DNA of 56,949 nucleotides from a virus (Duplodnaviria; Caudoviricetes). Made by a program: the position numbers and the translations under genes. Of this stretch, positions 1 to 56,949 are shown in pieces. Each line of letters begins with the position of its first letter. The stretch's first letter is position 1. The DNA is taken from positions 1-56,949 of the IMG/VR virus record IMGVR_UViG_3300044568_000318; one strand, given 5' to 3'. Under the pieces are notes generated by a model. The model was not told where the DNA came from, made no database searches, and saw only the letters and a program-made list of their open reading frames with translations.

Positions 1-10
1 TGTACGCCTT

Positions 11-136
11 CCAAGGACAGCCCAGAGTGGAAGGCGTACATCGTCACCCGTGAGGCCATGCGTGATGTGGAGCTTGAGCTTCTTCGTGCACGGTACCTGT
101 CGTTCACTCAGGAGCGCGACTTCGCCTTCCGCGAGA
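11..136. repeat. Terminal direct repeat copy 1 (circular assembly overlap)
   Basis: Identical to 56824-56949 (126 bp); bases 1-10 do not match the sequence preceding copy 2. Confidence 0.95.
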
Positions 137-2970
137 TCGGTGAGGTTACGCAGAACGGTAAGCTGACCACGGCTGAACGCAAGTTCTTCTCCGATGCGTA
201 CCGGCGCTACAAGGAGTTCTGGACCGAGAACCCGATCATCGATGAGAAGAACCGCGTCTCTCCGAATCAGAAGTCGATGGAGAAGGCCAACGAGTTCCTG
301 GCTGCGTTCAACAAGGCACTCATTGCTGAACAAAAGGAAGCCACTGACGCAGTAGCCAAGGAGCGCAACGACAAGTTGCGTGCGTTCCTGGAAGGTCCTG
401 CTGACGACTTCATCCTCTCCCTGGAAGCGTTCAAGGATCGGCTGGTCCGTAGCGAGGAGAACAAGTTCATCGTCCAGAACCGGATGAAGGATCTCATCGC
501 TTCCGATGTGTCCAACGATGGGGCCGATGTTGCCATCCGTCGCAACTTGGCCGGTGGTTACACGCCGATCCTGCGCCGTGGTGGGTTCCAGCTACGCATC
601 GCCGCCACGGTGGGCGGCAAGACTGTTCGCCTGAAGCAGGACTACAAGGACCAACTGGTCTACTCTCAGTTCGAGACCAGGGATGAAGCTGTCGAGTTGT
701 CCAAGCGGATCAACGCCGCGCTGTTCCAGGAAGGCGGGCAGCCCAAGACGTACAAGGTCGAGGCGTTCAACGAAGAGACGATGCAGTACGAGTTGATGGA
801 TGTGCAACTCACCGCAATCCCTGGTACTGCCCTCGATGGTATAGCCGCACCACCTGAGTTGAACCTCAACGAGTTCATACGTGGGCTCCGGCACTTCAGC
901 ATCGCCCTGCCACCCAAGAAGTTGGAGCAGGTCATCGTTGCCCTGACTGCACAGAACGACCGTGCCCGTCAGCGGCTGGAGCGCAACTTCGTGCCCGGTG
1001 GTAGCACTGACGCAGGGCGTGCCGTTGCCGAGCACATCGAAGCACGGGCGTCCACCATCGCCAAGATCATCATGCGCCCGAAGTTGGCCGAGTTGACCAA
1101 CCTCAACATGCGCAGTACCCGCTCACTGTGGTACGGCGATGAGAACCGCCTGCGGCTGCTGAAGGAAGCCGTCGAGCAAGCAACCCCCGAATCCCGTGGG
1201 GCCGCGCAGCGCGAGTATGAGTTCTATGCGTACCAGTACAACAAGACCAATCCAATGGTCAAGGGTGTACGTGTAGAGCGTGGAGCACAGTACTTCAACG
1301 AGGCTGCAAGTGCTCTTCAGTTCCTGGAGCAGAACCGCAACGTCGATGAGTCTGACTTCGCTTCGGGCAAGGTTGCCTCGCAGGTCCGTGCTGCCACGAG
1401 CTACATGCAGTTGGGCGGGTCTGTTGCCACGGGTGCGCTGAACTACATCGGTGCTCTGACCAACAGCCTTGCGTACATGGCGACGTACAACCCGAAGACT
1501 GCCTTCGGTGGGGGTCTCGGACTCGGCAAGTCTGTTGCGGAGTTCAGCAGGGCACTGAACCAAGTAGGGTTGCGCAGGGCTGTCGGCGCACGCCTGGGTA
1601 GAGAGGAAGACCTCAACACCGCTGAGTTCTACACCAGGGTGGCTGCAAGTCCGGAGCTTCAGAAACGGTATGGACTGACCAAGGATGAAGCAGAGTTCCT
1701 GGCTTTCGAGATCCGCGAAGGCGAGATGGTGCCAGCACTGTCCAACGCCACGACCAACACCGCCCGTGGCCGGGTCAGTAGCGGTGCGGCACAGAAGTTC
1801 CTGGACGGATGGATGTGGACGTTCAACTCCACGGAACAAGCTGTGCGTCGTGCTGTGGGTCTGGCGATGTACCGCATGGAGTTCGCACGTGCCAGGGGGG
1901 CAGGACTCGCAGACGCTGACGCACGCAAGCTGGCGCAGGAGTCGGCGGTCAACGCACTGCGCTTCACGCTCGGTGACTACTCGGTCTTGAACCGCCCGCC
2001 GATGTGGCGCAGCGGAGTGCTGTCGTTCGTCTACATCTACAAGACGTTCCCGACGATGAGCATCCAGTTGTTCAAGCGGCTACCCTGGAAGGGGCGGATG
2101 TACATGCTGGCCGCGCTGTTTGTGTTGGGCGGTATCACTGCGTTCCCGTTCGCTGAGGACATCGAAGACCTTATCGACACCATCGCGCAAGGACTCGGAC
2201 TCAAACAAGCCAGCGTCCGCTACGAGATCGCCAAGGTCCTGGACGAACTCGCCCCCGGTGTGTCGCCCTATGTCCTGCGGGGCTTCGCCAACGCCTACTT
2301 CCCCGGCAACACGGCTGATCGCATCAGTCTTGGCAACTTTCTTCCTGGTACGGGTGTCCTACTCGCAGGGGCCAACATCTCCAAGGAAGTTACCGACATG
2401 GCAGGACCTGCTGTGTCGATGCTTCTGGGGACTGCATCCACGATGGTCGATGTGGTCCGTGCGCCGTTCACGGAGCGCGTCTCCTGGGTGGACATCCTGC
2501 GGGAGTCTCCGGTGACAATGCTCCGGGCTTTTGGTGACTCCGTGGCCTACACGCAGTCAGGGGCCATCGTGGACAAGCGCGGGTACGTGGTGTCGGAAGA
2601 TCTCGGTGTATCGACACTGGCTGTGCGGTTGCTCGGGTTCTACCCGGCTGCGGCTACCGAGCAGTACGACGTGATCCGCGTCGCCAAGCGGATGACCGAC
2701 TACCAGAAAGAAGTTGTGGCGGGCTTCCGGCAGGCGTGGATCAAGGCCAAGATCCAAGGTGACGAGGATCAGGCGCAGCAGGTCGTGGACTCTGTGAATG
2801 CATGGAACGAAGGTGCACGCGGCACCGCCCTGGAGATCCGCAACTTCCTACCCAACGCAACCAAGGCGCTGCGAGAAGCACAGCGTCCTGCTGGCGAGCG
2901 GTTCCTCAAGTCGGCACCTCGTGCCGCACGAGAGGACATCGAGACCGTGGCAGATCTGCTGGGATACTAG
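58..2970 (+). CDS. C-terminal 970 aa of the giant internal virion/ejection protein (PLxRFG-like domain); continues the ORF starting at 50754
   Basis: ATG 58 corresponds to ATG 56871, in frame with 50754; YTPILRRG and FNSTEQAVRR...GDYSVLNRPP...YIYKTF motifs resemble PLxRFG-type phage proteins. Confidence 0.8.
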   Translation: MRDVELELLRARYLSFTQERDFAFREIGEVTQNGKLTTAERKFFSDAYRRYKEFWTENPIIDEKNRVSPNQKSMEKANEFLAAFNKALIAEQKEATDAVAKERNDKLRAFLEGPADDFILSLEAFKDRLVRSEENKFIVQNRMKDLIASDVSNDGADVAIRRNLAGGYTPILRRGGFQLRIAATVGGKTVRLKQDYKDQLVYSQFETRDEAVELSKRINAALFQEGGQPKTYKVEAFNEETMQYELMDVQLTAIPGTALDGIAAPPELNLNEFIRGLRHFSIALPPKKLEQVIVALTAQNDRARQRLERNFVPGGSTDAGRAVAEHIEARASTIAKIIMRPKLAELTNLNMRSTRSLWYGDENRLRLLKEAVEQATPESRGAAQREYEFYAYQYNKTNPMVKGVRVERGAQYFNEAASALQFLEQNRNVDESDFASGKVASQVRAATSYMQLGGSVATGALNYIGALTNSLAYMATYNPKTAFGGGLGLGKSVAEFSRALNQVGLRRAVGARLGREEDLNTAEFYTRVAASPELQKRYGLTKDEAEFLAFEIREGEMVPALSNATTNTARGRVSSGAAQKFLDGWMWTFNSTEQAVRRAVGLAMYRMEFARARGAGLADADARKLAQESAVNALRFTLGDYSVLNRPPMWRSGVLSFVYIYKTFPTMSIQLFKRLPWKGRMYMLAALFVLGGITAFPFAEDIEDLIDTIAQGLGLKQASVRYEIAKVLDELAPGVSPYVLRGFANAYFPGNTADRISLGNFLPGTGVLLAGANISKEVTDMAGPAVSMLLGTASTMVDVVRAPFTERVSWVDILRESPVTMLRAFGDSVAYTQSGAIVDKRGYVVSEDLGVSTLAVRLLGFYPAAATEQYDVIRVAKRMTDYQKEVVAGFRQAWIKAKIQGDEDQAQQVVDSVNAWNEGARGTALEIRNFLPNATKALREAQRPAGERFLKSAPRAAREDIETVADLLGY

Positions 2971-5840
2971 ACAGCCTTGAGTTGGCCGAAGGCCATGTTC
3001 TCGTAGGACTGGTCTGCTTCGTCAAGGATACCCTGCAAGCGTGGGTGGTTCAGGTTCACGCCGATCACGTAGACCTGACCGAGCTTGGCCGGGGTGTCCT
3101 TGCCGAGGTACGCCTTCTTCGACGAAGGTGTGGCAATCGCAGACTCCTCAGTAAGTTCCTGGATGAAGGTCTTGTAGTCGGCGCCTCGCTGTGACAGCCA
3201 GCGCCGGAAGTGCGCCCGGTCGAGGAAGACCGTGCCGTAGTTGAACGCCTCGGCGGCACTCTTGCGGTACACGTCGAACCGCACACGGATGTCGTTGCGT
3301 GGCATACGGCTGAAGTCCACGGTGGGCTTCTGCGTGCCGGTGTGCATGACGGTGACGGCTGTGTCCGCGCAGTCGTTGAGGTAGTCCGACAGCATGTCGA
3401 ACGCATCGAGCTTGCTCTCCTGCACGGTACGCCTGATGGCACCCACCTGGGCCAGGGTCCACTCCACGCCGGGGCGCGGGTCGTGCTGTATCAGGCCCCA
3501 GTCCTTCGCCATCGTGGAGGCAAGGTCGGCCATGATGATGGCTTGCTCCCAGAACCGCTCCTCGCCTGCGAACTTGCACTGGTACCGCTTGTTGAACGTG
3601 GCCGTCGCTTCTGCGATGGCGGCCTTGCATCCGTCAGGACCGAGTTCCAGCAACTTGCTGATGAATGCGCGTCCGATGTGGCCGTAGTTGCCCATGAGGA
3701 ACTGGTATATCCGCCGTCCTGCCATGCTGTCCTTGGTGAACATGGGGTGCGAAGGCACGCTGACTTCCAGGATCCGGGCCATCTGTGCATCCGTGTCGAG
3801 GCCGGAGGCGATGAGCTTGGACTGCATGGACTTGTTGGTGGACACCACGACAGGCATAGCCCAGGTACGTGCGTCTCGCTCCTCAGCGTTGCGGGTCATC
3901 CGCGCCTTGTCCCGGCCCTGCGATACCCAGTAGGCGAAGTCTCCGACCTCCTTGTCGTCCATCATGGTGACTTCATCGATGGTCATGGGCATGTGGCAGT
4001 ACAGGCCCATGCGGCTGAACAAGGAGTTCTGCGTGAACTTGGCTGCGAAGTGCAGCTTGTCCGGGTTGCCGTAGATCGACTGCACCCAGTACTGGGCCAG
4101 CGTCTTACCACCACCCGTGGGGCCATACAGCGACACGGTGAGACCCTTGAGGCCGGTGAACGCATACAGCGGAGCCGACAGGCCCACACCCAGGGCGAAG
4201 GAGTGCGCGTGCAGTCCGGTGCGGTCGATGAGGCGGGTGAAGTCCACCCACTCGCTGAGTTCCCCTGAGGTGCCGTACAACTCGTGGCCCAGACGGGCGC
4301 TGCCAGCAGACAGGCTCACATCTTCAGAGATGACGGTGCCGTCCTCGGTACGGCGCAGGATCGTGTCACCAATGACGAACTGAGAGAAGTTGTCCTTCCA
4401 CCCCATCGTGGAGTACAGGTTCGTCATGGCACGCTTCTGCCGTAGTTCATCCATGTACGAGCGCAGCATGAGTTGAAAGTACTCCGTTTGTCGAACGCCA
4501 GCAAGCACGATGCCCTGGTCGGCTATCTCGGTAGTGAAGTCCTTGATGCGGGGGACCGTGAGGTACGCCTGCCGTAGCGACAGTTCGGTCCATCCTGAGT
4601 GTGGGCGCTTCCAGCAGTAGCGCACGGTCTCGTAGCCCAGCCCTTCGTCCTTGCCATAGGCCACGGGGTAGATGTCGAACTTGCACACGTCGATGTCGGT
4701 GTCATCGATCACAGCCTTCAGCCCATCCACAGTGCGCTTGAACGGACGCGGCAGCGGTACATCCGTCGAGACGAATGCGGGCACATCCGTGCTGGGCTTG
4801 ACCTCTTGGTACTGCACACCCAGGCGGGCGGGTGAGCCGATCTTGTCTCTGAACTTGCAGCCTTTGCAGCCGCCCGGTCTGTCAGTCTCAAACTTGCTGC
4901 ACGTCGTTGGTCCGGTGGTAGAGTTGCGCCAGTGCTCCAACTTGTGGAGCGTGACCTGTGCGTTGAAGTCCGGGTGCTGGTCGCTCCATGCGATGGCCGT
5001 AGCCTCAGGCTCCGTGCAGTGCGCAGCCACACCAATCAGGTCGTACCACAGGGGCTCAGGCACCTCGGCCTGATTCTTCACCGCCCAGTTGATCTGCTGG
5101 CACTTGGCGTATACCACGCCTGCGATGGCAGGAGGGAAGTCCTGCTTGACCTGCAACGCACTGGTCAACGTGCTGGTGGATGTGTGCTGCACCGTCGCCG
5201 GCGTAACGCTGGGAACACCCAGCTTCGTCCTGGCTGCGAACGGTGCCAGTGCTGCGGTGATGGTGCTCAGGTCGTAGTCAGGCGCATCGGCCAGTAGCGT
5301 GACCTGTGTGCTGCTCTTCGGGTTGGTCGTCCCTACAGGTCGCAGTACGCGGGCACTGTCGCCGGGTACTGCTGGGTCGATGTGGAACTCCCTGTCCTGG
5401 CACGCAGCCTTGAGCGCAAGTGCCACGGGCTTCCACTGCTCGAGCGAGACATCCTCCGTCAGGCACCAGTAAACATGTAGTCCGTTGCCTGAGTCCACGA
5501 TCATCGGCCGTGGTAGACGTGTGTCCTTGAGGAACTTCGCCAGTGCAGCGACACCGTCCCTCTTCGTCGCGTATGGCTTGTTCGGTCCACAGTCCACATC
5601 GAGCGCCAGCACCTTGACTGCCCGTGCGTTGTCCTGTGTTCGCCGTCCCTTCTCAGCGAACGCTGAGATGGCGTAGTACGTGTTGTTGCCGCGTTTGTCG
5701 GAAGCGGTCACCGCCCGTGTGAGGTCCTCTACCGTCGAGAAGAATCCATGCCTTGCACCTTCACCAGTGTTGATGACGGCTGTGACGTAGAAACCCGATG
5801 ACGGAAGAACCCGCTGAAGGAAATTCAACGTGTCCATCAT
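2967..5840 (-). CDS. Primase-helicase (RepB-like AEP primase, DUF927-like region and P-loop helicase)
   Basis: LDVD, SGNGLHVYW and RVLRPVGTTNPK AEP motifs; Cys cluster TTC...GCKGC; Walker A GPTGGGKT; Walker B TIDE. Confidence 0.85.
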   Translation of the reverse strand: MMDTLNFLQRVLPSSGFYVTAVINTGEGARHGFFSTVEDLTRAVTASDKRGNNTYYAISAFAEKGRRTQDNARAVKVLALDVDCGPNKPYATKRDGVAALAKFLKDTRLPRPMIVDSGNGLHVYWCLTEDVSLEQWKPVALALKAACQDREFHIDPAVPGDSARVLRPVGTTNPKSSTQVTLLADAPDYDLSTITAALAPFAARTKLGVPSVTPATVQHTSTSTLTSALQVKQDFPPAIAGVVYAKCQQINWAVKNQAEVPEPLWYDLIGVAAHCTEPEATAIAWSDQHPDFNAQVTLHKLEHWRNSTTGPTTCSKFETDRPGGCKGCKFRDKIGSPARLGVQYQEVKPSTDVPAFVSTDVPLPRPFKRTVDGLKAVIDDTDIDVCKFDIYPVAYGKDEGLGYETVRYCWKRPHSGWTELSLRQAYLTVPRIKDFTTEIADQGIVLAGVRQTEYFQLMLRSYMDELRQKRAMTNLYSTMGWKDNFSQFVIGDTILRRTEDGTVISEDVSLSAGSARLGHELYGTSGELSEWVDFTRLIDRTGLHAHSFALGVGLSAPLYAFTGLKGLTVSLYGPTGGGKTLAQYWVQSIYGNPDKLHFAAKFTQNSLFSRMGLYCHMPMTIDEVTMMDDKEVGDFAYWVSQGRDKARMTRNAEERDARTWAMPVVVSTNKSMQSKLIASGLDTDAQMARILEVSVPSHPMFTKDSMAGRRIYQFLMGNYGHIGRAFISKLLELGPDGCKAAIAEATATFNKRYQCKFAGEERFWEQAIIMADLASTMAKDWGLIQHDPRPGVEWTLAQVGAIRRTVQESKLDAFDMLSDYLNDCADTAVTVMHTGTQKPTVDFSRMPRNDIRVRFDVYRKSAAEAFNYGTVFLDRAHFRRWLSQRGADYKTFIQELTEESAIATPSSKKAYLGKDTPAKLGQVYVIGVNLNHPRLQGILDEADQSYENMAFGQLKAV

Positions 5841-5851
5841 GCCCCTGCGAA

Positions 5852-5875
5852 AGTGAGGGGATTGCTCCCCTCACT
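5852..5875. promoter_or_regulatory. Intergenic hairpin upstream of the primase-helicase start
   Basis: AGTGAGGGG-N6-CCCCTCACT, a perfect 9-bp stem with only a short U tail on the minus strand. Confidence 0.45.
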
Positions 5876-5878
5876 GCC

Positions 5879-6163
5879 CTACTTATCACCGTCCAGGATC
5901 TGCTTCAGCCGAGCGAACCGTTGTGGTTGGCCTGCGGCAATGACTTCGGGCATGGGCCATGCGTGGTCGGTCATGACTGCCAGAAGCCTGCGAAGCATAG
6001 TGCGGACGGTCTCGTCGTTGCTCTTGCGCAGGGCCTTCCCCCTGACCCAGCCATAGTACGTCATCCGGGACACACCAAGCAACTTGGACATGTCCGTTGT
6101 CGTCAGTAGCATGTGCTTGCGCAGAGCCTCGACCTTGGCGAAGTCGATGGGCTTAGGCGTCAT
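5879..6163 (-). CDS. XRE/Cro-like helix-turn-helix DNA-binding protein
   Basis: LRKHMLLTTTDMSKLLGVSRMTYYGWVRG fits the HTH pattern. Confidence 0.8.
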   Translation of the reverse strand: MTPKPIDFAKVEALRKHMLLTTTDMSKLLGVSRMTYYGWVRGKALRKSNDETVRTMLRRLLAVMTDHAWPMPEVIAAGQPQRFARLKQILDGDK

Positions 6164-7154
6164 CTGCCGCTACCTCACCGACGAGCGCGGCGATCTCATC
6201 GGCCAGCGAACTCGCTGCCGCAGCAGGAGCCGCAGCCGGTGCAGGAGCCGCTGCCTTCACGGGCTTCGCCGCCACAGGCGCAGGGGCCGGAGCCGCTGCC
6301 TTGGGTGCACCGAAACCACGCTTCGCAGCCACCGGAGCCGCTGCCGGTGCAGGGGCGGGTGCAGGGGTAGGAGCCGGGGCGGGAGCAGCCACGACAGCGG
6401 GTTTCGATGCAGCCTTCGGTGCCGCGATCTTCGGCACCTCAACCGGTTGGCGGGGAACTTCGCCAGTGATCTCACGCACTTGGTCGGAGCCGAAGAGTGC
6501 GTCAACAACTTGCTGCGTCTCTGCATCCATGAAGCCGCCGAAGCCGAAGGCCAGCTTCGGGAACGAGGCGCTGGGATCGAAGGATACCTTGGTCTTCACC
6601 ACCTCGGCAGGGATGCCGCGCATACGCAGTTCGTTCTGGTACTGGTTCAGCCCCTTGAGCGCAGCCGGGGTGACTTCCAGCAGGTACACCGGGCCGGACG
6701 GATCGTCCGCTGCCACCACAGCCAGACGCTTGCGGTCGCTGCACGCCTTGAGTTGCTGGCCGGACGGACCGATCTTGGAGCCCCATGCGTTGTGCGGGCA
6801 GGACGCACACAGTTCGTTCTGCGGCTCGGTGGACTGCGGGTCAGGGCTCACACCATCCAGCGAGAAGCACTCGGGTGCCTGCGGCTCAGAGTCCTGGGAC
6901 CATGCCTTGGCGTACCACGTCTTCGACAGTTTGGGGTTGGCACCGACGATGACCACATCCAGGGTCAGCGTGTCGAGCACGGTCTCGGTGTCGCCCTCCT
7001 GGATACGGAAGCGGCTGGACTTGATGGAGATCTTGGGGAAGCCGCCACCTTGGGACAGGCCACCGGCCAGGGACTGCGTCAGCGTAGACGGGGCACCGAT
7101 GCGGGCAGCGAGGTGGGCGGGGATCTGGATGTTCACGGGGACGATGTTGCTCAT
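6153..7154 (-). CDS. Putative single-stranded DNA-binding protein
   Basis: Replication-module position, globular N-domain with CxxC, Pro/Ala linker and acidic C-terminal tail. Confidence 0.55.
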   Translation of the reverse strand: MSNIVPVNIQIPAHLAARIGAPSTLTQSLAGGLSQGGGFPKISIKSSRFRIQEGDTETVLDTLTLDVVIVGANPKLSKTWYAKAWSQDSEPQAPECFSLDGVSPDPQSTEPQNELCASCPHNAWGSKIGPSGQQLKACSDRKRLAVVAADDPSGPVYLLEVTPAALKGLNQYQNELRMRGIPAEVVKTKVSFDPSASFPKLAFGFGGFMDAETQQVVDALFGSDQVREITGEVPRQPVEVPKIAAPKAASKPAVVAAPAPAPTPAPAPAPAAAPVAAKRGFGAPKAAAPAPAPVAAKPVKAAAPAPAAAPAAAASSLADEIAALVGEVAADDA

Positions 7155-7163
7155 GTGGGTTCC

Positions 7164-7502
7164 TTAGAAGGATGAGTTGGCGGACTTCTGGGCAGCGTAC
7201 GCCTGTGCTGCATGATGTTTTTTGATGTCGCTGCCGGACATCATGGCTTCCCTCGCAGTGACCGTTGCGATGAAGTCTGCGATGGCCTGCGTGTCAGCGC
7301 AGTAGCGGAAGGTTCCGGCTCGGTCCGAGTACGGGCTACCTCGTTGCATGGCGATGTAGCCGTTCTCGATCTTCCACGCCACGACCGCAGCCTGGGTCTC
7401 GGACACCATGTTCATGAACCCGTGTCCGAAGTTAGATGGTTGCTCCGGTGGCGGGACGGTGTCGCTGTGCAGCCACCTGCGGATCATGTTCTTCAGTCCC
7501 AT
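7164..7502 (-). CDS. Hypothetical protein
   Basis: Fills the gap between flanking genes; GAGGAG SD. Confidence 0.6.
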   Translation of the reverse strand: MGLKNMIRRWLHSDTVPPPEQPSNFGHGFMNMVSETQAAVVAWKIENGYIAMQRGSPYSDRAGTFRYCADTQAIADFIATVTAREAMMSGSDIKKHHAAQAYAAQKSANSSF

Positions 7503-7504
7503 GT

Positions 7505-7957
7505 CTACTCCTCTGCCTTGGCACCGGGCTTGCGAATGTTCACCTCCAGCTTGGTGCCGTAGTTCACACCGGGGGGAACGGTCTTGTTCTGCTGGATGTA
7601 GCCACGCACAGCCACCTTGCTGATGCGCTTCTCCAGCATGTCGTACGCTTCGTTCGTACGGATGAAGTCCAGCACGGCATCCCAGTCAGCCACGTTCGCG
7701 TAGTCGGTGGTCGTCAGGAACGCAGTGCCGAAGTCGGATTTGAAGGATGTGACTCCCTGTTCGTCCGCCTTCTCCTTGATCCACGCTTCCAGCTTCGCCA
7801 TGTTGGCCTTGATGCCGTCCACGCGGGACTTCATCTCTGCCTCGATGGCATCCTTCTGGCTGCGCAGGGCCATGTACGTACGGATGACATCCCCGATGTT
7901 GGGGACGCCTATCCTCTGCCTCGCGTCGGAGGCAACCTCTTGCTCGCTCATGATCAC
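7505..7957 (-). CDS. Phage replication-module protein (coiled-coil N-terminus)
   Basis: Overlaps the helicase stop; coiled coil followed by a DWDAV motif. Confidence 0.7.
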   Translation of the reverse strand: MIMSEQEVASDARQRIGVPNIGDVIRTYMALRSQKDAIEAEMKSRVDGIKANMAKLEAWIKEKADEQGVTSFKSDFGTAFLTTTDYANVADWDAVLDFIRTNEAYDMLEKRISKVAVRGYIQQNKTVPPGVNYGTKLEVNIRKPGAKAEE

Positions 7958-9507
7958 TTCCTTGTCTGTTCTTGGATGAGGTCCAGCAGCAGACCCTGGA
8001 GCTTCTGCTTGTTGCGCAGACGTTCGTACATCTTGTGCTCAAGGTCGGTGGCTTCGATGTGGATGACGTTGGACACCCGCTTCTTGCCGATGCGCTCGAT
8101 ACGCCCGTTGGCCTGGACGTACACCTCGTTGCTGTTGATCGGACCGTACCAGATGATGGTCGATGCTGTCGTCAGGGTTAGCCCGTGGGCCATCGTCCCG
8201 GGGTGAGCGATGAGAACCTGTGGGTCCCTGCCGTGCTGGAAGTCGTGGAAGATCTTGTTGCGCTGTGATGCGCTGACCTCTCCGTTGACCACGCCAACGG
8301 TGAAGTGCTTGGCAAGTTCCTTCTCCAGCATGTGCAGTGTGCCGGTCAGCGGCACGAAGACGATGACTTTCTCTCCTGCTTCTTCGATCACCTCCTTTAC
8401 CAAGTTGATGCGTGGTGTGCAGTCGATCTCGATGTTCTGACCGTCATCGCCATACGCCACGCCGCAGGCGATCTGCACTAACTTCTGGATCTTCACCGCC
8501 TCGTTGACTGCGGTGATGGTCCCCTCCGCAGCCGCTTCGGTCACGAAGTGGCGCAACATCTGGGTGAAGTGCTTCCTCTGTTCGGTGGTCAGTTCCACCT
8601 GCCGGGTCTGCACGATCGTCTCGGGCAGGTCGAAGCACTCATCCCGTGTGTACCGCACAGCCGGTTGCAGGATGTGCTTGACGATGTCCACGGACTCAGG
8701 GCGCGGGACGAACTTCCACTGCCCGATCTTCATCATCACCTGTTCACGGAAGGCAGTGAACGTCTTGGTGCAGTACGGACTGTTGACCAGCTTCGCCAGT
8801 GCCCATGCGTCTGTCGGGTCGTTAGGGGTCGGCGTGCCGGTCATCAACCACAAACGTGCTGTGGTGTTCTGGTCCATCCATTTGCGGAACAGCTTGAACC
8901 TCTGCGTCTGCGGGTTGCGGTACACCGCAGCCTCGTCCACGATGATGAGGTCGAACATCCCGATGGCCTTGTCCGCGATGATGGGGAAGCCGTCGTGGTT
9001 GCAGATGTAGAAGTCCACGTCGGTGGACAGCCGCTTGAGTCGCTTCTCAGCGGTGCCGTGCAGCACGGCGAACTTGCGGTGGATCAGCCCCTTGAAGATA
9101 CCGTCCGCCCACACACGCTCCAACGTACTGAGGGGTGAGAGGATGAGTACCTTACTGACTTGCCGGGTCTTGATCAGATAGTCCGCAGCCCACAGCGCAG
9201 ACTGCGTCTTGCCGGTGCCGATCTCGTTGAGCACAAGGGCACGTTGGTTCAGCGTGAGGAACGCTGCCGTCTCCCGCTGGTGGTCGTATGGGGTGAGCCC
9301 ACCGGGCCAGTCGTAGTAGTGCAGGATGGGGCTCGGTGCCTTGATCCCCAGGTTGCGCAGCACGCGCACCTCGTCCAGTCTGTGTGGTGCCACCACGATG
9401 GGCACGCCGCGCACCTCGTAAGGTCGGGCTGTGGGTATGGCACTGAGCACCCGCTCGGGGTTGTTCAGCTTCAGCGCCAGGGCCTTGGCTCGTTCAACTA
9501 CCAGCAT
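7954..9507 (-). CDS. SNF2-like superfamily 2 helicase
   Basis: EIGTGKT, IIVDEA, MTGTP, HGLTLT and QANGRIERIG motifs. Confidence 0.9.
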   Translation of the reverse strand: MLVVERAKALALKLNNPERVLSAIPTARPYEVRGVPIVVAPHRLDEVRVLRNLGIKAPSPILHYYDWPGGLTPYDHQRETAAFLTLNQRALVLNEIGTGKTQSALWAADYLIKTRQVSKVLILSPLSTLERVWADGIFKGLIHRKFAVLHGTAEKRLKRLSTDVDFYICNHDGFPIIADKAIGMFDLIIVDEAAVYRNPQTQRFKLFRKWMDQNTTARLWLMTGTPTPNDPTDAWALAKLVNSPYCTKTFTAFREQVMMKIGQWKFVPRPESVDIVKHILQPAVRYTRDECFDLPETIVQTRQVELTTEQRKHFTQMLRHFVTEAAAEGTITAVNEAVKIQKLVQIACGVAYGDDGQNIEIDCTPRINLVKEVIEEAGEKVIVFVPLTGTLHMLEKELAKHFTVGVVNGEVSASQRNKIFHDFQHGRDPQVLIAHPGTMAHGLTLTTASTIIWYGPINSNEVYVQANGRIERIGKKRVSNVIHIEATDLEHKMYERLRNKQKLQGLLLDLIQEQTRK

Positions 9508-9802
9508 CTTGTCCCAACCACTTGTCTAGTTCTGCTACGTCTTCTTCGCACCGCACCAGGAACCACCGGCCCCCAGCAAGTACGATCTGTTCGCCCGTTG
9601 CCACTTGCAGGGCAGTGGGCTTCTTGGTCTTGTCAGCCTTGCACTCGATACCTACGAACCCGCCATCCACGATGCACACGAAGTCTGGGATGCCTGACTT
9701 GCCGAAGCCGTTGTTCCCCGGCAGGAAGTACCAGATCTTGTGTGCCTGCAAGACCTCGCGCACTCGGCGTTTGATCTTGCCCTCGGGTGTAAGAGCCGCC
9801 AT
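9494..9802 (-). CDS. VRR-NUC nuclease / Holliday junction resolvase-like protein
   Basis: TPEGK...GIPDF...GIECK...PTALQ; start taken at ATG 9802. Confidence 0.85.
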   Translation of the reverse strand: MAALTPEGKIKRRVREVLQAHKIWYFLPGNNGFGKSGIPDFVCIVDGGFVGIECKADKTKKPTALQVATGEQIVLAGGRWFLVRCEEDVAELDKWLGQDAGS

Positions 9803-9824
9803 GATACACAGCCTTACGTTCGTG

Positions 9825-10475
9825 TCAAGCAAATTCGCAAGTGTCCCGCGCAGGGCAGAACTTGCACAGTCCACTCGGTCGCGCAGGCCAGTTGTCGTTG
9901 GTGTAGGCGTCGTGGATGCGCTGGATGCGAGCCATGATCTCAGCCCAGGCTGAGTTGATGTTGACACGTGTGTACATCTCTGTGTCCATCTCCAGGGTCT
10001 TCAGCCACACCAGTGAGGTCCGCACCCGGTGCACATCCGGGTAGTGCTTGAACACCTGGGCAGCGAAGATCTGCATCTGGAAGAAGTCCGGGTTGCGCTT
10101 GCCGGTCTTCCAGTCCATCACCACAGCGTCAGGACCACGCAGCACCAGCACGTCGAGCTTGCTGCGTAGCCATGCGTCAGGCTCCCACCACCCGGTGGGG
10201 TGCAGGTTCTCGTTCAGCACAAGTTCCTTCTCGATGTGAAGCTCCCCTTCTCGTGCCAACTTCTCGACGGAAGCACACAACGGGTCGTACGCCACAACTT
10301 CTTGGTCGATCTCTGACCCCTTCAGCCTGGCCTCCAGCAGAGCATGTATCCGCTCGCCATACTTCGATGCCTCCCCGCCCTGGTCGCTGACATCCTTGCG
10401 GATACGCTGCCGGTAGTACCGCAGGGGGCAGTTCTCAAACAGCTTGATGGATGAGTAGGAATGCGTCAGGCGCAT
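9825..10475 (-). CDS. PD-(D/E)XK RecB/Cas4-like exonuclease
   Basis: SYSSI...CP, G..IH, KLDV, DWKTG, Q...A and C-terminal CxxCP...C. Confidence 0.85.
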   Translation of the reverse strand: MRLTHSYSSIKLFENCPLRYYRQRIRKDVSDQGGEASKYGERIHALLEARLKGSEIDQEVVAYDPLCASVEKLAREGELHIEKELVLNENLHPTGWWEPDAWLRSKLDVLVLRGPDAVVMDWKTGKRNPDFFQMQIFAAQVFKHYPDVHRVRTSLVWLKTLEMDTEMYTRVNINSAWAEIMARIQRIHDAYTNDNWPARPSGLCKFCPARDTCEFA

Positions 10476-10529
10476 GGCAGTACGCCACGGGGGTGGTCCG
10501 TGGCAGTGTGTTGTGGCCCTGTCGGTATA

Positions 10530-10775
10530 TCACACAGCGGCAGGTTTGTACAAGCGTGCTTCGGGGCCGCACGGGCCCTCTTCGTCTCGGGCGTCGATGC
10601 AGTACCCTGCCCCACCCGCGCCGCCTTGGCGCAGCATCTTGCACCGCATCACACCTTCGCCCTCGTACCCTTCACGCAAGGTGCAGTGCTGGCATCGCTC
10701 ACACTGCTCGCGCTGCTGCCACCACAGGGCCGTTGCCGGGTGGACTCGGAGGAACTCAGAAAGAAGGGTTGCCAT
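10530..10775 (-). CDS. Small Cys-rich hypothetical protein
   Basis: CxxCxxC...C...C...CGP; overlaps the upstream gene. Confidence 0.6.
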   Translation of the reverse strand: MATLLSEFLRVHPATALWWQQREQCERCQHCTLREGYEGEGVMRCKMLRQGGAGGAGYCIDARDEEGPCGPEARLYKPAAV

Positions 10776-11043
10776 ACTCTTCGTCCTCGTCGGGAAGCTG
10801 GATGCCGTGGCGGGCTAGCCGGTCCCTGGCCCACTCGTTGAGATGCGTGACCTTGGGGTCGGGCTGGCCTCGGGCGCACTGACGCCAGCCGTCAGCGATC
10901 ATGCGGTTGCGCTCGGCTGCGGCGACGAGGGCGGCGAAGCGGGTCAGCGCGGGGGTTATCTCCCACTGATCCACCCAGATCATGTCGCGCTTGGTTTCAA
11001 ACCCAGCTTTGCTGGCGACTTCGATGATGTCGTCTCTGGTCAT
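10756..11043 (-). CDS. Hypothetical protein (MTRDDII...RFAALVAAAER type)
   Basis: Coupled start/stop; motif type common in small phage genes. Confidence 0.65.
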   Translation of the reverse strand: MTRDDIIEVASKAGFETKRDMIWVDQWEITPALTRFAALVAAAERNRMIADGWRQCARGQPDPKVTHLNEWARDRLARHGIQLPDEDEEYGNPSF

Positions 11044-11246
11044 GTCTTGCCCCTCAACCACGCATTCCACACGATGCAGCCGATGGTCCACAGCACAGAC
11101 GCTGCGAATGCGCAGGCTGACGCCAAGAAAACCCATTCGTACTCAGGCTTGCGGGTGGCCAGCACTTCGGTGATTGCCTGCACGACGAACACCATGCCTG
11201 TGACCTGTACCGCTGTGCGCGGCCAGAAATAGTCGATCCTTTTCAT
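11040..11246 (-). CDS. Small membrane protein
   Basis: Two hydrophobic segments; ATGA overlaps; GGAGGAG SD. Confidence 0.6.
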   Translation of the reverse strand: MKRIDYFWPRTAVQVTGMVFVVQAITEVLATRKPEYEWVFLASACAFAASVLWTIGCIVWNAWLRGKT

Positions 11247-11536
11247 GTCTTGCTCCTCCCAATCTCAGCCGCAGCCCTGACGATTGCGCGGCGGGTGGCG
11301 GCGTAGGGGTCGGTGCCGTAGGGTTCGATCTCCCAGCGCGCCCCGTCTGTCTGCATCGCCTGCGCAGTACCGTTCTCAATGCCGTCAAAGTCAACTGCGA
11401 TCTTCAACTTCACCGCCAGCCGCAAAGCGTCGGCATCAGAGGTGAGGGGGTTCCAGTTGTAGGACGCAGCAGGGTGGAAGTTCACGCGCAGCCCAGCCGC
11501 CTTCGCAGCGGCCTCAAGCAGTTCGCGGTCGGTCAT
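11243..11536 (-). CDS. Phage protein (WNPL..D.DALRLAVKL type)
   Basis: MTDRELLE...TRRAIVRAAAEIG; AGGAG SD. Confidence 0.7.
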   Translation of the reverse strand: MTDRELLEAAAKAAGLRVNFHPAASYNWNPLTSDADALRLAVKLKIAVDFDGIENGTAQAMQTDGARWEIEPYGTDPYAATRRAIVRAAAEIGRSKT

Positions 11537-11934
11537 GTGTTTCGCTCCTTGCAAGCCTGCTCGATGGCGCGGGCAATGTCGGCAAGCGTAGAGCCGAACT
11601 CGATGATCTTGACCCGCTCCTCCTCCGTCAGGCTCACCCACTCGCGGCGGGGTGGGTGGGCTGTAAACCGCTCCAGCGCCTCTCGATCCCACGCACCGAC
11701 CCAACCGGCTGGCGTTTCCGCAAGCCAGCGAACAATGCACTGGGTTGCCCCTTCTGGATTCGGCGGCTTGATCTCTACCGGCTCCTGCTCCTGCTGCTGC
11801 GCCAGCGCGGCGCGGAGGGCTTCAATTGCTTGCCATCGTTCAGGTCTGTTTGCCTTTTGCGTAAACCCCCATTGGTCTGCCATGAACTCCAACGCCTCCA
11901 GCGCCTGCTGGGCGGCTTTCTTCAAGTCGCTCAT
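11533..11934 (-). CDS. Hypothetical protein
   Basis: ATGA overlaps; QQALEAL...EWVSLTEEE pattern. Confidence 0.65.
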   Translation of the reverse strand: MSDLKKAAQQALEALEFMADQWGFTQKANRPERWQAIEALRAALAQQQEQEPVEIKPPNPEGATQCIVRWLAETPAGWVGAWDREALERFTAHPPRREWVSLTEEERVKIIEFGSTLADIARAIEQACKERNT

Positions 11935-12131
11935 ACCAACCCCGCCGCTGTCAGCACAACCACGCAGATCGCAGCGATCCCGGCCAGGGCGAGAAGCACA
12001 TCGTCAATCACAATGCGCAGCATGTCGTGATCAGGCTCCTCGGGTTCCCCGATGCCGAGATCAGTCGCCGCTTCGGCGGCTTCGGGATGCCTGCCCTGCT
12101 GGTCAAGTCCTTTCGGTATCCTGCTCATCAC
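11931..12131 (-). CDS. Small protein with C-terminal transmembrane helix
   Basis: Coupled to the polymerase stop. Confidence 0.55.
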   Translation of the reverse strand: MMSRIPKGLDQQGRHPEAAEAATDLGIGEPEEPDHDMLRIVIDDVLLALAGIAAICVVVLTAAGLV

Positions 12132-14848
12132 GTATCTCCGTAGTTGTCAGCCATACCGGACTCACATGCAACCGGCAGGTCGGGTGCCCACTTGGGCGGG
12201 GTTGACATCACAGCAACAAGTTGCTGCTCTGCCGCTGCTGCGTCTTCCTTCTTCGCAGTGATGATGATCTCGTCGTGCACCTGGAACGCTGCGCGGTAGT
12301 GCTGCCCGATGGTCGCCATCTGCTCACGGATGACGATGGCTGCGAGTGCCTGGATGCAGTTCTCCACCACCTTGCCTCCGTAGATCTTCGTCCACGGGAT
12401 GTCCTCGATGTCACCGCCAGTGACACGTTCCTTGAGCGCCTTGCGGTATGCCCGTGCGTCCGAGATGTACTCGAAACCGCTGCCGTTCTGACGCAGTGCA
12501 GGATATTGGACCTTGAACCTGCTCGGCAGGTGGATGCCGTCCTTGTCGTAGGGCAACAGCGGGTGGATCTCGCCACCAGTGCCGAAGACCATGTTGCTCA
12601 GGGCGTTGCCGCACCGCTGCCACAACTGCACGATCTTCCAGTTCTCCTGTCGGTACAGCCTGACGATCCGTTCGGCTTCGTGGATGTCGATCACCACGTT
12701 CACTCCACCCTGTCCGATCTCCAGGGTGCGCCGGAACTTCTCGGCACCCATGCCGTAGCCCAGGCCGAGGATGCAGTTGTGGACAATGACTGGTCCTGCC
12801 TCAGTCAGTATCGTGAACCTGTTGCGAGAGCCGCAGTTCAAGATGTCGTATACGTTCCTCCAAGTCAGCCACCTTACGCTTGTTGCGGAGGTTATCGCTG
12901 CGCGATACGAAGCGGATGTTCCCTGGCGCATAAGGGCCGTCCACGTCGACGCGATCCATCTCGAAATCAGGTCGGTCCCAGCCTTCAAGGGTCTGAACGT
13001 ATCGAAGGAAGGACGCTCTATCCCTGCGCCATTCGGGGTGCACATGGATACCACGTCCGCCGTAGTGCTTGAACACACGACAAGTTGGTGTGTGGCATCG
13101 AGTGATTGCCGAAGCGAGGCGATTGAGTAGGCGAGCCCGGTGCTCATCATCTGCCATTGCTTCGCTGTACACCCAATACCGTTTCGCAGCCGCCGAAGTC
13201 TTGGCGCAAAGAGGGCACCGAGTGCTGCGGAAGTCCTTGAAGTTATGGTTGTCAACCAAGTATTCGGCCTCGTTACAGTCACAGCGGACGATGAGTGCAG
13301 CCACTCCTCTTCGGGGGCCAGCCACATAGCCTGTGACGGTAAGTTTTCCGCTCCGGTGTCCAACGCTTGGTAGAGGGTACCTTCGTCGGCTACCACTGAC
13401 TGCGCTTCCAGCCATTGCATCCCTGACCACACTTGGTGATCCGGAGTCAACCAAGCTCCGCACAGACTCAATGTTGGCTTGATGCCGTTGTTCAGTAGTC
13501 CTTGATGGCATACCCACTCCTCTCCATCCCACAGCTTGTCTTCGGTGGTTACCGATTCGATAGGCTTCCACCCGCTGTCGGATAGTACGAGAGTTCCCTC
13601 GGCAATACAAGTCTTGCCTACGAACCGTTCGATCTTGTCCTTCTTCGTGATGTCCCGTCCGTACACCTTGGATGCGAACTCCGAGTACACGTCACGCTTC
13701 TCACGGAACGCTTGCAGGAGGTCCTCCTGTCCTGCGATGTACGCCACCATGCGAGCCTCGATCTGCGAGGAATCACAGGCAATGATCTTGTGGTCCGGTG
13801 GTGCCTTCAGTGCACGGCGGATCGTCGTGTTGCCACGGCTCGGCAGGTTCTGGAGGTTGAGCTTGTCGCCACCACTGAACCGACCCGTGTGGGCACCGTA
13901 GTAGTTCAGCATGATGGGCAGTCGACCACGCCCAGCCACACCGATGAGGGCTTCGGTCCGAGTCTCTTCGATGGTGGACTTGACCCCGAGGCGAGCAGCC
14001 ACTACGTTCTGCACACGCTCGTCAGGATGTTCCAGCAAGTCGGTCATGCCCTTGTCCGTCTTCGCCAGTGCCCATGTCTCCTTACCCGTGGTGCGGCTGA
14101 TCTTCCTCGGTGGGTCCACACCAAGGTTCCCCAGCATCTGAGCGAATGCGTCGTTGCTCATCAGCGCACGGGACATGGGCAGCGTCCCATCCCCATACAC
14201 CACCAACTTGTCCAGCAGTGCTTGCTTGCGTGCACGCACCTCCTTCAGGTGGTCCTCCAGCAGGGGCACGTCGAGTTCGATCACCGGCTCGGTGTACATG
14301 CGCAGCGTCTGGTCGATGACCAGCAACTCACTGGCGGGGAAGCCCACCTTGAGCTTGTCGAACAACTGCTTGGTCATGTTCACGTCGTTGATGCAGTACT
14401 GTCCGTACTGATCAAGGTCACGCTCGGTGAAGTCCGCACGCCGCTTACCCTTGGCAGCGACGACCTCATCCCCCTTCTTGCCGATGCCGTAGTACGCAGT
14501 GAGCGCAGCGAGACTGCCACCCACAGTGATGTTGTGGTTCGGGCGTGCCATGCTGAGGGTGTCGAGCCACAGCCTGGGCTTGATGCCGAAGTGCCACGAG
14601 AGGATGGCACCATCGAACGCTGTGTTGTGGCACAGGATCGCCCGCTTGCGGTAGTCCAGACCCTTGAGGAACTTGCCGATGGCAGCGTGGTCCCCGGTGA
14701 ACCAGTCGGTGGGGTAGTCGTTGACCTTGATCCCCACACCGATGATCTCGAAACGCGGGTCACGGACGTACGCCTCGGTGGTCATCTTCGACAGGCTGTA
14801 CTCATCGTCGTAGTACGTCTCCATGTCTATTGCCACGATGTCCATCAC
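12128..14848 (-). CDS. Family A DNA polymerase (3'-5' exonuclease plus polymerase), intein-containing precursor
   Basis: Exo DMET and HNTAFD; HTGRFSG, NLQNLP; motif A DSSQIEAR; motif B RFVGKT|CILGLGYG; motif C QVHDE; spliced length 628 aa. Confidence 0.95.
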   Translation of the reverse strand: MMDIVAIDMETYYDDEYSLSKMTTEAYVRDPRFEIIGVGIKVNDYPTDWFTGDHAAIGKFLKGLDYRKRAILCHNTAFDGAILSWHFGIKPRLWLDTLSMARPNHNITVGGSLAALTAYYGIGKKGDEVVAAKGKRRADFTERDLDQYGQYCINDVNMTKQLFDKLKVGFPASELLVIDQTLRMYTEPVIELDVPLLEDHLKEVRARKQALLDKLVVYGDGTLPMSRALMSNDAFAQMLGNLGVDPPRKISRTTGKETWALAKTDKGMTDLLEHPDERVQNVVAARLGVKSTIEETRTEALIGVAGRGRLPIMLNYYGAHTGRFSGGDKLNLQNLPSRGNTTIRRALKAPPDHKIIACDSSQIEARMVAYIAGQEDLLQAFREKRDVYSEFASKVYGRDITKKDKIERFVGKTCIAEGTLVLSDSGWKPIESVTTEDKLWDGEEWVCHQGLLNNGIKPTLSLCGAWLTPDHQVWSGMQWLEAQSVVADEGTLYQALDTGAENLPSQAMWLAPEEEWLHSSSAVTVTRPNTWLTTITSRTSAALGALFAPRLRRLRNGIGCTAKQWQMMSTGLAYSIASLRQSLDATHQLVVCSSTTADVVSMCTPNGAGIERPSFDTFRPLKAGTDLISRWIASTWTALMRQGTSASYRAAITSATSVRWLTWRNVYDILNCGSRNRFTILTEAGPVIVHNCILGLGYGMGAEKFRRTLEIGQGGVNVVIDIHEAERIVRLYRQENWKIVQLWQRCGNALSNMVFGTGGEIHPLLPYDKDGIHLPSRFKVQYPALRQNGSGFEYISDARAYRKALKERVTGGDIEDIPWTKIYGGKVVENCIQALAAIVIREQMATIGQHYRAAFQVHDEIIITAKKEDAAAAEQQLVAVMSTPPKWAPDLPVACESGMADNYGDT
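12776..13609 (-). mobile_element. Intein (278 aa) inserted in PolA motif B
   Basis: Block A CIAEGTLV, block B LTPDH, block F VYDI, block G VHN followed by +1 Cys; removal restores motif B. Confidence 0.95.
12801..13511 (-). CDS. HNH-type homing endonuclease nested in an alternative frame of the intein
   Basis: GKLTV...RCDC...RCPLC, RC...YGGRGI.V..EW, DRVDVDGPYAPGNIRF...N..NKR; SD GGAGAGGAG 5 nt before ATG 13511 (alternative ATG 13415). Confidence 0.85.
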   Translation of the reverse strand: MPSRTTEQRHQANIESVRSLVDSGSPSVVRDAMAGSAVSGSRRRYPLPSVGHRSGKLTVTGYVAGPRRGVAALIVRCDCNEAEYLVDNHNFKDFRSTRCPLCAKTSAAAKRYWVYSEAMADDEHRARLLNRLASAITRCHTPTCRVFKHYGGRGIHVHPEWRRDRASFLRYVQTLEGWDRPDFEMDRVDVDGPYAPGNIRFVSRSDNLRNKRKVADLEERIRHLELRLSQQVHDTD

Positions 14849-15087
14849 GGCTTCTCCTTAGCGCCGAGGCGCTTCTTCGTGGCTTGCACCTGCTCAAACT
14901 GCTCCACGATCTCCGGGTAGTTGGTGGTCACAAACGTGTGTAGCGATGGGGTACGGTCCACTTTCGCTTCAAGATTGTTGATGCGCTCCATCAGCATCTT
15001 GATGTAGTACATGACCTCTCGGGGGTCTTGCTCCATACGCCGCATCATGTCCCTTTGGTAGTACGGGTCGTCGTTCCAAGGACTCAT
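14845..15087 (-). CDS. Hypothetical protein
   Basis: Coupled overlaps. Confidence 0.6.
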   Translation of the reverse strand: MSPWNDDPYYQRDMMRRMEQDPREVMYYIKMLMERINNLEAKVDRTPSLHTFVTTNYPEIVEQFEQVQATKKRLGAKEKP

Positions 15088-15260
15088 TTCCCCACCACCC
15101 CCAAGGTGTAGACCCGCAGCAGGCGTGCTTCCACTGCAAGCTCTTCGATGAGGGGCAGATTCTTGTCAGGCTCGCCTTCCAGGAAGTTGTTGTGGATCTC
15201 CCTGAGGAGACGTTCCATCTTGGTCATGATGGGTGCGTAGTCGAACAGTTCTTCGCTCAT
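15084..15260 (-). CDS. Hypothetical protein
   Basis: MSEELFDY...; ATGA overlaps at both ends. Confidence 0.6.
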   Translation of the reverse strand: MSEELFDYAPIMTKMERLLREIHNNFLEGEPDKNLPLIEELAVEARLLRVYTLGVVGK

Positions 15261-15484
15261 TCCAGTATCCGTTTCTGCGTCTTGTACGCGGTGAGGAGTT
15301 CTTTGAGGTGCGGGTCTGCGTTCACTACGAATCGCAGGAAGCCCATCATGTCGAGCAGGAAGGCGAGTTGTTCGCCGTCGAGTTCTACTCGTGTACCGTC
15401 TACATTGGTGAGAATGAGGCTGCTTCCGGCCTTCAGACCCGTTACTCCGAATGGACCACCACTGGACGTTGTGGTGTTGTTCAC
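15257..15484 (-). CDS. Hypothetical protein
   Basis: GTG start overlaps the upstream stop; GGAG SD. Confidence 0.55.
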   Translation of the reverse strand: MNNTTTSSGGPFGVTGLKAGSSLILTNVDGTRVELDGEQLAFLLDMMGFLRFVVNADPHLKELLTAYKTQKRILE

Positions 15485-15702
15485 GAGATCTCCAGCTCGA
15501 TGAGCTTGTCGAGGTAGTGCCTCGCCTTGCGTAGGTCCTCCACCCCTCCCTTCTCCACGTATCGGGCAACGTACTTGATGACGTTGCCCTGCATGAATCC
15601 CTTGACCCGTTCGGGTGACATCCATGCCTGCATCGCATCCCACGGCTGGATCGTCTTGCTCCGATAGTGGTCACCACCCACTTGCACATCGTTCGCACTC
15701 AC
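15481..15702 (-). CDS. DUF3310 / SaV-like protein
   Basis: QVGGDHY...IQPWD...GNVIKYVARY..KGGVEDLRKARHYL. Confidence 0.85.
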   Translation of the reverse strand: MSANDVQVGGDHYRSKTIQPWDAMQAWMSPERVKGFMQGNVIKYVARYVEKGGVEDLRKARHYLDKLIELEIS

Positions 15703-15818
15703 ATCAGGGCCTCCTCGCCTTGGCCTCGGGCCTTGGCGTCTTTGCGTTTGAACCATCGAGCCACAACCTCCCGTTGTGCGTCGGTCTTGAACGGCCATAG
15801 CCACTCAGCCAACGTCAT
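15699..15818 (-). CDS. Small hypothetical protein
   Basis: MTLAEWLWPFKT...; start uncertain. Confidence 0.4.
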   Translation of the reverse strand: MTLAEWLWPFKTDAQREVVARWFKRKDAKARGQGEEALM

Positions 15819-15852
15819 TCCGGGAGGTCGTGCCTCGTCCTTTGTATCGTCC

Positions 15853-16620
15853 TCAGGTCCTGCGTTCACGCAGTACACCAAACATCTTGCGCAGCGCACG
15901 GCTCTGCTCGTCGCACACTGAGTTCACGGCAGACACGATCTTCTGTCCGTCCACCTTCACCTTGCTACCCCAGAAGGGCCACGGTGAGGCAGTGGCAGCG
16001 AACCCCTCGAGGATCGTGTTGTCCACAGTGTTGTTCCGGATGCAGTCGTACAGTTTCTCCCGCCATGCGAGGGAATCCCATTCGGGTTTCTCTGTAATCG
16101 GCATGGGCAGTGAGGCACAGAAGGTGTCCAGTGCACCGATCTTCTCTCGTGTGCGGATGTTGTGCTTGAACTGACGCAGACACGCAAGCCACAACTTCTT
16201 GCGCTCCGGGTCCTCCTCGTACACCAAGGGGTTGAGGCACACACGGGTGTTCAAGTTGAACTTGAGTCCAGGGAAGTACTCGTACCTCTCCCTCGGGTTG
16301 CCATATCGCTCCCCCAGGGCAAGCGGAACGCAGGCATACCGACCCTTCGATAGGCGCTCGAAAGTGAACCGCATGATCCTGGGCAAGGTGGAGCCCACCG
16401 TCACGATGCGGGCTCGCAGTGTGGCAACCGAGGCAACGAACTCCACCGTGTCATCAGGGTAGATGCGGCACAGGGCATTCCCCTTGTGGGATGGGGTGGC
16501 GAAGTAGATGGTGGGGATGCCATCTTCCACGAACATCCTGAGGTAGGAGGTCAGTTGCTTGCCCCTCTCGGGGTTGCGGGGGGTGAACCACTTGGTAACG
16601 TCAGCGTAACTGTGGAACAT
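15853..16620 (-). CDS. Hypothetical protein
   Basis: 255-aa ORF with GAGGAGG SD. Confidence 0.7.
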   Translation of the reverse strand: MFHSYADVTKWFTPRNPERGKQLTSYLRMFVEDGIPTIYFATPSHKGNALCRIYPDDTVEFVASVATLRARIVTVGSTLPRIMRFTFERLSKGRYACVPLALGERYGNPRERYEYFPGLKFNLNTRVCLNPLVYEEDPERKKLWLACLRQFKHNIRTREKIGALDTFCASLPMPITEKPEWDSLAWREKLYDCIRNNTVDNTILEGFAATASPWPFWGSKVKVDGQKIVSAVNSVCDEQSRALRKMFGVLRERRT

Positions 16621-16629
16621 AGCCCCTCC

Positions 16630-17286
16630 TCAGCGGATCATCTTGGCCTGGGTAGCCAGGGCCGTGAGCTTGTTGAGGTCCACCCCGGACAGGTCAGCGG
16701 AGGACTTCTCCCTGGACACCACGGTGCGGTGCCGCTCCTTGTCCTTCTCCGGCACAAGATCCCACAGGGCAGGCCACGCCTTGAGGGCAGGAGCCAGCGT
16801 GGTGAACTGACCGAGGATGGTCTTGACGGACTCCATGAAGTCGGACTGCCGCTTCAGCGTAGCGGTCTTCTTCTCGTGCCACGCAATGGCCAGGGCGCGC
16901 ATCTCATCCCAGAACGGATCCAGCGTTGCATGGAACGTCGGGGAGTAGCCGGACTGTACCCCCTGGATGTTGTTGGACTGCGAATCGTAGGGCACACGTC
17001 GCTTGCCGCTGAGGGGGAAGTCCTTGTGCAGGATGATGCTGCCGGAACTGGAGGTCATGATGCGAGTGATCTTGACCTTCTCCACCTCCTTGAAGTACCC
17101 AACGGGCAACAAGTTCATGCGCTCCAGGTTCTCCGGTCCGATGTACGCATCGAGGATGCGATCACCAGTCATCACCTCAGGCGGGCACTGGAACGCAGCC
17201 ACTGCGTCCACCTGGGGCTGGAAGGATCGCCGTGCATTGGCGATGATGTCGTCCTTCAGGGAGTCAGAGATTCGTACGACTGCCAT
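16630..17286 (-). CDS. Phage protein, possibly Nmad5-like
   Basis: N-terminal VRISDSLKDDII and C-terminal TTLAPALKAWPALWDLVP; AGGAG SD; family call tentative. Confidence 0.55.
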   Translation of the reverse strand: MAVVRISDSLKDDIIANARRSFQPQVDAVAAFQCPPEVMTGDRILDAYIGPENLERMNLLPVGYFKEVEKVKITRIMTSSSGSIILHKDFPLSGKRRVPYDSQSNNIQGVQSGYSPTFHATLDPFWDEMRALAIAWHEKKTATLKRQSDFMESVKTILGQFTTLAPALKAWPALWDLVPEKDKERHRTVVSREKSSADLSGVDLNKLTALATQAKMIR

Positions 17287-17294
17287 GTTCACTC

Positions 17295-17531
17295 CTAGTT
17301 GTGTCTGATCGAGGTCGAGGGATCGTCGGCCATCTTGAGTACGTCCCAGATGTCCGAGCACTGTTGTGTCACCTTGCCGAGGAACTCCTCCTTGGTACTG
17401 CCTGAGTTGAGCCCACCGTGCACGATGAGGTACACGAGGGCATTCATGACGGCATCGAAGTCTCCGCCGTCGATCACTTCGCCAATGTCGTTGGCGAGGC
17501 TCATCACGTCATCACCGATGTCCAGCATCAC
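17295..17531 (-). CDS. Small acidic hypothetical protein
   Basis: Coupled to the VWA gene stop. Confidence 0.55.
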   Translation of the reverse strand: MMLDIGDDVMSLANDIGEVIDGGDFDAVMNALVYLIVHGGLNSGSTKEEFLGKVTQQCSDIWDVLKMADDPSTSIRHN

Positions 17532-18676
17532 ATCTCCACCACTTCACCGAAGGGTGCCTTGCCCGGTTCCGTGGTGACCCACAGGACGGGAGCCGCAGGC
17601 TGGATGCCGAAGCTGTTGCAGCACAGGTCGGTGAGGAACGCAATGGCAACGGGCTCGATGCCCTGCTCCACGATGTGAGCGAACACCGGAGCGAAGTCGG
17701 TCCCTCCACCACCGTGGGGCTTGATGTCCAGCGGATCGTCCGGACCGTACTGCTCGGCGTGGCACACCTCACTGTCGAAGTACACCACGTGGATGCACTC
17801 GGGGTTGAGATCCTCCTTGACCACACGGATCTCGGCAGCGAACTGGGCGATCTCCGCATCACCGATGGACCCTGAGCAGTCCACAGCGAAGACGATGGGA
17901 CCCATGCGCTCACCACTGGCAGTGGGCAGGTACAGACCCTGCGGCAGGAAGCGTCGGTTGAACCGAGCCCAGGACCGAGAGTCATCCTTGCACTTCACGA
18001 GGAAGCGTTGCAGCACGTCTCGCCAGTCCACCTTGGGCTGCAACACCTCACCGACCACACGCTCCATGTTGGCCGACATCTTGCCCATCATCCGGGCAGC
18101 CTGTGCAGCCTGAGCCACGCGGACCTTCCACTCCGCAGCCTGTTGCGCTTGGTCAGCAGGAGTGCCCTCGGCATCCTCGCAGTCATCGAGAGGGCCGGGT
18201 CCTTGCCCGTCGCCCTGATCTTCGGGCAGGATGTTGTAGATCCCGTCCGAGGTGCCGTGCCCTGCGGTGTAGATGTTCTTGTCCAGCAGTCCCATGCTGG
18301 GCATCTTGCCGATCTTCTCGTCGGTCAGCAGTTGGTTGATCACGTAGTCAGCGGCACGGTTCCACTTCTTGTGGTCCCGGCCATGTCGCCGGTAGTTGTG
18401 CTCCAGCATGGGATGGAAGCACTCGTGGGCCACGAGGAACTTGAGTTCCTCATCCGACAACTTGTCGATGAACTCCGGGTTGAACAGCACACGCTTGCCG
18501 TTCGTCGCTGCCGTGGGGATGTCGAACGACAGGGTGAAGGGCATGGACAGGGCCACCGTGCCGACGAAGGGATGCTCAAGGATGAGAGCAGTCTTCGCCT
18601 TGGCAAGGCGGGTCTTGAGGACGGACTCCTTGCGGGGGTCCAGGGTCTTGGGCTTGGTTGCTACTACGCTTGTCAT
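17528..18676 (-). CDS. Metallopeptidase (HExxH) plus VWA domain protein (DUF2201-like)
   Basis: TAATNG, HECFH, WNRAAD; MIDAS motif DCSGS, GGGTDF, LTD. Confidence 0.9.
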   Translation of the reverse strand: MTSVVATKPKTLDPRKESVLKTRLAKAKTALILEHPFVGTVALSMPFTLSFDIPTAATNGKRVLFNPEFIDKLSDEELKFLVAHECFHPMLEHNYRRHGRDHKKWNRAADYVINQLLTDEKIGKMPSMGLLDKNIYTAGHGTSDGIYNILPEDQGDGQGPGPLDDCEDAEGTPADQAQQAAEWKVRVAQAAQAARMMGKMSANMERVVGEVLQPKVDWRDVLQRFLVKCKDDSRSWARFNRRFLPQGLYLPTASGERMGPIVFAVDCSGSIGDAEIAQFAAEIRVVKEDLNPECIHVVYFDSEVCHAEQYGPDDPLDIKPHGGGGTDFAPVFAHIVEQGIEPVAIAFLTDLCCNSFGIQPAAPVLWVTTEPGKAPFGEVVEM

Positions 18677-18679
18677 GTG

Positions 18680-19048
18680 TCACTCCATGCGAAGAAACTC
18701 GACCACATTCCGGGTCTTGTCGGATCGGCTGATGAACGTCTTGCGTCCCCAGGTCTTGCCTGCCCAGGCAGTCATGGACCCACGCAGGGACTCGATGTCG
18801 AACTTACCCGCAGGCACCTCCACTGCGTCACCGGGCCTGAGGGCATCCAGCATGGGCTGGAAGTAGTTCTGCAACGCACCGATGGGGTAGGGGCTGGGCT
18901 TGCGCTTGCGCTTCTTCTCCTCCACCTTGGGGGCGACGACGAGGTCACCGTACTCCGTGCCATCCGGCAGGATGATCTTGTACTGGGCACCGAGCCCGCT
19001 GAGGATGATGAGGGCACGCTTGAGCCCTTCCTTCTGCACTTCCAGCAT
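18680..19048 (-). CDS. Hypothetical basic protein
   Basis: MLEVQKEG...; GGAG SD. Confidence 0.65.
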   Translation of the reverse strand: MLEVQKEGLKRALIILSGLGAQYKIILPDGTEYGDLVVAPKVEEKKRKRKPSPYPIGALQNYFQPMLDALRPGDAVEVPAGKFDIESLRGSMTAWAGKTWGRKTFISRSDKTRNVVEFLRME

Positions 19049-19049
19049 T

Positions 19050-19910
19050 TCACTTGACTCCCATGAAGATGGACATCTTGTCCATGATTGCCTTCGCTTC
19101 AGCAGCAGTGTCCCGACGCAGGTCGGGGTCGTTACGCAGGGCATCCGGATGCTTGAGCAGGGATGCCTCCACTTGTGTCCGCATTTCCTCCAGGTGCGGA
19201 TCGTCAGAGAAGTTGAGCCTTGGTAGGAGGGCACAGATCTCCCGTGCGTTCTCCACCATCGAGTCGCGGAAGATCGCCTTGGGGTCGGCCAGTTTCTCCG
19301 CCATGTGCTTGACCCGGTCGAACAGGCGCTGCCACACCTCCTGCATGGCTTGCTGCTGTGCCTGCTGCACTCGACGCTCGACATCCTGCTGGATGCGAGA
19401 CATCTCGTCGCTGCCGATGCTCACCCGGAAGTCCGACGACGGCACAGGGAACACAGCCATGTCGATGTTGAACTTGCACCGGATCTCGGCCACCGAGGGG
19501 TAGTCAGCCGGGTCGTACAGGTTGCCCAGGGTGCGTTGCAGGATGTGCTTGTCGTGCACCACAAGCTGCTCGTAGTTGAGCACGAAGTCGTTGACCAACC
19601 TGTTCCACTCATCACGCTCCTTGCGGAAGTCCGTCATGAAGTTGAGGTAGTTGGCCGAGGGCAGCATCTGCGTGCCCTCCATGCCCCAGGGCAGGGTGTT
19701 GGCGTAGAACTTCGTCCGGATGTACGTAGTCTTCTTGTGCACATGGTCGAGGGCATCGTTCATGGGCAGCAGGGACTTGTTGTACCGTCCGGCAGACATC
19801 GACGCACTGTTGGCATCGGCCACCTCCTTGGTGGCACGCTTGTCGTACTTGCGTGCAGTCCACTGGCTGACGCTCAGTTGCACCAGCAGGGCTCGTTCCG
19901 AAAGATTCAT
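19050..19910 (-). CDS. Phage protein associated with the AAA/VWA module
   Basis: MNLSERALLV...WTARKYD...; GAGGAG SD. Confidence 0.75.
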   Translation of the reverse strand: MNLSERALLVQLSVSQWTARKYDKRATKEVADANSASMSAGRYNKSLLPMNDALDHVHKKTTYIRTKFYANTLPWGMEGTQMLPSANYLNFMTDFRKERDEWNRLVNDFVLNYEQLVVHDKHILQRTLGNLYDPADYPSVAEIRCKFNIDMAVFPVPSSDFRVSIGSDEMSRIQQDVERRVQQAQQQAMQEVWQRLFDRVKHMAEKLADPKAIFRDSMVENAREICALLPRLNFSDDPHLEEMRTQVEASLLKHPDALRNDPDLRRDTAAEAKAIMDKMSIFMGVK

Positions 19911-19938
19911 CGCTTGTACTCCTCTTGGTTGTGGGTTG

Positions 19939-20970
19939 TCAGAACAGAACATCCTGGTGGTTGACCGACCACCGGGTGAACGCTGCCGTGTTGCACAGGT
20001 CCGGGTCACGACGGCAGGCCATGCTCATCGAGAGCACCGAGAACTCCTTGGGCATCCGCTCGATGTAGTCGTTGAACCGCTCCATGTTCGCCTCCGTAGC
20101 CCGTGTCGCCAGGGCACCGCTGAGAGCGTAGAGAGTCGCCGGGTCACTGGGCACGTCGCTCGTCTTGGGGTTGAGCAGCACACCGTCCGGGTTGGGCAGC
20201 TTGCGGAAGATCTTGAGGAACCCCACGAACTCAGCCGCTGCACCCTCACCGACCGTGCCCTTGAAGCACTCGTACTCAGCCTCGGCAGGCACCGTGCCAA
20301 GCACATCGCTCACACCCTCAACCCATGCCCTGGGAGTGGGGTTGCTGTCACGCTGCGGGTCGTAGTCATGCAGCAGACCGGGACGGAAGGAGATGAACGA
20401 GATCACCTCGGCACGAACACCGTGATTGATCGCCCATCCACGGAAGTCATCGAGGTGGGTTTCGAGTTCGATGACCGTCTCGCGGTTACGCAGATGGCCC
20501 AGCACCCGGTTGGCACCAGCACGGTCGGACTGCCTGTTGCCAGTGGAGATCACCATCCACCCATCGGGCATGGACACACCGTGCAAGTTGCGTGCTTGGC
20601 AGATGTTAGCCAGCACCTTCTGCAAGTCAGCAGACGCTTGGTTGCGGTCATCGAAGCACAGGATGCCAGCCTCCGGTGCCTTGCCCTTGACGGGGAACCA
20701 GTCGGGCAACTTGTAGGCCAGCGTCGAGTCGCCGCCCGACACGGGCAACCCATTCCCCTGCTTCGCAGGGTCACTCGTTCCAGGGAACAAGATGCCGAAG
20801 TCCTCCACCAGCATGGTGGGCATGTGCCGTTCGATGTAGGGCACACCGAGTTCGGCTGCAACTTCTTGCACGATGGTGGTCTTGCCGCCACCGGGGCTGC
20901 CCTCGATGCACAGGGTACGCTTGATGGGGAACAGGGACTTGATGGTCTCTTTCAGCAGGGATGCACGCAT
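19939..20970 (-). CDS. MoxR-like AAA+ ATPase
   Basis: GSPGGGKT, LCFDDRN, STGNR, LRNR and PTPRAW. Confidence 0.9.
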   Translation of the reverse strand: MRASLLKETIKSLFPIKRTLCIEGSPGGGKTTIVQEVAAELGVPYIERHMPTMLVEDFGILFPGTSDPAKQGNGLPVSGGDSTLAYKLPDWFPVKGKAPEAGILCFDDRNQASADLQKVLANICQARNLHGVSMPDGWMVISTGNRQSDRAGANRVLGHLRNRETVIELETHLDDFRGWAINHGVRAEVISFISFRPGLLHDYDPQRDSNPTPRAWVEGVSDVLGTVPAEAEYECFKGTVGEGAAAEFVGFLKIFRKLPNPDGVLLNPKTSDVPSDPATLYALSGALATRATEANMERFNDYIERMPKEFSVLSMSMACRRDPDLCNTAAFTRWSVNHQDVLF

Positions 20971-20971
20971 T

Positions 20972-21154
20972 TCAGACTCCGTTCTTGTTGAACTTCACAT
21001 GGTCAGGGCCGAAGGACACGACGGTGTTGCCACCGATCTCATCCCGAGCCTTCTTCGCTTCGGGCTTGGCGCTGAAGTACAGCACCAGCCCGCTGATTGG
21101 CCCCTTCACAGGGGCTCCGCCTTTGCCGCTTCGCAGCATGAACAAACGCTTCAC
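20972..21154 (-). CDS. Small basic hypothetical protein
   Basis: GTG start with GGAG SD; coupled. Confidence 0.55.
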   Translation of the reverse strand: MKRLFMLRSGKGGAPVKGPISGLVLYFSAKPEAKKARDEIGGNTVVSFGPDHVKFNKNGV

Positions 21155-21327
21155 TTCTTCTCCGTTGGTTGGGGGATAACTACACACTCATACGCATGAC
21201 GCTCCCCCTTTGCGTCTACGTACGTCTCGCCACAGCCTGCGATCCACTCGATGAAGATCACCATCAAACCGGCTGCAATGACGAGGGATCCGATGAGGTT
21301 GAGCATGAACTTGAGGAGCGATCTCAC
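21151..21327 (-). CDS. Small membrane-anchored protein
   Basis: Hydrophobic N-terminus then AGCGETY. Confidence 0.55.
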   Translation of the reverse strand: MRSLLKFMLNLIGSLVIAAGLMVIFIEWIAGCGETYVDAKGERHAYECVVIPQPTEKK

Positions 21328-21530
21328 TGGGTCACTCCTGTGAACATCTTGCGGGTGTACTCGGCCTTGGCCTCCGGGGTGTCTTCGATGTAGATGATCC
21401 TCATGTCGAGGTTGCACTCCGGGATGTCTTTGCGCTCCCGGTTACAGCCCACAAAGAAGGGATTCGCTTTCCGGAACACACACCCATAGCAGTCTGCGTA
21501 CTTCAACTCACGAACCTTGATGACTTTCAT
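21324..21530 (-). CDS. Cys4 small protein, paralog 3
   Basis: CYGC...C...PEC...DTPE. Confidence 0.6.
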   Translation of the reverse strand: MKVIKVRELKYADCYGCVFRKANPFFVGCNRERKDIPECNLDMRIIYIEDTPEAKAEYTRKMFTGVTQ

Positions 21531-21790
21531 CGGTCCACCTTTCCAAGGATCAGAGCCTTGGCGACGTTCGCCCTGGTCTCCTGTGTGTTGAGTGCGAATG
21601 TCATCCCAGCACATGCTGGTAGGAATCCACAATCCAGCTTCGTCGGGTATCTGTGTCTGACACAGTGCTTGCACCCAAGTGCCGTATCCGGCACTGGCAG
21701 CATCTCCACCCTCCCTTCGATCATGCTGAATGGGGCGTAAAGAGTCATGCAGCCGTAGAGACCGTGGGGTAGTTTGGGTAGTTCCTTCAT
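21527..21790 (-). CDS. Cys4 small protein, paralog 2
   Basis: CKHC...C...PAC...NTQET; GGAGG SD. Confidence 0.65.
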   Translation of the reverse strand: MKELPKLPHGLYGCMTLYAPFSMIEGRVEMLPVPDTALGCKHCVRHRYPTKLDCGFLPACAGMTFALNTQETRANVAKALILGKVDR

Positions 21791-22050
21791 CCTCCGTACC
21801 TCCTGCCTGTGATCTTGGCCTTGACCACCTGGATCACGGTTTCCTGTGTGTTGGGCATGAACGTAAGGCTGTCGCAGTTGGGCATCTGTACGCAGGAGTT
21901 GACAACCACATCGGCGTCCACCACACAGGCCCCACATAAGGCGTAGTCGTGGTTCACGGCCACCACCTCCACCCTCTCGGGCAGGGTGGAGAACACAGCC
22001 CCTTCCGGGACCTTCGCGTCATCGGCCCATGAGAAGTCGATGTGCTTCAC
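21787..22050 (-). CDS. Cys4 small protein, paralog 1
   Basis: CGAC...C...PNC...NTQET; GGAGG SD. Confidence 0.65.
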   Translation of the reverse strand: MKHIDFSWADDAKVPEGAVFSTLPERVEVVAVNHDYALCGACVVDADVVVNSCVQMPNCDSLTFMPNTQETVIQVVKAKITGRRYGG

Positions 22051-22271
22051 CTGTGCAACCCTCCCTTGTTGTTGATCCCCTTGAGATCCTCGGGGTCGGT
22101 GATGAGCATGTAGTTGCTCTTGTGCAGCGGCACCACGGTGCGCTTCACCTGCTTGGCTACCGCATCTCCACACCCCATGCACGTCGGCCTTGGGGCTCGT
22201 GCCCTGTGGGGCTCCACCCTCACTGCATAGCAGTGGGTGCAGATGGGGAGGTAGAGGTTCTTCTCAGTCAC
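22047..22271 (-). CDS. C4 zinc-finger protein (TraR/DksA-finger-like)
   Basis: CTHC...R...TCMGC; AGGAG SD. Confidence 0.65.
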   Translation of the reverse strand: MTEKNLYLPICTHCYAVRVEPHRARAPRPTCMGCGDAVAKQVKRTVVPLHKSNYMLITDPEDLKGINNKGGLHR

Positions 22272-22464
22272 CGCGTGGCACTCCTGTCCAGTTGAGCTTG
22301 ACACTGTGCACCCAGTAGTCAGCCTGGGTACCACCGAAGTGGGGATGAGCGATGTAGTCGTGCACGGCTGCCCTGGCAGTCTGCTGGTCGGTGTGCACCG
22401 AGAGCAGTGTGGGGGTGTCATCCCCCAGGGACTCCACAACCCATACGTGGGTGAGATCAGTCAT
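22264..22464 (-). CDS. Hypothetical protein
   Basis: Coupled overlaps. Confidence 0.55.
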   Translation of the reverse strand: MTDLTHVWVVESLGDDTPTLLSVHTDQQTARAAVHDYIAHPHFGGTQADYWVHSVKLNWTGVPRGD

Positions 22465-22805
22465 TCCGTGATCCTCCGCTTGACGAGGGCTTTGTATCCA
22501 CTGGAGACCAGGAGGGTCATCTCATCCCTGGTGAGGGGTTGGGTCGGGACACCGGGCATGGTCTGCCGCCTATGCATGGCGGTGGTCTGGGAGTACCACT
22601 CCTTGTTCTCGAACCACACATCCTTGCCCTGAAGATGGATGCAGACGAACAGGGGCCAGTAGCCATAACTCTGCACGAGGTAACCGCTATCCCCAGGCTC
22701 GGTTGACGATGGGTTGGCACACCAGTAGGTGCCGCTGAGGTTGCTGGCGGTGAAGGGGTGTAGACGCTTGACGAAGACACGGGCATCGCGGTTGGCGATC
22801 TTCAC
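22461..22805 (-). CDS. Hypothetical protein
   Basis: YLVQSYGYWPLF...WFENKEWYSQTT..H; GGAGG SD. Confidence 0.65.
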   Translation of the reverse strand: MKIANRDARVFVKRLHPFTASNLSGTYWCANPSSTEPGDSGYLVQSYGYWPLFVCIHLQGKDVWFENKEWYSQTTAMHRRQTMPGVPTQPLTRDEMTLLVSSGYKALVKRRITE

Positions 22806-23176
22806 AGCAGTTCCTCCGGAATGTCCACCTCGTCACCGAGGCGGGATGCTACGAAGCAGCGCATGGCTGCTACCAGTGGAGTGGGGCCGACCTGCTTGTG
22901 CTTCCACTTGTAGACCGAGCCAACATTGGGCACTTCGGATGTGCCATCGTGTGCATAAGCACACCAGTTGGATGGGGTGCAAGTAACGGCAAGCCTCTCA
23001 CGCTCGATGATCGGGCCACCGTGGGCCCAGTTGGTGGAGGGGCTCCACTCCCATCGGTAATCGTGCCCGCCCTCAATGCCGTACCACAACCCCCGACCGT
23101 AGTAGGTCACGGTTTTTCCCTCACACTTCGCCACCGCCCAATCAAGGGCGGCTCCGATCAGCTCACTGGTCTTCAT
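22802..23176 (-). CDS. NinX/DUF2591-family phage protein
   Basis: SELIGAALDWAVA...PSTNWAHGGPIIERE...GPTPLVAAMRCFVAS. Confidence 0.85.
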   Translation of the reverse strand: MKTSELIGAALDWAVAKCEGKTVTYYGRGLWYGIEGGHDYRWEWSPSTNWAHGGPIIERERLAVTCTPSNWCAYAHDGTSEVPNVGSVYKWKHKQVGPTPLVAAMRCFVASRLGDEVDIPEELL

Positions 23177-23424
23177 GAGTGGAACCCGTAGTGAGTACCG
23201 TGCCACACGGCACCGATGACGTAGTACAACTCACCATCCCCCTTGAGGTAGGTGGCGACCAAGTCGGTGTCGCCATCCCGGTGGATCCGGACGGTGGGAA
23301 CCTCCATGTTCCACGTGGAGAGGTAGCCGACAGCCTCCCACAGCTTGTCCCAGGAGCCGATGGCCTGGGCGATGGTGGTTAGATTCTCTGCTGTCAGCAG
23401 CAGTTCGACGGTACGTTTGTCCAT
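23173..23424 (-). CDS. Hypothetical protein
   Basis: ATGA overlap with the ninX-like gene. Confidence 0.6.
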   Translation of the reverse strand: MDKRTVELLLTAENLTTIAQAIGSWDKLWEAVGYLSTWNMEVPTVRIHRDGDTDLVATYLKGDGELYYVIGAVWHGTHYGFHS

Positions 23425-23497
23425 GAGTACTCTCACTTCATCGATGTGACGACCACATCCCACAGGGCACCTTGTGGATGCCCTGTAAGCCAGGGTC

Positions 23498-23692
23498 TCA
23501 CTTCATGCTGATGTGGGCATCGAAGCCCTGGTCGATGATCTTGTTGAGGAAGTTGACAGCCGCCGTATCACGACGGAACCAACGGAACTCCTTGGCTCCA
23601 CTGGTGTAGTTGGTATAGGCCACGCAGAAGCGCAGTGCCTCTTGACGACGGGTCTTGCGAGGGGCCTTGTAAGGCAGGGTGGTGATCTTCAT
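23498..23692 (-). CDS. Small basic hypothetical protein
   Basis: GGAG SD; flanked by hairpins. Confidence 0.65.
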   Translation of the reverse strand: MKITTLPYKAPRKTRRQEALRFCVAYTNYTSGAKEFRWFRRDTAAVNFLNKIIDQGFDAHISMK

Positions 23693-23749
23693 GGTGAATA
23701 CTCCGATGAACCAGGGATGGGGAGTGAGACGGCACTCCCCTGACCGATG

Positions 23750-24040
23750 TCAGAACAACTTGGTGATGACAGCCTTGGAGGGGGCCTTCTGGGGCTCCAG
23801 CAGAGCGAGGTAGGGCTTACCCCACTTGTCGGTGAGCAGCACCGGAGCGGTGCAGTTGGGCTTACCCTTGGGCTTGTAAAGCCGGATGGGCATCTTGTGC
23901 TCCTTGCTGTACGCCAGCATCTTTGCGTACAGTTCGTCCACGTTGGCAAACGTAAACTTGCCTTCAGTATCCGGCTTGACAGCCAGTTCGCCCTTCGAGT
24001 TGCTGTACACAGAGACGGGCAGTTTGTACATCATAGCCAT
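23750..24040 (-). CDS. Lys-rich early protein
   Basis: AAGGAG SD before ATG 24040. Confidence 0.7.
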   Translation of the reverse strand: MAMMYKLPVSVYSNSKGELAVKPDTEGKFTFANVDELYAKMLAYSKEHKMPIRLYKPKGKPNCTAPVLLTDKWGKPYLALLEPQKAPSKAVITKLF

Positions 24041-24088
24041 CTTAGGCTCCTTACAGGTAAAGTTGATGGAGTGGCCGGGGCCAGGGCC

Positions 24089-24117
24089 AGGCTGACGCGG
24101 CCGGCCGAAAATGTCAA
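24089..24117 (-). promoter_or_regulatory. Putative early promoter
   Basis: TTGACA-N17-CAGCCT upstream of the 24040 gene; poor -10. Confidence 0.4.
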
Positions 24118-24149
24118 GTTGGCCCATGTAGCCTGTCCCATGAGGGTGC

Positions 24150-24600
24150 GCGCGCATGTAAACAATCCATGTGGATTGTAAGGTTGAGGTAGAAAAGGTA
24201 GGTGGGGAAACCTTACGTAGATCGTGCAAGTGGTTGATTCATAAGGGGTTTTCGGAAATGATCTAAAAAAGGTAGATTTTTGAGTGTAATGTTGAGATTT
24301 TGAGATGAGGGGGAGAGCGTTCCGCATTGTGAAATGTCAAGCGGGCGATGCGGGCTACTGAAAAGGGTATATAAAAAACACTACTTTTCTATCTTATATA
24401 GATTATATACCGGCCACTCCCCCGTGGCTCACCTCGGCTAAGTCCTTGATTTATAACGCTTTTCCTCATAACTTGACAGATGTAAAGTGTCAAGTTGCAC
24501 AATGTGAAATGCTGCCTTGTTGTAGCGTTGTAAAGTTCTCAGATAGATTGTTTACAAGTTGACACATTGACCCCCCTAGAATGTATAGTTGTAGTACACG
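24150..24600. other. AT-rich non-coding control region / putative origin
   Basis: Sharp GC drop, repeated GT(A/C)A(A/G)GTT motifs and two IHF-consensus sites. Confidence 0.6.
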
Positions 24601-24687
24601 TCATGCGACAGAGCTACAAACCCCCGACGTATGGGGCTGTTTGTAGTAAGGCACCCACTGCCCCATCGTGGTGCGCTGTGCGTGGAC

Positions 24688-24724
24688 AAAAGAAAAGCCC
24701 GCTCACCTTGCGGTGGCGGGCTCG
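24688..24724 (-). terminator. Rho-independent terminator
   Basis: GCCCGC..CACC/GGTG..GCGGGC stem followed by TTTTCTTTT on the minus strand. Confidence 0.75.
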
Positions 24725-24726
24725 GT

Positions 24727-24894
24727 TCACTTGAACCAGTACCGCATTGGAAGAGACCAGAAGAACCGCCAGCGAGCCCAGTTCTCCGTGTCTTGTCCAA
24801 CCCTTGCGGCGTCCAGAAAGGTCAGCCGCGTGTAGCGGCTGACACCTACAGCAACACGCCACATGGTGGGCGTGTGCACTCTGCTTAGCAGCAT
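24727..24894 (-). CDS. 55-aa Trp/Arg-rich small protein (not in ORF track)
   Basis: AAGGAG-N6-ATG; MLLSRVHTPTMW...WARWRFFWSLPMRYWFK; terminator immediately after the stop. Confidence 0.6.
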   Translation of the reverse strand: MLLSRVHTPTMWRVAVGVSRYTRLTFLDAARVGQDTENWARWRFFWSLPMRYWFK

Positions 24895-24909
24895 CGTTCA
24901 CTCCTTAGG

Positions 24910-24949
24910 AAAAGAAAGCCCGGTCGGCTTTACCGGCCGACCGGGGCTC
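24910..24949 (-). terminator. Rho-independent terminator
   Basis: CCGGTCGGC/GCCGACCGG stem followed by TTTCTTTT on the minus strand. Confidence 0.75.
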
Positions 24950-24960
24950 ATACCGCAGGC

Positions 24961-25245
24961 TCAGAAGAGCTTGCGGGGACCCTTCGCTACGTTCTCATCC
25001 TTGTCGATGATAGTCACGCCGTCGAGGGGCGATTCCCTATCCATGTCGAGTCGGACGTAGATCGCTCCACCGGCCATCGGAGGGCTCATCGCCAAGGCGT
25101 TGACCTTGGCGGGAGCCTTGATGAGCTTGACCGCTTGCAGTCCCGAGAAGGTACCCTTATCGGAAACGCGGGTTGCGGTAACCTCGACCACGAAGGTCAA
25201 GGGGCGGATGCTGCGCTTCGGCGCGGCTTCAGGCTTATCTGCCAT
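24961..25245 (-). CDS. Probable first early gene, hypothetical
   Basis: GGAG SD; followed by a terminator. Confidence 0.65.
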   Translation of the reverse strand: MADKPEAAPKRSIRPLTFVVEVTATRVSDKGTFSGLQAVKLIKAPAKVNALAMSPPMAGGAIYVRLDMDRESPLDGVTIIDKDENVAKGPRKLF

Positions 25246-25356
25246 TTTCCACTCCACGAAACGCGGGTCCCGATAGATTGTGAAAGAGCGAGGGACTCGG
25301 GTCCCGCTTGGGATCCCTCGTTCCTGTCGACTGCGGTGTCCGCCGTCGACACATTC

Positions 25357-25388
25357 AGACTGGCAGAACCTTACAAAAACGTCAAGTT
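25357..25388 (-). promoter_or_regulatory. Putative early promoter with overlapping operator-like motif
   Basis: TTGACG-N17-CAGTCT with TGn extension. Confidence 0.45.
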
Positions 25389-25597
25389 ACCGAGGCAGGA
25401 ATACCCGACTGCGCCGCAGGGTTTTTGCCTGCGGCCGGTCGCGCCGCGCTGGCGAACGGGCGAGGGAGGGGGGTACATGGATCGGCAAAAACTACCCGCC
25501 CCCCATTTGTAGGCAACCTCTCAACCCAAGACCCGAAAAACCAGAGTGTAAAGTTAGCGCCTGGGGCGCACACCCAGTAAAGTTACGCCGCCCCAAT

Positions 25598-25626
25598 TTG
25601 CACCAACCCCCCACTCCCCCTACACT
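25598..25626 (+). promoter_or_regulatory. Putative sigma70 promoter for the packaging/late operon
   Basis: TTGCAC-N17-TACACT, 6 nt before ATG 25633. Confidence 0.55.
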
Positions 25627-25632
25627 CCCGTC

Positions 25633-26124
25633 ATGGACAACCTCCCGCTGAACCTGACCAAGTGGAACGACAGGCTGGCGTTCGATGTGGCCCTCACCCT
25701 TGAGGGCAGTGGAGAGACGCTGAATGAGATCGTCGCCCGCCACAGGATCCAACCCGCCGACCTCCTCACGTTCAACCAGGACCCGCTCTTCCTCAAGAAG
25801 GTCGAGCACTACCGCAACGAGGTCAGGGACAAGGGGCTCACGTTCCGACTCAAGGCCCGCGCACAGGCCGAAGAACTCCTCACCACCTCGTGGCTCCTCA
25901 TCCACGATCCAGCGGTCTCCCCCACGGTCAAGGCCGACCTGATCAAGTCCACCGTCAAGTGGGGTGGCCTGGAACCGAAGGACACCGCCTCAGCTTCCGC
26001 TGAAGGTGGTGGTGTGAAGATCACCATCAACCTGGGCTCCAGCCCCCAGGATGCGCGTACCATCGAGGCAACCCAGGAGGTCGTGGATGTCCCTGCCGAC
26101 GAGTATTCAGAGTCTGTTCAGTGA
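25633..26124 (+). CDS. Putative terminase small subunit
   Basis: First late gene upstream of terL; HTH-like N-terminus and VKITINLG C-terminal strand. Confidence 0.65.
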   Translation: MDNLPLNLTKWNDRLAFDVALTLEGSGETLNEIVARHRIQPADLLTFNQDPLFLKKVEHYRNEVRDKGLTFRLKARAQAEELLTTSWLLIHDPAVSPTVKADLIKSTVKWGGLEPKDTASASAEGGGVKITINLGSSPQDARTIEATQEVVDVPADEYSESVQ

Positions 26125-26296
26125 TACCTTCGAAGGTATGCCTGCGGCTCGGCTGAAGAGTTCCGTGGAGGTGCACAACCTCCAGACGGCCCTGAGGGAA
26201 CACCGCGTGTCGCACCTGACGAAGATCCTCAAGCGCAAGAAGCAGCGCGAGTTCGTGGTCATCCTGCCTACGCAGGCCCCAGCCCATGCCGCTTGA
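26087..26296 (+). CDS. Hypothetical protein
   Basis: AGGAGG SD; overlaps the terL start. Confidence 0.55.
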   Translation: MSLPTSIQSLFSDTFEGMPAARLKSSVEVHNLQTALREHRVSHLTKILKRKKQREFVVILPTQAPAHAA

Positions 26297-27674
26297 GATC
26301 AACTACACCCCGCCGCCCACAGGGGCGCGGTTCATGCAGAGCGATGCCAAGATGCGCGTTCTCATGGGCCCCGTGGGCTCGGGCAAGTCGGTGACGTGCT
26401 CCTTTGAGATCATCCGCAGGGCCAGTGCACAGGCACCTGACGCTCGTGGGAAGCGGCGCACCCGCTTCGCTGTGGTCCGTGAGACTGCGCGGCAGCTACA
26501 AGACACGACGATCAAGACGTTCCTGGATTGGTTCCCACCGGGGGACTGCGGGGACTACATGCGCACGACGAAGACCTACTTCTTCCGAGTGGGGGAGGTG
26601 GAGTCGGAGATCATGTTCCGGGCGCTGGATGACGCCGACGATGTGGCGAACCTCAACTCGCTGGAGTTGACAGGAGCGTGGTTCAACGAGTGCCGGGACA
26701 TCCACCCTGACATCGTGGACGCCATGTCCAAGCGGATCGGACGCTTCCCGTCGAAGAAGGACGGTGGGCCCACATGGCATGGGATGTGGGGGGATACGAA
26801 CCCACCCACGATGGATACGTGGTGGTACTATCAGCTTGAGCACCTCGACCCCAAGGACGGTGTGTCGCTCAACGACAACGGGTGGGAAGTGTTCAAGCAG
26901 CCCTCCGGGCGCAGTCCGTACGCCGAGAACGTGGAGAACCTGCCCGAGGGGTACTACGACACCCAGGGTCGCTCGGAGGAGTACATCCGGGTCTACATCG
27001 ACGGGGAGTACGGGCTGTCATCGGCGGGGATGCCGGTGTACAAGTACTTCCGGCCGGACTACCACATGGCCAAGGAGCGGCTGCGCTTCACGCTCAACGG
27101 GGTCAGGCCGGTGGTCATCGGGATGGACTTGGGTCTCACGCCTGCGGCTGTCATCGGGCAGCAGGACCCCAGGGGGCGGGCGCTCATACTTGACGAGTGT
27201 GTCTCGTTCGACATGGGGGTGCAGCGGTTCCTGCGGACGAAACTCAAGCCGTTGCTGTACGAGCGGTTTCCGGGGGCTCCGGTGCTCATCGTCGTTGACC
27301 CCGCAGGGGTACAACGCGCCCAGACCGACGAGCGCAGTGCGGTGGACATCATCAAGGCGGAGGGGATGCGGGTCATCCCGGCCAAGACCAACAGCATCTC
27401 GGCGCGGGTCAACGCGGTGGACGACTACCTCATGCGGCAGGTGGACGGGGACCCGGCGTTCCTGGTAGACCCCAGGTGCACGAGGCTCAAGGCGGCCATG
27501 ATGGGGGGCTATCGGTACAAACCCCGAGGGGATGGGCAGATCGACAAGAACTCCCACTCCCACATCGCGGAAGCCCTCCAGTACCTCATGTTGCACGTGG
27601 GCAACGCTGGCGAGGGACAGGCCATGTCCCAGCGGCGGGAGGTGAAAAAGGCACCGGCAATGGGTTGGACGTGA
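26286..27674 (+). CDS. terL: Terminase large subunit
   Basis: GPVGSGKS Walker A, WFNE Walker B, DTNPP coupling motif, GMDLG nuclease motif, SHIAEALQY. Confidence 0.92.
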   Translation: MPLEINYTPPPTGARFMQSDAKMRVLMGPVGSGKSVTCSFEIIRRASAQAPDARGKRRTRFAVVRETARQLQDTTIKTFLDWFPPGDCGDYMRTTKTYFFRVGEVESEIMFRALDDADDVANLNSLELTGAWFNECRDIHPDIVDAMSKRIGRFPSKKDGGPTWHGMWGDTNPPTMDTWWYYQLEHLDPKDGVSLNDNGWEVFKQPSGRSPYAENVENLPEGYYDTQGRSEEYIRVYIDGEYGLSSAGMPVYKYFRPDYHMAKERLRFTLNGVRPVVIGMDLGLTPAAVIGQQDPRGRALILDECVSFDMGVQRFLRTKLKPLLYERFPGAPVLIVVDPAGVQRAQTDERSAVDIIKAEGMRVIPAKTNSISARVNAVDDYLMRQVDGDPAFLVDPRCTRLKAAMMGGYRYKPRGDGQIDKNSHSHIAEALQYLMLHVGNAGEGQAMSQRREVKKAPAMGWT

Positions 27675-27720
27675 TATGCTCCTGGCGTTCACTCCCTTGT
27701 CTCCTCCTCTGATCGAGGTT

Positions 27721-27753
27721 AGCCCTCCGGTAACACGGGGGGCTTTTTCTTTT
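27721..27753 (+). terminator. Rho-independent terminator after terL
   Basis: AGCCCTCCG...CGGGGGGCT stem followed by TTTTCTTTT. Confidence 0.8.
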
Positions 27754-27797
27754 GCACAACACCTGTATACTTGTCGTGGGGCTACTGGAGATACTCC

Positions 27798-28037
27798 ATG
27801 AAGTGTGGTCAAGGTAAACCGTTCAAGTCCTACCAGATGGGTGGGCTTGTGACCAAGGGACCGGAGAAGGTCCCCCAGGACATCGACATGATCTCCTCGC
27901 TCAAGGGCAAGGAGCGTGCAGACGCTGAGAAGCGCATGGGGGTCAAGCCCCCGGCTCCTCGGGCTTCCGAGGCTGGTCTGACGGCTGAGCAGCGCAAGGC
28001 CATCATGCAGCGAGCTTCTGAAGCCAAGAAGAAGTGA
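27798..28037 (+). CDS. Small basic protein with YQMGG motif
   Basis: GGAG SD; abuts the portal gene. Confidence 0.65.
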   Translation: MKCGQGKPFKSYQMGGLVTKGPEKVPQDIDMISSLKGKERADAEKRMGVKPPAPRASEAGLTAEQRKAIMQRASEAKKK

Positions 28038-28038
28038 C

Positions 28039-30096
28039 ATGGCCGGTCTGACATTCCTGCGGGTCGTCGGTAACGCTGAGCTTGCTCGTCAGGAGCAGGA
28101 GGCGGCGGACCGGGCGTTGCAGGCGCGTCAGAACCAGCCGGTCATCCTCGGACTGGCGTCGTACCTGCGGGGTTGCTGGGACCGGGCGCAGATTGCGAAG
28201 AAGCCCATCGAGAACGAGATGCTGCGTGCGCTGAGGCAGCGCAACGGTGAGTACGAGGCGGACAAGCTCAAGCAGATCCGCGATCAGGGTGGCTCGGAGA
28301 TCTACATGATGATCTCCGAGGTCAAGTGCCGTGCGGCTGAGTCGTGGCTGCGGGACATCCTGCTCGATACCGGCTCTCCCCCGTGGGACCTGGAGGCTAC
28401 GCCCATCCCCGACCTGTCGCCCACACAGTCCAGGGAGATCCAGTCCCAGTTCGCTGAGCGTGTGCTGCGCATGGTGCAGGAGTTCGGCAAGGCTCCCACC
28501 CAGGAGGAGATGGCCCAGATGCGCGAGATGGTCGCGCAGGACTACCGCTTCGCAGTGCTCCAGGGAGCACAGGTCCGGGCTGACCGGATGAAGCAGAAGA
28601 TCCAGGACCAGTTCGTCCAGGGCGGCTGGGAGTCAGCGTTCAACGACTTCATCACGGACCTCGTGACGTTCCCGGCTGCGTTCGTCAAGGGACCCGTCGT
28701 GCGCAGGCAGCGGGCCCTGGGGTGGAAGGTCGACGCCACGGGTCGCACCACGGTTGAGCCCATCGAGCGGCTGGCACCGGAGTACGAGCGGGTCGATCCG
28801 TTCTACATCTACCCCGAGCCGGGGATCAGCAACATCAACGAGGGCTACCTCTTCGAGTACCACCCGCTGTCGCGGATGCAGTTGTCCGACCTGATCGGCG
28901 TGCCTGGGTACGACGAAGATGCCATCCGCAAGCTGCTGGAGATCGGCAACGGGCAGTCGTGGATCAACGAGGATGTCGAGTTGATCAAGGACGAGGAGGA
29001 GCGCAAGTACTACTCCTACATGCGTCCGACCGACGTGTACGATGCCCTGGAGTTCTGGGGCAAGGTCAGCGGCAAGATGCTGCGGGAGTGGGGCATGTCC
29101 GAGGAGGACGTGCCGGACGACGCCCGTGAGTACGACGCCAACGTCTGGCTGGTGGGGAACTTCGTCATCAAGGCGGTGCTCAACTACGACCCGCTGGGCG
29201 AGAAGCCCTACACCAAGACTTCGTTCATCAAGTGCCCCGGTGCCTTCTGGGGCAAGGGCATCCCCAAGATCATCGAGGATCTGCAAGCCGTGTGCAACGC
29301 GGCGGCACGGGCGCTGGTGAACAACATGGGCATCAGCAGCGGACCCCAGGTCGAGGTCAACGTCGAGCGCATCCCGCCCAACGAGGACATCACTACGCTG
29401 TCCCCGTGGAAGATCTGGCAGACGATCAACGACCCCGTGGGGTCCAGTGCCCCGGCCATTCGCTTCACACAGCCTGAGTCGCGTGCGGCTGAGTTGATGG
29501 GGGTCTACGACAAGTTCAGCCGTCTGGCTGATGATCACTCGGGCATTCCGGCCTATGTGTATGGCGATCTGAACGTGCAGGGGGCTGGGCGTACGTCGTC
29601 CGGGCTGTCCATGCTCATGGGTGCTGCTGGCAAGGGCATCCGGCAAGTCGTCATGCACATAGACGCGGATGTGGTGAAGCCCATCGTCGAGCGGCAGTTC
29701 ATCTACAACATGCGCTACGACGACGATGAAGCCATCAAGGGCGACGTGCAAGTCATCGCCAAGGGCTCCATCAACCTCGCGGTCAAGGAGACCGTGAACA
29801 TCCGTCGAATCGAGTTCCTCAACGCAACCGCCAACCCCATCGATCTTGAGATCCTGGGCAAGGATGGACGCGCCACGATCCTCCGGGAGGTGGCGAAAGG
29901 GTTGCAGATGCCTGTGGAAGATGTTGTCCCGTCTCGGGAGAAGTCCGCGTACCAGGGCGGTATTCAGGCTAGGGCGATGGCGGCTGCGCAGGCGCAGCAA
30001 GCACAAGCCCCGGCACCAACTGGTCCCAGCGGCGAGCCCAAAGGTGGGATGGCAGCCAACACAGTGCAGAGTCGCATGAGCGGGAGGGCTGCATGA
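28039..30096 (+). CDS. Portal protein (P22-like)
   Basis: Size and position; RVDPF.IYP, FWGKGIP, RTSSGLSML motifs. Confidence 0.85.
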   Translation: MAGLTFLRVVGNAELARQEQEAADRALQARQNQPVILGLASYLRGCWDRAQIAKKPIENEMLRALRQRNGEYEADKLKQIRDQGGSEIYMMISEVKCRAAESWLRDILLDTGSPPWDLEATPIPDLSPTQSREIQSQFAERVLRMVQEFGKAPTQEEMAQMREMVAQDYRFAVLQGAQVRADRMKQKIQDQFVQGGWESAFNDFITDLVTFPAAFVKGPVVRRQRALGWKVDATGRTTVEPIERLAPEYERVDPFYIYPEPGISNINEGYLFEYHPLSRMQLSDLIGVPGYDEDAIRKLLEIGNGQSWINEDVELIKDEEERKYYSYMRPTDVYDALEFWGKVSGKMLREWGMSEEDVPDDAREYDANVWLVGNFVIKAVLNYDPLGEKPYTKTSFIKCPGAFWGKGIPKIIEDLQAVCNAAARALVNNMGISSGPQVEVNVERIPPNEDITTLSPWKIWQTINDPVGSSAPAIRFTQPESRAAELMGVYDKFSRLADDHSGIPAYVYGDLNVQGAGRTSSGLSMLMGAAGKGIRQVVMHIDADVVKPIVERQFIYNMRYDDDEAIKGDVQVIAKGSINLAVKETVNIRRIEFLNATANPIDLEILGKDGRATILREVAKGLQMPVEDVVPSREKSAYQGGIQARAMAAAQAQQAQAPAPTGPSGEPKGGMAANTVQSRMSGRAA

Positions 30097-30308
30097 TCAA
30101 GCCCGGAACCCATGTGATCAAGTCGCTTGCCTCCGTGGCGCGTACGCACCCGGAGCTAGTGGAATGGCTTGAGGAGTGGCGCATGTCCGAACTGGAACGC
30201 CTACCCCAGGCCATTGCAAACCCGGCAGTCTTTCAGGGGCGCTGTCAGGTTCTCAACGAGGTTGTCGACCTCGTAAAGGCAGCCCCTGGTTTCGCGGCAA
30301 AGTTGTGA
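30093..30308 (+). CDS. Small protein between portal and scaffold
   Basis: FQGRCQVL motif; ATGA overlap. Confidence 0.7.
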   Translation: MIKPGTHVIKSLASVARTHPELVEWLEEWRMSELERLPQAIANPAVFQGRCQVLNEVVDLVKAAPGFAAKL

Positions 30309-30350
30309 TACTCGCCGTCTAGTCACGCACACCGATACGGAGCGTTCAAC

Positions 30351-31373
30351 ATGGCCCTTCCAGAGCAGATTCGCAAGCAGACCGAGGCAGTCCAGGAGTT
30401 GTACAAGCAACTCAACGCTGGGCAGGAATCAGGCGAGGAGACCCCTCAAGCCGATGAGCCTGTCACGCCCGTTGAGACCTCCGCCGCCGACGAGAATGCG
30501 CCGAATGACACTGCCGCTCCTTCACCCGCGCCTGAGCAGAAGACGGGTGATGACAAGGCCTCGGAAGATTTTGCCCAGAAGTACAAGACCCTTCAGGGTA
30601 TGTACAACGCTGAGGTTCCGCGTTTGCACCAGCGGATCCAGCAGATGGAGCAACTGCTCGCATCGCTGTCGTCGCAGCCCACCCCTGCTGCCTCTGCACC
30701 TGCCCCAGCACCGACGCTCACGAAGCTCGTGACTGAGAAAGATGTTGAGGAGTACGGTGACGCGATTGACATGATGCGCAAGGTTACCAAGGAGGAGATG
30801 AACGCTGTCATGCAGCGGATGTCTCAGCTTGAAAGTGTCTTGCAGCAGTTCCAGTCCAATGTCGTGCCGCAAGTTCAGGCGGTCGCTCAGAAGCAGGCGG
30901 TCACCGCCGAGCAACAGTTCTGGGCCGACCTGACCTCCGCAGTGTCGAACTGGCGTGAGGTCAACGACAACCAAGCCTTCCAGGCATGGCTGCTTGAGAT
31001 GGACCCGCTGACCGGGATCACTCGTCAGACGTATCTTGAAGACGCTCAGCGGGCGCTCGACGCCCGACGTGTCTCGGCGTTCTTCCGTACATGGCTGGAG
31101 TCCACTGGACAAGCCACCGTTGCTCAACCCCAAGGATCCTCATCCTCTACGGCGTCGAAGTCTGAGTTGGAGAAGCAGGTCACCCCCGGTCGCGCACGCA
31201 GCGCCGGAACCCCGCAAACCAACAAGGGCAAGGTCTATACTCCCGATGACATCAAGAAGTTCTTCAATGATGTCCGCTCGGGGAAGTACCGTGGCCGTGA
31301 GCAGGAGAGGGATCGTATCGAGCGCGATATCTTCAACGCCCAGCGTGAGAATCGCATCCAAATGACTGCATGA
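30351..31373 (+). CDS. Capsid scaffolding protein
   Basis: Acidic disordered N-terminus, coiled coils, KYKTLQGMY; precedes the major capsid gene. Confidence 0.75.
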   Translation: MALPEQIRKQTEAVQELYKQLNAGQESGEETPQADEPVTPVETSAADENAPNDTAAPSPAPEQKTGDDKASEDFAQKYKTLQGMYNAEVPRLHQRIQQMEQLLASLSSQPTPAASAPAPAPTLTKLVTEKDVEEYGDAIDMMRKVTKEEMNAVMQRMSQLESVLQQFQSNVVPQVQAVAQKQAVTAEQQFWADLTSAVSNWREVNDNQAFQAWLLEMDPLTGITRQTYLEDAQRALDARRVSAFFRTWLESTGQATVAQPQGSSSSTASKSELEKQVTPGRARSAGTPQTNKGKVYTPDDIKKFFNDVRSGKYRGREQERDRIERDIFNAQRENRIQMTA

Positions 31374-31389
31374 TTCGAGGACACACATC

Positions 31390-32325
31390 ATGTCGTACCC
31401 TGTTTCCCCCGGCCGCCCGAACTACAGCGGCAACTTCATCCCCGAGATCTGGTCCGGGAAGCTCATCGAGAACTTCTACGACGCCACGGTGCTCGCGGCC
31501 ATCTCCAACACCGACTACGAAGGTGAGATTCGCCAGTACGGCGACACGGTGAACATCCGCACTACGCCGGAGATCACGATTCGTGACTACGTCAAGGGCC
31601 AGACCCTGACGGTCGAGAACCCGGACAAGCCGAAGATCCAGCTTCTGATCGACAAGGGCGAGTACTTCGCCTGCGTCGAGGACGATGTGGACAAGGTTCA
31701 GTCCGACATCAACCTGATGGACACGTGGTCGAAGGACGCCTCCGAGCGGATGAAGATCAAGATCGACCAGCGCGTTCTGACCGACATCCTTCCGGGTGTG
31801 GCGTCGACCAACAAGGGCGCGACGGCTGGCGCGATCTCGGCATCGTTCAACCTGGGCGTTACCACGTCCCCGTTGACCGTGACCAAGGACGGCGCTGGCA
31901 GCACGACGGCTGTGATCGATCTGCTGGTCGACCTCGGCACGGTGCTGGACGAGGCGAACTGCCCTGAGGACAACCGCTTCGTGGTCATCCCGGCCAAGAT
32001 GGCTGGCCTGATCAAGAAGTCGGAACTGAAGGACGCTTCGCTCACGGGCGACGGCACCTCCATCGTCCGCAATGGTCGCCTGGGCATGATCGACCGCTTC
32101 ACGGTCTACATGAGCCACAACCTGAAGAAGGCGTCGGTGGGCGGCGCTACCGAGTTCAGCCTCATCGCTGGGCACAAGATGGGCTTCACGTTCGCGTCCC
32201 AGATGACGAACATGGAAACCATCCGCTCGGAGTCGACCTTCGGCAACATCATCCGTGGCCTCCAGGTCTACGGGTACAAGGTCACCAAGGGCGAGGCCCT
32301 GGCGACCTCCGTCATCAAGTTCTGA
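31390..32325 (+). CDS. Major capsid protein
   Basis: FIPEIWSGKL, YEGEI...GDTVNI, RGLQVYGYKV. Confidence 0.9.
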   Translation: MSYPVSPGRPNYSGNFIPEIWSGKLIENFYDATVLAAISNTDYEGEIRQYGDTVNIRTTPEITIRDYVKGQTLTVENPDKPKIQLLIDKGEYFACVEDDVDKVQSDINLMDTWSKDASERMKIKIDQRVLTDILPGVASTNKGATAGAISASFNLGVTTSPLTVTKDGAGSTTAVIDLLVDLGTVLDEANCPEDNRFVVIPAKMAGLIKKSELKDASLTGDGTSIVRNGRLGMIDRFTVYMSHNLKKASVGGATEFSLIAGHKMGFTFASQMTNMETIRSESTFGNIIRGLQVYGYKVTKGEALATSVIKF

Positions 32326-32340
32326 TAAGGAGCAACCATC

Positions 32341-32802
32341 ATGGCTGCATACACCGATTCTCTCGGGTTCAATCAGGGTACGGCTGCGTTCCCGGCGAAC
32401 GTCACCGAGATCTCCAAGTTCGAAGTCAAGCTCGATTTCGCGGAAATCATCGCTGCACGCTCTGCTGCTGGTGCTACGGCACTGGTGGCTGGCGACTCGA
32501 TGGAGATCGTGAAGCTCCCCGCTGGCTCCGTGGTCCTGTCCGCAGGCTGTCAGGTGACCAAGGTCGAGTCCACCAACACGACCGGGACGTTCAGTCTCGG
32601 CACGACTGGTGGCACGACCAACCTGTACACCAACGCGCTTGCCAACAACGCGCTGGCCTACGGCATCACCAATCTCGCCAACCCGGTCGTCTACGGCTCG
32701 GCAGACACCATTGATCTTCTGCTCAACACGGCAGTTCCGACCAATTGTGTGGTGAACGTGTTCGCCTTCGTGGCCAACGTCAAGGCCAGCTACGTGGCGT
32801 AA
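32341..32802 (+). CDS. Capsid decoration/cement-like protein
   Basis: Follows the capsid gene; beta-rich, LPAGSVV motif. Confidence 0.6.
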   Translation: MAAYTDSLGFNQGTAAFPANVTEISKFEVKLDFAEIIAARSAAGATALVAGDSMEIVKLPAGSVVLSAGCQVTKVESTNTTGTFSLGTTGGTTNLYTNALANNALAYGITNLANPVVYGSADTIDLLLNTAVPTNCVVNVFAFVANVKASYVA

Positions 32803-32807
32803 CCTGA

Positions 32808-32826
32808 TGGGGGCTTCGGCCCCTGT
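32808..32826 (+). terminator. cUUCGg hairpin (weak terminator or stabiliser)
   Basis: GGGGC-TTCG-GCCCC. Confidence 0.55.
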
Positions 32827-32845
32827 CTCCTGAAAGGGGATCATC

Positions 32846-33412
32846 ATGGGTGTCTATCGCGGCATTACCCAAGACAATCTGACGATCAACAACGGGACGG
32901 CTTACAACCTGAACCTTGTGACCCCGTCGATTGGTGGGACTGCGGTTGCTGCTACGGCGGCTGAGATCAACGCTGCGGCGGACCTGTCCACTCGCCTTGT
33001 GGCTGCTACGGCAGCTACGTTGGCTGTGACGGTTGCTGACCACAGCGAGAAGGTCATCCTTCTCGACCGTGCGGCTGGGGTGACGGCGACGTTGCCTGCG
33101 GCTACGGGGTCGGGTGCGGTGTTCCGCTTCTCGGTCAAGACGGCAGTGACCAGCAACAACCACATCATCAAGGTGGCCGACAACACGGATGTGATGTCGG
33201 GGGCTCTGTTCGTCACCGATCAGGCTGCGGGTACGGGTACTGGGTTCAGTACCACGACGACCAGCGACACGATCACGATGAACGGCAGCACGACCGGTGG
33301 CCTTGCAGGCGGGCTGATCACGCTCGTCGACATCGCCACCAACCTCTACGCCATTGAGGGCAACATCGTTGCCACGGGCGTCGAGGTTACGCCGTTCAGC
33401 GCAACGGTGTGA
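32846..33412 (+). CDS. Virion structural protein
   Basis: Thr/Ala/Gly-rich; TLPAATGSG motif. Confidence 0.65.
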   Translation: MGVYRGITQDNLTINNGTAYNLNLVTPSIGGTAVAATAAEINAAADLSTRLVAATAATLAVTVADHSEKVILLDRAAGVTATLPAATGSGAVFRFSVKTAVTSNNHIIKVADNTDVMSGALFVTDQAAGTGTGFSTTTTSDTITMNGSTTGGLAGGLITLVDIATNLYAIEGNIVATGVEVTPFSATV

Positions 33413-33415
33413 TAG

Positions 33416-33440
33416 GCGGGGGCTTCGGCCCCCGCTCTTT
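33416..33440 (+). terminator. cUUCGg terminator
   Basis: GCGGGGGC-TTCG-GCCCCCGC-TCTTT. Confidence 0.7.
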
Positions 33441-33453
33441 CCAAGGATGAGAC

Positions 33454-35382
33454 ATGGCAGCCAAGCGCATCCCTGACCTGACCGCTATCGCCGGTGCCAG
33501 CACCGCGAACGACGACAACCTCGTCATCTTCGACACGGATGCGAACGAGACGAAGCGGATCCTCAGGTCGCAACTTGCTGCTGGGCTCGTAGGGGACCTG
33601 CCCTACACGCCCTCAGGTGGTATTGCTGCTACCACGATCCCCACGGCCATTGCCGAACTCGACTCTGAGGCTGCAAAGTCTGCAACCCTTGCTGCCAGTG
33701 GAGGTGCCGCCCTGATCGGCTTCGCTCCTACGGGCGGTGTCGCTGCCAGCACGGTGCAGGCAGCCATTGCCGAGGTGGATACTGAGAAGGTTGCCTTCAC
33801 GCGCCTTGATGACAACGACGGCTCATCCCTCGTAGGCTTCATTCAAGCCGGCACCGGCGCTACCAGCCGCACGGTGCAAAGCAAGTTGCGGGATGTGGTC
33901 AATATCAACGACTACGCCACAAGCGGCAATTACGATACCGCTCGCGCCGCGCTGGCCGGACGCAATGATCTGGTGGTCAGGCCAACAAAAGAAACGACCG
34001 ATCTGCTGATAAGCGATGCTCTGGATCAAACGCGCGCCGCGCTTTTCCAAGGCCGCACCGCACCGCACTCCAACTTCACTTGGTTCACATCCGACTTCAC
34101 CGTCAATGGCTGTCGAGGTGTAGGACAAGCCAGCGTGGCGCAAGACATCCGCGATGTGTGGGATACAAAGTACAGCGGTTTTATGACCGGCGGCATTACC
34201 TATGTAGACGGCACGAACGGAAGCGATTCCAACGCTGGGACCATTACGCTTCCGTGGGCCACGATTGACAAGGCGCTGCGTACTAGCAACAGCGGCCTGA
34301 CCTACGTCATGCCCGGGACTTACGACAGCACGGGGTTCCGTTACACAGACACGCAGGGCGACAGGCCAAAAATGCTGATTGCACCCTACGGCGGTGTGAC
34401 TATCCGCGTCAGTGGCGATACGGTATCAAGCGCAACATTTACAGCAAACGGCACTTACGGCAACGTCTACGAGACGACGCTGGTTTCATCAAACTATGTC
34501 ATTCGCCTGTTGCGTTCAGACCGGCTTGACGCGCTCGGCCTTCCCACCCCGATGCCCAAGTACGGCAGCTTGGTCGATCTGAACAATGCCGGCTACGGCT
34601 GGTGGTACGAAAGCGCGACCAAGAAGCTGTACGTCAGGGACGGCACGCTCAACATCAACACCACGGTCAAGGCGAATCTGCAGGCGGTGTACGCAACTGG
34701 CGGGGACAACTCTTTGCTGGTTTATAGCGCCAAGCTGTACCTTGAGAACATCACGCTGCTGCGCTATCCATACGTGCTGAAAGAGGCGGGGCAAGCTGTT
34801 CCAGAGGTGTGGCTGAAAAACTGCGCCGTTCGGTACGCCGAAAGCGCAAGCCGCAATGTCCAAGGGGGTGGGTGCTATTCGCAGGGCTGCACCTACTATC
34901 GAAGTGCTGCCGATCACGCGAACTACACCAGCACGGCGGGTACGACATCTTATGGGGTCGAAATCAACGATTCGACCTTCTTCGCCGGGGATGTAGACAC
35001 GTTCTATGTCTCTGCTGGAGTACAACCGACCAACCCTATTTCTACGGCGCAGAACAAGAACAGCAGCAGTAACCACGACGGCTATGTGGTTCGCATCAAC
35101 GGCGCGCACACTGGCGCGTTTGGGCCCGTTCTTGCTGACACGAACAACAGCTACACCTGGAACCTGGGAGTGTCGGCCGGTTACAGCTTCGCCACAGGAT
35201 CAAGCAAGTACGGGTGGATTGTTCAGGGGTCAGGTGCGCGTGCATGGCTTGATGGGTGTTCTGTTGTCGGCGGCAACAGCGGTATCAACAGCGACACCAG
35301 CGCCGTGGTGAACTACTTCAACACCCTAGGCCCGCGTGTCACATCGAGCGGCGGCACGTTCAGCGCCTATTTGCCGTCGTGA
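33454..35382 (+). CDS. Tail fiber/tailspike protein
   Basis: TVQAAIAEVD and RTVQSKLRDVV anchor motifs; YVDGTNGSDSNAGT..PWATI beta-helix cap. Confidence 0.8.
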   Translation: MAAKRIPDLTAIAGASTANDDNLVIFDTDANETKRILRSQLAAGLVGDLPYTPSGGIAATTIPTAIAELDSEAAKSATLAASGGAALIGFAPTGGVAASTVQAAIAEVDTEKVAFTRLDDNDGSSLVGFIQAGTGATSRTVQSKLRDVVNINDYATSGNYDTARAALAGRNDLVVRPTKETTDLLISDALDQTRAALFQGRTAPHSNFTWFTSDFTVNGCRGVGQASVAQDIRDVWDTKYSGFMTGGITYVDGTNGSDSNAGTITLPWATIDKALRTSNSGLTYVMPGTYDSTGFRYTDTQGDRPKMLIAPYGGVTIRVSGDTVSSATFTANGTYGNVYETTLVSSNYVIRLLRSDRLDALGLPTPMPKYGSLVDLNNAGYGWWYESATKKLYVRDGTLNINTTVKANLQAVYATGGDNSLLVYSAKLYLENITLLRYPYVLKEAGQAVPEVWLKNCAVRYAESASRNVQGGGCYSQGCTYYRSAADHANYTSTAGTTSYGVEINDSTFFAGDVDTFYVSAGVQPTNPISTAQNKNSSSNHDGYVVRINGAHTGAFGPVLADTNNSYTWNLGVSAGYSFATGSSKYGWIVQGSGARAWLDGCSVVGGNSGINSDTSAVVNYFNTLGPRVTSSGGTFSAYLPS

Positions 35383-35384
35383 CC

Positions 35385-35630
35385 ATGCCCCGCGACAAAC
35401 TCCTCCACATCGCCCTCGGCGTGCTGGCCATCGTCTGCGCGCTGGGCGCGCTCTTCATCCACGACTGGTTCGGCCTGGGCGCGTGCCTGGCCTACACCAC
35501 GACCGCCGTGGGCGTGCTGTACGAGTGGCAGCAGTGGTATCGCAAGGAGGGCCAGCCCGACTTGCTGGACGCAATCGCAACCGCTGCGCCGGGATGGTTG
35601 GCGTGGCTTGTCTTGGAGATGATGAAGTGA
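35385..35630 (+). CDS. Small membrane protein (DKLLH type)
   Basis: Hydrophobic helices; DKLLH...E..Q...D..D. Confidence 0.65.
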   Translation: MPRDKLLHIALGVLAIVCALGALFIHDWFGLGACLAYTTTAVGVLYEWQQWYRKEGQPDLLDAIATAAPGWLAWLVLEMMK

Positions 35631-35980
35631 GCCCACCCTACGACGGCCCTGAGCGGCGCACGGACACACTGACCGAGGACCGTGTGAAACTGATGATCGC
35701 GGACGCCGTTCAACAGGCGCTCACGACCCACGAGCAGCACCTGATGGCGCATATGGACAAGCAGTTCGCGGCGCTCCGGGCGTCGTTCGCTGAGGGGTTT
35801 CCTGGGGGGGATCCGCATGGACACCGTGTGGCTCATGAGCGGCTGATCGCCAACGCTTCCTGGTGGGACAAGACCAAGAGTGATGCGGCCAGCAAGGTAG
35901 CGGCTGGCGGATTCTGGATGGTGATGGGCTTCATTGCCTTCGCCGTGTGGGAACACTTCAAGAGCGAACTGCGGAAGTAA
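35627..35980 (+). CDS. Protein with C-terminal TM helix (holin-like)
   Basis: YDGPERR N-terminus, single TM segment; GTGA overlap. Confidence 0.6.
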   Translation: MSPPYDGPERRTDTLTEDRVKLMIADAVQQALTTHEQHLMAHMDKQFAALRASFAEGFPGGDPHGHRVAHERLIANASWWDKTKSDAASKVAAGGFWMVMGFIAFAVWEHFKSELRK

Positions 35981-35990
35981 CGGAGCGGCT

Positions 35991-37097
35991 ATGCCTACCA
36001 ACCTCACCGGCAGCGCGATCAACGCAACGTACGATCAGTTGCTGCATGTCGATGACGGCCCGACCGCAACGGAGAAGGTCGTCTACAGTGGCACTGGGGT
36101 TGCTACGGCGCTCAAGGTCGGCACCACGTCGGTTGGGGTTGGCAACTTGAGTCTCGCCGGGAACACGCTTTCCAGCACCAACACCAACGGCAACCTCGTC
36201 CTCGCACCCAACGGCACCGGGTCGGTCGCTATCAGCAAGATCGCCCTGACGGGCGGCACGATCTCCGGCATCACGGACCTTGCTCTCGCTGACGGCGGCA
36301 CAGGTGCCTCAACCGCTGCGGATGCACGGACGAACCTGGGGCTCGGCAGCATCGCTACCCAGGCGTCCAACAACGTCTCCATCACGGGTGGCGCAATCTC
36401 CGGGGTCACGTTCACCGGTACCTTCTCCGGCATCACGGCCATCGAGTCCGGCACGTTCTCGACGAGCAATGCGACGACTGGAGTCACACTGACCAACAAC
36501 ACGTTGTCAGCAGACGGTACCGATACCAACATCGACATCAACGTCACGCCCAAGGGTACGGGCGAGGTGAACGTCACCAACATCGACGTGCTCAGCGGGA
36601 AGGTGCCGTTCGGGGTCATCACCAACCGGGCCTACGCTTCGTTCTCGGACATCACCGACCAGACGGGCAGCACGACTGCTGCAACGGCGGTGAAGTTCGG
36701 TACGACTGAGATCGCTGGTGCTGGTATCACGATGGTGACGGATGGGTCGAACCTGACTCGTCTGACGTTCACTGTGGCTGGCACCTACATGATTGCCCCC
36801 AACCTCCAGTTCGCAAACTCGGACTCCACTGATCACCCCGCGACAATCTGGCTGGCGCTTGATGGCACCAACATCGCTCGCTCGGCTACCAAGATCTCTG
36901 TCCCCAAGGCGGCTGACGGTGGTACGACGTTCTTTCAGATTGCCTTCTACGTTACGGTCACCGCAGGGCAGTATGTCCAGGTGTTGTGGTTGCCCGCGAA
37001 CGTCGCCGTGACACTTGACCACACGGCGGCTGCGGCAGGCCCGCCTGCGGTTCCGGCCATCCCTTCTGCCATCATCATTGCGGAGAGGGTCGCGTAA
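35991..37097 (+). CDS. Fiber-like virion protein
   Basis: STNTNGNLVLAPNGTG, GGTGASTAADARTNLGLG and ITGG repeats; beta-rich C-terminal knob. Confidence 0.75.
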   Translation: MPTNLTGSAINATYDQLLHVDDGPTATEKVVYSGTGVATALKVGTTSVGVGNLSLAGNTLSSTNTNGNLVLAPNGTGSVAISKIALTGGTISGITDLALADGGTGASTAADARTNLGLGSIATQASNNVSITGGAISGVTFTGTFSGITAIESGTFSTSNATTGVTLTNNTLSADGTDTNIDINVTPKGTGEVNVTNIDVLSGKVPFGVITNRAYASFSDITDQTGSTTAATAVKFGTTEIAGAGITMVTDGSNLTRLTFTVAGTYMIAPNLQFANSDSTDHPATIWLALDGTNIARSATKISVPKAADGGTTFFQIAFYVTVTAGQYVQVLWLPANVAVTLDHTAAAAGPPAVPAIPSAIIIAERVA

Positions 37098-37351
37098 TGG
37101 CTAAGACACCTGCATGGCAGCGCAAGGAGGGGAAGGACCCCAAGGGCGGACTCAACGCCGCAGGGCGGGCGTCATACAACCGAGCAAATCCGGGAAAACC
37201 CGGACTGAAGCCTCCGCAGCCCGAAGGTGGCCCTCGGCGGGATTCATTCTGTGCCCGGATGGAAGGGATGAAGAAGAAGCTGACTTCGAAGAAGACGGCT
37301 AACGACCCCAACTCCCGGATCAATAAGAGCCTGCGGGCATGGAACTGCTGA
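37097..37351 (+). CDS. DUF6321-like small basic protein
   Basis: AWQRKEGK.PKGGLN..GRASY...RR.SFCARM...SRINKSLRAWNC. Confidence 0.75.
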   Translation: MAKTPAWQRKEGKDPKGGLNAAGRASYNRANPGKPGLKPPQPEGGPRRDSFCARMEGMKKKLTSKKTANDPNSRINKSLRAWNC

Positions 37352-37352
37352 C

Positions 37353-37526
37353 ATGGCCGAGTCCAAGCCCAACAACCCCGCACTGTGGTCCCGCGTGAAG
37401 GCCGAGGCCAAGCGCAAGTTCGACGTGTACCCCAGCGCCTATGCCAACGCATGGGCTGCGAAGGAGTACAAGGCTCGTGGTGGCTCGTGGTCGGGTGCGG
37501 ACAACCGGGTGAAGAAGCGTGGCTAA
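37353..37526 (+). CDS. 57-aa basic protein (not in ORF track)
   Basis: P.NPALWSRVKAEAKRKFDVYPSAYAN...YKARGG. Confidence 0.7.
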   Translation: MAESKPNNPALWSRVKAEAKRKFDVYPSAYANAWAAKEYKARGGSWSGADNRVKKRG

Positions 37527-37752
37527 GGGTGGCCTCGGCAAGTGGTTCGGTGAGAAGTGGGTCGATGTCAAGACCGGGAAGGAGTGCGGGCGCTCAGGCG
37601 CGGAGAAGTCCAAGCGTGCGTATCCGGCGTGTCGCCCTCAGGCTGCGGCGCAGCGCATGACCTCCGCCGAGAAGCGCACGATCTCTGGTAAGAAGACCGG
37701 GCCTGCACGACAATCGTGGCCTGTGTCCCCCTCGGGGAAACGAAAGGACTGA
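37519..37752 (+). CDS. Small basic protein (DUF5872-like)
   Basis: GLGKWFGEKWVDV...CGRS...YPACRP. Confidence 0.7.
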   Translation: MAKGGLGKWFGEKWVDVKTGKECGRSGAEKSKRAYPACRPQAAAQRMTSAEKRTISGKKTGPARQSWPVSPSGKRKD

Positions 37753-37753
37753 C

Positions 37754-37930
37754 ATGGCAGAGAAGTGGATCAAGGGGGCTATCAAGAAGCCCGGTGCCCT
37801 GCGCGAAGCGATGGGCGTGAAGAAGGGCGAGACGATCCCTGCGGGTCGCCTTGCTGCTGCGGCAAAGAAGCCGGGGAAGATGGGCCAGCGTGCCCGTCTC
37901 GCGCAAACCTTGCGGAAGCTCGGCAAATGA
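37754..37930 (+). CDS. 58-aa basic protein (not in ORF track)
   Basis: KWIKGAIKKPGAL...RARLAQTL; AAGGA SD. Confidence 0.7.
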   Translation: MAEKWIKGAIKKPGALREAMGVKKGETIPAGRLAAAAKKPGKMGQRARLAQTLRKLGK

Positions 37931-38289
37931 GTACGATGTGGATCCGTGTGAAGAAGGACGGGTTCCTCTACCCGTACGACGACATCCTCGCCAAGAACTC
38001 GGACTGCGAGGTCATCCCTGAGGAAGTCGCCTTTCCGCAGAAGTTCATCACTCCGGAAGTACAGGAGGCCATCGAGCGGTATGCTGTCGTGGACGACACC
38101 CCTGCACCTGCACCGGAACCGGAGCCCGCCCCCGAGCCGGAGCCAACCCCAGCCCCTGTTGCTGCCAAGCGCCCCCGTGGACGGCCCAAGAAGGCTGCCG
38201 CACTGGATCTCGGGACTGATGACATTCCTGAGCCGCCGCAGTACACTCCGCCCGAGTTGGCGGCAGAAGCTGCCCGAGGACTGCCGTGA
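37927..38289 (+). CDS. Hypothetical protein with Pro/Glu linker and AT-hook-like RGRP motif
   Basis: ATGA overlap; KRPRGRPKK. Confidence 0.65.
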   Translation: MSTMWIRVKKDGFLYPYDDILAKNSDCEVIPEEVAFPQKFITPEVQEAIERYAVVDDTPAPAPEPEPAPEPEPTPAPVAAKRPRGRPKKAAALDLGTDDIPEPPQYTPPELAAEAARGLP

Positions 38290-38930
38290 CCCCCAACGAG
38301 ATCATCACCGAGGCACGTCGGCTGATCAGTGACACGAAGGTCACGTATCGGTATTCGGATGCCATCATGCTCGGGTGGGTCAACATGACCCTGCGGCGCA
38401 CTGCTGTGCTGCGCCCCGACTTGTTCGGTGTGATCGGGGACATCGCCACGACTCCCAACACGGTGCTGCAATCGACCCCGTCCGACTCGCTTCGGCTGAT
38501 CGAGATCTTCCAGGTCAAGAACGGGGATGCGGTCACCGAGTCTCGGCGGGAGACGCTGGATCAGATGTACCCGAACTGGGTGAACGAAGCAGCCAGTACG
38601 CCGGTCAACTTCATGCGCCACGTGCGCAACCCCAACAAGTTCTTCGTCTACCCCCGCCCCACGGCTGGAGTCATCCTCGTCGGTGAGTACGCTCAGGTTC
38701 CGCCGAACTACGCCCTGAACGATACGATCCTGCGCATCCCTGATGCGTTCTTCCCCGTCCTGGTGGACGGCGTCGTGTTCCTCGCGGAGTCGGTGGACAA
38801 CGAGCACGTGAACTCCGGACGGGCCAAGCTCTTCCAGGATGCGTACACCCAGGCGCTGGGTGTGTCGTTGCAGTCCAGGGTCGTCACGGACACTGAAGAA
38901 AGCGGCATGGACCCGAAGCAGGTGATCTGA
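38286..38930 (+). CDS. Head-tail adaptor protein
   Basis: Position; RYSD...WVN...RPDLF and FFVYP.P motifs. Confidence 0.7.
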   Translation: MTPNEIITEARRLISDTKVTYRYSDAIMLGWVNMTLRRTAVLRPDLFGVIGDIATTPNTVLQSTPSDSLRLIEIFQVKNGDAVTESRRETLDQMYPNWVNEAASTPVNFMRHVRNPNKFFVYPRPTAGVILVGEYAQVPPNYALNDTILRIPDAFFPVLVDGVVFLAESVDNEHVNSGRAKLFQDAYTQALGVSLQSRVVTDTEESGMDPKQVI

Positions 38931-39703
38931 TGGCTGACCGCACCTTCGCCTCCCTCGTGCCTCGGCTGAACCCCAGCGTGCCTGGGTGCCCTCAGCAGAC
39001 GATGTTGCAGTACATCCGGGACGCTGCGATCCGGGCGTGTGAGCGTTCGCTCATGTGGCGCTACCAAGTGCCGCTGTTCAACCTCCTGCCTGGGGTGCAC
39101 GAGTACACCTACAACAAGCCCATGAGCGCGGATGTGCACGTGCTCTTCGAGGCGCTGATGAACGACGAACCGCTGCAACGGCTGACGCTGGAGCAGGCAA
39201 TCGTGCAGTTCCCGAAGTGGGCGGACCTGTACAGCGGGGAGGATCCCTCGGTTGTGTGGAGCCTGACGCCTCCTGGCGTGTTCAACGGGCAGCAGTACAA
39301 CGAGCAGTTGTTCAACGGCGGGTCAGGGTACGTCCTGCCGGACGCCATCGTCGCTGATGGTTCACAACCTCAGGCTGTCTGTCAGGTCAACCCGGACAAG
39401 TTCATCGTCCTGCCGTTGCCGGACGCGGAGCGCACCTACCGGATGCGCATGTTCGTGGCCCTCAAGCCCAAGCGCACGGCCACGGGGATGGATGAGGTGG
39501 CGTTCGGAGAACTGGAAGATGTCATCCTTCATGGTGCGCTGCAACATCTGCTGGTCCTTCCGAATGTTCATTGGTCGGATCGTGAGCTTGCTGCGTACCA
39601 CGCGAAGCAGTACACCTTCCACCTTGCCGAGCGCCGTGCCCGCGCCAACCTGGGCAACATGCGGGGTACCCTGCTTGCCCGATTCCCCGGATTCGGAGTG
39701 TGA
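38930..39703 (+). CDS. Second adaptor-like tail protein
   Basis: VPGCP...AAIRACERS..W; ILHGAL..L..P...WS. Confidence 0.65.
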   Translation: MADRTFASLVPRLNPSVPGCPQQTMLQYIRDAAIRACERSLMWRYQVPLFNLLPGVHEYTYNKPMSADVHVLFEALMNDEPLQRLTLEQAIVQFPKWADLYSGEDPSVVWSLTPPGVFNGQQYNEQLFNGGSGYVLPDAIVADGSQPQAVCQVNPDKFIVLPLPDAERTYRMRMFVALKPKRTATGMDEVAFGELEDVILHGALQHLLVLPNVHWSDRELAAYHAKQYTFHLAERRARANLGNMRGTLLARFPGFGV

Positions 39704-39704
39704 G

Positions 39705-40025
39705 ATGGCCCTCAAGATCACCAACAACGCCTTTGCCACTGTCCCTGCGGCAGTGACGAGCATCCAGACCTCTCTCACGGTCACTACGGGCCAGGGTGCC
39801 CGGTTCCCGTCGCTCGGTGGGTCGGACTACTTCTATGCCACGCTGGTCGATGTCAGTGGCAACTACGAGATCGTCAAGGTCACGGCACGCACAGATGACG
39901 TGATGACCATCGTCCGAGGACAGGAGAGCACCCTGGCTATTCCGTTCCCCGCCAACAGCCGCCTTGAGTTGCGCGTCACGGCGGAGAACATCGACATCAA
40001 CAACCAGGACGTGCTGCTCCTATGA
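39705..40025 (+). CDS. Tail fiber N-terminal anchor-like protein, paralog A
   Basis: NNA...FPSL...YFYATL...EIVKVTAR...RGQE...ELRVTA. Confidence 0.7.
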   Translation: MALKITNNAFATVPAAVTSIQTSLTVTTGQGARFPSLGGSDYFYATLVDVSGNYEIVKVTARTDDVMTIVRGQESTLAIPFPANSRLELRVTAENIDINNQDVLLL

Positions 40026-40516
40026 CCGTCAAGCTCAAGAACAACGTCGTCGGCTACCTTGCCACGACGATCAACGCTTCCGACACCGGCATCGTCCTTC
40101 AGGCTGGCAACGGGGCGAACTTCCCGTCCCTTGGTGCGGGAGAGTACTTCTACGCCACGCTGGTGAGCACTGGCGGCACGCTTGAGGTCATCAAGGTCAC
40201 TGCCCGGGTGGGTGACACCATGACCGTCGTGCGAGCGCAGGAAGGCACCTCGGCAACGGGCTTCGCCGCTGGGTCGCGGCTGGAGCAGCGGGTCACTGCG
40301 CAGTCGGTCACAGACGCAATTCAGGACAACTACCGTAGTACGCCGTCTCCGTCTACCGGAACTGGCGCACAAACGGTGTTCTCGGTGGCGTCCCAGCCTG
40401 TCGCTGTGTTTGTCAACGGGGTCTATCAGAACCGGAATACCTATACCTATGCTTCCGGTGCTGTGACGTTCAGCCAAGCACCGCCAGTGACGGCTACCAT
40501 CGAGTTCGTCCTCTGA
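40022..40516 (+). CDS. Tail fiber N-terminal anchor-like protein, paralog B
   Basis: Same motif set plus a C-terminal VFVNGVYQ...VTFSQAP domain. Confidence 0.7.
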   Translation: MTVKLKNNVVGYLATTINASDTGIVLQAGNGANFPSLGAGEYFYATLVSTGGTLEVIKVTARVGDTMTVVRAQEGTSATGFAAGSRLEQRVTAQSVTDAIQDNYRSTPSPSTGTGAQTVFSVASQPVAVFVNGVYQNRNTYTYASGAVTFSQAPPVTATIEFVL

Positions 40517-40526
40517 GGAGTCTGAG

Positions 40527-41000
40527 ATGCTCAAGACTGTAGGCAATCCTTCTATTCGCGTTGGCGATCAGACGATCAACAACGGCGATCTCGTCATCGG
40601 GACGGCTGGGGACGGCGTCAACTTCACCGCCAACACCCCCGCAGCGGGGATGACGAGCCAGTTGCTGAACTGGTATGAGGAGGGGACTTGGACTGCCACA
40701 CTTGGGCCGGGGGTCACAGTCAATTCAGGTTCATGGGCTGCAACTGCGACTTACACGCGCATTGGTAGAACTGTGTTTTGGAATGTTGTGCAAACAAGCG
40801 GCAACATTTCTGCATCTGCGGGTGTGGAAATTTTTTCAGGGCTGCCCTTTGCTTCAGTTCGCGCATCGGCTTGCACATACACAAACTCCGCCGTCAGTTT
40901 AGCGGGTGTTGGATTAGCTGAAACAAACAGTAAAGTTTATGTTGCGGTTGCAATTACAAATCAAACCGCGTTGCGGTTCAGCGGCACCTACGAAGTTTAA
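40527..41000 (+). CDS. Tail fiber tip-like protein
   Basis: YEEGTWT...YTRIGR.V...SGLPF motif. Confidence 0.7.
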   Translation: MLKTVGNPSIRVGDQTINNGDLVIGTAGDGVNFTANTPAAGMTSQLLNWYEEGTWTATLGPGVTVNSGSWAATATYTRIGRTVFWNVVQTSGNISASAGVEIFSGLPFASVRASACTYTNSAVSLAGVGLAETNSKVYVAVAITNQTALRFSGTYEV

Positions 41001-41009
41001 GGGGTCGTC

Positions 41010-42302
41010 ATGTCTCTGACAAAAGTAACATACTCAATGATTGATGCCAAGATCGCCAATGTGGTGGATTTTGGTGCTGATCCAACTGGTGTTGCCGATT
41101 CGACGGCAGCAATACAGGCCGCGCTAAACGCAGAACTGAACGTCTATATTCCGCCGTCAACCAGCGTTGCATTCAAAATCACTGCGCCTTTAACCATACG
41201 GAATGGCACTACCATTTACATGGACGGTGCACGAATCACCAGCACAGTTGCCGGAATTTTTCGTTTACCTTCTGGCGGCAGGTCAACCATTTACGCTGCG
41301 AATGCCGTGTTGCAAACCGACACAACAACCGCAGGCGCTGCAATTGCTTTGGCCAGCGGAGCGACAACCGTCACAGAATCAAGAATTTACGGATTTCCGC
41401 TAATCATTCAAGCAAACAATCTCGTAGATAATGCGTCCCGTGGTATTGACATGCGCGGGTTTTATCGCTCGTATTTAGAAGTTGCGGTAAGTAACTTTTA
41501 CTACGGCGTTTATGCAGATGGTGATGCCGGCGCTACGTTTGCCACATACTACAACGTGCTGATGAAGCCGGACATTCGGTGCGGTCAGCAAGGCTATGCT
41601 ATTTGGCTGACCAATCTATGCAATGCGTTCACAATTGTCGGTGTCAACATCAACGGTGGCGGCGTGGGGTACGGCGGCATCGTGATTGAGGATTCTGACG
41701 CTAACTCTATTGTTGGCGGGTATCTGGAGAATTTTGCCGCAAATGCCAGTTCGTTTGGTATTTCACTGATTGATTCTAGCGGCATAAACATTTCCGGTGT
41801 AACGTTGGATCAATCTGCTGGCGATCTTACGGCTAACTACGCTTTGAGGTTACTGGGTACAACTGGTGGTTGTTCAATCATCAACCCGCAATTTGCAGGC
41901 TCGTGGAATGACACAACTCGACTGCTACTGAACGCAGCGTCCGGAAAAAATTCGTTTATTGGCAACGGTTATACCAACGTGTTTGCGCTGGGGCAGACAG
42001 GCGCAAGTTTGACCAGCGAAGGGGCATTTCTTGGGCAAACAACCATCACTACAACTAGCGGTAGTACCACTTACCCGTCGGTCAAAACATTCCGCTCAAA
42101 TGAAGGGTTGCTGGTTGAAAACTATGTAGATGTTGGCGGCGCTTCTACGCTGTACCCCGGCATCTACATTGGCACAGGCTCCCCCGAAGGCGTGTATACC
42201 GCTGTTGCCGGCTCAATTTATTTGCGAAAAGATGGCGGTTCTGGCACGTCCTTTTACGTTAAGCAAACCGCGTCTGGTAACACAGGGTGGGCTGCCAAAT
42301 GA
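41010..42302 (+). CDS. Tailspike with pectate-lyase-like beta-helix (putative depolymerase)
   Basis: NVVDFGADPTGVADSTAAIQAA; C-terminal GSPEG...GSIYLRKDGG...YVK...GW. Confidence 0.82.
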   Translation: MSLTKVTYSMIDAKIANVVDFGADPTGVADSTAAIQAALNAELNVYIPPSTSVAFKITAPLTIRNGTTIYMDGARITSTVAGIFRLPSGGRSTIYAANAVLQTDTTTAGAAIALASGATTVTESRIYGFPLIIQANNLVDNASRGIDMRGFYRSYLEVAVSNFYYGVYADGDAGATFATYYNVLMKPDIRCGQQGYAIWLTNLCNAFTIVGVNINGGGVGYGGIVIEDSDANSIVGGYLENFAANASSFGISLIDSSGINISGVTLDQSAGDLTANYALRLLGTTGGCSIINPQFAGSWNDTTRLLLNAASGKNSFIGNGYTNVFALGQTGASLTSEGAFLGQTTITTTSGSTTYPSVKTFRSNEGLLVENYVDVGGASTLYPGIYIGTGSPEGVYTAVAGSIYLRKDGGSGTSFYVKQTASGNTGWAAK

Positions 42303-42394
42303 TTGGCCCGCACCTTCTCAACACACAATCCCAAACCCGTACTGGCCCGGTAGACCAGTGCGCAACTTGAGCAACCAAACACCGGAACAAAATC

Positions 42395-42451
42395 ATGGCC
42401 ACCAACAGCCAAATCCCCTTCTCTCCCCAAGGCCCCACCATCGGAGACTGA
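42395..42451 (+). pseudogene. Truncated N-terminus of a homolog of the downstream gene
   Basis: MATNSQIPFSPQGPTI versus MDVNAFSPTGLTV. Confidence 0.45.
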
Positions 42452-42452
42452 G

Positions 42453-42785
42453 ATGGATGTCAATGCTTTCAGCCCCACCGGACTCACGGTGTCGTTCACT
42501 GCCGCCAACACTGTACCAACGTCGGCACAGGCAGCTTCGTCCGCGCCTACAACTCGTCCTGCACGGCAATACCGTGTGGTGAACTCCGGGGACGTGCTTG
42601 TCCTACTCGGAGTGGGTGTCGACGACACCGCTGCCAAGGCTGCCGCAGCATCTATTGCCGCAGGCGCAGTTCCTCTCGTCCCCGGAGCAGTCGAGATTCT
42701 CGGCTTCCCCGCTGGGTCTTTCTTCACCGGCAAGACTGCTTCCGGTACGTCGGTGGTGTACGTCACCCCCGGTGAAGGTCTGTAA
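42453..42785 (+). CDS. Small virion protein
   Basis: Beta-rich; ends VYVTPGEGL. Confidence 0.65.
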   Translation: MDVNAFSPTGLTVSFTAANTVPTSAQAASSAPTTRPARQYRVVNSGDVLVLLGVGVDDTAAKAAAASIAAGAVPLVPGAVEILGFPAGSFFTGKTASGTSVVYVTPGEGL

Positions 42786-42804
42786 CCGCAACTAGGAGGC
42801 CACC

Positions 42805-42945
42805 ATGCCTGGAATGATGATGAAGCAAGCCAAGAAGCCCATGTCCTACCAGAAGGGTGGGCCCGTGTTCAAGCCGTGTCCGCAGTGCCCGAACGCTGCG
42901 AAGTGCAAGGCAATGGGCAAGTGCATGTTGAAGGCCAAGAAGTGA
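42805..42945 (+). CDS. 46-aa Lys/Met-rich Cys4 peptide (not in ORF track)
   Basis: AGGAGG SD; YQKGG..FKPCPQCP..KCKAMGKC. Confidence 0.65.
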   Translation: MPGMMMKQAKKPMSYQKGGPVFKPCPQCPNAAKCKAMGKCMLKAKK

Positions 42946-43343
42946 ATCCCCTGCTTCTCGGTCCCATCCTGGAGGTCGGCAAGACCCTCCTGGATCGTTT
43001 CGTCCCTGACCCCGAGGCGAAGCGGCAGGCCGAGGCCGACTTCCTGCGCATGGCGATGGAGGGGGAACTCAAGCAGACCATCGCCCAGTTGGAAATCAAC
43101 GCCAAGGAAGCTGCGCACCCCAGTACCTGGGTGGCTGGCTGGCGTCCGTACTTCGGCTGGGTGGGCGGCACTGCCTTCGCCTACGCGGGTATCATCAAGC
43201 CCCTCTTGACCTGGGTGGCTGCGATCAAGGGCTGGCCTGCACCTCCTGACATCGACACGGATTTCTTGTGGGTGGTCGTTTCGGGCCTGCTGGGTATTAG
43301 TGGGTTCAGGACAATGGAGAAGTTCAAGGGAGTGACCAAGTGA
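42942..43343 (+). CDS. Holin (3TM-type)
   Basis: DRFVPDP...EIN..EA...AGWRP..GW...GLLG...RT.EK; adjacent to the endolysin. Confidence 0.8.
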   Translation: MNPLLLGPILEVGKTLLDRFVPDPEAKRQAEADFLRMAMEGELKQTIAQLEINAKEAAHPSTWVAGWRPYFGWVGGTAFAYAGIIKPLLTWVAAIKGWPAPPDIDTDFLWVVVSGLLGISGFRTMEKFKGVTK

Positions 43344-43702
43344 ACTGGTCCGACTACCCCAACTTCTCCGAGGTCGAGTTCCGTTGTCGGCACTGCGGCA
43401 AGGCGGAGATGAAGCCGGAGTTCCTTGCCAAGTTGCAGGAGCTTCGGCTTGCGTACGGGCGTCCCATGAATGTCTCTTCCGGCTACCGCTGCCCGGACCA
43501 CCCCATCGAGAAGGCCAAGCCTGAGCCCGGTATGCACTCCACGGGGCTGGCAGCAGACGTTGCCGTCCTGGGTACCGATGCCTTCGAGATCGTGCGCCTG
43601 GGGCTGCAACTGGGCTTCACGGGCCTGGGTGTGCAGCAGAAGGGCACCGGCAGGTTCATCCACCTGGACATCCGCAAGACGCCAATGGTCTGGAGCTACT
43701 GA
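43340..43702 (+). CDS. Endolysin, peptidase M15A family
   Basis: NFS..EF.C.HCG, SSGYRC, H..G.AAD, FIHLD. Confidence 0.88.
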   Translation: MNWSDYPNFSEVEFRCRHCGKAEMKPEFLAKLQELRLAYGRPMNVSSGYRCPDHPIEKAKPEPGMHSTGLAADVAVLGTDAFEIVRLGLQLGFTGLGVQQKGTGRFIHLDIRKTPMVWSY

Positions 43703-46122
43703 TGGCTGGCGTCAAGATCACCACGTTCCTCGGTACTGCGCCGAAGATCTCCCCTGAGTTGCTGCCCAACACGGCAGCGCAGATCGCATCGAACTGCAAA
43801 CTGTACTCAGGTGACCTGATCCCCTATCCGCAGCCTGTGGTGACCGCCAACACGGGCCGTGTCGGCACGATCAAGACGCTGTACGCCCTGCGCAACCCGA
43901 ACAACTCTGCTGACCTGAAGTGGCTGTCCTGGCTGACGAACGTGGACATCGTCACGTCCATCGAGACCGATACGGAAGAGCAGCGGTTCTACTACACCGG
44001 GGACGGCGTGCCGAAGGTGAGCACGTACGCCCTGGCTACGGCGTCGGCTCCGTATCCTGCGGGATACTACGACCTTGGTCTGCCGCTTCCTCCGGAGTCC
44101 GCCACGCTCACGACGACTGCGGCTACGTTCACGCAGAAGACCTCAGCGAGCTTCGCCCGAGACACGAGCAACATCGCCACCCTTGTCACGGGCACGGCGC
44201 ATGGACTGCGCACGGGCAACTCGGTCACGGTATCGGGGTTCTCGTTTCGCACCGGCACATACAACCAAGCAGGCACGACCACCATCACGGTGACGATCAC
44301 TGGTCACGGTCTGTCGAACGGAGCTACTGTCTCGCTGGACTTCACGTCTGGCACGGCGAACGACGGCTCCTTCGTTGTTAGCAACGTCGCGCTCAACACG
44401 TTCGACGTTGTTGCTACAACATCGGCTACCACGAGTGGCGATGTCCGGATGGACATCCGGAGTTTCAATGCGACCAACGTGGAGTGCACGGTGGTCAATG
44501 CGACGACGTTCACCTACTTCAGCCCAGGTCCGTCTGTAGCGACAACCACGTCGACGGATGGCAAGGTGGACCTCGGGGGGCTCACGCAGGCGCGTTCGTA
44601 CGTCTTCACGTGGTATACCCCCTGGGATGAGGAGTCCGTGGCCTCCAAGCCCTCAGACAACCTCTTCATCAAAGAAGGCATCACGGTCACGGTGAGCAAC
44701 CTGCCCACTGCTGCTCCTTCCGGCAGCAACTTCATCCGTGGTGTGCGGCTGTATCGGACGCTGGCGTCCGCCTCCGGTACCGAGTACTTCCTCCTCAAGA
44801 CGCTGTGGTTTCCCACGGCGCTTGCCAACGTCCAGCGCACGAGCAACGTCTCCAGGGTGCAGTTGGCGTTCCCACACAACTTCGCCATCGGAGACCGGTT
44901 CAAGATCAGCGGCTGCTCGGTGGCGTCGTTCGACATCACGGGCGGCATCGTCACCGACATCATCGACGACAATACGTTCGAGTACGCCCAGGCGGCTGCT
45001 GATGTCGCCAGTACTGTGGCTACGGGTACGCTGTACCACGATGTCTCTCAGAACCCGCCCACGACTGCGGCTCGGTACTGGGGTGATGCGACGTACGATT
45101 TCACCGACGACTTCGACTCTACGCTTCTGCTGGACATCCTGGGGTCCGACGAGTACGACCCGCCGCCCGACGACCTCAAGGGGTTGACGGCTATCCAGAA
45201 TCAGGTCCTCTGCGGGTTCGTGGGCAACAAGCTGTACTTCTCGGAAGTCGGTCGCCCACATGCGTGGCCCATCGGCTACGCCCAGACCATCGAGCATCAG
45301 ATCGTGGGCATTGCGCCCCTGGGTGGCTCCGCGCTGGTGATGACCGATGGCTACCCTTACGTGGTGCAGGGCTCGGACCCGGCGTCGTTGTCCGTCGCTC
45401 GCGTGGACGTGCTGTACCCATGCCTGAACAGTCGCAGCATCGTGGCGATGAACTACGGCGTCGTGTACTCCACGCACGACGGGCTGGCCGTGGCTTCCCC
45501 CGGTGGTACCCAACTGATCACGCGGCTGCTGTACAACAACGACACGTGGCAGACTGAACTCAACCCCTCGACGATTGTGGCTGAGTACTACGGAGACGCC
45601 TACTTCGCCTCGCATTCGGCGGGGTCGTTCGTCTTCGAGCGTGATGAGCGCGTGGGCGGGTACTTCGTCGACACTCCATACATCTTCACCGCTTCCTGGT
45701 ACGACAGTGTCACGGGCAAGCTGTACTACGTCAGTGGGACCAACGGCGACATCTACGAGTGGGACAACCTCTCACAGCCTCCTGTCACGCAGGAGTGGAA
45801 GTCCAAGGTCATTGTCACTGCGAACATGATCAACCTGGGCGCAGCCCGCGTCATCGCTGACTACGCTGCCGAGACGGCTACCTGGGACTCGGTGTCCACG
45901 CAGTGGCAGAACACCACTGCGACGTGGAGCAGCGTCGACCCGGTGACGTTCAAGCTGTGGGTGGACAAGCAGCTTCTCTACACCACGACCGTGGCGGACA
46001 AGGACACGTTTCGCCTGCCCACCGGGTACCGGTCAGACACCTTCGAGGTGGGCGTGGAGAGCAACATCCGGGTGCGGGCAATTCACTTAGCTGAGACGGC
46101 CCTGGGTCTGCGGGAGGTCTGA
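43702..46122 (+). CDS. Tail nozzle / packaged-DNA stabilisation protein
   Basis: Size and position; GFVGNKLYFSE..RPHAWP, FRLPTGY; internal HG/HN beta repeats. Confidence 0.72.
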   Translation: MAGVKITTFLGTAPKISPELLPNTAAQIASNCKLYSGDLIPYPQPVVTANTGRVGTIKTLYALRNPNNSADLKWLSWLTNVDIVTSIETDTEEQRFYYTGDGVPKVSTYALATASAPYPAGYYDLGLPLPPESATLTTTAATFTQKTSASFARDTSNIATLVTGTAHGLRTGNSVTVSGFSFRTGTYNQAGTTTITVTITGHGLSNGATVSLDFTSGTANDGSFVVSNVALNTFDVVATTSATTSGDVRMDIRSFNATNVECTVVNATTFTYFSPGPSVATTTSTDGKVDLGGLTQARSYVFTWYTPWDEESVASKPSDNLFIKEGITVTVSNLPTAAPSGSNFIRGVRLYRTLASASGTEYFLLKTLWFPTALANVQRTSNVSRVQLAFPHNFAIGDRFKISGCSVASFDITGGIVTDIIDDNTFEYAQAAADVASTVATGTLYHDVSQNPPTTAARYWGDATYDFTDDFDSTLLLDILGSDEYDPPPDDLKGLTAIQNQVLCGFVGNKLYFSEVGRPHAWPIGYAQTIEHQIVGIAPLGGSALVMTDGYPYVVQGSDPASLSVARVDVLYPCLNSRSIVAMNYGVVYSTHDGLAVASPGGTQLITRLLYNNDTWQTELNPSTIVAEYYGDAYFASHSAGSFVFERDERVGGYFVDTPYIFTASWYDSVTGKLYYVSGTNGDIYEWDNLSQPPVTQEWKSKVIVTANMINLGAARVIADYAAETATWDSVSTQWQNTTATWSSVDPVTFKLWVDKQLLYTTTVADKDTFRLPTGYRSDTFEVGVESNIRVRAIHLAETALGLREV

Positions 46123-46472
46123 TGGCACGCCTGCCCAACTTCGCTGCGGTCCCCAACATCCCACTGAGTGACCTCAACAACTGGCAGTACTCCACGCTCA
46201 ACGCGCTCAAGGAGAACGTCGAACTGCTGACGGGTGCCCGGTCGGGTGGTGCACTGCGTGCGGTCACCAAGGCACAGATCACCGTGTCCGCCCCGGCTGC
46301 GCAGAACATGACGACCGTGACTGCGCAGGGGGTGGGGTATACCATCAGCGGTGTGAGTGTTCCGGCGCTTGACGACTACAACCAGCTTCTCTCCAACGTA
46401 CAGGTGCTTGCCAACGACGTGGCGTCCCTGCGGGCTACGGTCAACTCGCTCATCGCACAACTGAAGGCGTGA
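46122..46472 (+). CDS. Tail-associated protein (needle-like, coiled coil)
   Basis: Follows the nozzle gene; C-terminal heptads. Confidence 0.55.
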   Translation: MARLPNFAAVPNIPLSDLNNWQYSTLNALKENVELLTGARSGGALRAVTKAQITVSAPAAQNMTTVTAQGVGYTISGVSVPALDDYNQLLSNVQVLANDVASLRATVNSLIAQLKA

Positions 46473-47242
46473 TCATGAACTTCCTCACCCCCAACCCTGC
46501 GCCGACTACGTCGCTGGACCTGCCGCCCGCGCTTGCCAGCCTCATGTCGATGTCCACCACTCAGACGCCGGACATGACTGCCCAGGCTCCGATGACCCCT
46601 GTTGGGCTGAACACGGCCATGCCTGCACAACCCACGTTCATGCCGCAGTTCCAGGAGGGCGGCTCCGTGGAGCCCACGATGGCGGGACTGAACCCGCAGA
46701 TGCAGACCGGTGGCCCGATGGATGGGCAGATGCTGGAGATGCAGATCAACCAGTTCGCCAGTCAGCACCCGGAGCAGGTGCAGATGATGCAGCAGGCCAT
46801 CGCAGAGGTCATGCAGACCGGACAGTTGACCCCACAGGAACTCAACACTGTTGTCCAGTTGGCAACGGTCGCTGCGCAGAACCCGGAGATGTACCCCTAC
46901 GTACGCAAGTTCGCCATCCAGCAGGGCATCGCCACCGAGCAGGACCTACCCCCGCAGTACGACGAGGGGCTGGTGTTCATCCTGCTCCTGGTGGGGCGTG
47001 CAGTTCAGCGACAGATGGGTGGTGGTATGGGCGGCATGGAGCAGGAGGGCGAAGAGGACGATGAGTACGAACTCGAAGCCACTATCCCCACCATGAAGAA
47101 AGGCGGGGCGATGAAGAATCCTGACAGCAAGCCTGTACTTGCCATGCTGCATACGGGAGAATACGTCATCCCCGAACACATCGTCCGTGAAAAGGGGACC
47201 GCCTTCTTCGACCGCATGATCGGCAAGGATCAGATGAAATGA
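46469..47242 (+). CDS. Internal virion protein
   Basis: Met/Gln-rich; FQEGG and MKKGG...AMLHTGEYVIP. Confidence 0.6.
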   Translation: MIMNFLTPNPAPTTSLDLPPALASLMSMSTTQTPDMTAQAPMTPVGLNTAMPAQPTFMPQFQEGGSVEPTMAGLNPQMQTGGPMDGQMLEMQINQFASQHPEQVQMMQQAIAEVMQTGQLTPQELNTVVQLATVAAQNPEMYPYVRKFAIQQGIATEQDLPPQYDEGLVFILLLVGRAVQRQMGGGMGGMEQEGEEDDEYELEATIPTMKKGGAMKNPDSKPVLAMLHTGEYVIPEHIVREKGTAFFDRMIGKDQMK

Positions 47243-47664
47243 TGCAGATCGAGATGCTCACACCCGCACGGGTCACGGAGTTGTGGCCTGTGCTGGAGCC
47301 GTTGTTCACGGCTGCGTGTGAGGGCAACGAGATCGCCAAGGACGAACTCGAAGCAGGCGACATATACGTCCTTACACAAACTGACATGGCCGTTGTGTTC
47401 GTGGGCTTCGAAGGCGCTGACCCCGCCTGCATCATGGCGTTGCAGTTCAACACCACCAATGGTCGCAAGGGTGCGGACGTGATCGCTCTCGCAGGGCGCA
47501 ATCTCATGAAGTTCAAGGCTGCGTACTGGGATACGATCCTGGATTGGCTTCGTGCCAACGGTGTACAGTTCCTCGATGCCTACGCTCCTGATCGCCTTGC
47601 CCGCATCTACCGCAGCAAGTTCGGCTTCAACAAGTCCTGCTCGTACGTAAGGATGTCGCTATGA
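47239..47664 (+). CDS. GNAT-fold-like virion assembly protein
   Basis: Size and position before the ejection proteins; ALAGRN...W...G..F...R.Y..KFGF. Confidence 0.5.
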   Translation: MMQIEMLTPARVTELWPVLEPLFTAACEGNEIAKDELEAGDIYVLTQTDMAVVFVGFEGADPACIMALQFNTTNGRKGADVIALAGRNLMKFKAAYWDTILDWLRANGVQFLDAYAPDRLARIYRSKFGFNKSCSYVRMSL

Positions 47665-48944
47665 GCAAAGCTCTCAAGACCGTTATCACGGTCGCAGTCG
47701 GGGTCGCAATCCCGTTCGTTGCGCCTATGATCGCAGGCTCTGCCGCACTGGCAGGCGTCGTCGGCACTATCGGAACTACCGCCACCTCCGCCCTTGTCGG
47801 TGCAGGCATCAACGCAGCCACAGCCGCAGCCCTAGGAGGGAACGTCGAACGAGCGGCGTTAACAGGGGGCATCGGCGGTGGGATGGGTGGCTACTTCAAC
47901 GCGCCGGGTATGCCTTCTGCCCCTTCTGCGCCAACGGCAACTGCGGCGTCGGGGGCGCCCATGAGTGTGCCTTCGCAGACCGTGTTCGACCCCACGTCTG
48001 GTGCATTCGTTCAGCAGGCTGTGCCGCAGATGAGTTACGCCCCCGGCACGGCCCCTGTCATGCTGTCGACCGGGAATCTTGCCCCGCAGATTCCGGGGCT
48101 TCTTGAGGCGCAGACTGCCACCGCTGGTTTGTCTGGCCTTTCGCAGGCTATGGCGGTGCCGACTACGGAGCAGCTTGCTGGTATGGGTGTATCCCCGGCA
48201 CGTCAGGCTGGGCTGGGCGTAACACCTACTGCACAACAAGTTCAGGCTGCCGCTCAAGCTCCAGTTGCAGGAGTCACGACCACGGGTGCCCCGCAGACCT
48301 TCACGGAAGCCGTACAGCGCATCCCAGGGGAGATCGCCGGTCGGTTCCGGGACCCCAAGGCCCTGGCTGACATGACGCTGCGTGCCGCTGGTGCGCTTGC
48401 GGGCTCTGCCTTGGCGGGTCAGGGGCTGTCTCCCGAAGAGAAGCGACTGCTGGACGAGCAGACGCAGGAACTGCGGCAACTGCGTGAGACGAACCTCAAC
48501 CTGTTCAACCAGCGCCTGGAGGCCGCACAAGGTCTGCTCGGTGAGGCCAAGTACTTCGACCCCGAGTACTTCGGTCTGCAACGTGCCCGCAAGGCACAGG
48601 TGGCGGGTGCTGTCGCCAAGCAGGCAGGACTGCGCGGACTTCGGGGTGAGCGTGCTGCTGCGGAAGCGCGGCGGTACGACATTGCCACCGGTCGCAACGT
48701 GGGTACTCAGTTCGACGTGGGCTACCAGACTGGCGTCCAGGGTCGCCTGGGTACGATGCAGGCTGGACTGACCGCCATGCCGGGGCCGATGAGCATGACT
48801 TCTGGATACGAGAGTATCCGTGGGGCGTACAACGAGGAAGAGCGCCGTCGCCGCCAGCGGGAGCAGGATATCGGATCCTTGTTCGGGTCGTTGACTGGTG
48901 GTAGCCAGTCTAAGTCGCCGGGGCTTCGACCCCCTGGTGGTTGA
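47661..48944 (+). CDS. Ejection/pilot protein
   Basis: Hydrophobic Gly/Ala N-terminus and Gln-rich helices. Confidence 0.65.
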   Translation: MSKALKTVITVAVGVAIPFVAPMIAGSAALAGVVGTIGTTATSALVGAGINAATAAALGGNVERAALTGGIGGGMGGYFNAPGMPSAPSAPTATAASGAPMSVPSQTVFDPTSGAFVQQAVPQMSYAPGTAPVMLSTGNLAPQIPGLLEAQTATAGLSGLSQAMAVPTTEQLAGMGVSPARQAGLGVTPTAQQVQAAAQAPVAGVTTTGAPQTFTEAVQRIPGEIAGRFRDPKALADMTLRAAGALAGSALAGQGLSPEEKRLLDEQTQELRQLRETNLNLFNQRLEAAQGLLGEAKYFDPEYFGLQRARKAQVAGAVAKQAGLRGLRGERAAAEARRYDIATGRNVGTQFDVGYQTGVQGRLGTMQAGLTAMPGPMSMTSGYESIRGAYNEEERRRRQREQDIGSLFGSLTGGSQSKSPGLRPPGG

Positions 48945-48953
48945 GGAGAGATC

Positions 48954-50750
48954 ATGGCTCTGGGACGACTTCTTGGCGGGGCGGGTGTTGTCGCGTCTTC
49001 AATGCGGCAGGCCGAGGAGGCTGAGCGTGTCGCACGGCAGAATCAACTCAAGATCGAGGAGATGAACCGTATAGCGGCTCAGCAGGCCCCTGCTGGGCTT
49101 GCTGACATTCCGGCGACTGCGCCAAGCTACACATCCTTTCAGTTCCCAGGCGTCATGCCTATGGAGCAAGTTGCTCCTCCGGCTGCTCCGACTGCTCCTG
49201 CGGCTCCGGCTATGCCCGCTGCGCAGCCCATGTCGCGGGAACAGGCCGCGTTCATGGAGGCCAACGTCGAATACCCACCTGTGGGGTCAGGGCGGGAGGC
49301 ACCTATGCCTGCTGTTCCCACTGCACCTGGGGAGACCCCGACGCAGGCTTCGACAAGGACCCTGAGACAACTGCTGGATCAACAAGCCTCTCTGATGCAG
49401 GCGCTACGGGGGGCCAAGGGGGGTGGGCGCGAACGTGCTGCGATCTACGCGCAACTTCGTGAGTTGGAGCCACAGATTGCTGCGGCCCGTACCGCTATGC
49501 AGATGGGTGCTCGTGGGCTTGCTGTACCGACAGTCATGCCCGGTCCTGCGGCGGTTCCTCTACCCGCTGCTCCCGCCCCGGCTCCTACCCCTGCACCCGC
49601 ACCTGCCCCTGCCCCTGCTCCTGCCCCTGCTCCTGCTTTTGCTCCTGCGGCGGCTCCCATTCCCGCTGCTCCTGTTGCTGAAAGAGTCATAGCTCCGGAG
49701 GTTCAAGCTCAGCGAGACGCCGAAGCCGCTCGCATGGTGGCTGCTGAACTGGGTACGCTCGACCGCGCCGATGCACGTCTTCGAGAGATTGACGCTGAGA
49801 TCAAGCGGAACACGAACAACGAGGCCCGAGTCATTCTGCGGGCTGAGCGTGCTAGGGTAGATGCAGCCCGTCAACTGTTGTTGGGTGCTCCTGCCGCAGC
49901 CCCGACTCCTGCACCATCCATCCCGCCGCAGGCTACAGCATCCCCTGTCGCGCAGAACACGGCCAACGCGGTGCTGGCAGCTACGCCGATCCTCATTCAG
50001 ACCGATCCTGCACGCTTGTCGCAAGCCATGCAGGACACACAGGCGTTTGCTCAGCAGCAGCGGGCGCTGCTGGTTCGCCAGCGCAACGATCAGGCACAGC
50101 TTGCGCGGATGTACATGAACAGCGTCAGCGTTGGGCCGGAGGTGAAGCAGCGCCTCATGGCACAGGTCGGACAGGCCGACCTCGCGCTACAACAGTTCGA
50201 CATGCAGATGCGCGATGCCATGATCTACATGCAGGGGATGCAAGGACTGCAAGAGTTCGCCGCTACGAACAACCCGAGCCGTCTCGTCGGCGTGTGGAGT
50301 TACTTCACCGGAGCCCCCATCGGCGTGCAACCCCGTAGTGACGGGAAGTTCAACTTGTTCTATAACGGAGAGAAGTCCCAGGAAGGGCTGACCAAGCAAC
50401 AGGTTCAGGAATCTGCACAGGTTGCCATGTTTGAGTCGGCACGAAAAGCCATTGCTGAGTCCGCCGCGTTTGAGAACAAGTTGGCACTGGAAGCTAAGCA
50501 CGGACCTGCACGTATGAACGCCATGAAAGACATCTGGGTTGCCATCATCAACGGGCAAGCAGACCTCGCTAAGAAACAAGCGGAGGCGGCTCAGGGTAAG
50601 CTCACGGTGGACAGCGCAGGTAATGGTGCGTGGCTGGAGTACCCAACTGGAGTCTTCTGGGTATCACGGAATAACAAGCCGGTCGAAGTACCGGGCGTTG
50701 GAAGCGTCACGCCGGTCACTGCTCAGCGGATCACTGGCCTTGGAAGGTAA
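48954..50750 (+). CDS. Internal virion/ejection protein
   Basis: Ala/Gln/Pro-rich with a (PA)n tract; position. Confidence 0.65.
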   Translation: MALGRLLGGAGVVASSMRQAEEAERVARQNQLKIEEMNRIAAQQAPAGLADIPATAPSYTSFQFPGVMPMEQVAPPAAPTAPAAPAMPAAQPMSREQAAFMEANVEYPPVGSGREAPMPAVPTAPGETPTQASTRTLRQLLDQQASLMQALRGAKGGGRERAAIYAQLRELEPQIAAARTAMQMGARGLAVPTVMPGPAAVPLPAAPAPAPTPAPAPAPAPAPAPAPAFAPAAAPIPAAPVAERVIAPEVQAQRDAEAARMVAAELGTLDRADARLREIDAEIKRNTNNEARVILRAERARVDAARQLLLGAPAAAPTPAPSIPPQATASPVAQNTANAVLAATPILIQTDPARLSQAMQDTQAFAQQQRALLVRQRNDQAQLARMYMNSVSVGPEVKQRLMAQVGQADLALQQFDMQMRDAMIYMQGMQGLQEFAATNNPSRLVGVWSYFTGAPIGVQPRSDGKFNLFYNGEKSQEGLTKQQVQESAQVAMFESARKAIAESAAFENKLALEAKHGPARMNAMKDIWVAIINGQADLAKKQAEAAQGKLTVDSAGNGAWLEYPTGVFWVSRNNKPVEVPGVGSVTPVTAQRITGLGR

Positions 50751-50753
50751 CTC

Positions 50754-53700
50754 ATGGCAACCGCAGGTCTGTCGCTAGGAAGTTCGTTTCTTCCGGCGTC
50801 TGGCGAAGTCCCTTCGCCTGTTGTCAACCCATACGAACTGCGAGCTTCTGGGCTCAGCGGACTTGGGTCTAGCGCAGCCGACATTGCATCCCTGGGCGCA
50901 CAGGGTGTTGCGATGTTCTCGAACCGGCTGAAGCTGCCGGAAACGAAAGAACCGACGATTGCCTACAGTGGATCCAAGAAGCAGTTCTTCGTCCAGGGCA
51001 CGACGTTCGACGCTGATGATGCAGACGCGGCGCTTCGCTCCGAGCAACTTCTTGGTGGGGTACCCACGGGTTTACCCGAAGGTGACTGGATCCCGCTGAC
51101 TACCCAGCAGTACGGACAACTTCTTCAGTCGATTCGCCAGCCTGGGCTGGGCACCCTGGCGTCCAAGGGATTCGGGCGTGGGGTCGACATCAGCCAGATG
51201 CTGGTGGGCCGTGGCTTGCAGCTTGCCGGTGCCGAAGAGTTGGGTGGCCGCATCGTTGCCCAGCAGATGGAGGATCTGCGTAAGACCCAGCCGTACGAAC
51301 GACAGTTCACGGATGTCAAGTCTGGCGGGGACGCAGTTGACTGGCTGGTGGCGAACTTCGCCCAGCAAGGTCCGAACCTGATCGAGTCCATCGTCACGGC
51401 TGGCCTTGGCTTCCTGGCTGGTACTGCCTCTTCCGGTAATCCGTTGGGTGGGGCTGCGGCTTCGCTTGCCAGCGTCATCGGTAAGGAGACATGGAAGAAC
51501 TCGGTCAAGGACGCACTGAAGAAGCGTGCTGCTGGTGAGGCGTTGACCCCAGACGCAGAGAAGTTGTTGCGAACCGCCGCAGGCGTGGGGATGGCTACCG
51601 CCGTCACGTTCGGTCAGGGCATGGCTACTGGCGCTGCTGACATCTACGGTGAACTGCGTGAGCGCGGGGCCGATGCTGATGATGTAACCGCCCGGATGAC
51701 CGCCTTGAAGGGGTCTGTGCCGTACGCCTTGTTGGACATCCTGCCGGAGGCAGTGCTGTTCAGTCGCCTGCTGGGGCGTGGTGCACGTCCCGCGTTGGGC
51801 ACGCTGCCCACTGCTCGCGCCAAGGCCCTGGAGGTTGCACAGCGCGGGCTTGTCGGTGGTGCTGTGGGTGGCGCAGCCGGAGGCACTTCAGAACTGGGGC
51901 AGGAAGCACTGCTTCTCTATATGTCGGACCAGGAACTTGGTTCGCCTGAGAACGTCAAGCGGCTGATCAACTCCTTCGCCGCAGGTGCTGCGGTCAGTGG
52001 CCCCATCGGCGCTGGCGTCAACATCTTCAACCCGTCGAACCTACTGCAACCAGGCACCTCCACCGACCCCACGGGGACTCAGCAGCCGGTCACGCCGACG
52101 CTGCCTGCCAGCGCACCTCGCGGAACTCAGGGCGAGCTGTTCCCCATCGCTCCTGGGGAGATGGCAGGTCCTGCGTTCTCGCCGCTCCCTCCTCGACCCG
52201 CTCCGGGCGTCGTGCCTGCACAGCCTGGGCAGATGGCGCTGTTCGAACCGACTGCGCCCACGGTTGCGTCCAGGATGGAGCGCGGCATGATGCCGCCTGG
52301 GCCGATGGCGCAGGGTCAGTTGGCTCTGGTCGGTGGTCAGGTTGCGCCGGGATACGTGCCGCCGCAGGCGTTCGCTCCTGAGGTTCCAGCAGTCCCTGGC
52401 TTGTCTTCGCAAGAAGCCGCCGCACAAGGTGCGCTTCAGTTCGCTCCGCCTGCTCCTGAGGGTCGCCCGGTTGGCACTATGGCTAACCAACTCCAGGCCA
52501 TCGTGGACCGACAGCGCCGCGAGCGTGAGCTTGCCGCCATCGAGGCCCAGCAGGCCGCACAGCGTGAGGCAGACCTGGAACGACTGGCCGTTCAGGCTAC
52601 GAATCAGCGACTACTGGAACAAGCAGGACTTGCCGAAGCGCCTGCGCCCGCACCGGCCCTGCCGATGGTGCCCATCACCCCCCGTCAACCGCAGCAGTTG
52701 CCGCTGTTCACGCGCCGTCAGGCTCCGGTCCCGCCGAAGGCAGGGCAGTTGCGCCGTGGGCGCAAGATGCAGCCCGCTCCTGCTGCACAGCCCGACCGTG
52801 GCATCCGGCAGGCGACGTTGCAACTGCCGATGTTTACCGCTACGGGTGAGCCTTCGCTGCCCGCGCTCAAGGCTGCTGGTACCCGGAAGAAGGTCGCTGC
52901 TGCGCCCGCCCCTACACCTGCGAAGAATACTGCCGGTGCTCGTGGTCTGAAGAAGGGTGCCAAGGTCGCAGAGATCAATGTCGCAGAAGCTGAACGTCCT
53001 GAAGTTGCTACGCAACGAGCTACGCTAGAAAGATTGCTTCCCAAGGAAACTGGCAACTTGAAGTTGGAAAAAATTACTGCTTATGCTGGTAACTGGCGTG
53101 TGTCGTACATTACCGCCGATGGCCGTAGCGGTAACAGTATGCCAGTCAATGCTGAGGATTTGGTTGGGAAAACGGACGCTGAGATTAAAGTAATGCTGGC
53201 TGACCGTGCCCGAAAGAACGGATTAAAAGAAGTCGCAGATGCCATTGAAACAAGGAACCTCAAACAAGGTCGTGTCGCAAAACGTGCGGAAGATCGTACG
53301 GGAGTGGGAGCAGGGGGGAACGCTGGGCAACAGCCCCCGACCCAAGAGCAAGGCGCAGGCCGTCCGGCAGGCGGTCGCGGCGTCGCTCTCAAGCGCGGGA
53401 AGAAAGCAGAAGTAGCTCCAACAGCCAAGGTCATCCCGCTGAAGCGAAAAGAAACAGCACCTACTCCGGCAACGGTTGAGACTCTGGTTCGCTTCCGTTG
53501 GACAGACGGCACCCGTGGAGCGTATGTTGTGCTCAGCAACGGTAAGGTTGTTGAACTGTACGCATTCGACACCAACACGTGGACCTCACCTGCTGTAGCG
53601 GAGGACGTGACGTTGGGCACTACCCTGCAAGAGGCAGCCCAGGAGGTTGCTTCTCGGGAGGGTACTGCACAAGAAGTGCCCGCTGTCTCAGAGGCCCGCA

Positions 53701-56700
53701 AGACTGAGCTTCTGAAAGAGAAGCCGAAGACCCGCAAGGAACTGACGTTTGAAGAGCGTCGGACCATGCAGTTGGATGAGGAAGAGGACGCTGCCGAGGC
53801 AGTCCCACCGAAGAAGGAGCCCCCGCCCCCAAAAGGTGAGGCGGCGGTTACGCCGCCTGCTCCCGCACCCGGTGAAGGCTTCCTCGACTCCACGAAGTAC
53901 GTCTACCACGTAGTACGCAGTGATGCCGACATCCCCGGCATCATGAAAAGCGGGTTGCGTCCGGGCTCTAACGTCAGTTTCGACACCGATGGTCAGGCGT
54001 TCTCGGGCGAAGGCGACACGATTCTGGTCTTCCTCCGTGAAGCTGTTAGCCCCGACACCAAGGAGTACCAGGGCGATGGCGTAACGACCAAGGCCGCCAA
54101 GCCAGTGGCAATCCTGAAGGACACCTCGGTGGAAGCCGGAGGTGGGACCAAGCAGGACCTGGAAGAACAAGCTGCTACGGCGCAGGAAGAGTTCGACAAG
54201 CTTGTCGAGTACTCACAACGTGAGTACGGGCTCTCTCAAGGAGATGTCGAAGCATACGCCTGGGGCACCAAGAAGATCACGGCTGCACCGGCAGAAGCAC
54301 AGCCGTTGATGAAGCGACTGCGTGCGTTGTCTGCCCGAGTTGATAGGCTGCTCGAGGAAAGCGAGCGTGCACCGGACACCGCTGTTTCCGCAGAGACTGT
54401 GCTTGCTAAGTACACGCAGTACGACGTGCCGGTACAGCAGGTGGTGATCGAAGCGCAGGACGATGGGCAGCTAGTAACGCTAGGTGTGAAAGCTCCCACA
54501 CGCACAATCTCCGCTGAGGACCAGTGGAACGAAGAGCGACTGCCTGGGGATGTGGCTTTCGTCGATCTGCCGAAGTCTGCCAAGGACCGGTGGGAGGCGT
54601 CCGACCGCTCGGGTGCTGCGCAGGTTGTGATCCTGCAAGAAGTCGGTGACCAACTGTTGCCGATGACGCCGACTGAACGGCTGAACTACGCCATCGCAGC
54701 CGCCTCCGCTGCGATGGATGCGGCCAACATCGACGGCTTCACGAACACCATCGACACGATTGTCGAGGTGGCGTACTTCACCCCTGGAGACGACTACACC
54801 AAGGCGCAGCAGGCCGAGGCGCTTCAGTTCCTGTCTGACCCGGACGACTTCAACGGGGCAGAGCAGCAAGCGATCCAGGATTCCTTCGTGGTTGCCGCTG
54901 AAGGCAAGACGCTGGAGACCACCACCAAGAAGACCAAGACCGGAACCGGCGAGGCAGGTGCCTATCGCCCGTGGTACTCCTACGCCCTGGACACACCGGG
55001 CATGATCCAGCGGCTCTCCACCGTCAACGTGGTGTTCAGTTCGATACCGGAAGCCGAAGCCCGCAGACTCCTCAGTGACGGCTTGATCACACGGGCCAAC
55101 CTGCCTGTGTCTACGGCCAACAGGATCCTCGGCAAGGAAGTGACAGCCAAGGAGGACAGCGAAGCCAACCCACAGCGCAGTCCGCTGTTCTACCTGCTGG
55201 AGGAGATCACCAAGCTCAACAGCAGCACCGCACCGCTGAACGCTAAGGCTCAGAAGGCTGCCATTGAACGGTTGCGTGCGTACTACGCCGCTGCACTTGA
55301 GCAGGACCTCGACACGGCGCAGGTGGATCAGTACTTCCGCACCGATGGCACGCCCATCACAGCCAAGATTGATGATCTGTTCCGTGTTCTCAACGAAGAG
55401 GACTACAACAACCGTGGCGCACTGGAAGCGGCAAGCCGCGCAGAACGCAAGGCAGCAGATGCTGCCAAGCGTGGCCCCACGATCAGCACTTTCGATGACT
55501 GGGAAGAGGACGGACGGTTCTTCAGCGACGACAACGTGCCGCTCAAGCCGATGGGTGCCGGACGCATCCGGATGGCCGTTACCAAGTTCCTGAGCAAGCT
55601 CAAGATCAAGCCCACGGTTCACGTCTTCCGCAACCAGGAAGACCTCAAGGCCAGCAACCCCGAGTTGTACCGCCGCGCCGTGGCTGCACGCCCACAGGGT
55701 GACTTCGATCTCACGCCTGCTGCGGGCTACTCGTTCGGGCAGGACCAAGTCATCATCTTCTCTGACCGCATCCGTACCGAGAGACATCTGAACTTCGTCC
55801 TGGCGCACGAGACGCTGGGTCACTTCGGTCTGCGAAGCATCCTGCCGAAGGACAAGTTCAACGCGGTGATGGAGGACATCTACAACAGAAGCGACAACGT
55901 GCGCCTTGCGGTGGACGCCGCGATGGATGTCCGCGACATGCCGAAGGCTGAAGCAGTCGAGGAGTACCTCGCTGACTTCGCAGCCAACCTGGATGTCAGC
56001 CTCATCGCTCGTGTGTGGAACGCCATCAAGGACGCACTCAACGCACTGGGCATCCGGTTCGGTGACGAGGCTGCACGGTTCTGGGTGAGTCAGGCACGAC
56101 GTTATGTCCGCACTGGGCAGACCTCTTCGCTCTTCACCGTGCAAGATGTCATGGCGCGAGTGCAGGCTGTCGAGACGGCCGATGACCCTGACAATACGGG
56201 GCGCTTCGTCGTGGCTGGTGACTTGCGGATGGACAACATCCGCGCTGCCGACCTGATGCAGGACGTTGCCACCGGGTTCTCGAACATCACCGAAGCGACC
56301 AAGAGCCTCAAGGGTGTGCTCGGCAACACGCAGGAGAGCGTGGACAAGTTCCTGGCCCAGGTGTTCAGCCTGATGAACTTCCGCGCCCGTGAGAACGCAG
56401 GTGCCTACGAAGTGGATCGGGTGTTGCGCAGGGGCCGTGGCATTGCGATGGAGGTGCGCAACGCGCTCAACGAGAAGCTGGCACCCATGCTCAGCCGTGC
56501 GGTCGAGGTACCGTTCAGCAAGATCACGTTTGGTGGTATCACTGAAGTCCAGTACGAGCAGGCCAACCGCCTCCTGTACGCCGCACAGCGGCTGAAGTTC
56601 AGCACCATCCCGACGCCATCTGAACTGGGCCGCACCCCGCTGTATCGGGTGAACCCGGACACGGGCGAACTCATCCCCAACCAGACCGAGATCGACCGGC

Positions 56701-56949
56701 TCTACAACATGGGGCTGATAACGCTGGAGCAGGCCCGGGATGGATTCACGTACAAAGACACGTACATGGATGCCGGGGAGGAGAAGACCGAAACCGTTCG
56801 TGTTGCAGGTATCCCCGGGCTGACCAAGGACAGCCCAGAGTGGAAGGCGTACATCGTCACCCGTGAGGCCATGCGTGATGTGGAGCTTGAGCTTCTTCGT
56901 GCACGGTACCTGTCGTTCACTCAGGAGCGCGACTTCGCCTTCCGCGAGA
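50754..56949 (+). CDS. Giant (~3009 aa) polyvalent internal virion protein, N-terminal part; runs through the junction to 2970
   Basis: ATG 50754 in frame with ATG 56871 (= position 58); the track lists no terminated ORF in this frame; segments translated by hand are open and contain HETLGH and ART-like motifs. Confidence 0.85.
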   Translation, partial: MATAGLSLGSSFLPASGEVPSPVVNPYELRASGLSGLGSSAADIASLGAQGVAMFSNRLKLPETKEPTIAYSGSKKQFFVQGTTFDADDADAALRSEQLLGGVPTGLPEGDWIPLTTQQYGQLLQSIRQPGLGTLASKGFGRGVDISQMLVGRGLQLAGAEELGGRIVAQQMEDLRKTQPYERQFTDVKSGGDAVDWLVANFAQQGPNLIESIVTAGLGFLAGTASSGNPLGGAAASLASVIGKETWKNSVKDALKKRAAGEALTPDAEKLLRTAAGVGMATAVTFGQGMATGAADIYGELRERGADADDVTARMTALKGSVPYALLDILPEAVLFSRLLGRGARPALGTLPTARAKALEVAQRGLVGGAVGGAAGGTSELGQEALLLYMSDQELGSPENVKRLINSFAAGAAVSGPIGAGVNIFNPSNLLQPGTSTDPTGTQQPVTPTLPASAPRGTQGELFPIAPGEMAGPAFSPLPPRPAPGVVPAQPGQMALFEPTAPTVASRMERGMMPPGPMAQGQLALVGGQVAPGYVPPQAFAPEVPAVPGLSSQEAAAQGALQFAPPAPEGRPVGTMANQLQAIVDRQRRERELAAIEAQQAAQREADLERLAVQATNQRLLEQAGLAEAPAPAPALPMVPITPRQPQQLPLFTRRQAPVPPKAGQLRRGRKMQPAPAAQPDRGIRQATLQLPMFTATGEPSLPALKAAGTRKKVAAAPAPTPAKNTAGARGLKKGAKVAEINVAEAERPEVATQRATLERLLPKETGNLKLEKITAYAGNWRVSYITADGRSGNSMPVNAEDLVGKTDAEIKVMLADRARKNGLKEVADAIETRNLKQGRVAKRAEDRTGVGAGGNAGQQPPTQEQGAGRPAGGRGVALKRGKKAEVAPTAKVIPLKRKETAPTPATVETLVRFRWTDGTRGAYVVLSNGKVVELYAFDTNTWTSPAVAEDVTLGTTLQEAAQEVASREGTAQEVPAVSEARKTELLKEKPKTRKELTFEERRTMQLDEEEDAAEAVPPKKEPPPPKGEAAVTPPAPAPGEGFLDSTKYVYHVVRSDADIPGIMKSGLRPGSNVSFDTDGQAFSGEGDTILVFLREAVSPDTKEYQGDGVTTKAAKPVAILKDTSVEAGGGTKQDLEEQAATAQEEFDKLVEYSQREYGLSQGDVEAYAWGTKKITAAPAEAQPLMKRLRALSARVDRLLEESERAPDTAVSAETVLAKYTQYDVPVQQVVIEAQDDGQLVTLGVKAPTRTISAEDQWNEERLPGDVAFVDLPKSAKDRWEASDRSGAAQVVILQEVGDQLLPMTPTERLNYAIAAASAAMDAANIDGFTNTIDTIVEVAYFTPGDDYTKAQQAEALQFLSDPDDFNGAEQQAIQDSFVVAAEGKTLETTTKKTKTGTGEAGAYRPWYSYALDTPGMIQRLSTVNVVFSSIPEAEARRLLSDGLITRANLPVSTANRILGKEVTAKEDSEANPQRSPLFYLLEEITKLNSSTAPLNAKAQKAAIERLRAYYAAALEQDLDTAQVDQYFRTDGTPITAKIDDLFRVLNEEDYNNRGALEAASRAERKAADAAKRGPTISTFDDWEEDGRFFSDDNVPLKPMGAGRIRMAVTKFLSKLKIKPTVHVFRNQEDLKASNPELYRRAVAARPQGDFDLTPAAGYSFGQDQVIIFSDRIRTERHLNFVLAHETLGHFGLRSILPKDKFNAVMEDIYNRSDNVRLAVDAAMDVRDMPKAEAVEEYLADFAANLDVSLIARVWNAIKDALNALGIRFGDEAARFWVSQARRYVRTGQTSSLFTVQDVMARVQAVETADDPDNTGRFVVAGDLRMDNIRAADLMQDVATGFSNITEATKSLKGVLGNTQESVDKFLAQVFSLMNFRARENAGAYEVDRVLRRGRGIAMEVRNALNEKLAPMLSRAVEVPFSKITFGGITEVQYEQANRLLYAAQRLKFSTIPTPSELGRTPLYRVNPDTGELIPNQTEIDRLYNMGLITLEQARDGFTYKDTYMDAGEEKTETVRVAGIPGLTKDSPEWKAYIVTREAMRDVELELLRARYLSFTQERDFAFRE
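56824..56949. repeat. Terminal direct repeat copy 2
   Basis: Identical to 11-136. Confidence 0.95.

What the first reader, a model, noticed from the sequence alone, without database searches (positions are those of the whole stretch)
12776..13609. Intein carrying its homing endonuclease as a nested gene in a shifted reading frame
Seen: PolA is interrupted in motif B (RFVGKT|CILGLGYG) by a 278-aa intein with intact blocks A, B, F and G. The in-frame stretch between blocks B and F is Ser/Thr/Arg/Trp-rich and shows no LAGLIDADG or HNH motif. The -1 frame on the same strand (12801-13511) encodes a complete HNH-family protein (GKLTV..RCDC..CPLC; RC..YGGRGI.V..EW; DRVDVDGPYAPGNIRF..N..NKR) lying wholly inside the intein. 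Established: canonical inteins carry their endonuclease in frame as one polypeptide. Inference: this is a dual-coding mobile element in which a separately translated HNH drives homing, while the intein frame stays stop-free and splices out the off-frame linker so the polymerase remains functional. I recall a conceptually similar hidden-frame HNH in an actinobacteriophage methylase insertion, but cannot verify whether the intein version has been described.
Basis: partly seen in the sequence, partly recalled or inferred. Interest (0 to 1): 0.95.

Follow-up and report, generated by a model that had tools for sequence, protein, structure and literature searches.

The report
Polymerase intein with nested out-of-frame endonuclease
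A self-splicing protein insert (intein) in a lake phage's DNA polymerase gene carries its probable mobility nuclease as a separate gene written in a shifted reading frame of the same DNA; the layout is real and kept by selection in many phages, but this kind of intein has already been described.

Summary
Observation confirmed. PolA (12128-14848, minus strand) is split in motif B by a 278-aa intein (12776-13609). Its ends model as a HINT splicing fold (Z 14.8 to the Mtu RecA intein). Its middle 150 residues are predicted disordered.

The -1 frame (12801-13511) encodes a 236-aa HNH-superfamily protein. PHROG HNH gives E 1.9e-27. The motif is PacI-like, with Arg in place of His and an invariant Tyr.

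- The same frame offset holds in 51 of 51 IMG/VR relatives and 6 of 6 GenBank phages checked, including Salmonella Jerseyvirus.
- A +1-frame version sits in 4 other phage polymerases.
- Selection switches frames: dN/dS is 0.18 / 1.23 / 0.20 in the intein frame and 1.31 / 0.14 / 1.22 in the HNH frame, for the N-splice, centre and C-splice parts.
- 43 of 43 unique inteins keep an ATG at the same spot. In the window it follows GGAGAGGAG.
- A 97-98% identical polymerase has the empty site, and one lake metagenome holds both alleles.

Translation, splicing and cleavage are inferred, not shown.

Out-of-frame intein endonucleases were reported in 2025-26 preprints for other nuclease families and genes. 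This scan has noted the same layout in at least 74 other genomes. I class it as a new variant of a known kind, of moderate interest.

The parts
12128..14848 (-). Family A DNA polymerase precursor ORF (906 aa), intein included
   Evidence: DNA_pol_A 8.2e-28, DNA_pol_A_exo1 4.6e-06, phrog_17 DNA polymerase 2.9e-82.
13610..14848 (-). N-extein (413 aa), ending ...ERFVGKT in motif B
   Evidence: It is 98% identical in aa to the intein-less relative L062 over the 163 residues before the site. The 60 nt next to the site are identical, 60 of 60.
12776..13609 (-). Intein, 278 aa, in the polA frame (Cys1 ... His-Asn, followed by Cys+1)
   Evidence: It is an exact 834-bp insertion relative to L062. A metagenome contig skips 834 nt at this place.
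13325..13609 (-). N-terminal splicing domain (intein aa 1-95; block A Cys1, block B TPDH)
   Evidence: AF2 pLDDT is 93-95 and the model matches the HINT fold at Z 14.8 to 2imz_A. The variable codon position here is position 3 of the intein frame, with dN/dS 0.18.
12875..13324 (-). In-frame 'linker' (intein aa 96-245): stop-free reading of the nuclease gene in the polA frame
   Evidence: AF2 pLDDT is 27-35 with no secondary structure. dN/dS in this frame is 1.23. The frame is open although 5.6 stops are expected. This part is deleted in the mini-intein L061.
12776..12874 (-). C-terminal splicing domain (intein aa 246-278; blocks F and G, ...VIVHN)
   Evidence: pLDDT is 94. dN/dS is 0.20 in the intein frame and 1.22 in the HNH frame.
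12128..12775 (-). C-extein (215 aa plus stop), starting CILGLGYGMG (rest of motif B)
   Evidence: It is 97% identical in aa to L062.
12801..13511 (-). Nested ORF in the -1 (+2) frame: 236-aa PacI-like HNH-superfamily endonuclease, ATG 13511-13509, TGA 12803-12801
   Evidence: phrog_374 HNH 1.9e-27. 231 metagenomic homologues, many of exactly 236 aa. AF2 mean pLDDT 86. dN/dS 0.14 in the centre.
13517..13525 (-). Shine-Dalgarno-like GGAGAGGAG, 5 nt upstream of the nested ATG, written in the intein codons for D-G-E-E
   Evidence: sequence. An ATG lies at intein nt 77, 92 or 98 in 43 of 43 unique inteins, and 42 of 43 have a purine-rich SD-like motif upstream.
12858..13397 (-). Part of the nested ORF where protein-level selection acts on the HNH frame (HNH aa about 39-218)
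   Evidence: From HNH-frame (alt) codon 71 to 250, numbered from the intein's start, the most variable position is HNH codon position 3.
13206..13283 (-). Cys4 zinc-ribbon-like motif (C77, C79, C99, C102)
   Evidence: These residues are invariant or nearly invariant in alignments A1 and A2. The homologue P0017 hits the Pfam CapR homology domain in its residues 51-103.
12882..12956 (-). Beta-beta-alpha-metal motif DRVDVDGPYAPGNIRFVSRSDNLRN (D186, R187, Y194, N198, N210)
   Evidence: These are invariant columns. The model has strands 183-187 and 199-203 and helix 204-210. There is a weak sequence match (E 0.094) and a weak structure match (Z 5.2) to PacI.

Best explanation
The element is a mobile, class-1-type intein in motif B of a phage family A DNA polymerase. 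It is dual-coded.

In the polA frame it encodes a bipartite HINT splicing domain: aa 1-95 and aa 246-278. These two parts are joined by a roughly 150-aa stop-free spacer that is otherwise unconstrained and predicted disordered. After translation the whole 278-aa insert is expected to splice out and restore GKT-CILGLGYG.

The spacer DNA, together with parts of both splicing-domain segments, is read in the -1 frame as an independent 236-aa gene. This gene starts at its own ATG, which lies behind a Shine-Dalgarno-like GGAGAGGAG written in the intein's DGEEWVC codons. Its product is a Zn-ribbon plus beta-beta-alpha-metal nuclease of the PacI-like, His-less type: Arg sits where HNH enzymes have the general-base His, and there is an invariant Tyr in the omega loop.

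The nuclease most likely cuts or nicks intein-less polA alleles of co-infecting phages near the motif B site. Repair from the intein-bearing copy then spreads intein and nuclease together. This amounts to a free-standing homing-endonuclease gene sheltered inside an intein, much as such genes are sheltered inside group I introns.

Shown: the architecture, selection on both frames, conserved start signals, the HINT fold of the ends, the sporadic distribution and the empty allele.

Inferred: independent translation, splicing, nuclease activity and the target site.
For: Architecture:
- The HNH frame equals the polA frame minus 1 in 51 of 51 IMG/VR loci and in 6 of 6 GenBank loci L001-L006.
- The polA frame is open through the intein in 46 of 46 complete loci.

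Selection for openness:
- All 52 natural sequences are open in the intein frame.
- Synonymous resamples give 2.8-9.7 expected stops, and only 0-3.25% of 400 resamples are open.

Frame-specific constraint (42 unique sequences, 861 pairs):
- N-splice part: dN/dS 0.18 in the intein frame, 1.31 in the HNH frame.
- Centre: 1.23 in the intein frame, 0.14 in the HNH frame.
- C-splice part: 0.20 in the intein frame, 1.22 in the HNH frame.
- The variable codon position switches at HNH-frame (alt) codons of about 70 and 250.

Start signals:
- An ATG lies at intein nt 77, 92 or 98 in 43 of 43 unique inteins, and 42 of 43 have an SD-like motif.
- 33 of 43 carry xTA-TGY, which creates the ATG at nt 98.

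Folds:
- Intein ends have pLDDT of at least 93 and match the Mtu RecA intein at Z 14.8, rmsd 2.4, 116 residues aligned. The middle has pLDDT 27-35.
- The nuclease model has mean pLDDT 86. It hits phrog_374 at 1.9e-27 and PacI at Z 5.2. The invariant motif is DR.D..G.Y.P.N...N with four Cys.
- PacI uses a Tyr in the omega loop in place of the His (PMC5714182, passages).

Mobility:
- 76 of 79 scoreable close polA relatives lack the intein.
- L062 has the exact empty site.
- Run X6 holds a contig that skips 834 nt alongside the intein-bearing contig.
- Intein N-domain identity and HNH identity co-vary (rho 0.80). Extein identity and HNH identity do so only weakly (rho 0.35).
- Related inteins sit at two motif B sites 4 aa apart, in 25 and 21 loci.

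Origin:
- The nuclease family has 104,828 cluster representatives at E<=1e-3, mostly short stand-alone proteins.
- It is free-standing in many phages.
Against: - No experiment or expression data exists: no RNA run holds the stretch, and there is no proteomic or ribosome-profiling evidence for the nested protein.
- Pfam and NCBIfam HNH models do not hit the protein.
- Foldseek found no PDB match at E<=1e-3.
- The PacI match is weak: Z 5.2, tied with an unrelated chain at Z 5.3, and sequence E 0.094.
- The canonical catalytic His is absent, so activity rests on the analogy with PacI.
- The first ~38 residues of the nested protein show no selection of their own, because the intein frame dominates there. 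The true start could therefore lie elsewhere.
- The target site is unknown. A nuclease from this large, mostly free-standing family need not cut polA.
Confidence: 0.8

Rival explanations
1. The nested nuclease is real and translated, but it does not drive homing of this intein. It would instead serve the phage or itself in another way, such as cutting competitor or host DNA, or targeting another locus. The intein would be only a tolerated landing place.
For: - The family is very large and mostly free-standing: 104,828 representatives, with free-standing copies in Staphylococcus, Enterococcus, Vibrio and Mycobacterium phages.
- No target site has been shown.
- The window has another, unrelated HNH gene at 17528-18676.
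Against: - Intein and nuclease co-vary tightly (rho 0.80).
- They occur together in 51 of 51 loci.
- The pair is sporadic among near-identical polymerases.
- The pair is found in exteins only 29-47% identical to the window's, while the intein is 87% and the HNH 75% identical (L013). That pattern is expected for homing of the unit.
Confidence: 0.12
2. The HNH module is not translated from its own start. It would be reached by -1 ribosomal frameshifting from the intein frame, giving an N-extein/intein-N/HNH fusion.
For: - The first ~38 codons of the nested ORF carry no HNH-frame selection, so the point of entry into that frame is not fixed by selection data alone.
Against: - The window has no X_XXY_YYZ heptamer in the intein frame within nt 0-330. 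Only 11 of 43 unique inteins have any, and at differing places.
- An ATG with an SD-like motif is kept in 43 of 43 and 42 of 43.
- Upstream stops in the HNH frame lie at varied places, at intein nt 86 or earlier, with the ATG always after them.
Confidence: 0.05
3. The layout is an artefact or a decaying relic: compensating indel errors, or a formerly in-frame HNH intein knocked out of frame and now drifting.
For: Canonical inteins carry the endonuclease in frame (established knowledge). Pfam sees no HNH here.
Against: - Contigs from independent runs match with 0 differences and 0 gaps.
- The same offset is found in 51 of 51 and 6 of 6 loci.
- dN/dS is 0.14 in the HNH frame.
- A search among longer proteins found no in-frame polymerase-intein-HNH fusion. 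The 2 hits were tandem nuclease modules. That tool calls such a blank weak evidence.
Confidence: 0.01

Closest known systems
[quoted passage not shown]
   Same: - The intein splicing domain is in the host-gene frame.
- The homing endonuclease is on the same strand in another frame, between the splicing blocks.
- The in-frame reading of that region has no recognisable structure.
- The origin proposed is invasion of an intein by a free-standing HEN.
- The distribution is sporadic.
   Different: - There the nuclease is endonuclease VII-like (Z 6.5 to 1E7D over residues 1-67). Here it is a PacI-like, His-less HNH with an N-terminal Cys4 module. The only link is a weak phrog_1035 'endonuclease VII' hit at 7.5e-06.
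- The hosts there are actinophages. The host proteins named for non-canonical HENs are DNA polymerase (the survey lists Pol III alpha), minor capsid, terminase and thymidylate synthase. Here the host gene is family A polymerase motif B in phages of Proteobacteria and lake bacteria.
- The passages I read do not report start signals or frame-specific dN/dS for that type.
[quoted passage not shown] It cites Gorbalenya 1998 'Non-canonical inteins', which I did not read.
   Same: - An overlapping HE ORF lies inside a contiguous intein.
- The HE ORF is under purifying selection.
[quoted passage not shown]
- Secondary invasion of a mini-intein is proposed.
   Different: - The HE there is of LAGLIDADG type.
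- The host gene is a cellular gene (Pol III gamma/tau), not a phage gene.
- The 2025 preprint describes the Synechocystis dnaX case as antisense, so the two accounts differ on strand and frame.
ShiLan domain: hidden out-of-frame HNH in actinophage DNA methylases (Arsenault et al., Genes 2025, PMC11855218; abstract and passages)
   Same: - An out-of-frame HNH sits inside an insertion that stays stop-free in the host-gene frame.
- The element shows a homing-like distribution.
- PacI (3LDY) was among the structures used there for comparison.
   Different: ShiLan has no detectable splicing domain and is neither intein nor intron by their tests. Here the flanking HINT domain is intact and models with high confidence.
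'Fractured genes': split inteins with a free-standing endonuclease gene between the halves (Dassa et al. 2009, PMC2677866; search listing and start of abstract only)
   Same: A free-standing HE gene is lodged at the position inside an intein where HE domains normally sit.
   Different: There the host gene and intein are broken into two ORFs that trans-splice. Here the intein frame stays contiguous through the nuclease gene.
PacI restriction endonuclease (PDB 3LDY/3M7K), group 20 of the His-Me finger classification (PMC5714182, passages)
   Same: - The motif is ...DR.D...GY.P.N.R..., without the general-base His and with a Tyr in the omega loop.
- Zinc-binding Cys motifs flank a beta-beta-alpha-metal core.
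   Different: - The similarity is weak: profile E 0.094, and Z 5.2 with 18% identity over 85 residues.
- PacI is a stand-alone restriction enzyme of 142 aa.
- The nested protein has extra N-terminal and C-terminal coiled-coil-like helices.

Membership tests
Intein (HINT domain, class 1) | N-terminal Cys/Ser nucleophile, block B TxxH, C-terminal His-Asn, and Cys/Ser/Thr at +1 | tested here: met
   Cys1, TPDH at aa 55-58...VIVHN, then Cys+1. C1, T55, P56, D57, H58, H277 and N278 are invariant in 34 aligned inteins.
Intein (HINT domain, class 1) | HINT fold formed by the N- and C-terminal segments | tested here: met
   The AF2 model matches 2imz_A (Mtu RecA intein splicing domain) at Z 14.8, rmsd 2.4, 116 residues aligned. 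Of 31 rows with Z>=5, nearly all are inteins or other HINT domains. pLDDT is at least 93 for aa 1-95 and 246-278.
Intein (HINT domain, class 1) | In-frame insertion at a conserved site of an essential protein, with intein-less alleles in relatives | tested here: met
   The site is in motif B, GKT|CILGLGYG. 76 of 79 scoreable relatives lack the intein. The insertion is exactly 834 bp relative to L062.
Intein (HINT domain, class 1) | Protein splicing activity | not testable with these tools
   Requires expressing the precursor and detecting the ligated exteins.
HNH / His-Me finger nucleases | Match to curated HNH family profiles | tested here: inconclusive
   PHROG HNH families hit strongly: phrog_374 1.9e-27, phrog_3377 7.5e-19, phrog_2081 1.2e-17. 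Pfam and NCBIfam give no HNH hit.
HNH / His-Me finger nucleases | General-base His at the end of beta-1 | tested here: not met
   The position is an invariant Arg (R187, in 'DR.D') in alignments A1 and A2. PacI likewise has DR in the aligned stretch and is reported to lack the His (PMC5714182 passages).
PacI-like His-less beta-beta-alpha-metal nucleases (group 20) | Tyr in the omega loop substituting for His, with metal-ligand Asn/Asp in the core helix | tested here: inconclusive
   The invariant Y194 lies between strands 183-187 and 199-203, and N198 and N210 are invariant. The PacI match itself is weak: E 0.094 and Z 5.2, tied with an unrelated chain.
Non-canonical inteins with the homing endonuclease in a separate ORF | Endonuclease ORF lies between the splicing blocks in another frame or strand, and the host-frame reading of it has no fold | tested here: met
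   The ORF at 12801-13511 lies inside the intein at 12776-13609 in the -1 frame. The in-frame middle has pLDDT 27-35.
Non-canonical inteins with the homing endonuclease in a separate ORF | The nested ORF is maintained by purifying selection and travels with the intein | tested here: met
   dN/dS is 0.14 in the HNH frame against 1.23 in the intein frame in the centre. Intein-N identity and HNH identity give rho 0.80.
Homing endonuclease (function) | Cleaves the element-less allele at or near the insertion site | not testable with these tools
   Only indirect support is available: sporadic distribution, both alleles in one metagenome, and the same unit in divergent exteins.
Group I / II intron (considered as an alternative carrier of the ORF) | Ribozyme structure recognisable by covariance models | tested here: not met
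   Rfam 15 scan of 12500-13900, both strands, E<=1: 0 matches. The polA frame is also open with intact intein blocks.

The most novel reading that the evidence does not exclude
This is not a transitional oddity but a large, stable and so far unrecognised lineage of 'protein-level introns'. A free-standing PacI-like, His-less nuclease gene is sheltered out of frame inside family A polymerase inteins. The intein's own conserved codons (LWDGEEWVC) serve as its ribosome-binding site and start.

The lineage occupies at least three polymerase sites and two different frame offsets (+2 and +1). It is present in well over a hundred sequenced Salmonella and E. coli phages, where annotations treat the intein as carrying splicing domains only.

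Out-of-frame nesting may be favoured over fusion because it uncouples nuclease dosage from polymerase dosage. No in-frame form was seen, though the search for one was weak.
Probability: 0.45. Interest if true: 0.6.

Novelty: new variant of a known kind. Interest (0 to 1): 0.42.

Why it matters
Inteins are usually described as single polypeptides, with a splicing domain and an in-frame endonuclease. This element shows the other solution, with about 710 nt of same-strand dual coding. An independent homing-endonuclease gene hides in a second frame, and the intein only has to keep its own frame free of stops. That supports the 'splicing first, endonuclease invades later' model of intein origin.

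There are practical consequences too:
- Genome annotation is affected. GenBank records variously label this stretch 'DNA polymerase', 'hypothetical protein', 'endonuclease' or 'HNH endonuclease'.
- The lineage is present in easily grown Salmonella and E. coli phages. Internal initiation, splicing of a junk-bearing intein and homing by a His-less HNH could all be tested directly.
- A rare-cutting nuclease that targets a polymerase motif may also be useful as a tool.

The specific window adds one more member to a lineage this scan has already met many times.

Tried and rejected
- Megablast of the polA gene against GenBank phages found nothing. I used protein-level searches instead.
- Pfam and NCBIfam gave no hit for either frame of the intein.
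- phmmer of the in-frame intein against PDB sequences found nothing at E<=1. The HINT fold was only seen after modelling.
- Foldseek of the nuclease model against PDB found no match at E<=1e-3.
- The VIA-align wide search gave PacI at Z 5.2, tied with an unrelated axonemal chain at Z 5.3. I use this only as weak support.
- The in-frame intein also hit phrog_93 'endonuclease' (7.7e-16, aa 19-246). I did not work out what that family contains and place no weight on it.
- The search for in-frame fusions among longer proteins gave 2 hits, both tandem nuclease modules without polymerase. The tool states that finding none is weak evidence.
- No canonical -1 frameshift heptamer is present in the window. 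Only 11 of 43 inteins have any, at differing places.
- No RNA holder was listed for the stretch, so nothing can be said about expression.
- All runs laid were contigs, so depth and ends carry little weight. The 60-nt contig that skips 834 nt is placed one base off my intein borders. A synonymous ACC in place of ACT in the Thr codon before the site would explain that, but this is my inference.
- Rows dropped before counts:
  - One search used only the 46 of 51 loci that contained the intein from residue 1 to the C-terminal hit.
  - Searches left out the mini-intein L061 and collapsed 51 sequences to 42 unique ones.
  - could not score L105, which has no C-extein in the locus.
- pS in the centre is near saturation (median 0.82). 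The dN/dS of 0.14 there is therefore rough; the uncorrected pN/pS is 0.33.
- In one search, the 33 sequences with xTA-TGY were selected by that very codon pair. Its invariance within them is circular and I do not use it.
- Literature searches for this polymerase-intein layout were (0 papers). None of the papers listed describes an out-of-frame nuclease in family A polymerase inteins or in Jerseyvirus. The Jerseyvirus paper I opened (PMC8425127, passages) mentions inteins only in general terms.
- Supplements were closed. Supplemental Table 1 of the 2025 preprint could list further host genes.

Full report
**What is there.** The window looks like a circularly permuted phage genome of about 57 kb. 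It encodes primase/helicase, helicase, terminase, portal-like and internal virion proteins, and a giant ORF runs off the window's end. Its stretch around the finding occurs in many lake-water metagenome runs.

On the minus strand, 12128..14848 is a 906-aa family A DNA polymerase (DNA_pol_A 8.2e-28, 3'-5' exonuclease 4.6e-06, phrog_17 2.9e-82). It reads ...ERFVGKT|CIAEGTLV...PVIVHN|CILGLGYGMG. So a 278-aa insert (12776..13609) sits in motif B with Cys1, TPDH, terminal His-Asn and Cys+1.

A second frame on the same strand is open from 13610 to 12801. From the ATG at 13511 it gives 236 aa. This is offset +2, that is -1, from the intein frame.

**What the two frames encode.** Pfam and NCBIfam see nothing in either frame.

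The -1-frame protein hits PHROG families annotated HNH endonuclease (phrog_374 1.9e-27, phrog_3377 7.5e-19, phrog_2081 1.2e-17) and, weakly, 'endonuclease VII' (phrog_1035, 7.5e-06). With 59 metagenomic homologues it models at mean pLDDT 86. The model has a beta-rich Cys4 module, a helical part and a strand-loop-strand-helix at residues 183-210.

The columns invariant across ten distant relatives are G51, G55, C77, C99, C102, R138, P142, Y150, G151, R153, G154, I155, D186, R187, Y194, N198 and N210. The usual general-base His is an invariant Arg ('DR.D'), and an invariant Tyr sits in the loop between the two strands.

The only solved relative is PacI, and the link is weak: profile E 0.094 with the stretch 'LGVDRSDSFEGYSPQN', and Z 5.2, rmsd 3.0, 85 residues aligned, tied with an unrelated chain. 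Foldseek found nothing. PacI is the known His-less member of the superfamily, in which a Tyr of the omega loop takes over the role of the His (PMC5714182, passages). I therefore call the nested protein a PacI-like HNH-superfamily nuclease. Its activity is inferred.

The polA-frame reading of the insert, modelled with 33 relatives, has pLDDT of at least 93 for residues 1-95 and 246-278. Residues 96-245 have pLDDT 27-35 and no secondary structure. The model matches intein splicing domains: 2imz_A at Z 14.8 with 116 residues aligned, and nearly all of the 31 rows at Z>=5 are inteins or other HINT domains. An Rfam scan finds no intron.

**Not an error, not chance.**
- Contigs of independent runs cover the intein with 0 differences and 0 gaps.
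- tblastn of the nested protein finds it under 'DNA polymerase' in GenBank phages. These are mainly Salmonella Jerseyvirus, E. coli Kagunavirus, a Vibrio phage and an EBPR siphovirus.
- In all six such loci I opened, the match is offset +2 from the annotated polymerase CDS. In phage Ent1 the intein is annotated as 'encoding splicing domains' only.
- In IMG/VR, 51 of 51 related loci have the HNH frame equal to the polA frame minus 1.
- In 46 of 46 complete loci the polA frame is open through the intein. The nested stop lies 1-49 nt before the intein end in 45 of them, and 26 nt past it in one.
- Holding each nested protein fixed and resampling synonymous codons predicts 2.8-9.7 stops in the polA frame. 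Only 0-3.25% of 400 resamples are open, whereas all 52 natural sequences are open.

**Selection switches frames.** In 42 unique inteins, the most variable codon position is position 3 of the intein frame for HNH-frame (alt) codons 1-70 and 251-277, numbered from the intein's start. For alt codons 71-250 it is position 3 of the HNH frame, which is position 2 of the intein frame.

Pairwise NG86 over 861 pairs gives median dN/dS as follows:

| Region | Intein frame | HNH frame |
|---|---|---|
| N-splice part | 0.18 | 1.31 |
| Centre | 1.23 | 0.14 |
| C-splice part | 0.20 | 1.22 |

pS is near saturation in the centre, where the uncorrected pN/pS is 0.33. Around intein aa 75-95 all three positions are quiet, so both frames seem constrained there. 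The central polA-frame peptide is therefore selected only to lack stops.

**How the nested gene is probably expressed.** In the window the minus strand reads GGAGAGGAG, then 5 nt, then ATG.
- All 43 unique inteins have an ATG at intein nt 77, 92 or 98 of the HNH frame, and 42 have a purine-rich SD-like word upstream.
- Upstream stops in that frame always precede the ATG.
- A canonical slippery heptamer is absent from the window and present, at differing places, in only 11 of 43.

Internal initiation is thus the best reading, and frameshifting a weak rival. No RNA run was listed.

**Mobility.**
- Of the 80 closest polymerases found with the N-extein, 79 could be scored. 76 lack the intein and 3 have it; those 3 come from contigs already found through the nuclease.
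- The closest, L062 (98% and 97% aa identity in the extein parts compared), has the uninterrupted site GKTCILGLGYG. It has 60 of 60 identical nt on each side, so the window carries an exact 834-bp insertion.
- In run X6 a short contig joins the two flanks, skipping 834 nt (depth 2.1), beside the intein-bearing contig (depth 8.2). Both alleles therefore appear to coexist in one sample.
- The same intein-nuclease unit sits in polymerases that are only 29-47% identical to the window's, while the intein N-domain is 87% and the nuclease 75% identical (L013).
- Intein N-domain and nuclease identities co-vary (rho 0.80). Extein and nuclease identities do so only weakly (rho 0.35).
- Two motif B sites four residues apart are used, in 25 and 21 loci.
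- L061 is a 158-aa mini-intein with the nuclease region deleted.

**A wider lineage.** Four further phage polymerases carry related inteins at other polymerase sites: Caulobacter GB2A, Shewanella SFCi1, Streptococcus Javan107 and APSE-3. In these the homologous nuclease ORF is in the +1 frame.

The nuclease family is very large. It has 104,828 cluster representatives at E<=1e-3 and 51,589 at E<=1e-10, mostly 170-260 aa. It is free-standing in many phages. A search among longer proteins found no in-frame polymerase-intein fusion, only tandem modules (weak evidence). This fits capture of a free-standing homing-endonuclease gene by a mini-intein.

**Comparison with what is known.** The general kind is in print.
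[quoted passage not shown] It proposes invasion by free-standing HENs.
- A 2026 preprint shows an out-of-frame HE under purifying selection in the cyanobacterial dnaX intein, and cites Gorbalenya 1998 (the 1998 paper was not read).
- The ShiLan element is an out-of-frame HNH without any splicing domain.

My searches found no description of this layout in family A polymerase inteins, in Jerseyvirus or with a PacI-like nuclease.

This scan has already noted the same layout: 81 notes in at least 74 genomes, several with follow-up reports reaching the same verdict.

**Verdict.** Function is still inferred. I class this as a new variant of a known kind: a different nuclease family, a different host gene, and clear start signals. 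Interest is moderate, because the concept is published and this window is one more member of a lineage seen many times.

Noticed in passing
L007-L010 (Caulobacter phage GB2A, Shewanella phage SFCi1, Streptococcus phage Javan107, APSE-3): Related inteins sit at other polymerase sites (TYGGKL|CENxxQA, or ELA|CGYGG). They carry a homologous nuclease ORF in the +1 frame instead of +2, with an extra C-terminal helix-turn-helix-like tail in three of them.
   Followed up: partly
L061:2903-3376: A 158-aa mini-intein of the same lineage with the nuclease region deleted. It keeps only the first ~65 residues of the nested ORF, and its polA frame is still open.
   Followed up: partly
L089: This polymerase has an empty motif B site, but elsewhere in the locus it carries an intein-like hit (47%) and a nuclease hit (32%) in the +1 frame relative to polA. 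That suggests a second-site intein.
   Followed up: no
window 17528-18676 (-): A separate, apparently free-standing 382-aa HNH endonuclease gene of another family (phrog_1314, 1.1e-97) lies in the same phage.
   Followed up: no
window 50754-56948 and 1-2970 (+): A giant ORF runs off the end of the window and appears to continue at its start, so the window looks like a circularly permuted complete genome.
   Followed up: no
P0121, P0122 and several hits: Some proteins of 400-830 aa consist of two to six tandem copies of the same nuclease module.
   Followed up: no
window 12776-13609, polA frame: The in-frame intein matches phrog_93 'endonuclease' over aa 19-246 (7.7e-16). That family may have been built from polymerase-frame translations of such inteins.
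   Followed up: no
GenBank records under: Annotation of the dual-coded stretch is inconsistent. It appears as 'DNA polymerase', 'intein-containing DNA polymerase precursor', 'hypothetical protein', 'endonuclease' or 'HNH endonuclease' (for example SS3e, Ijeoma and the UPWr_S phages).
   Followed up: no
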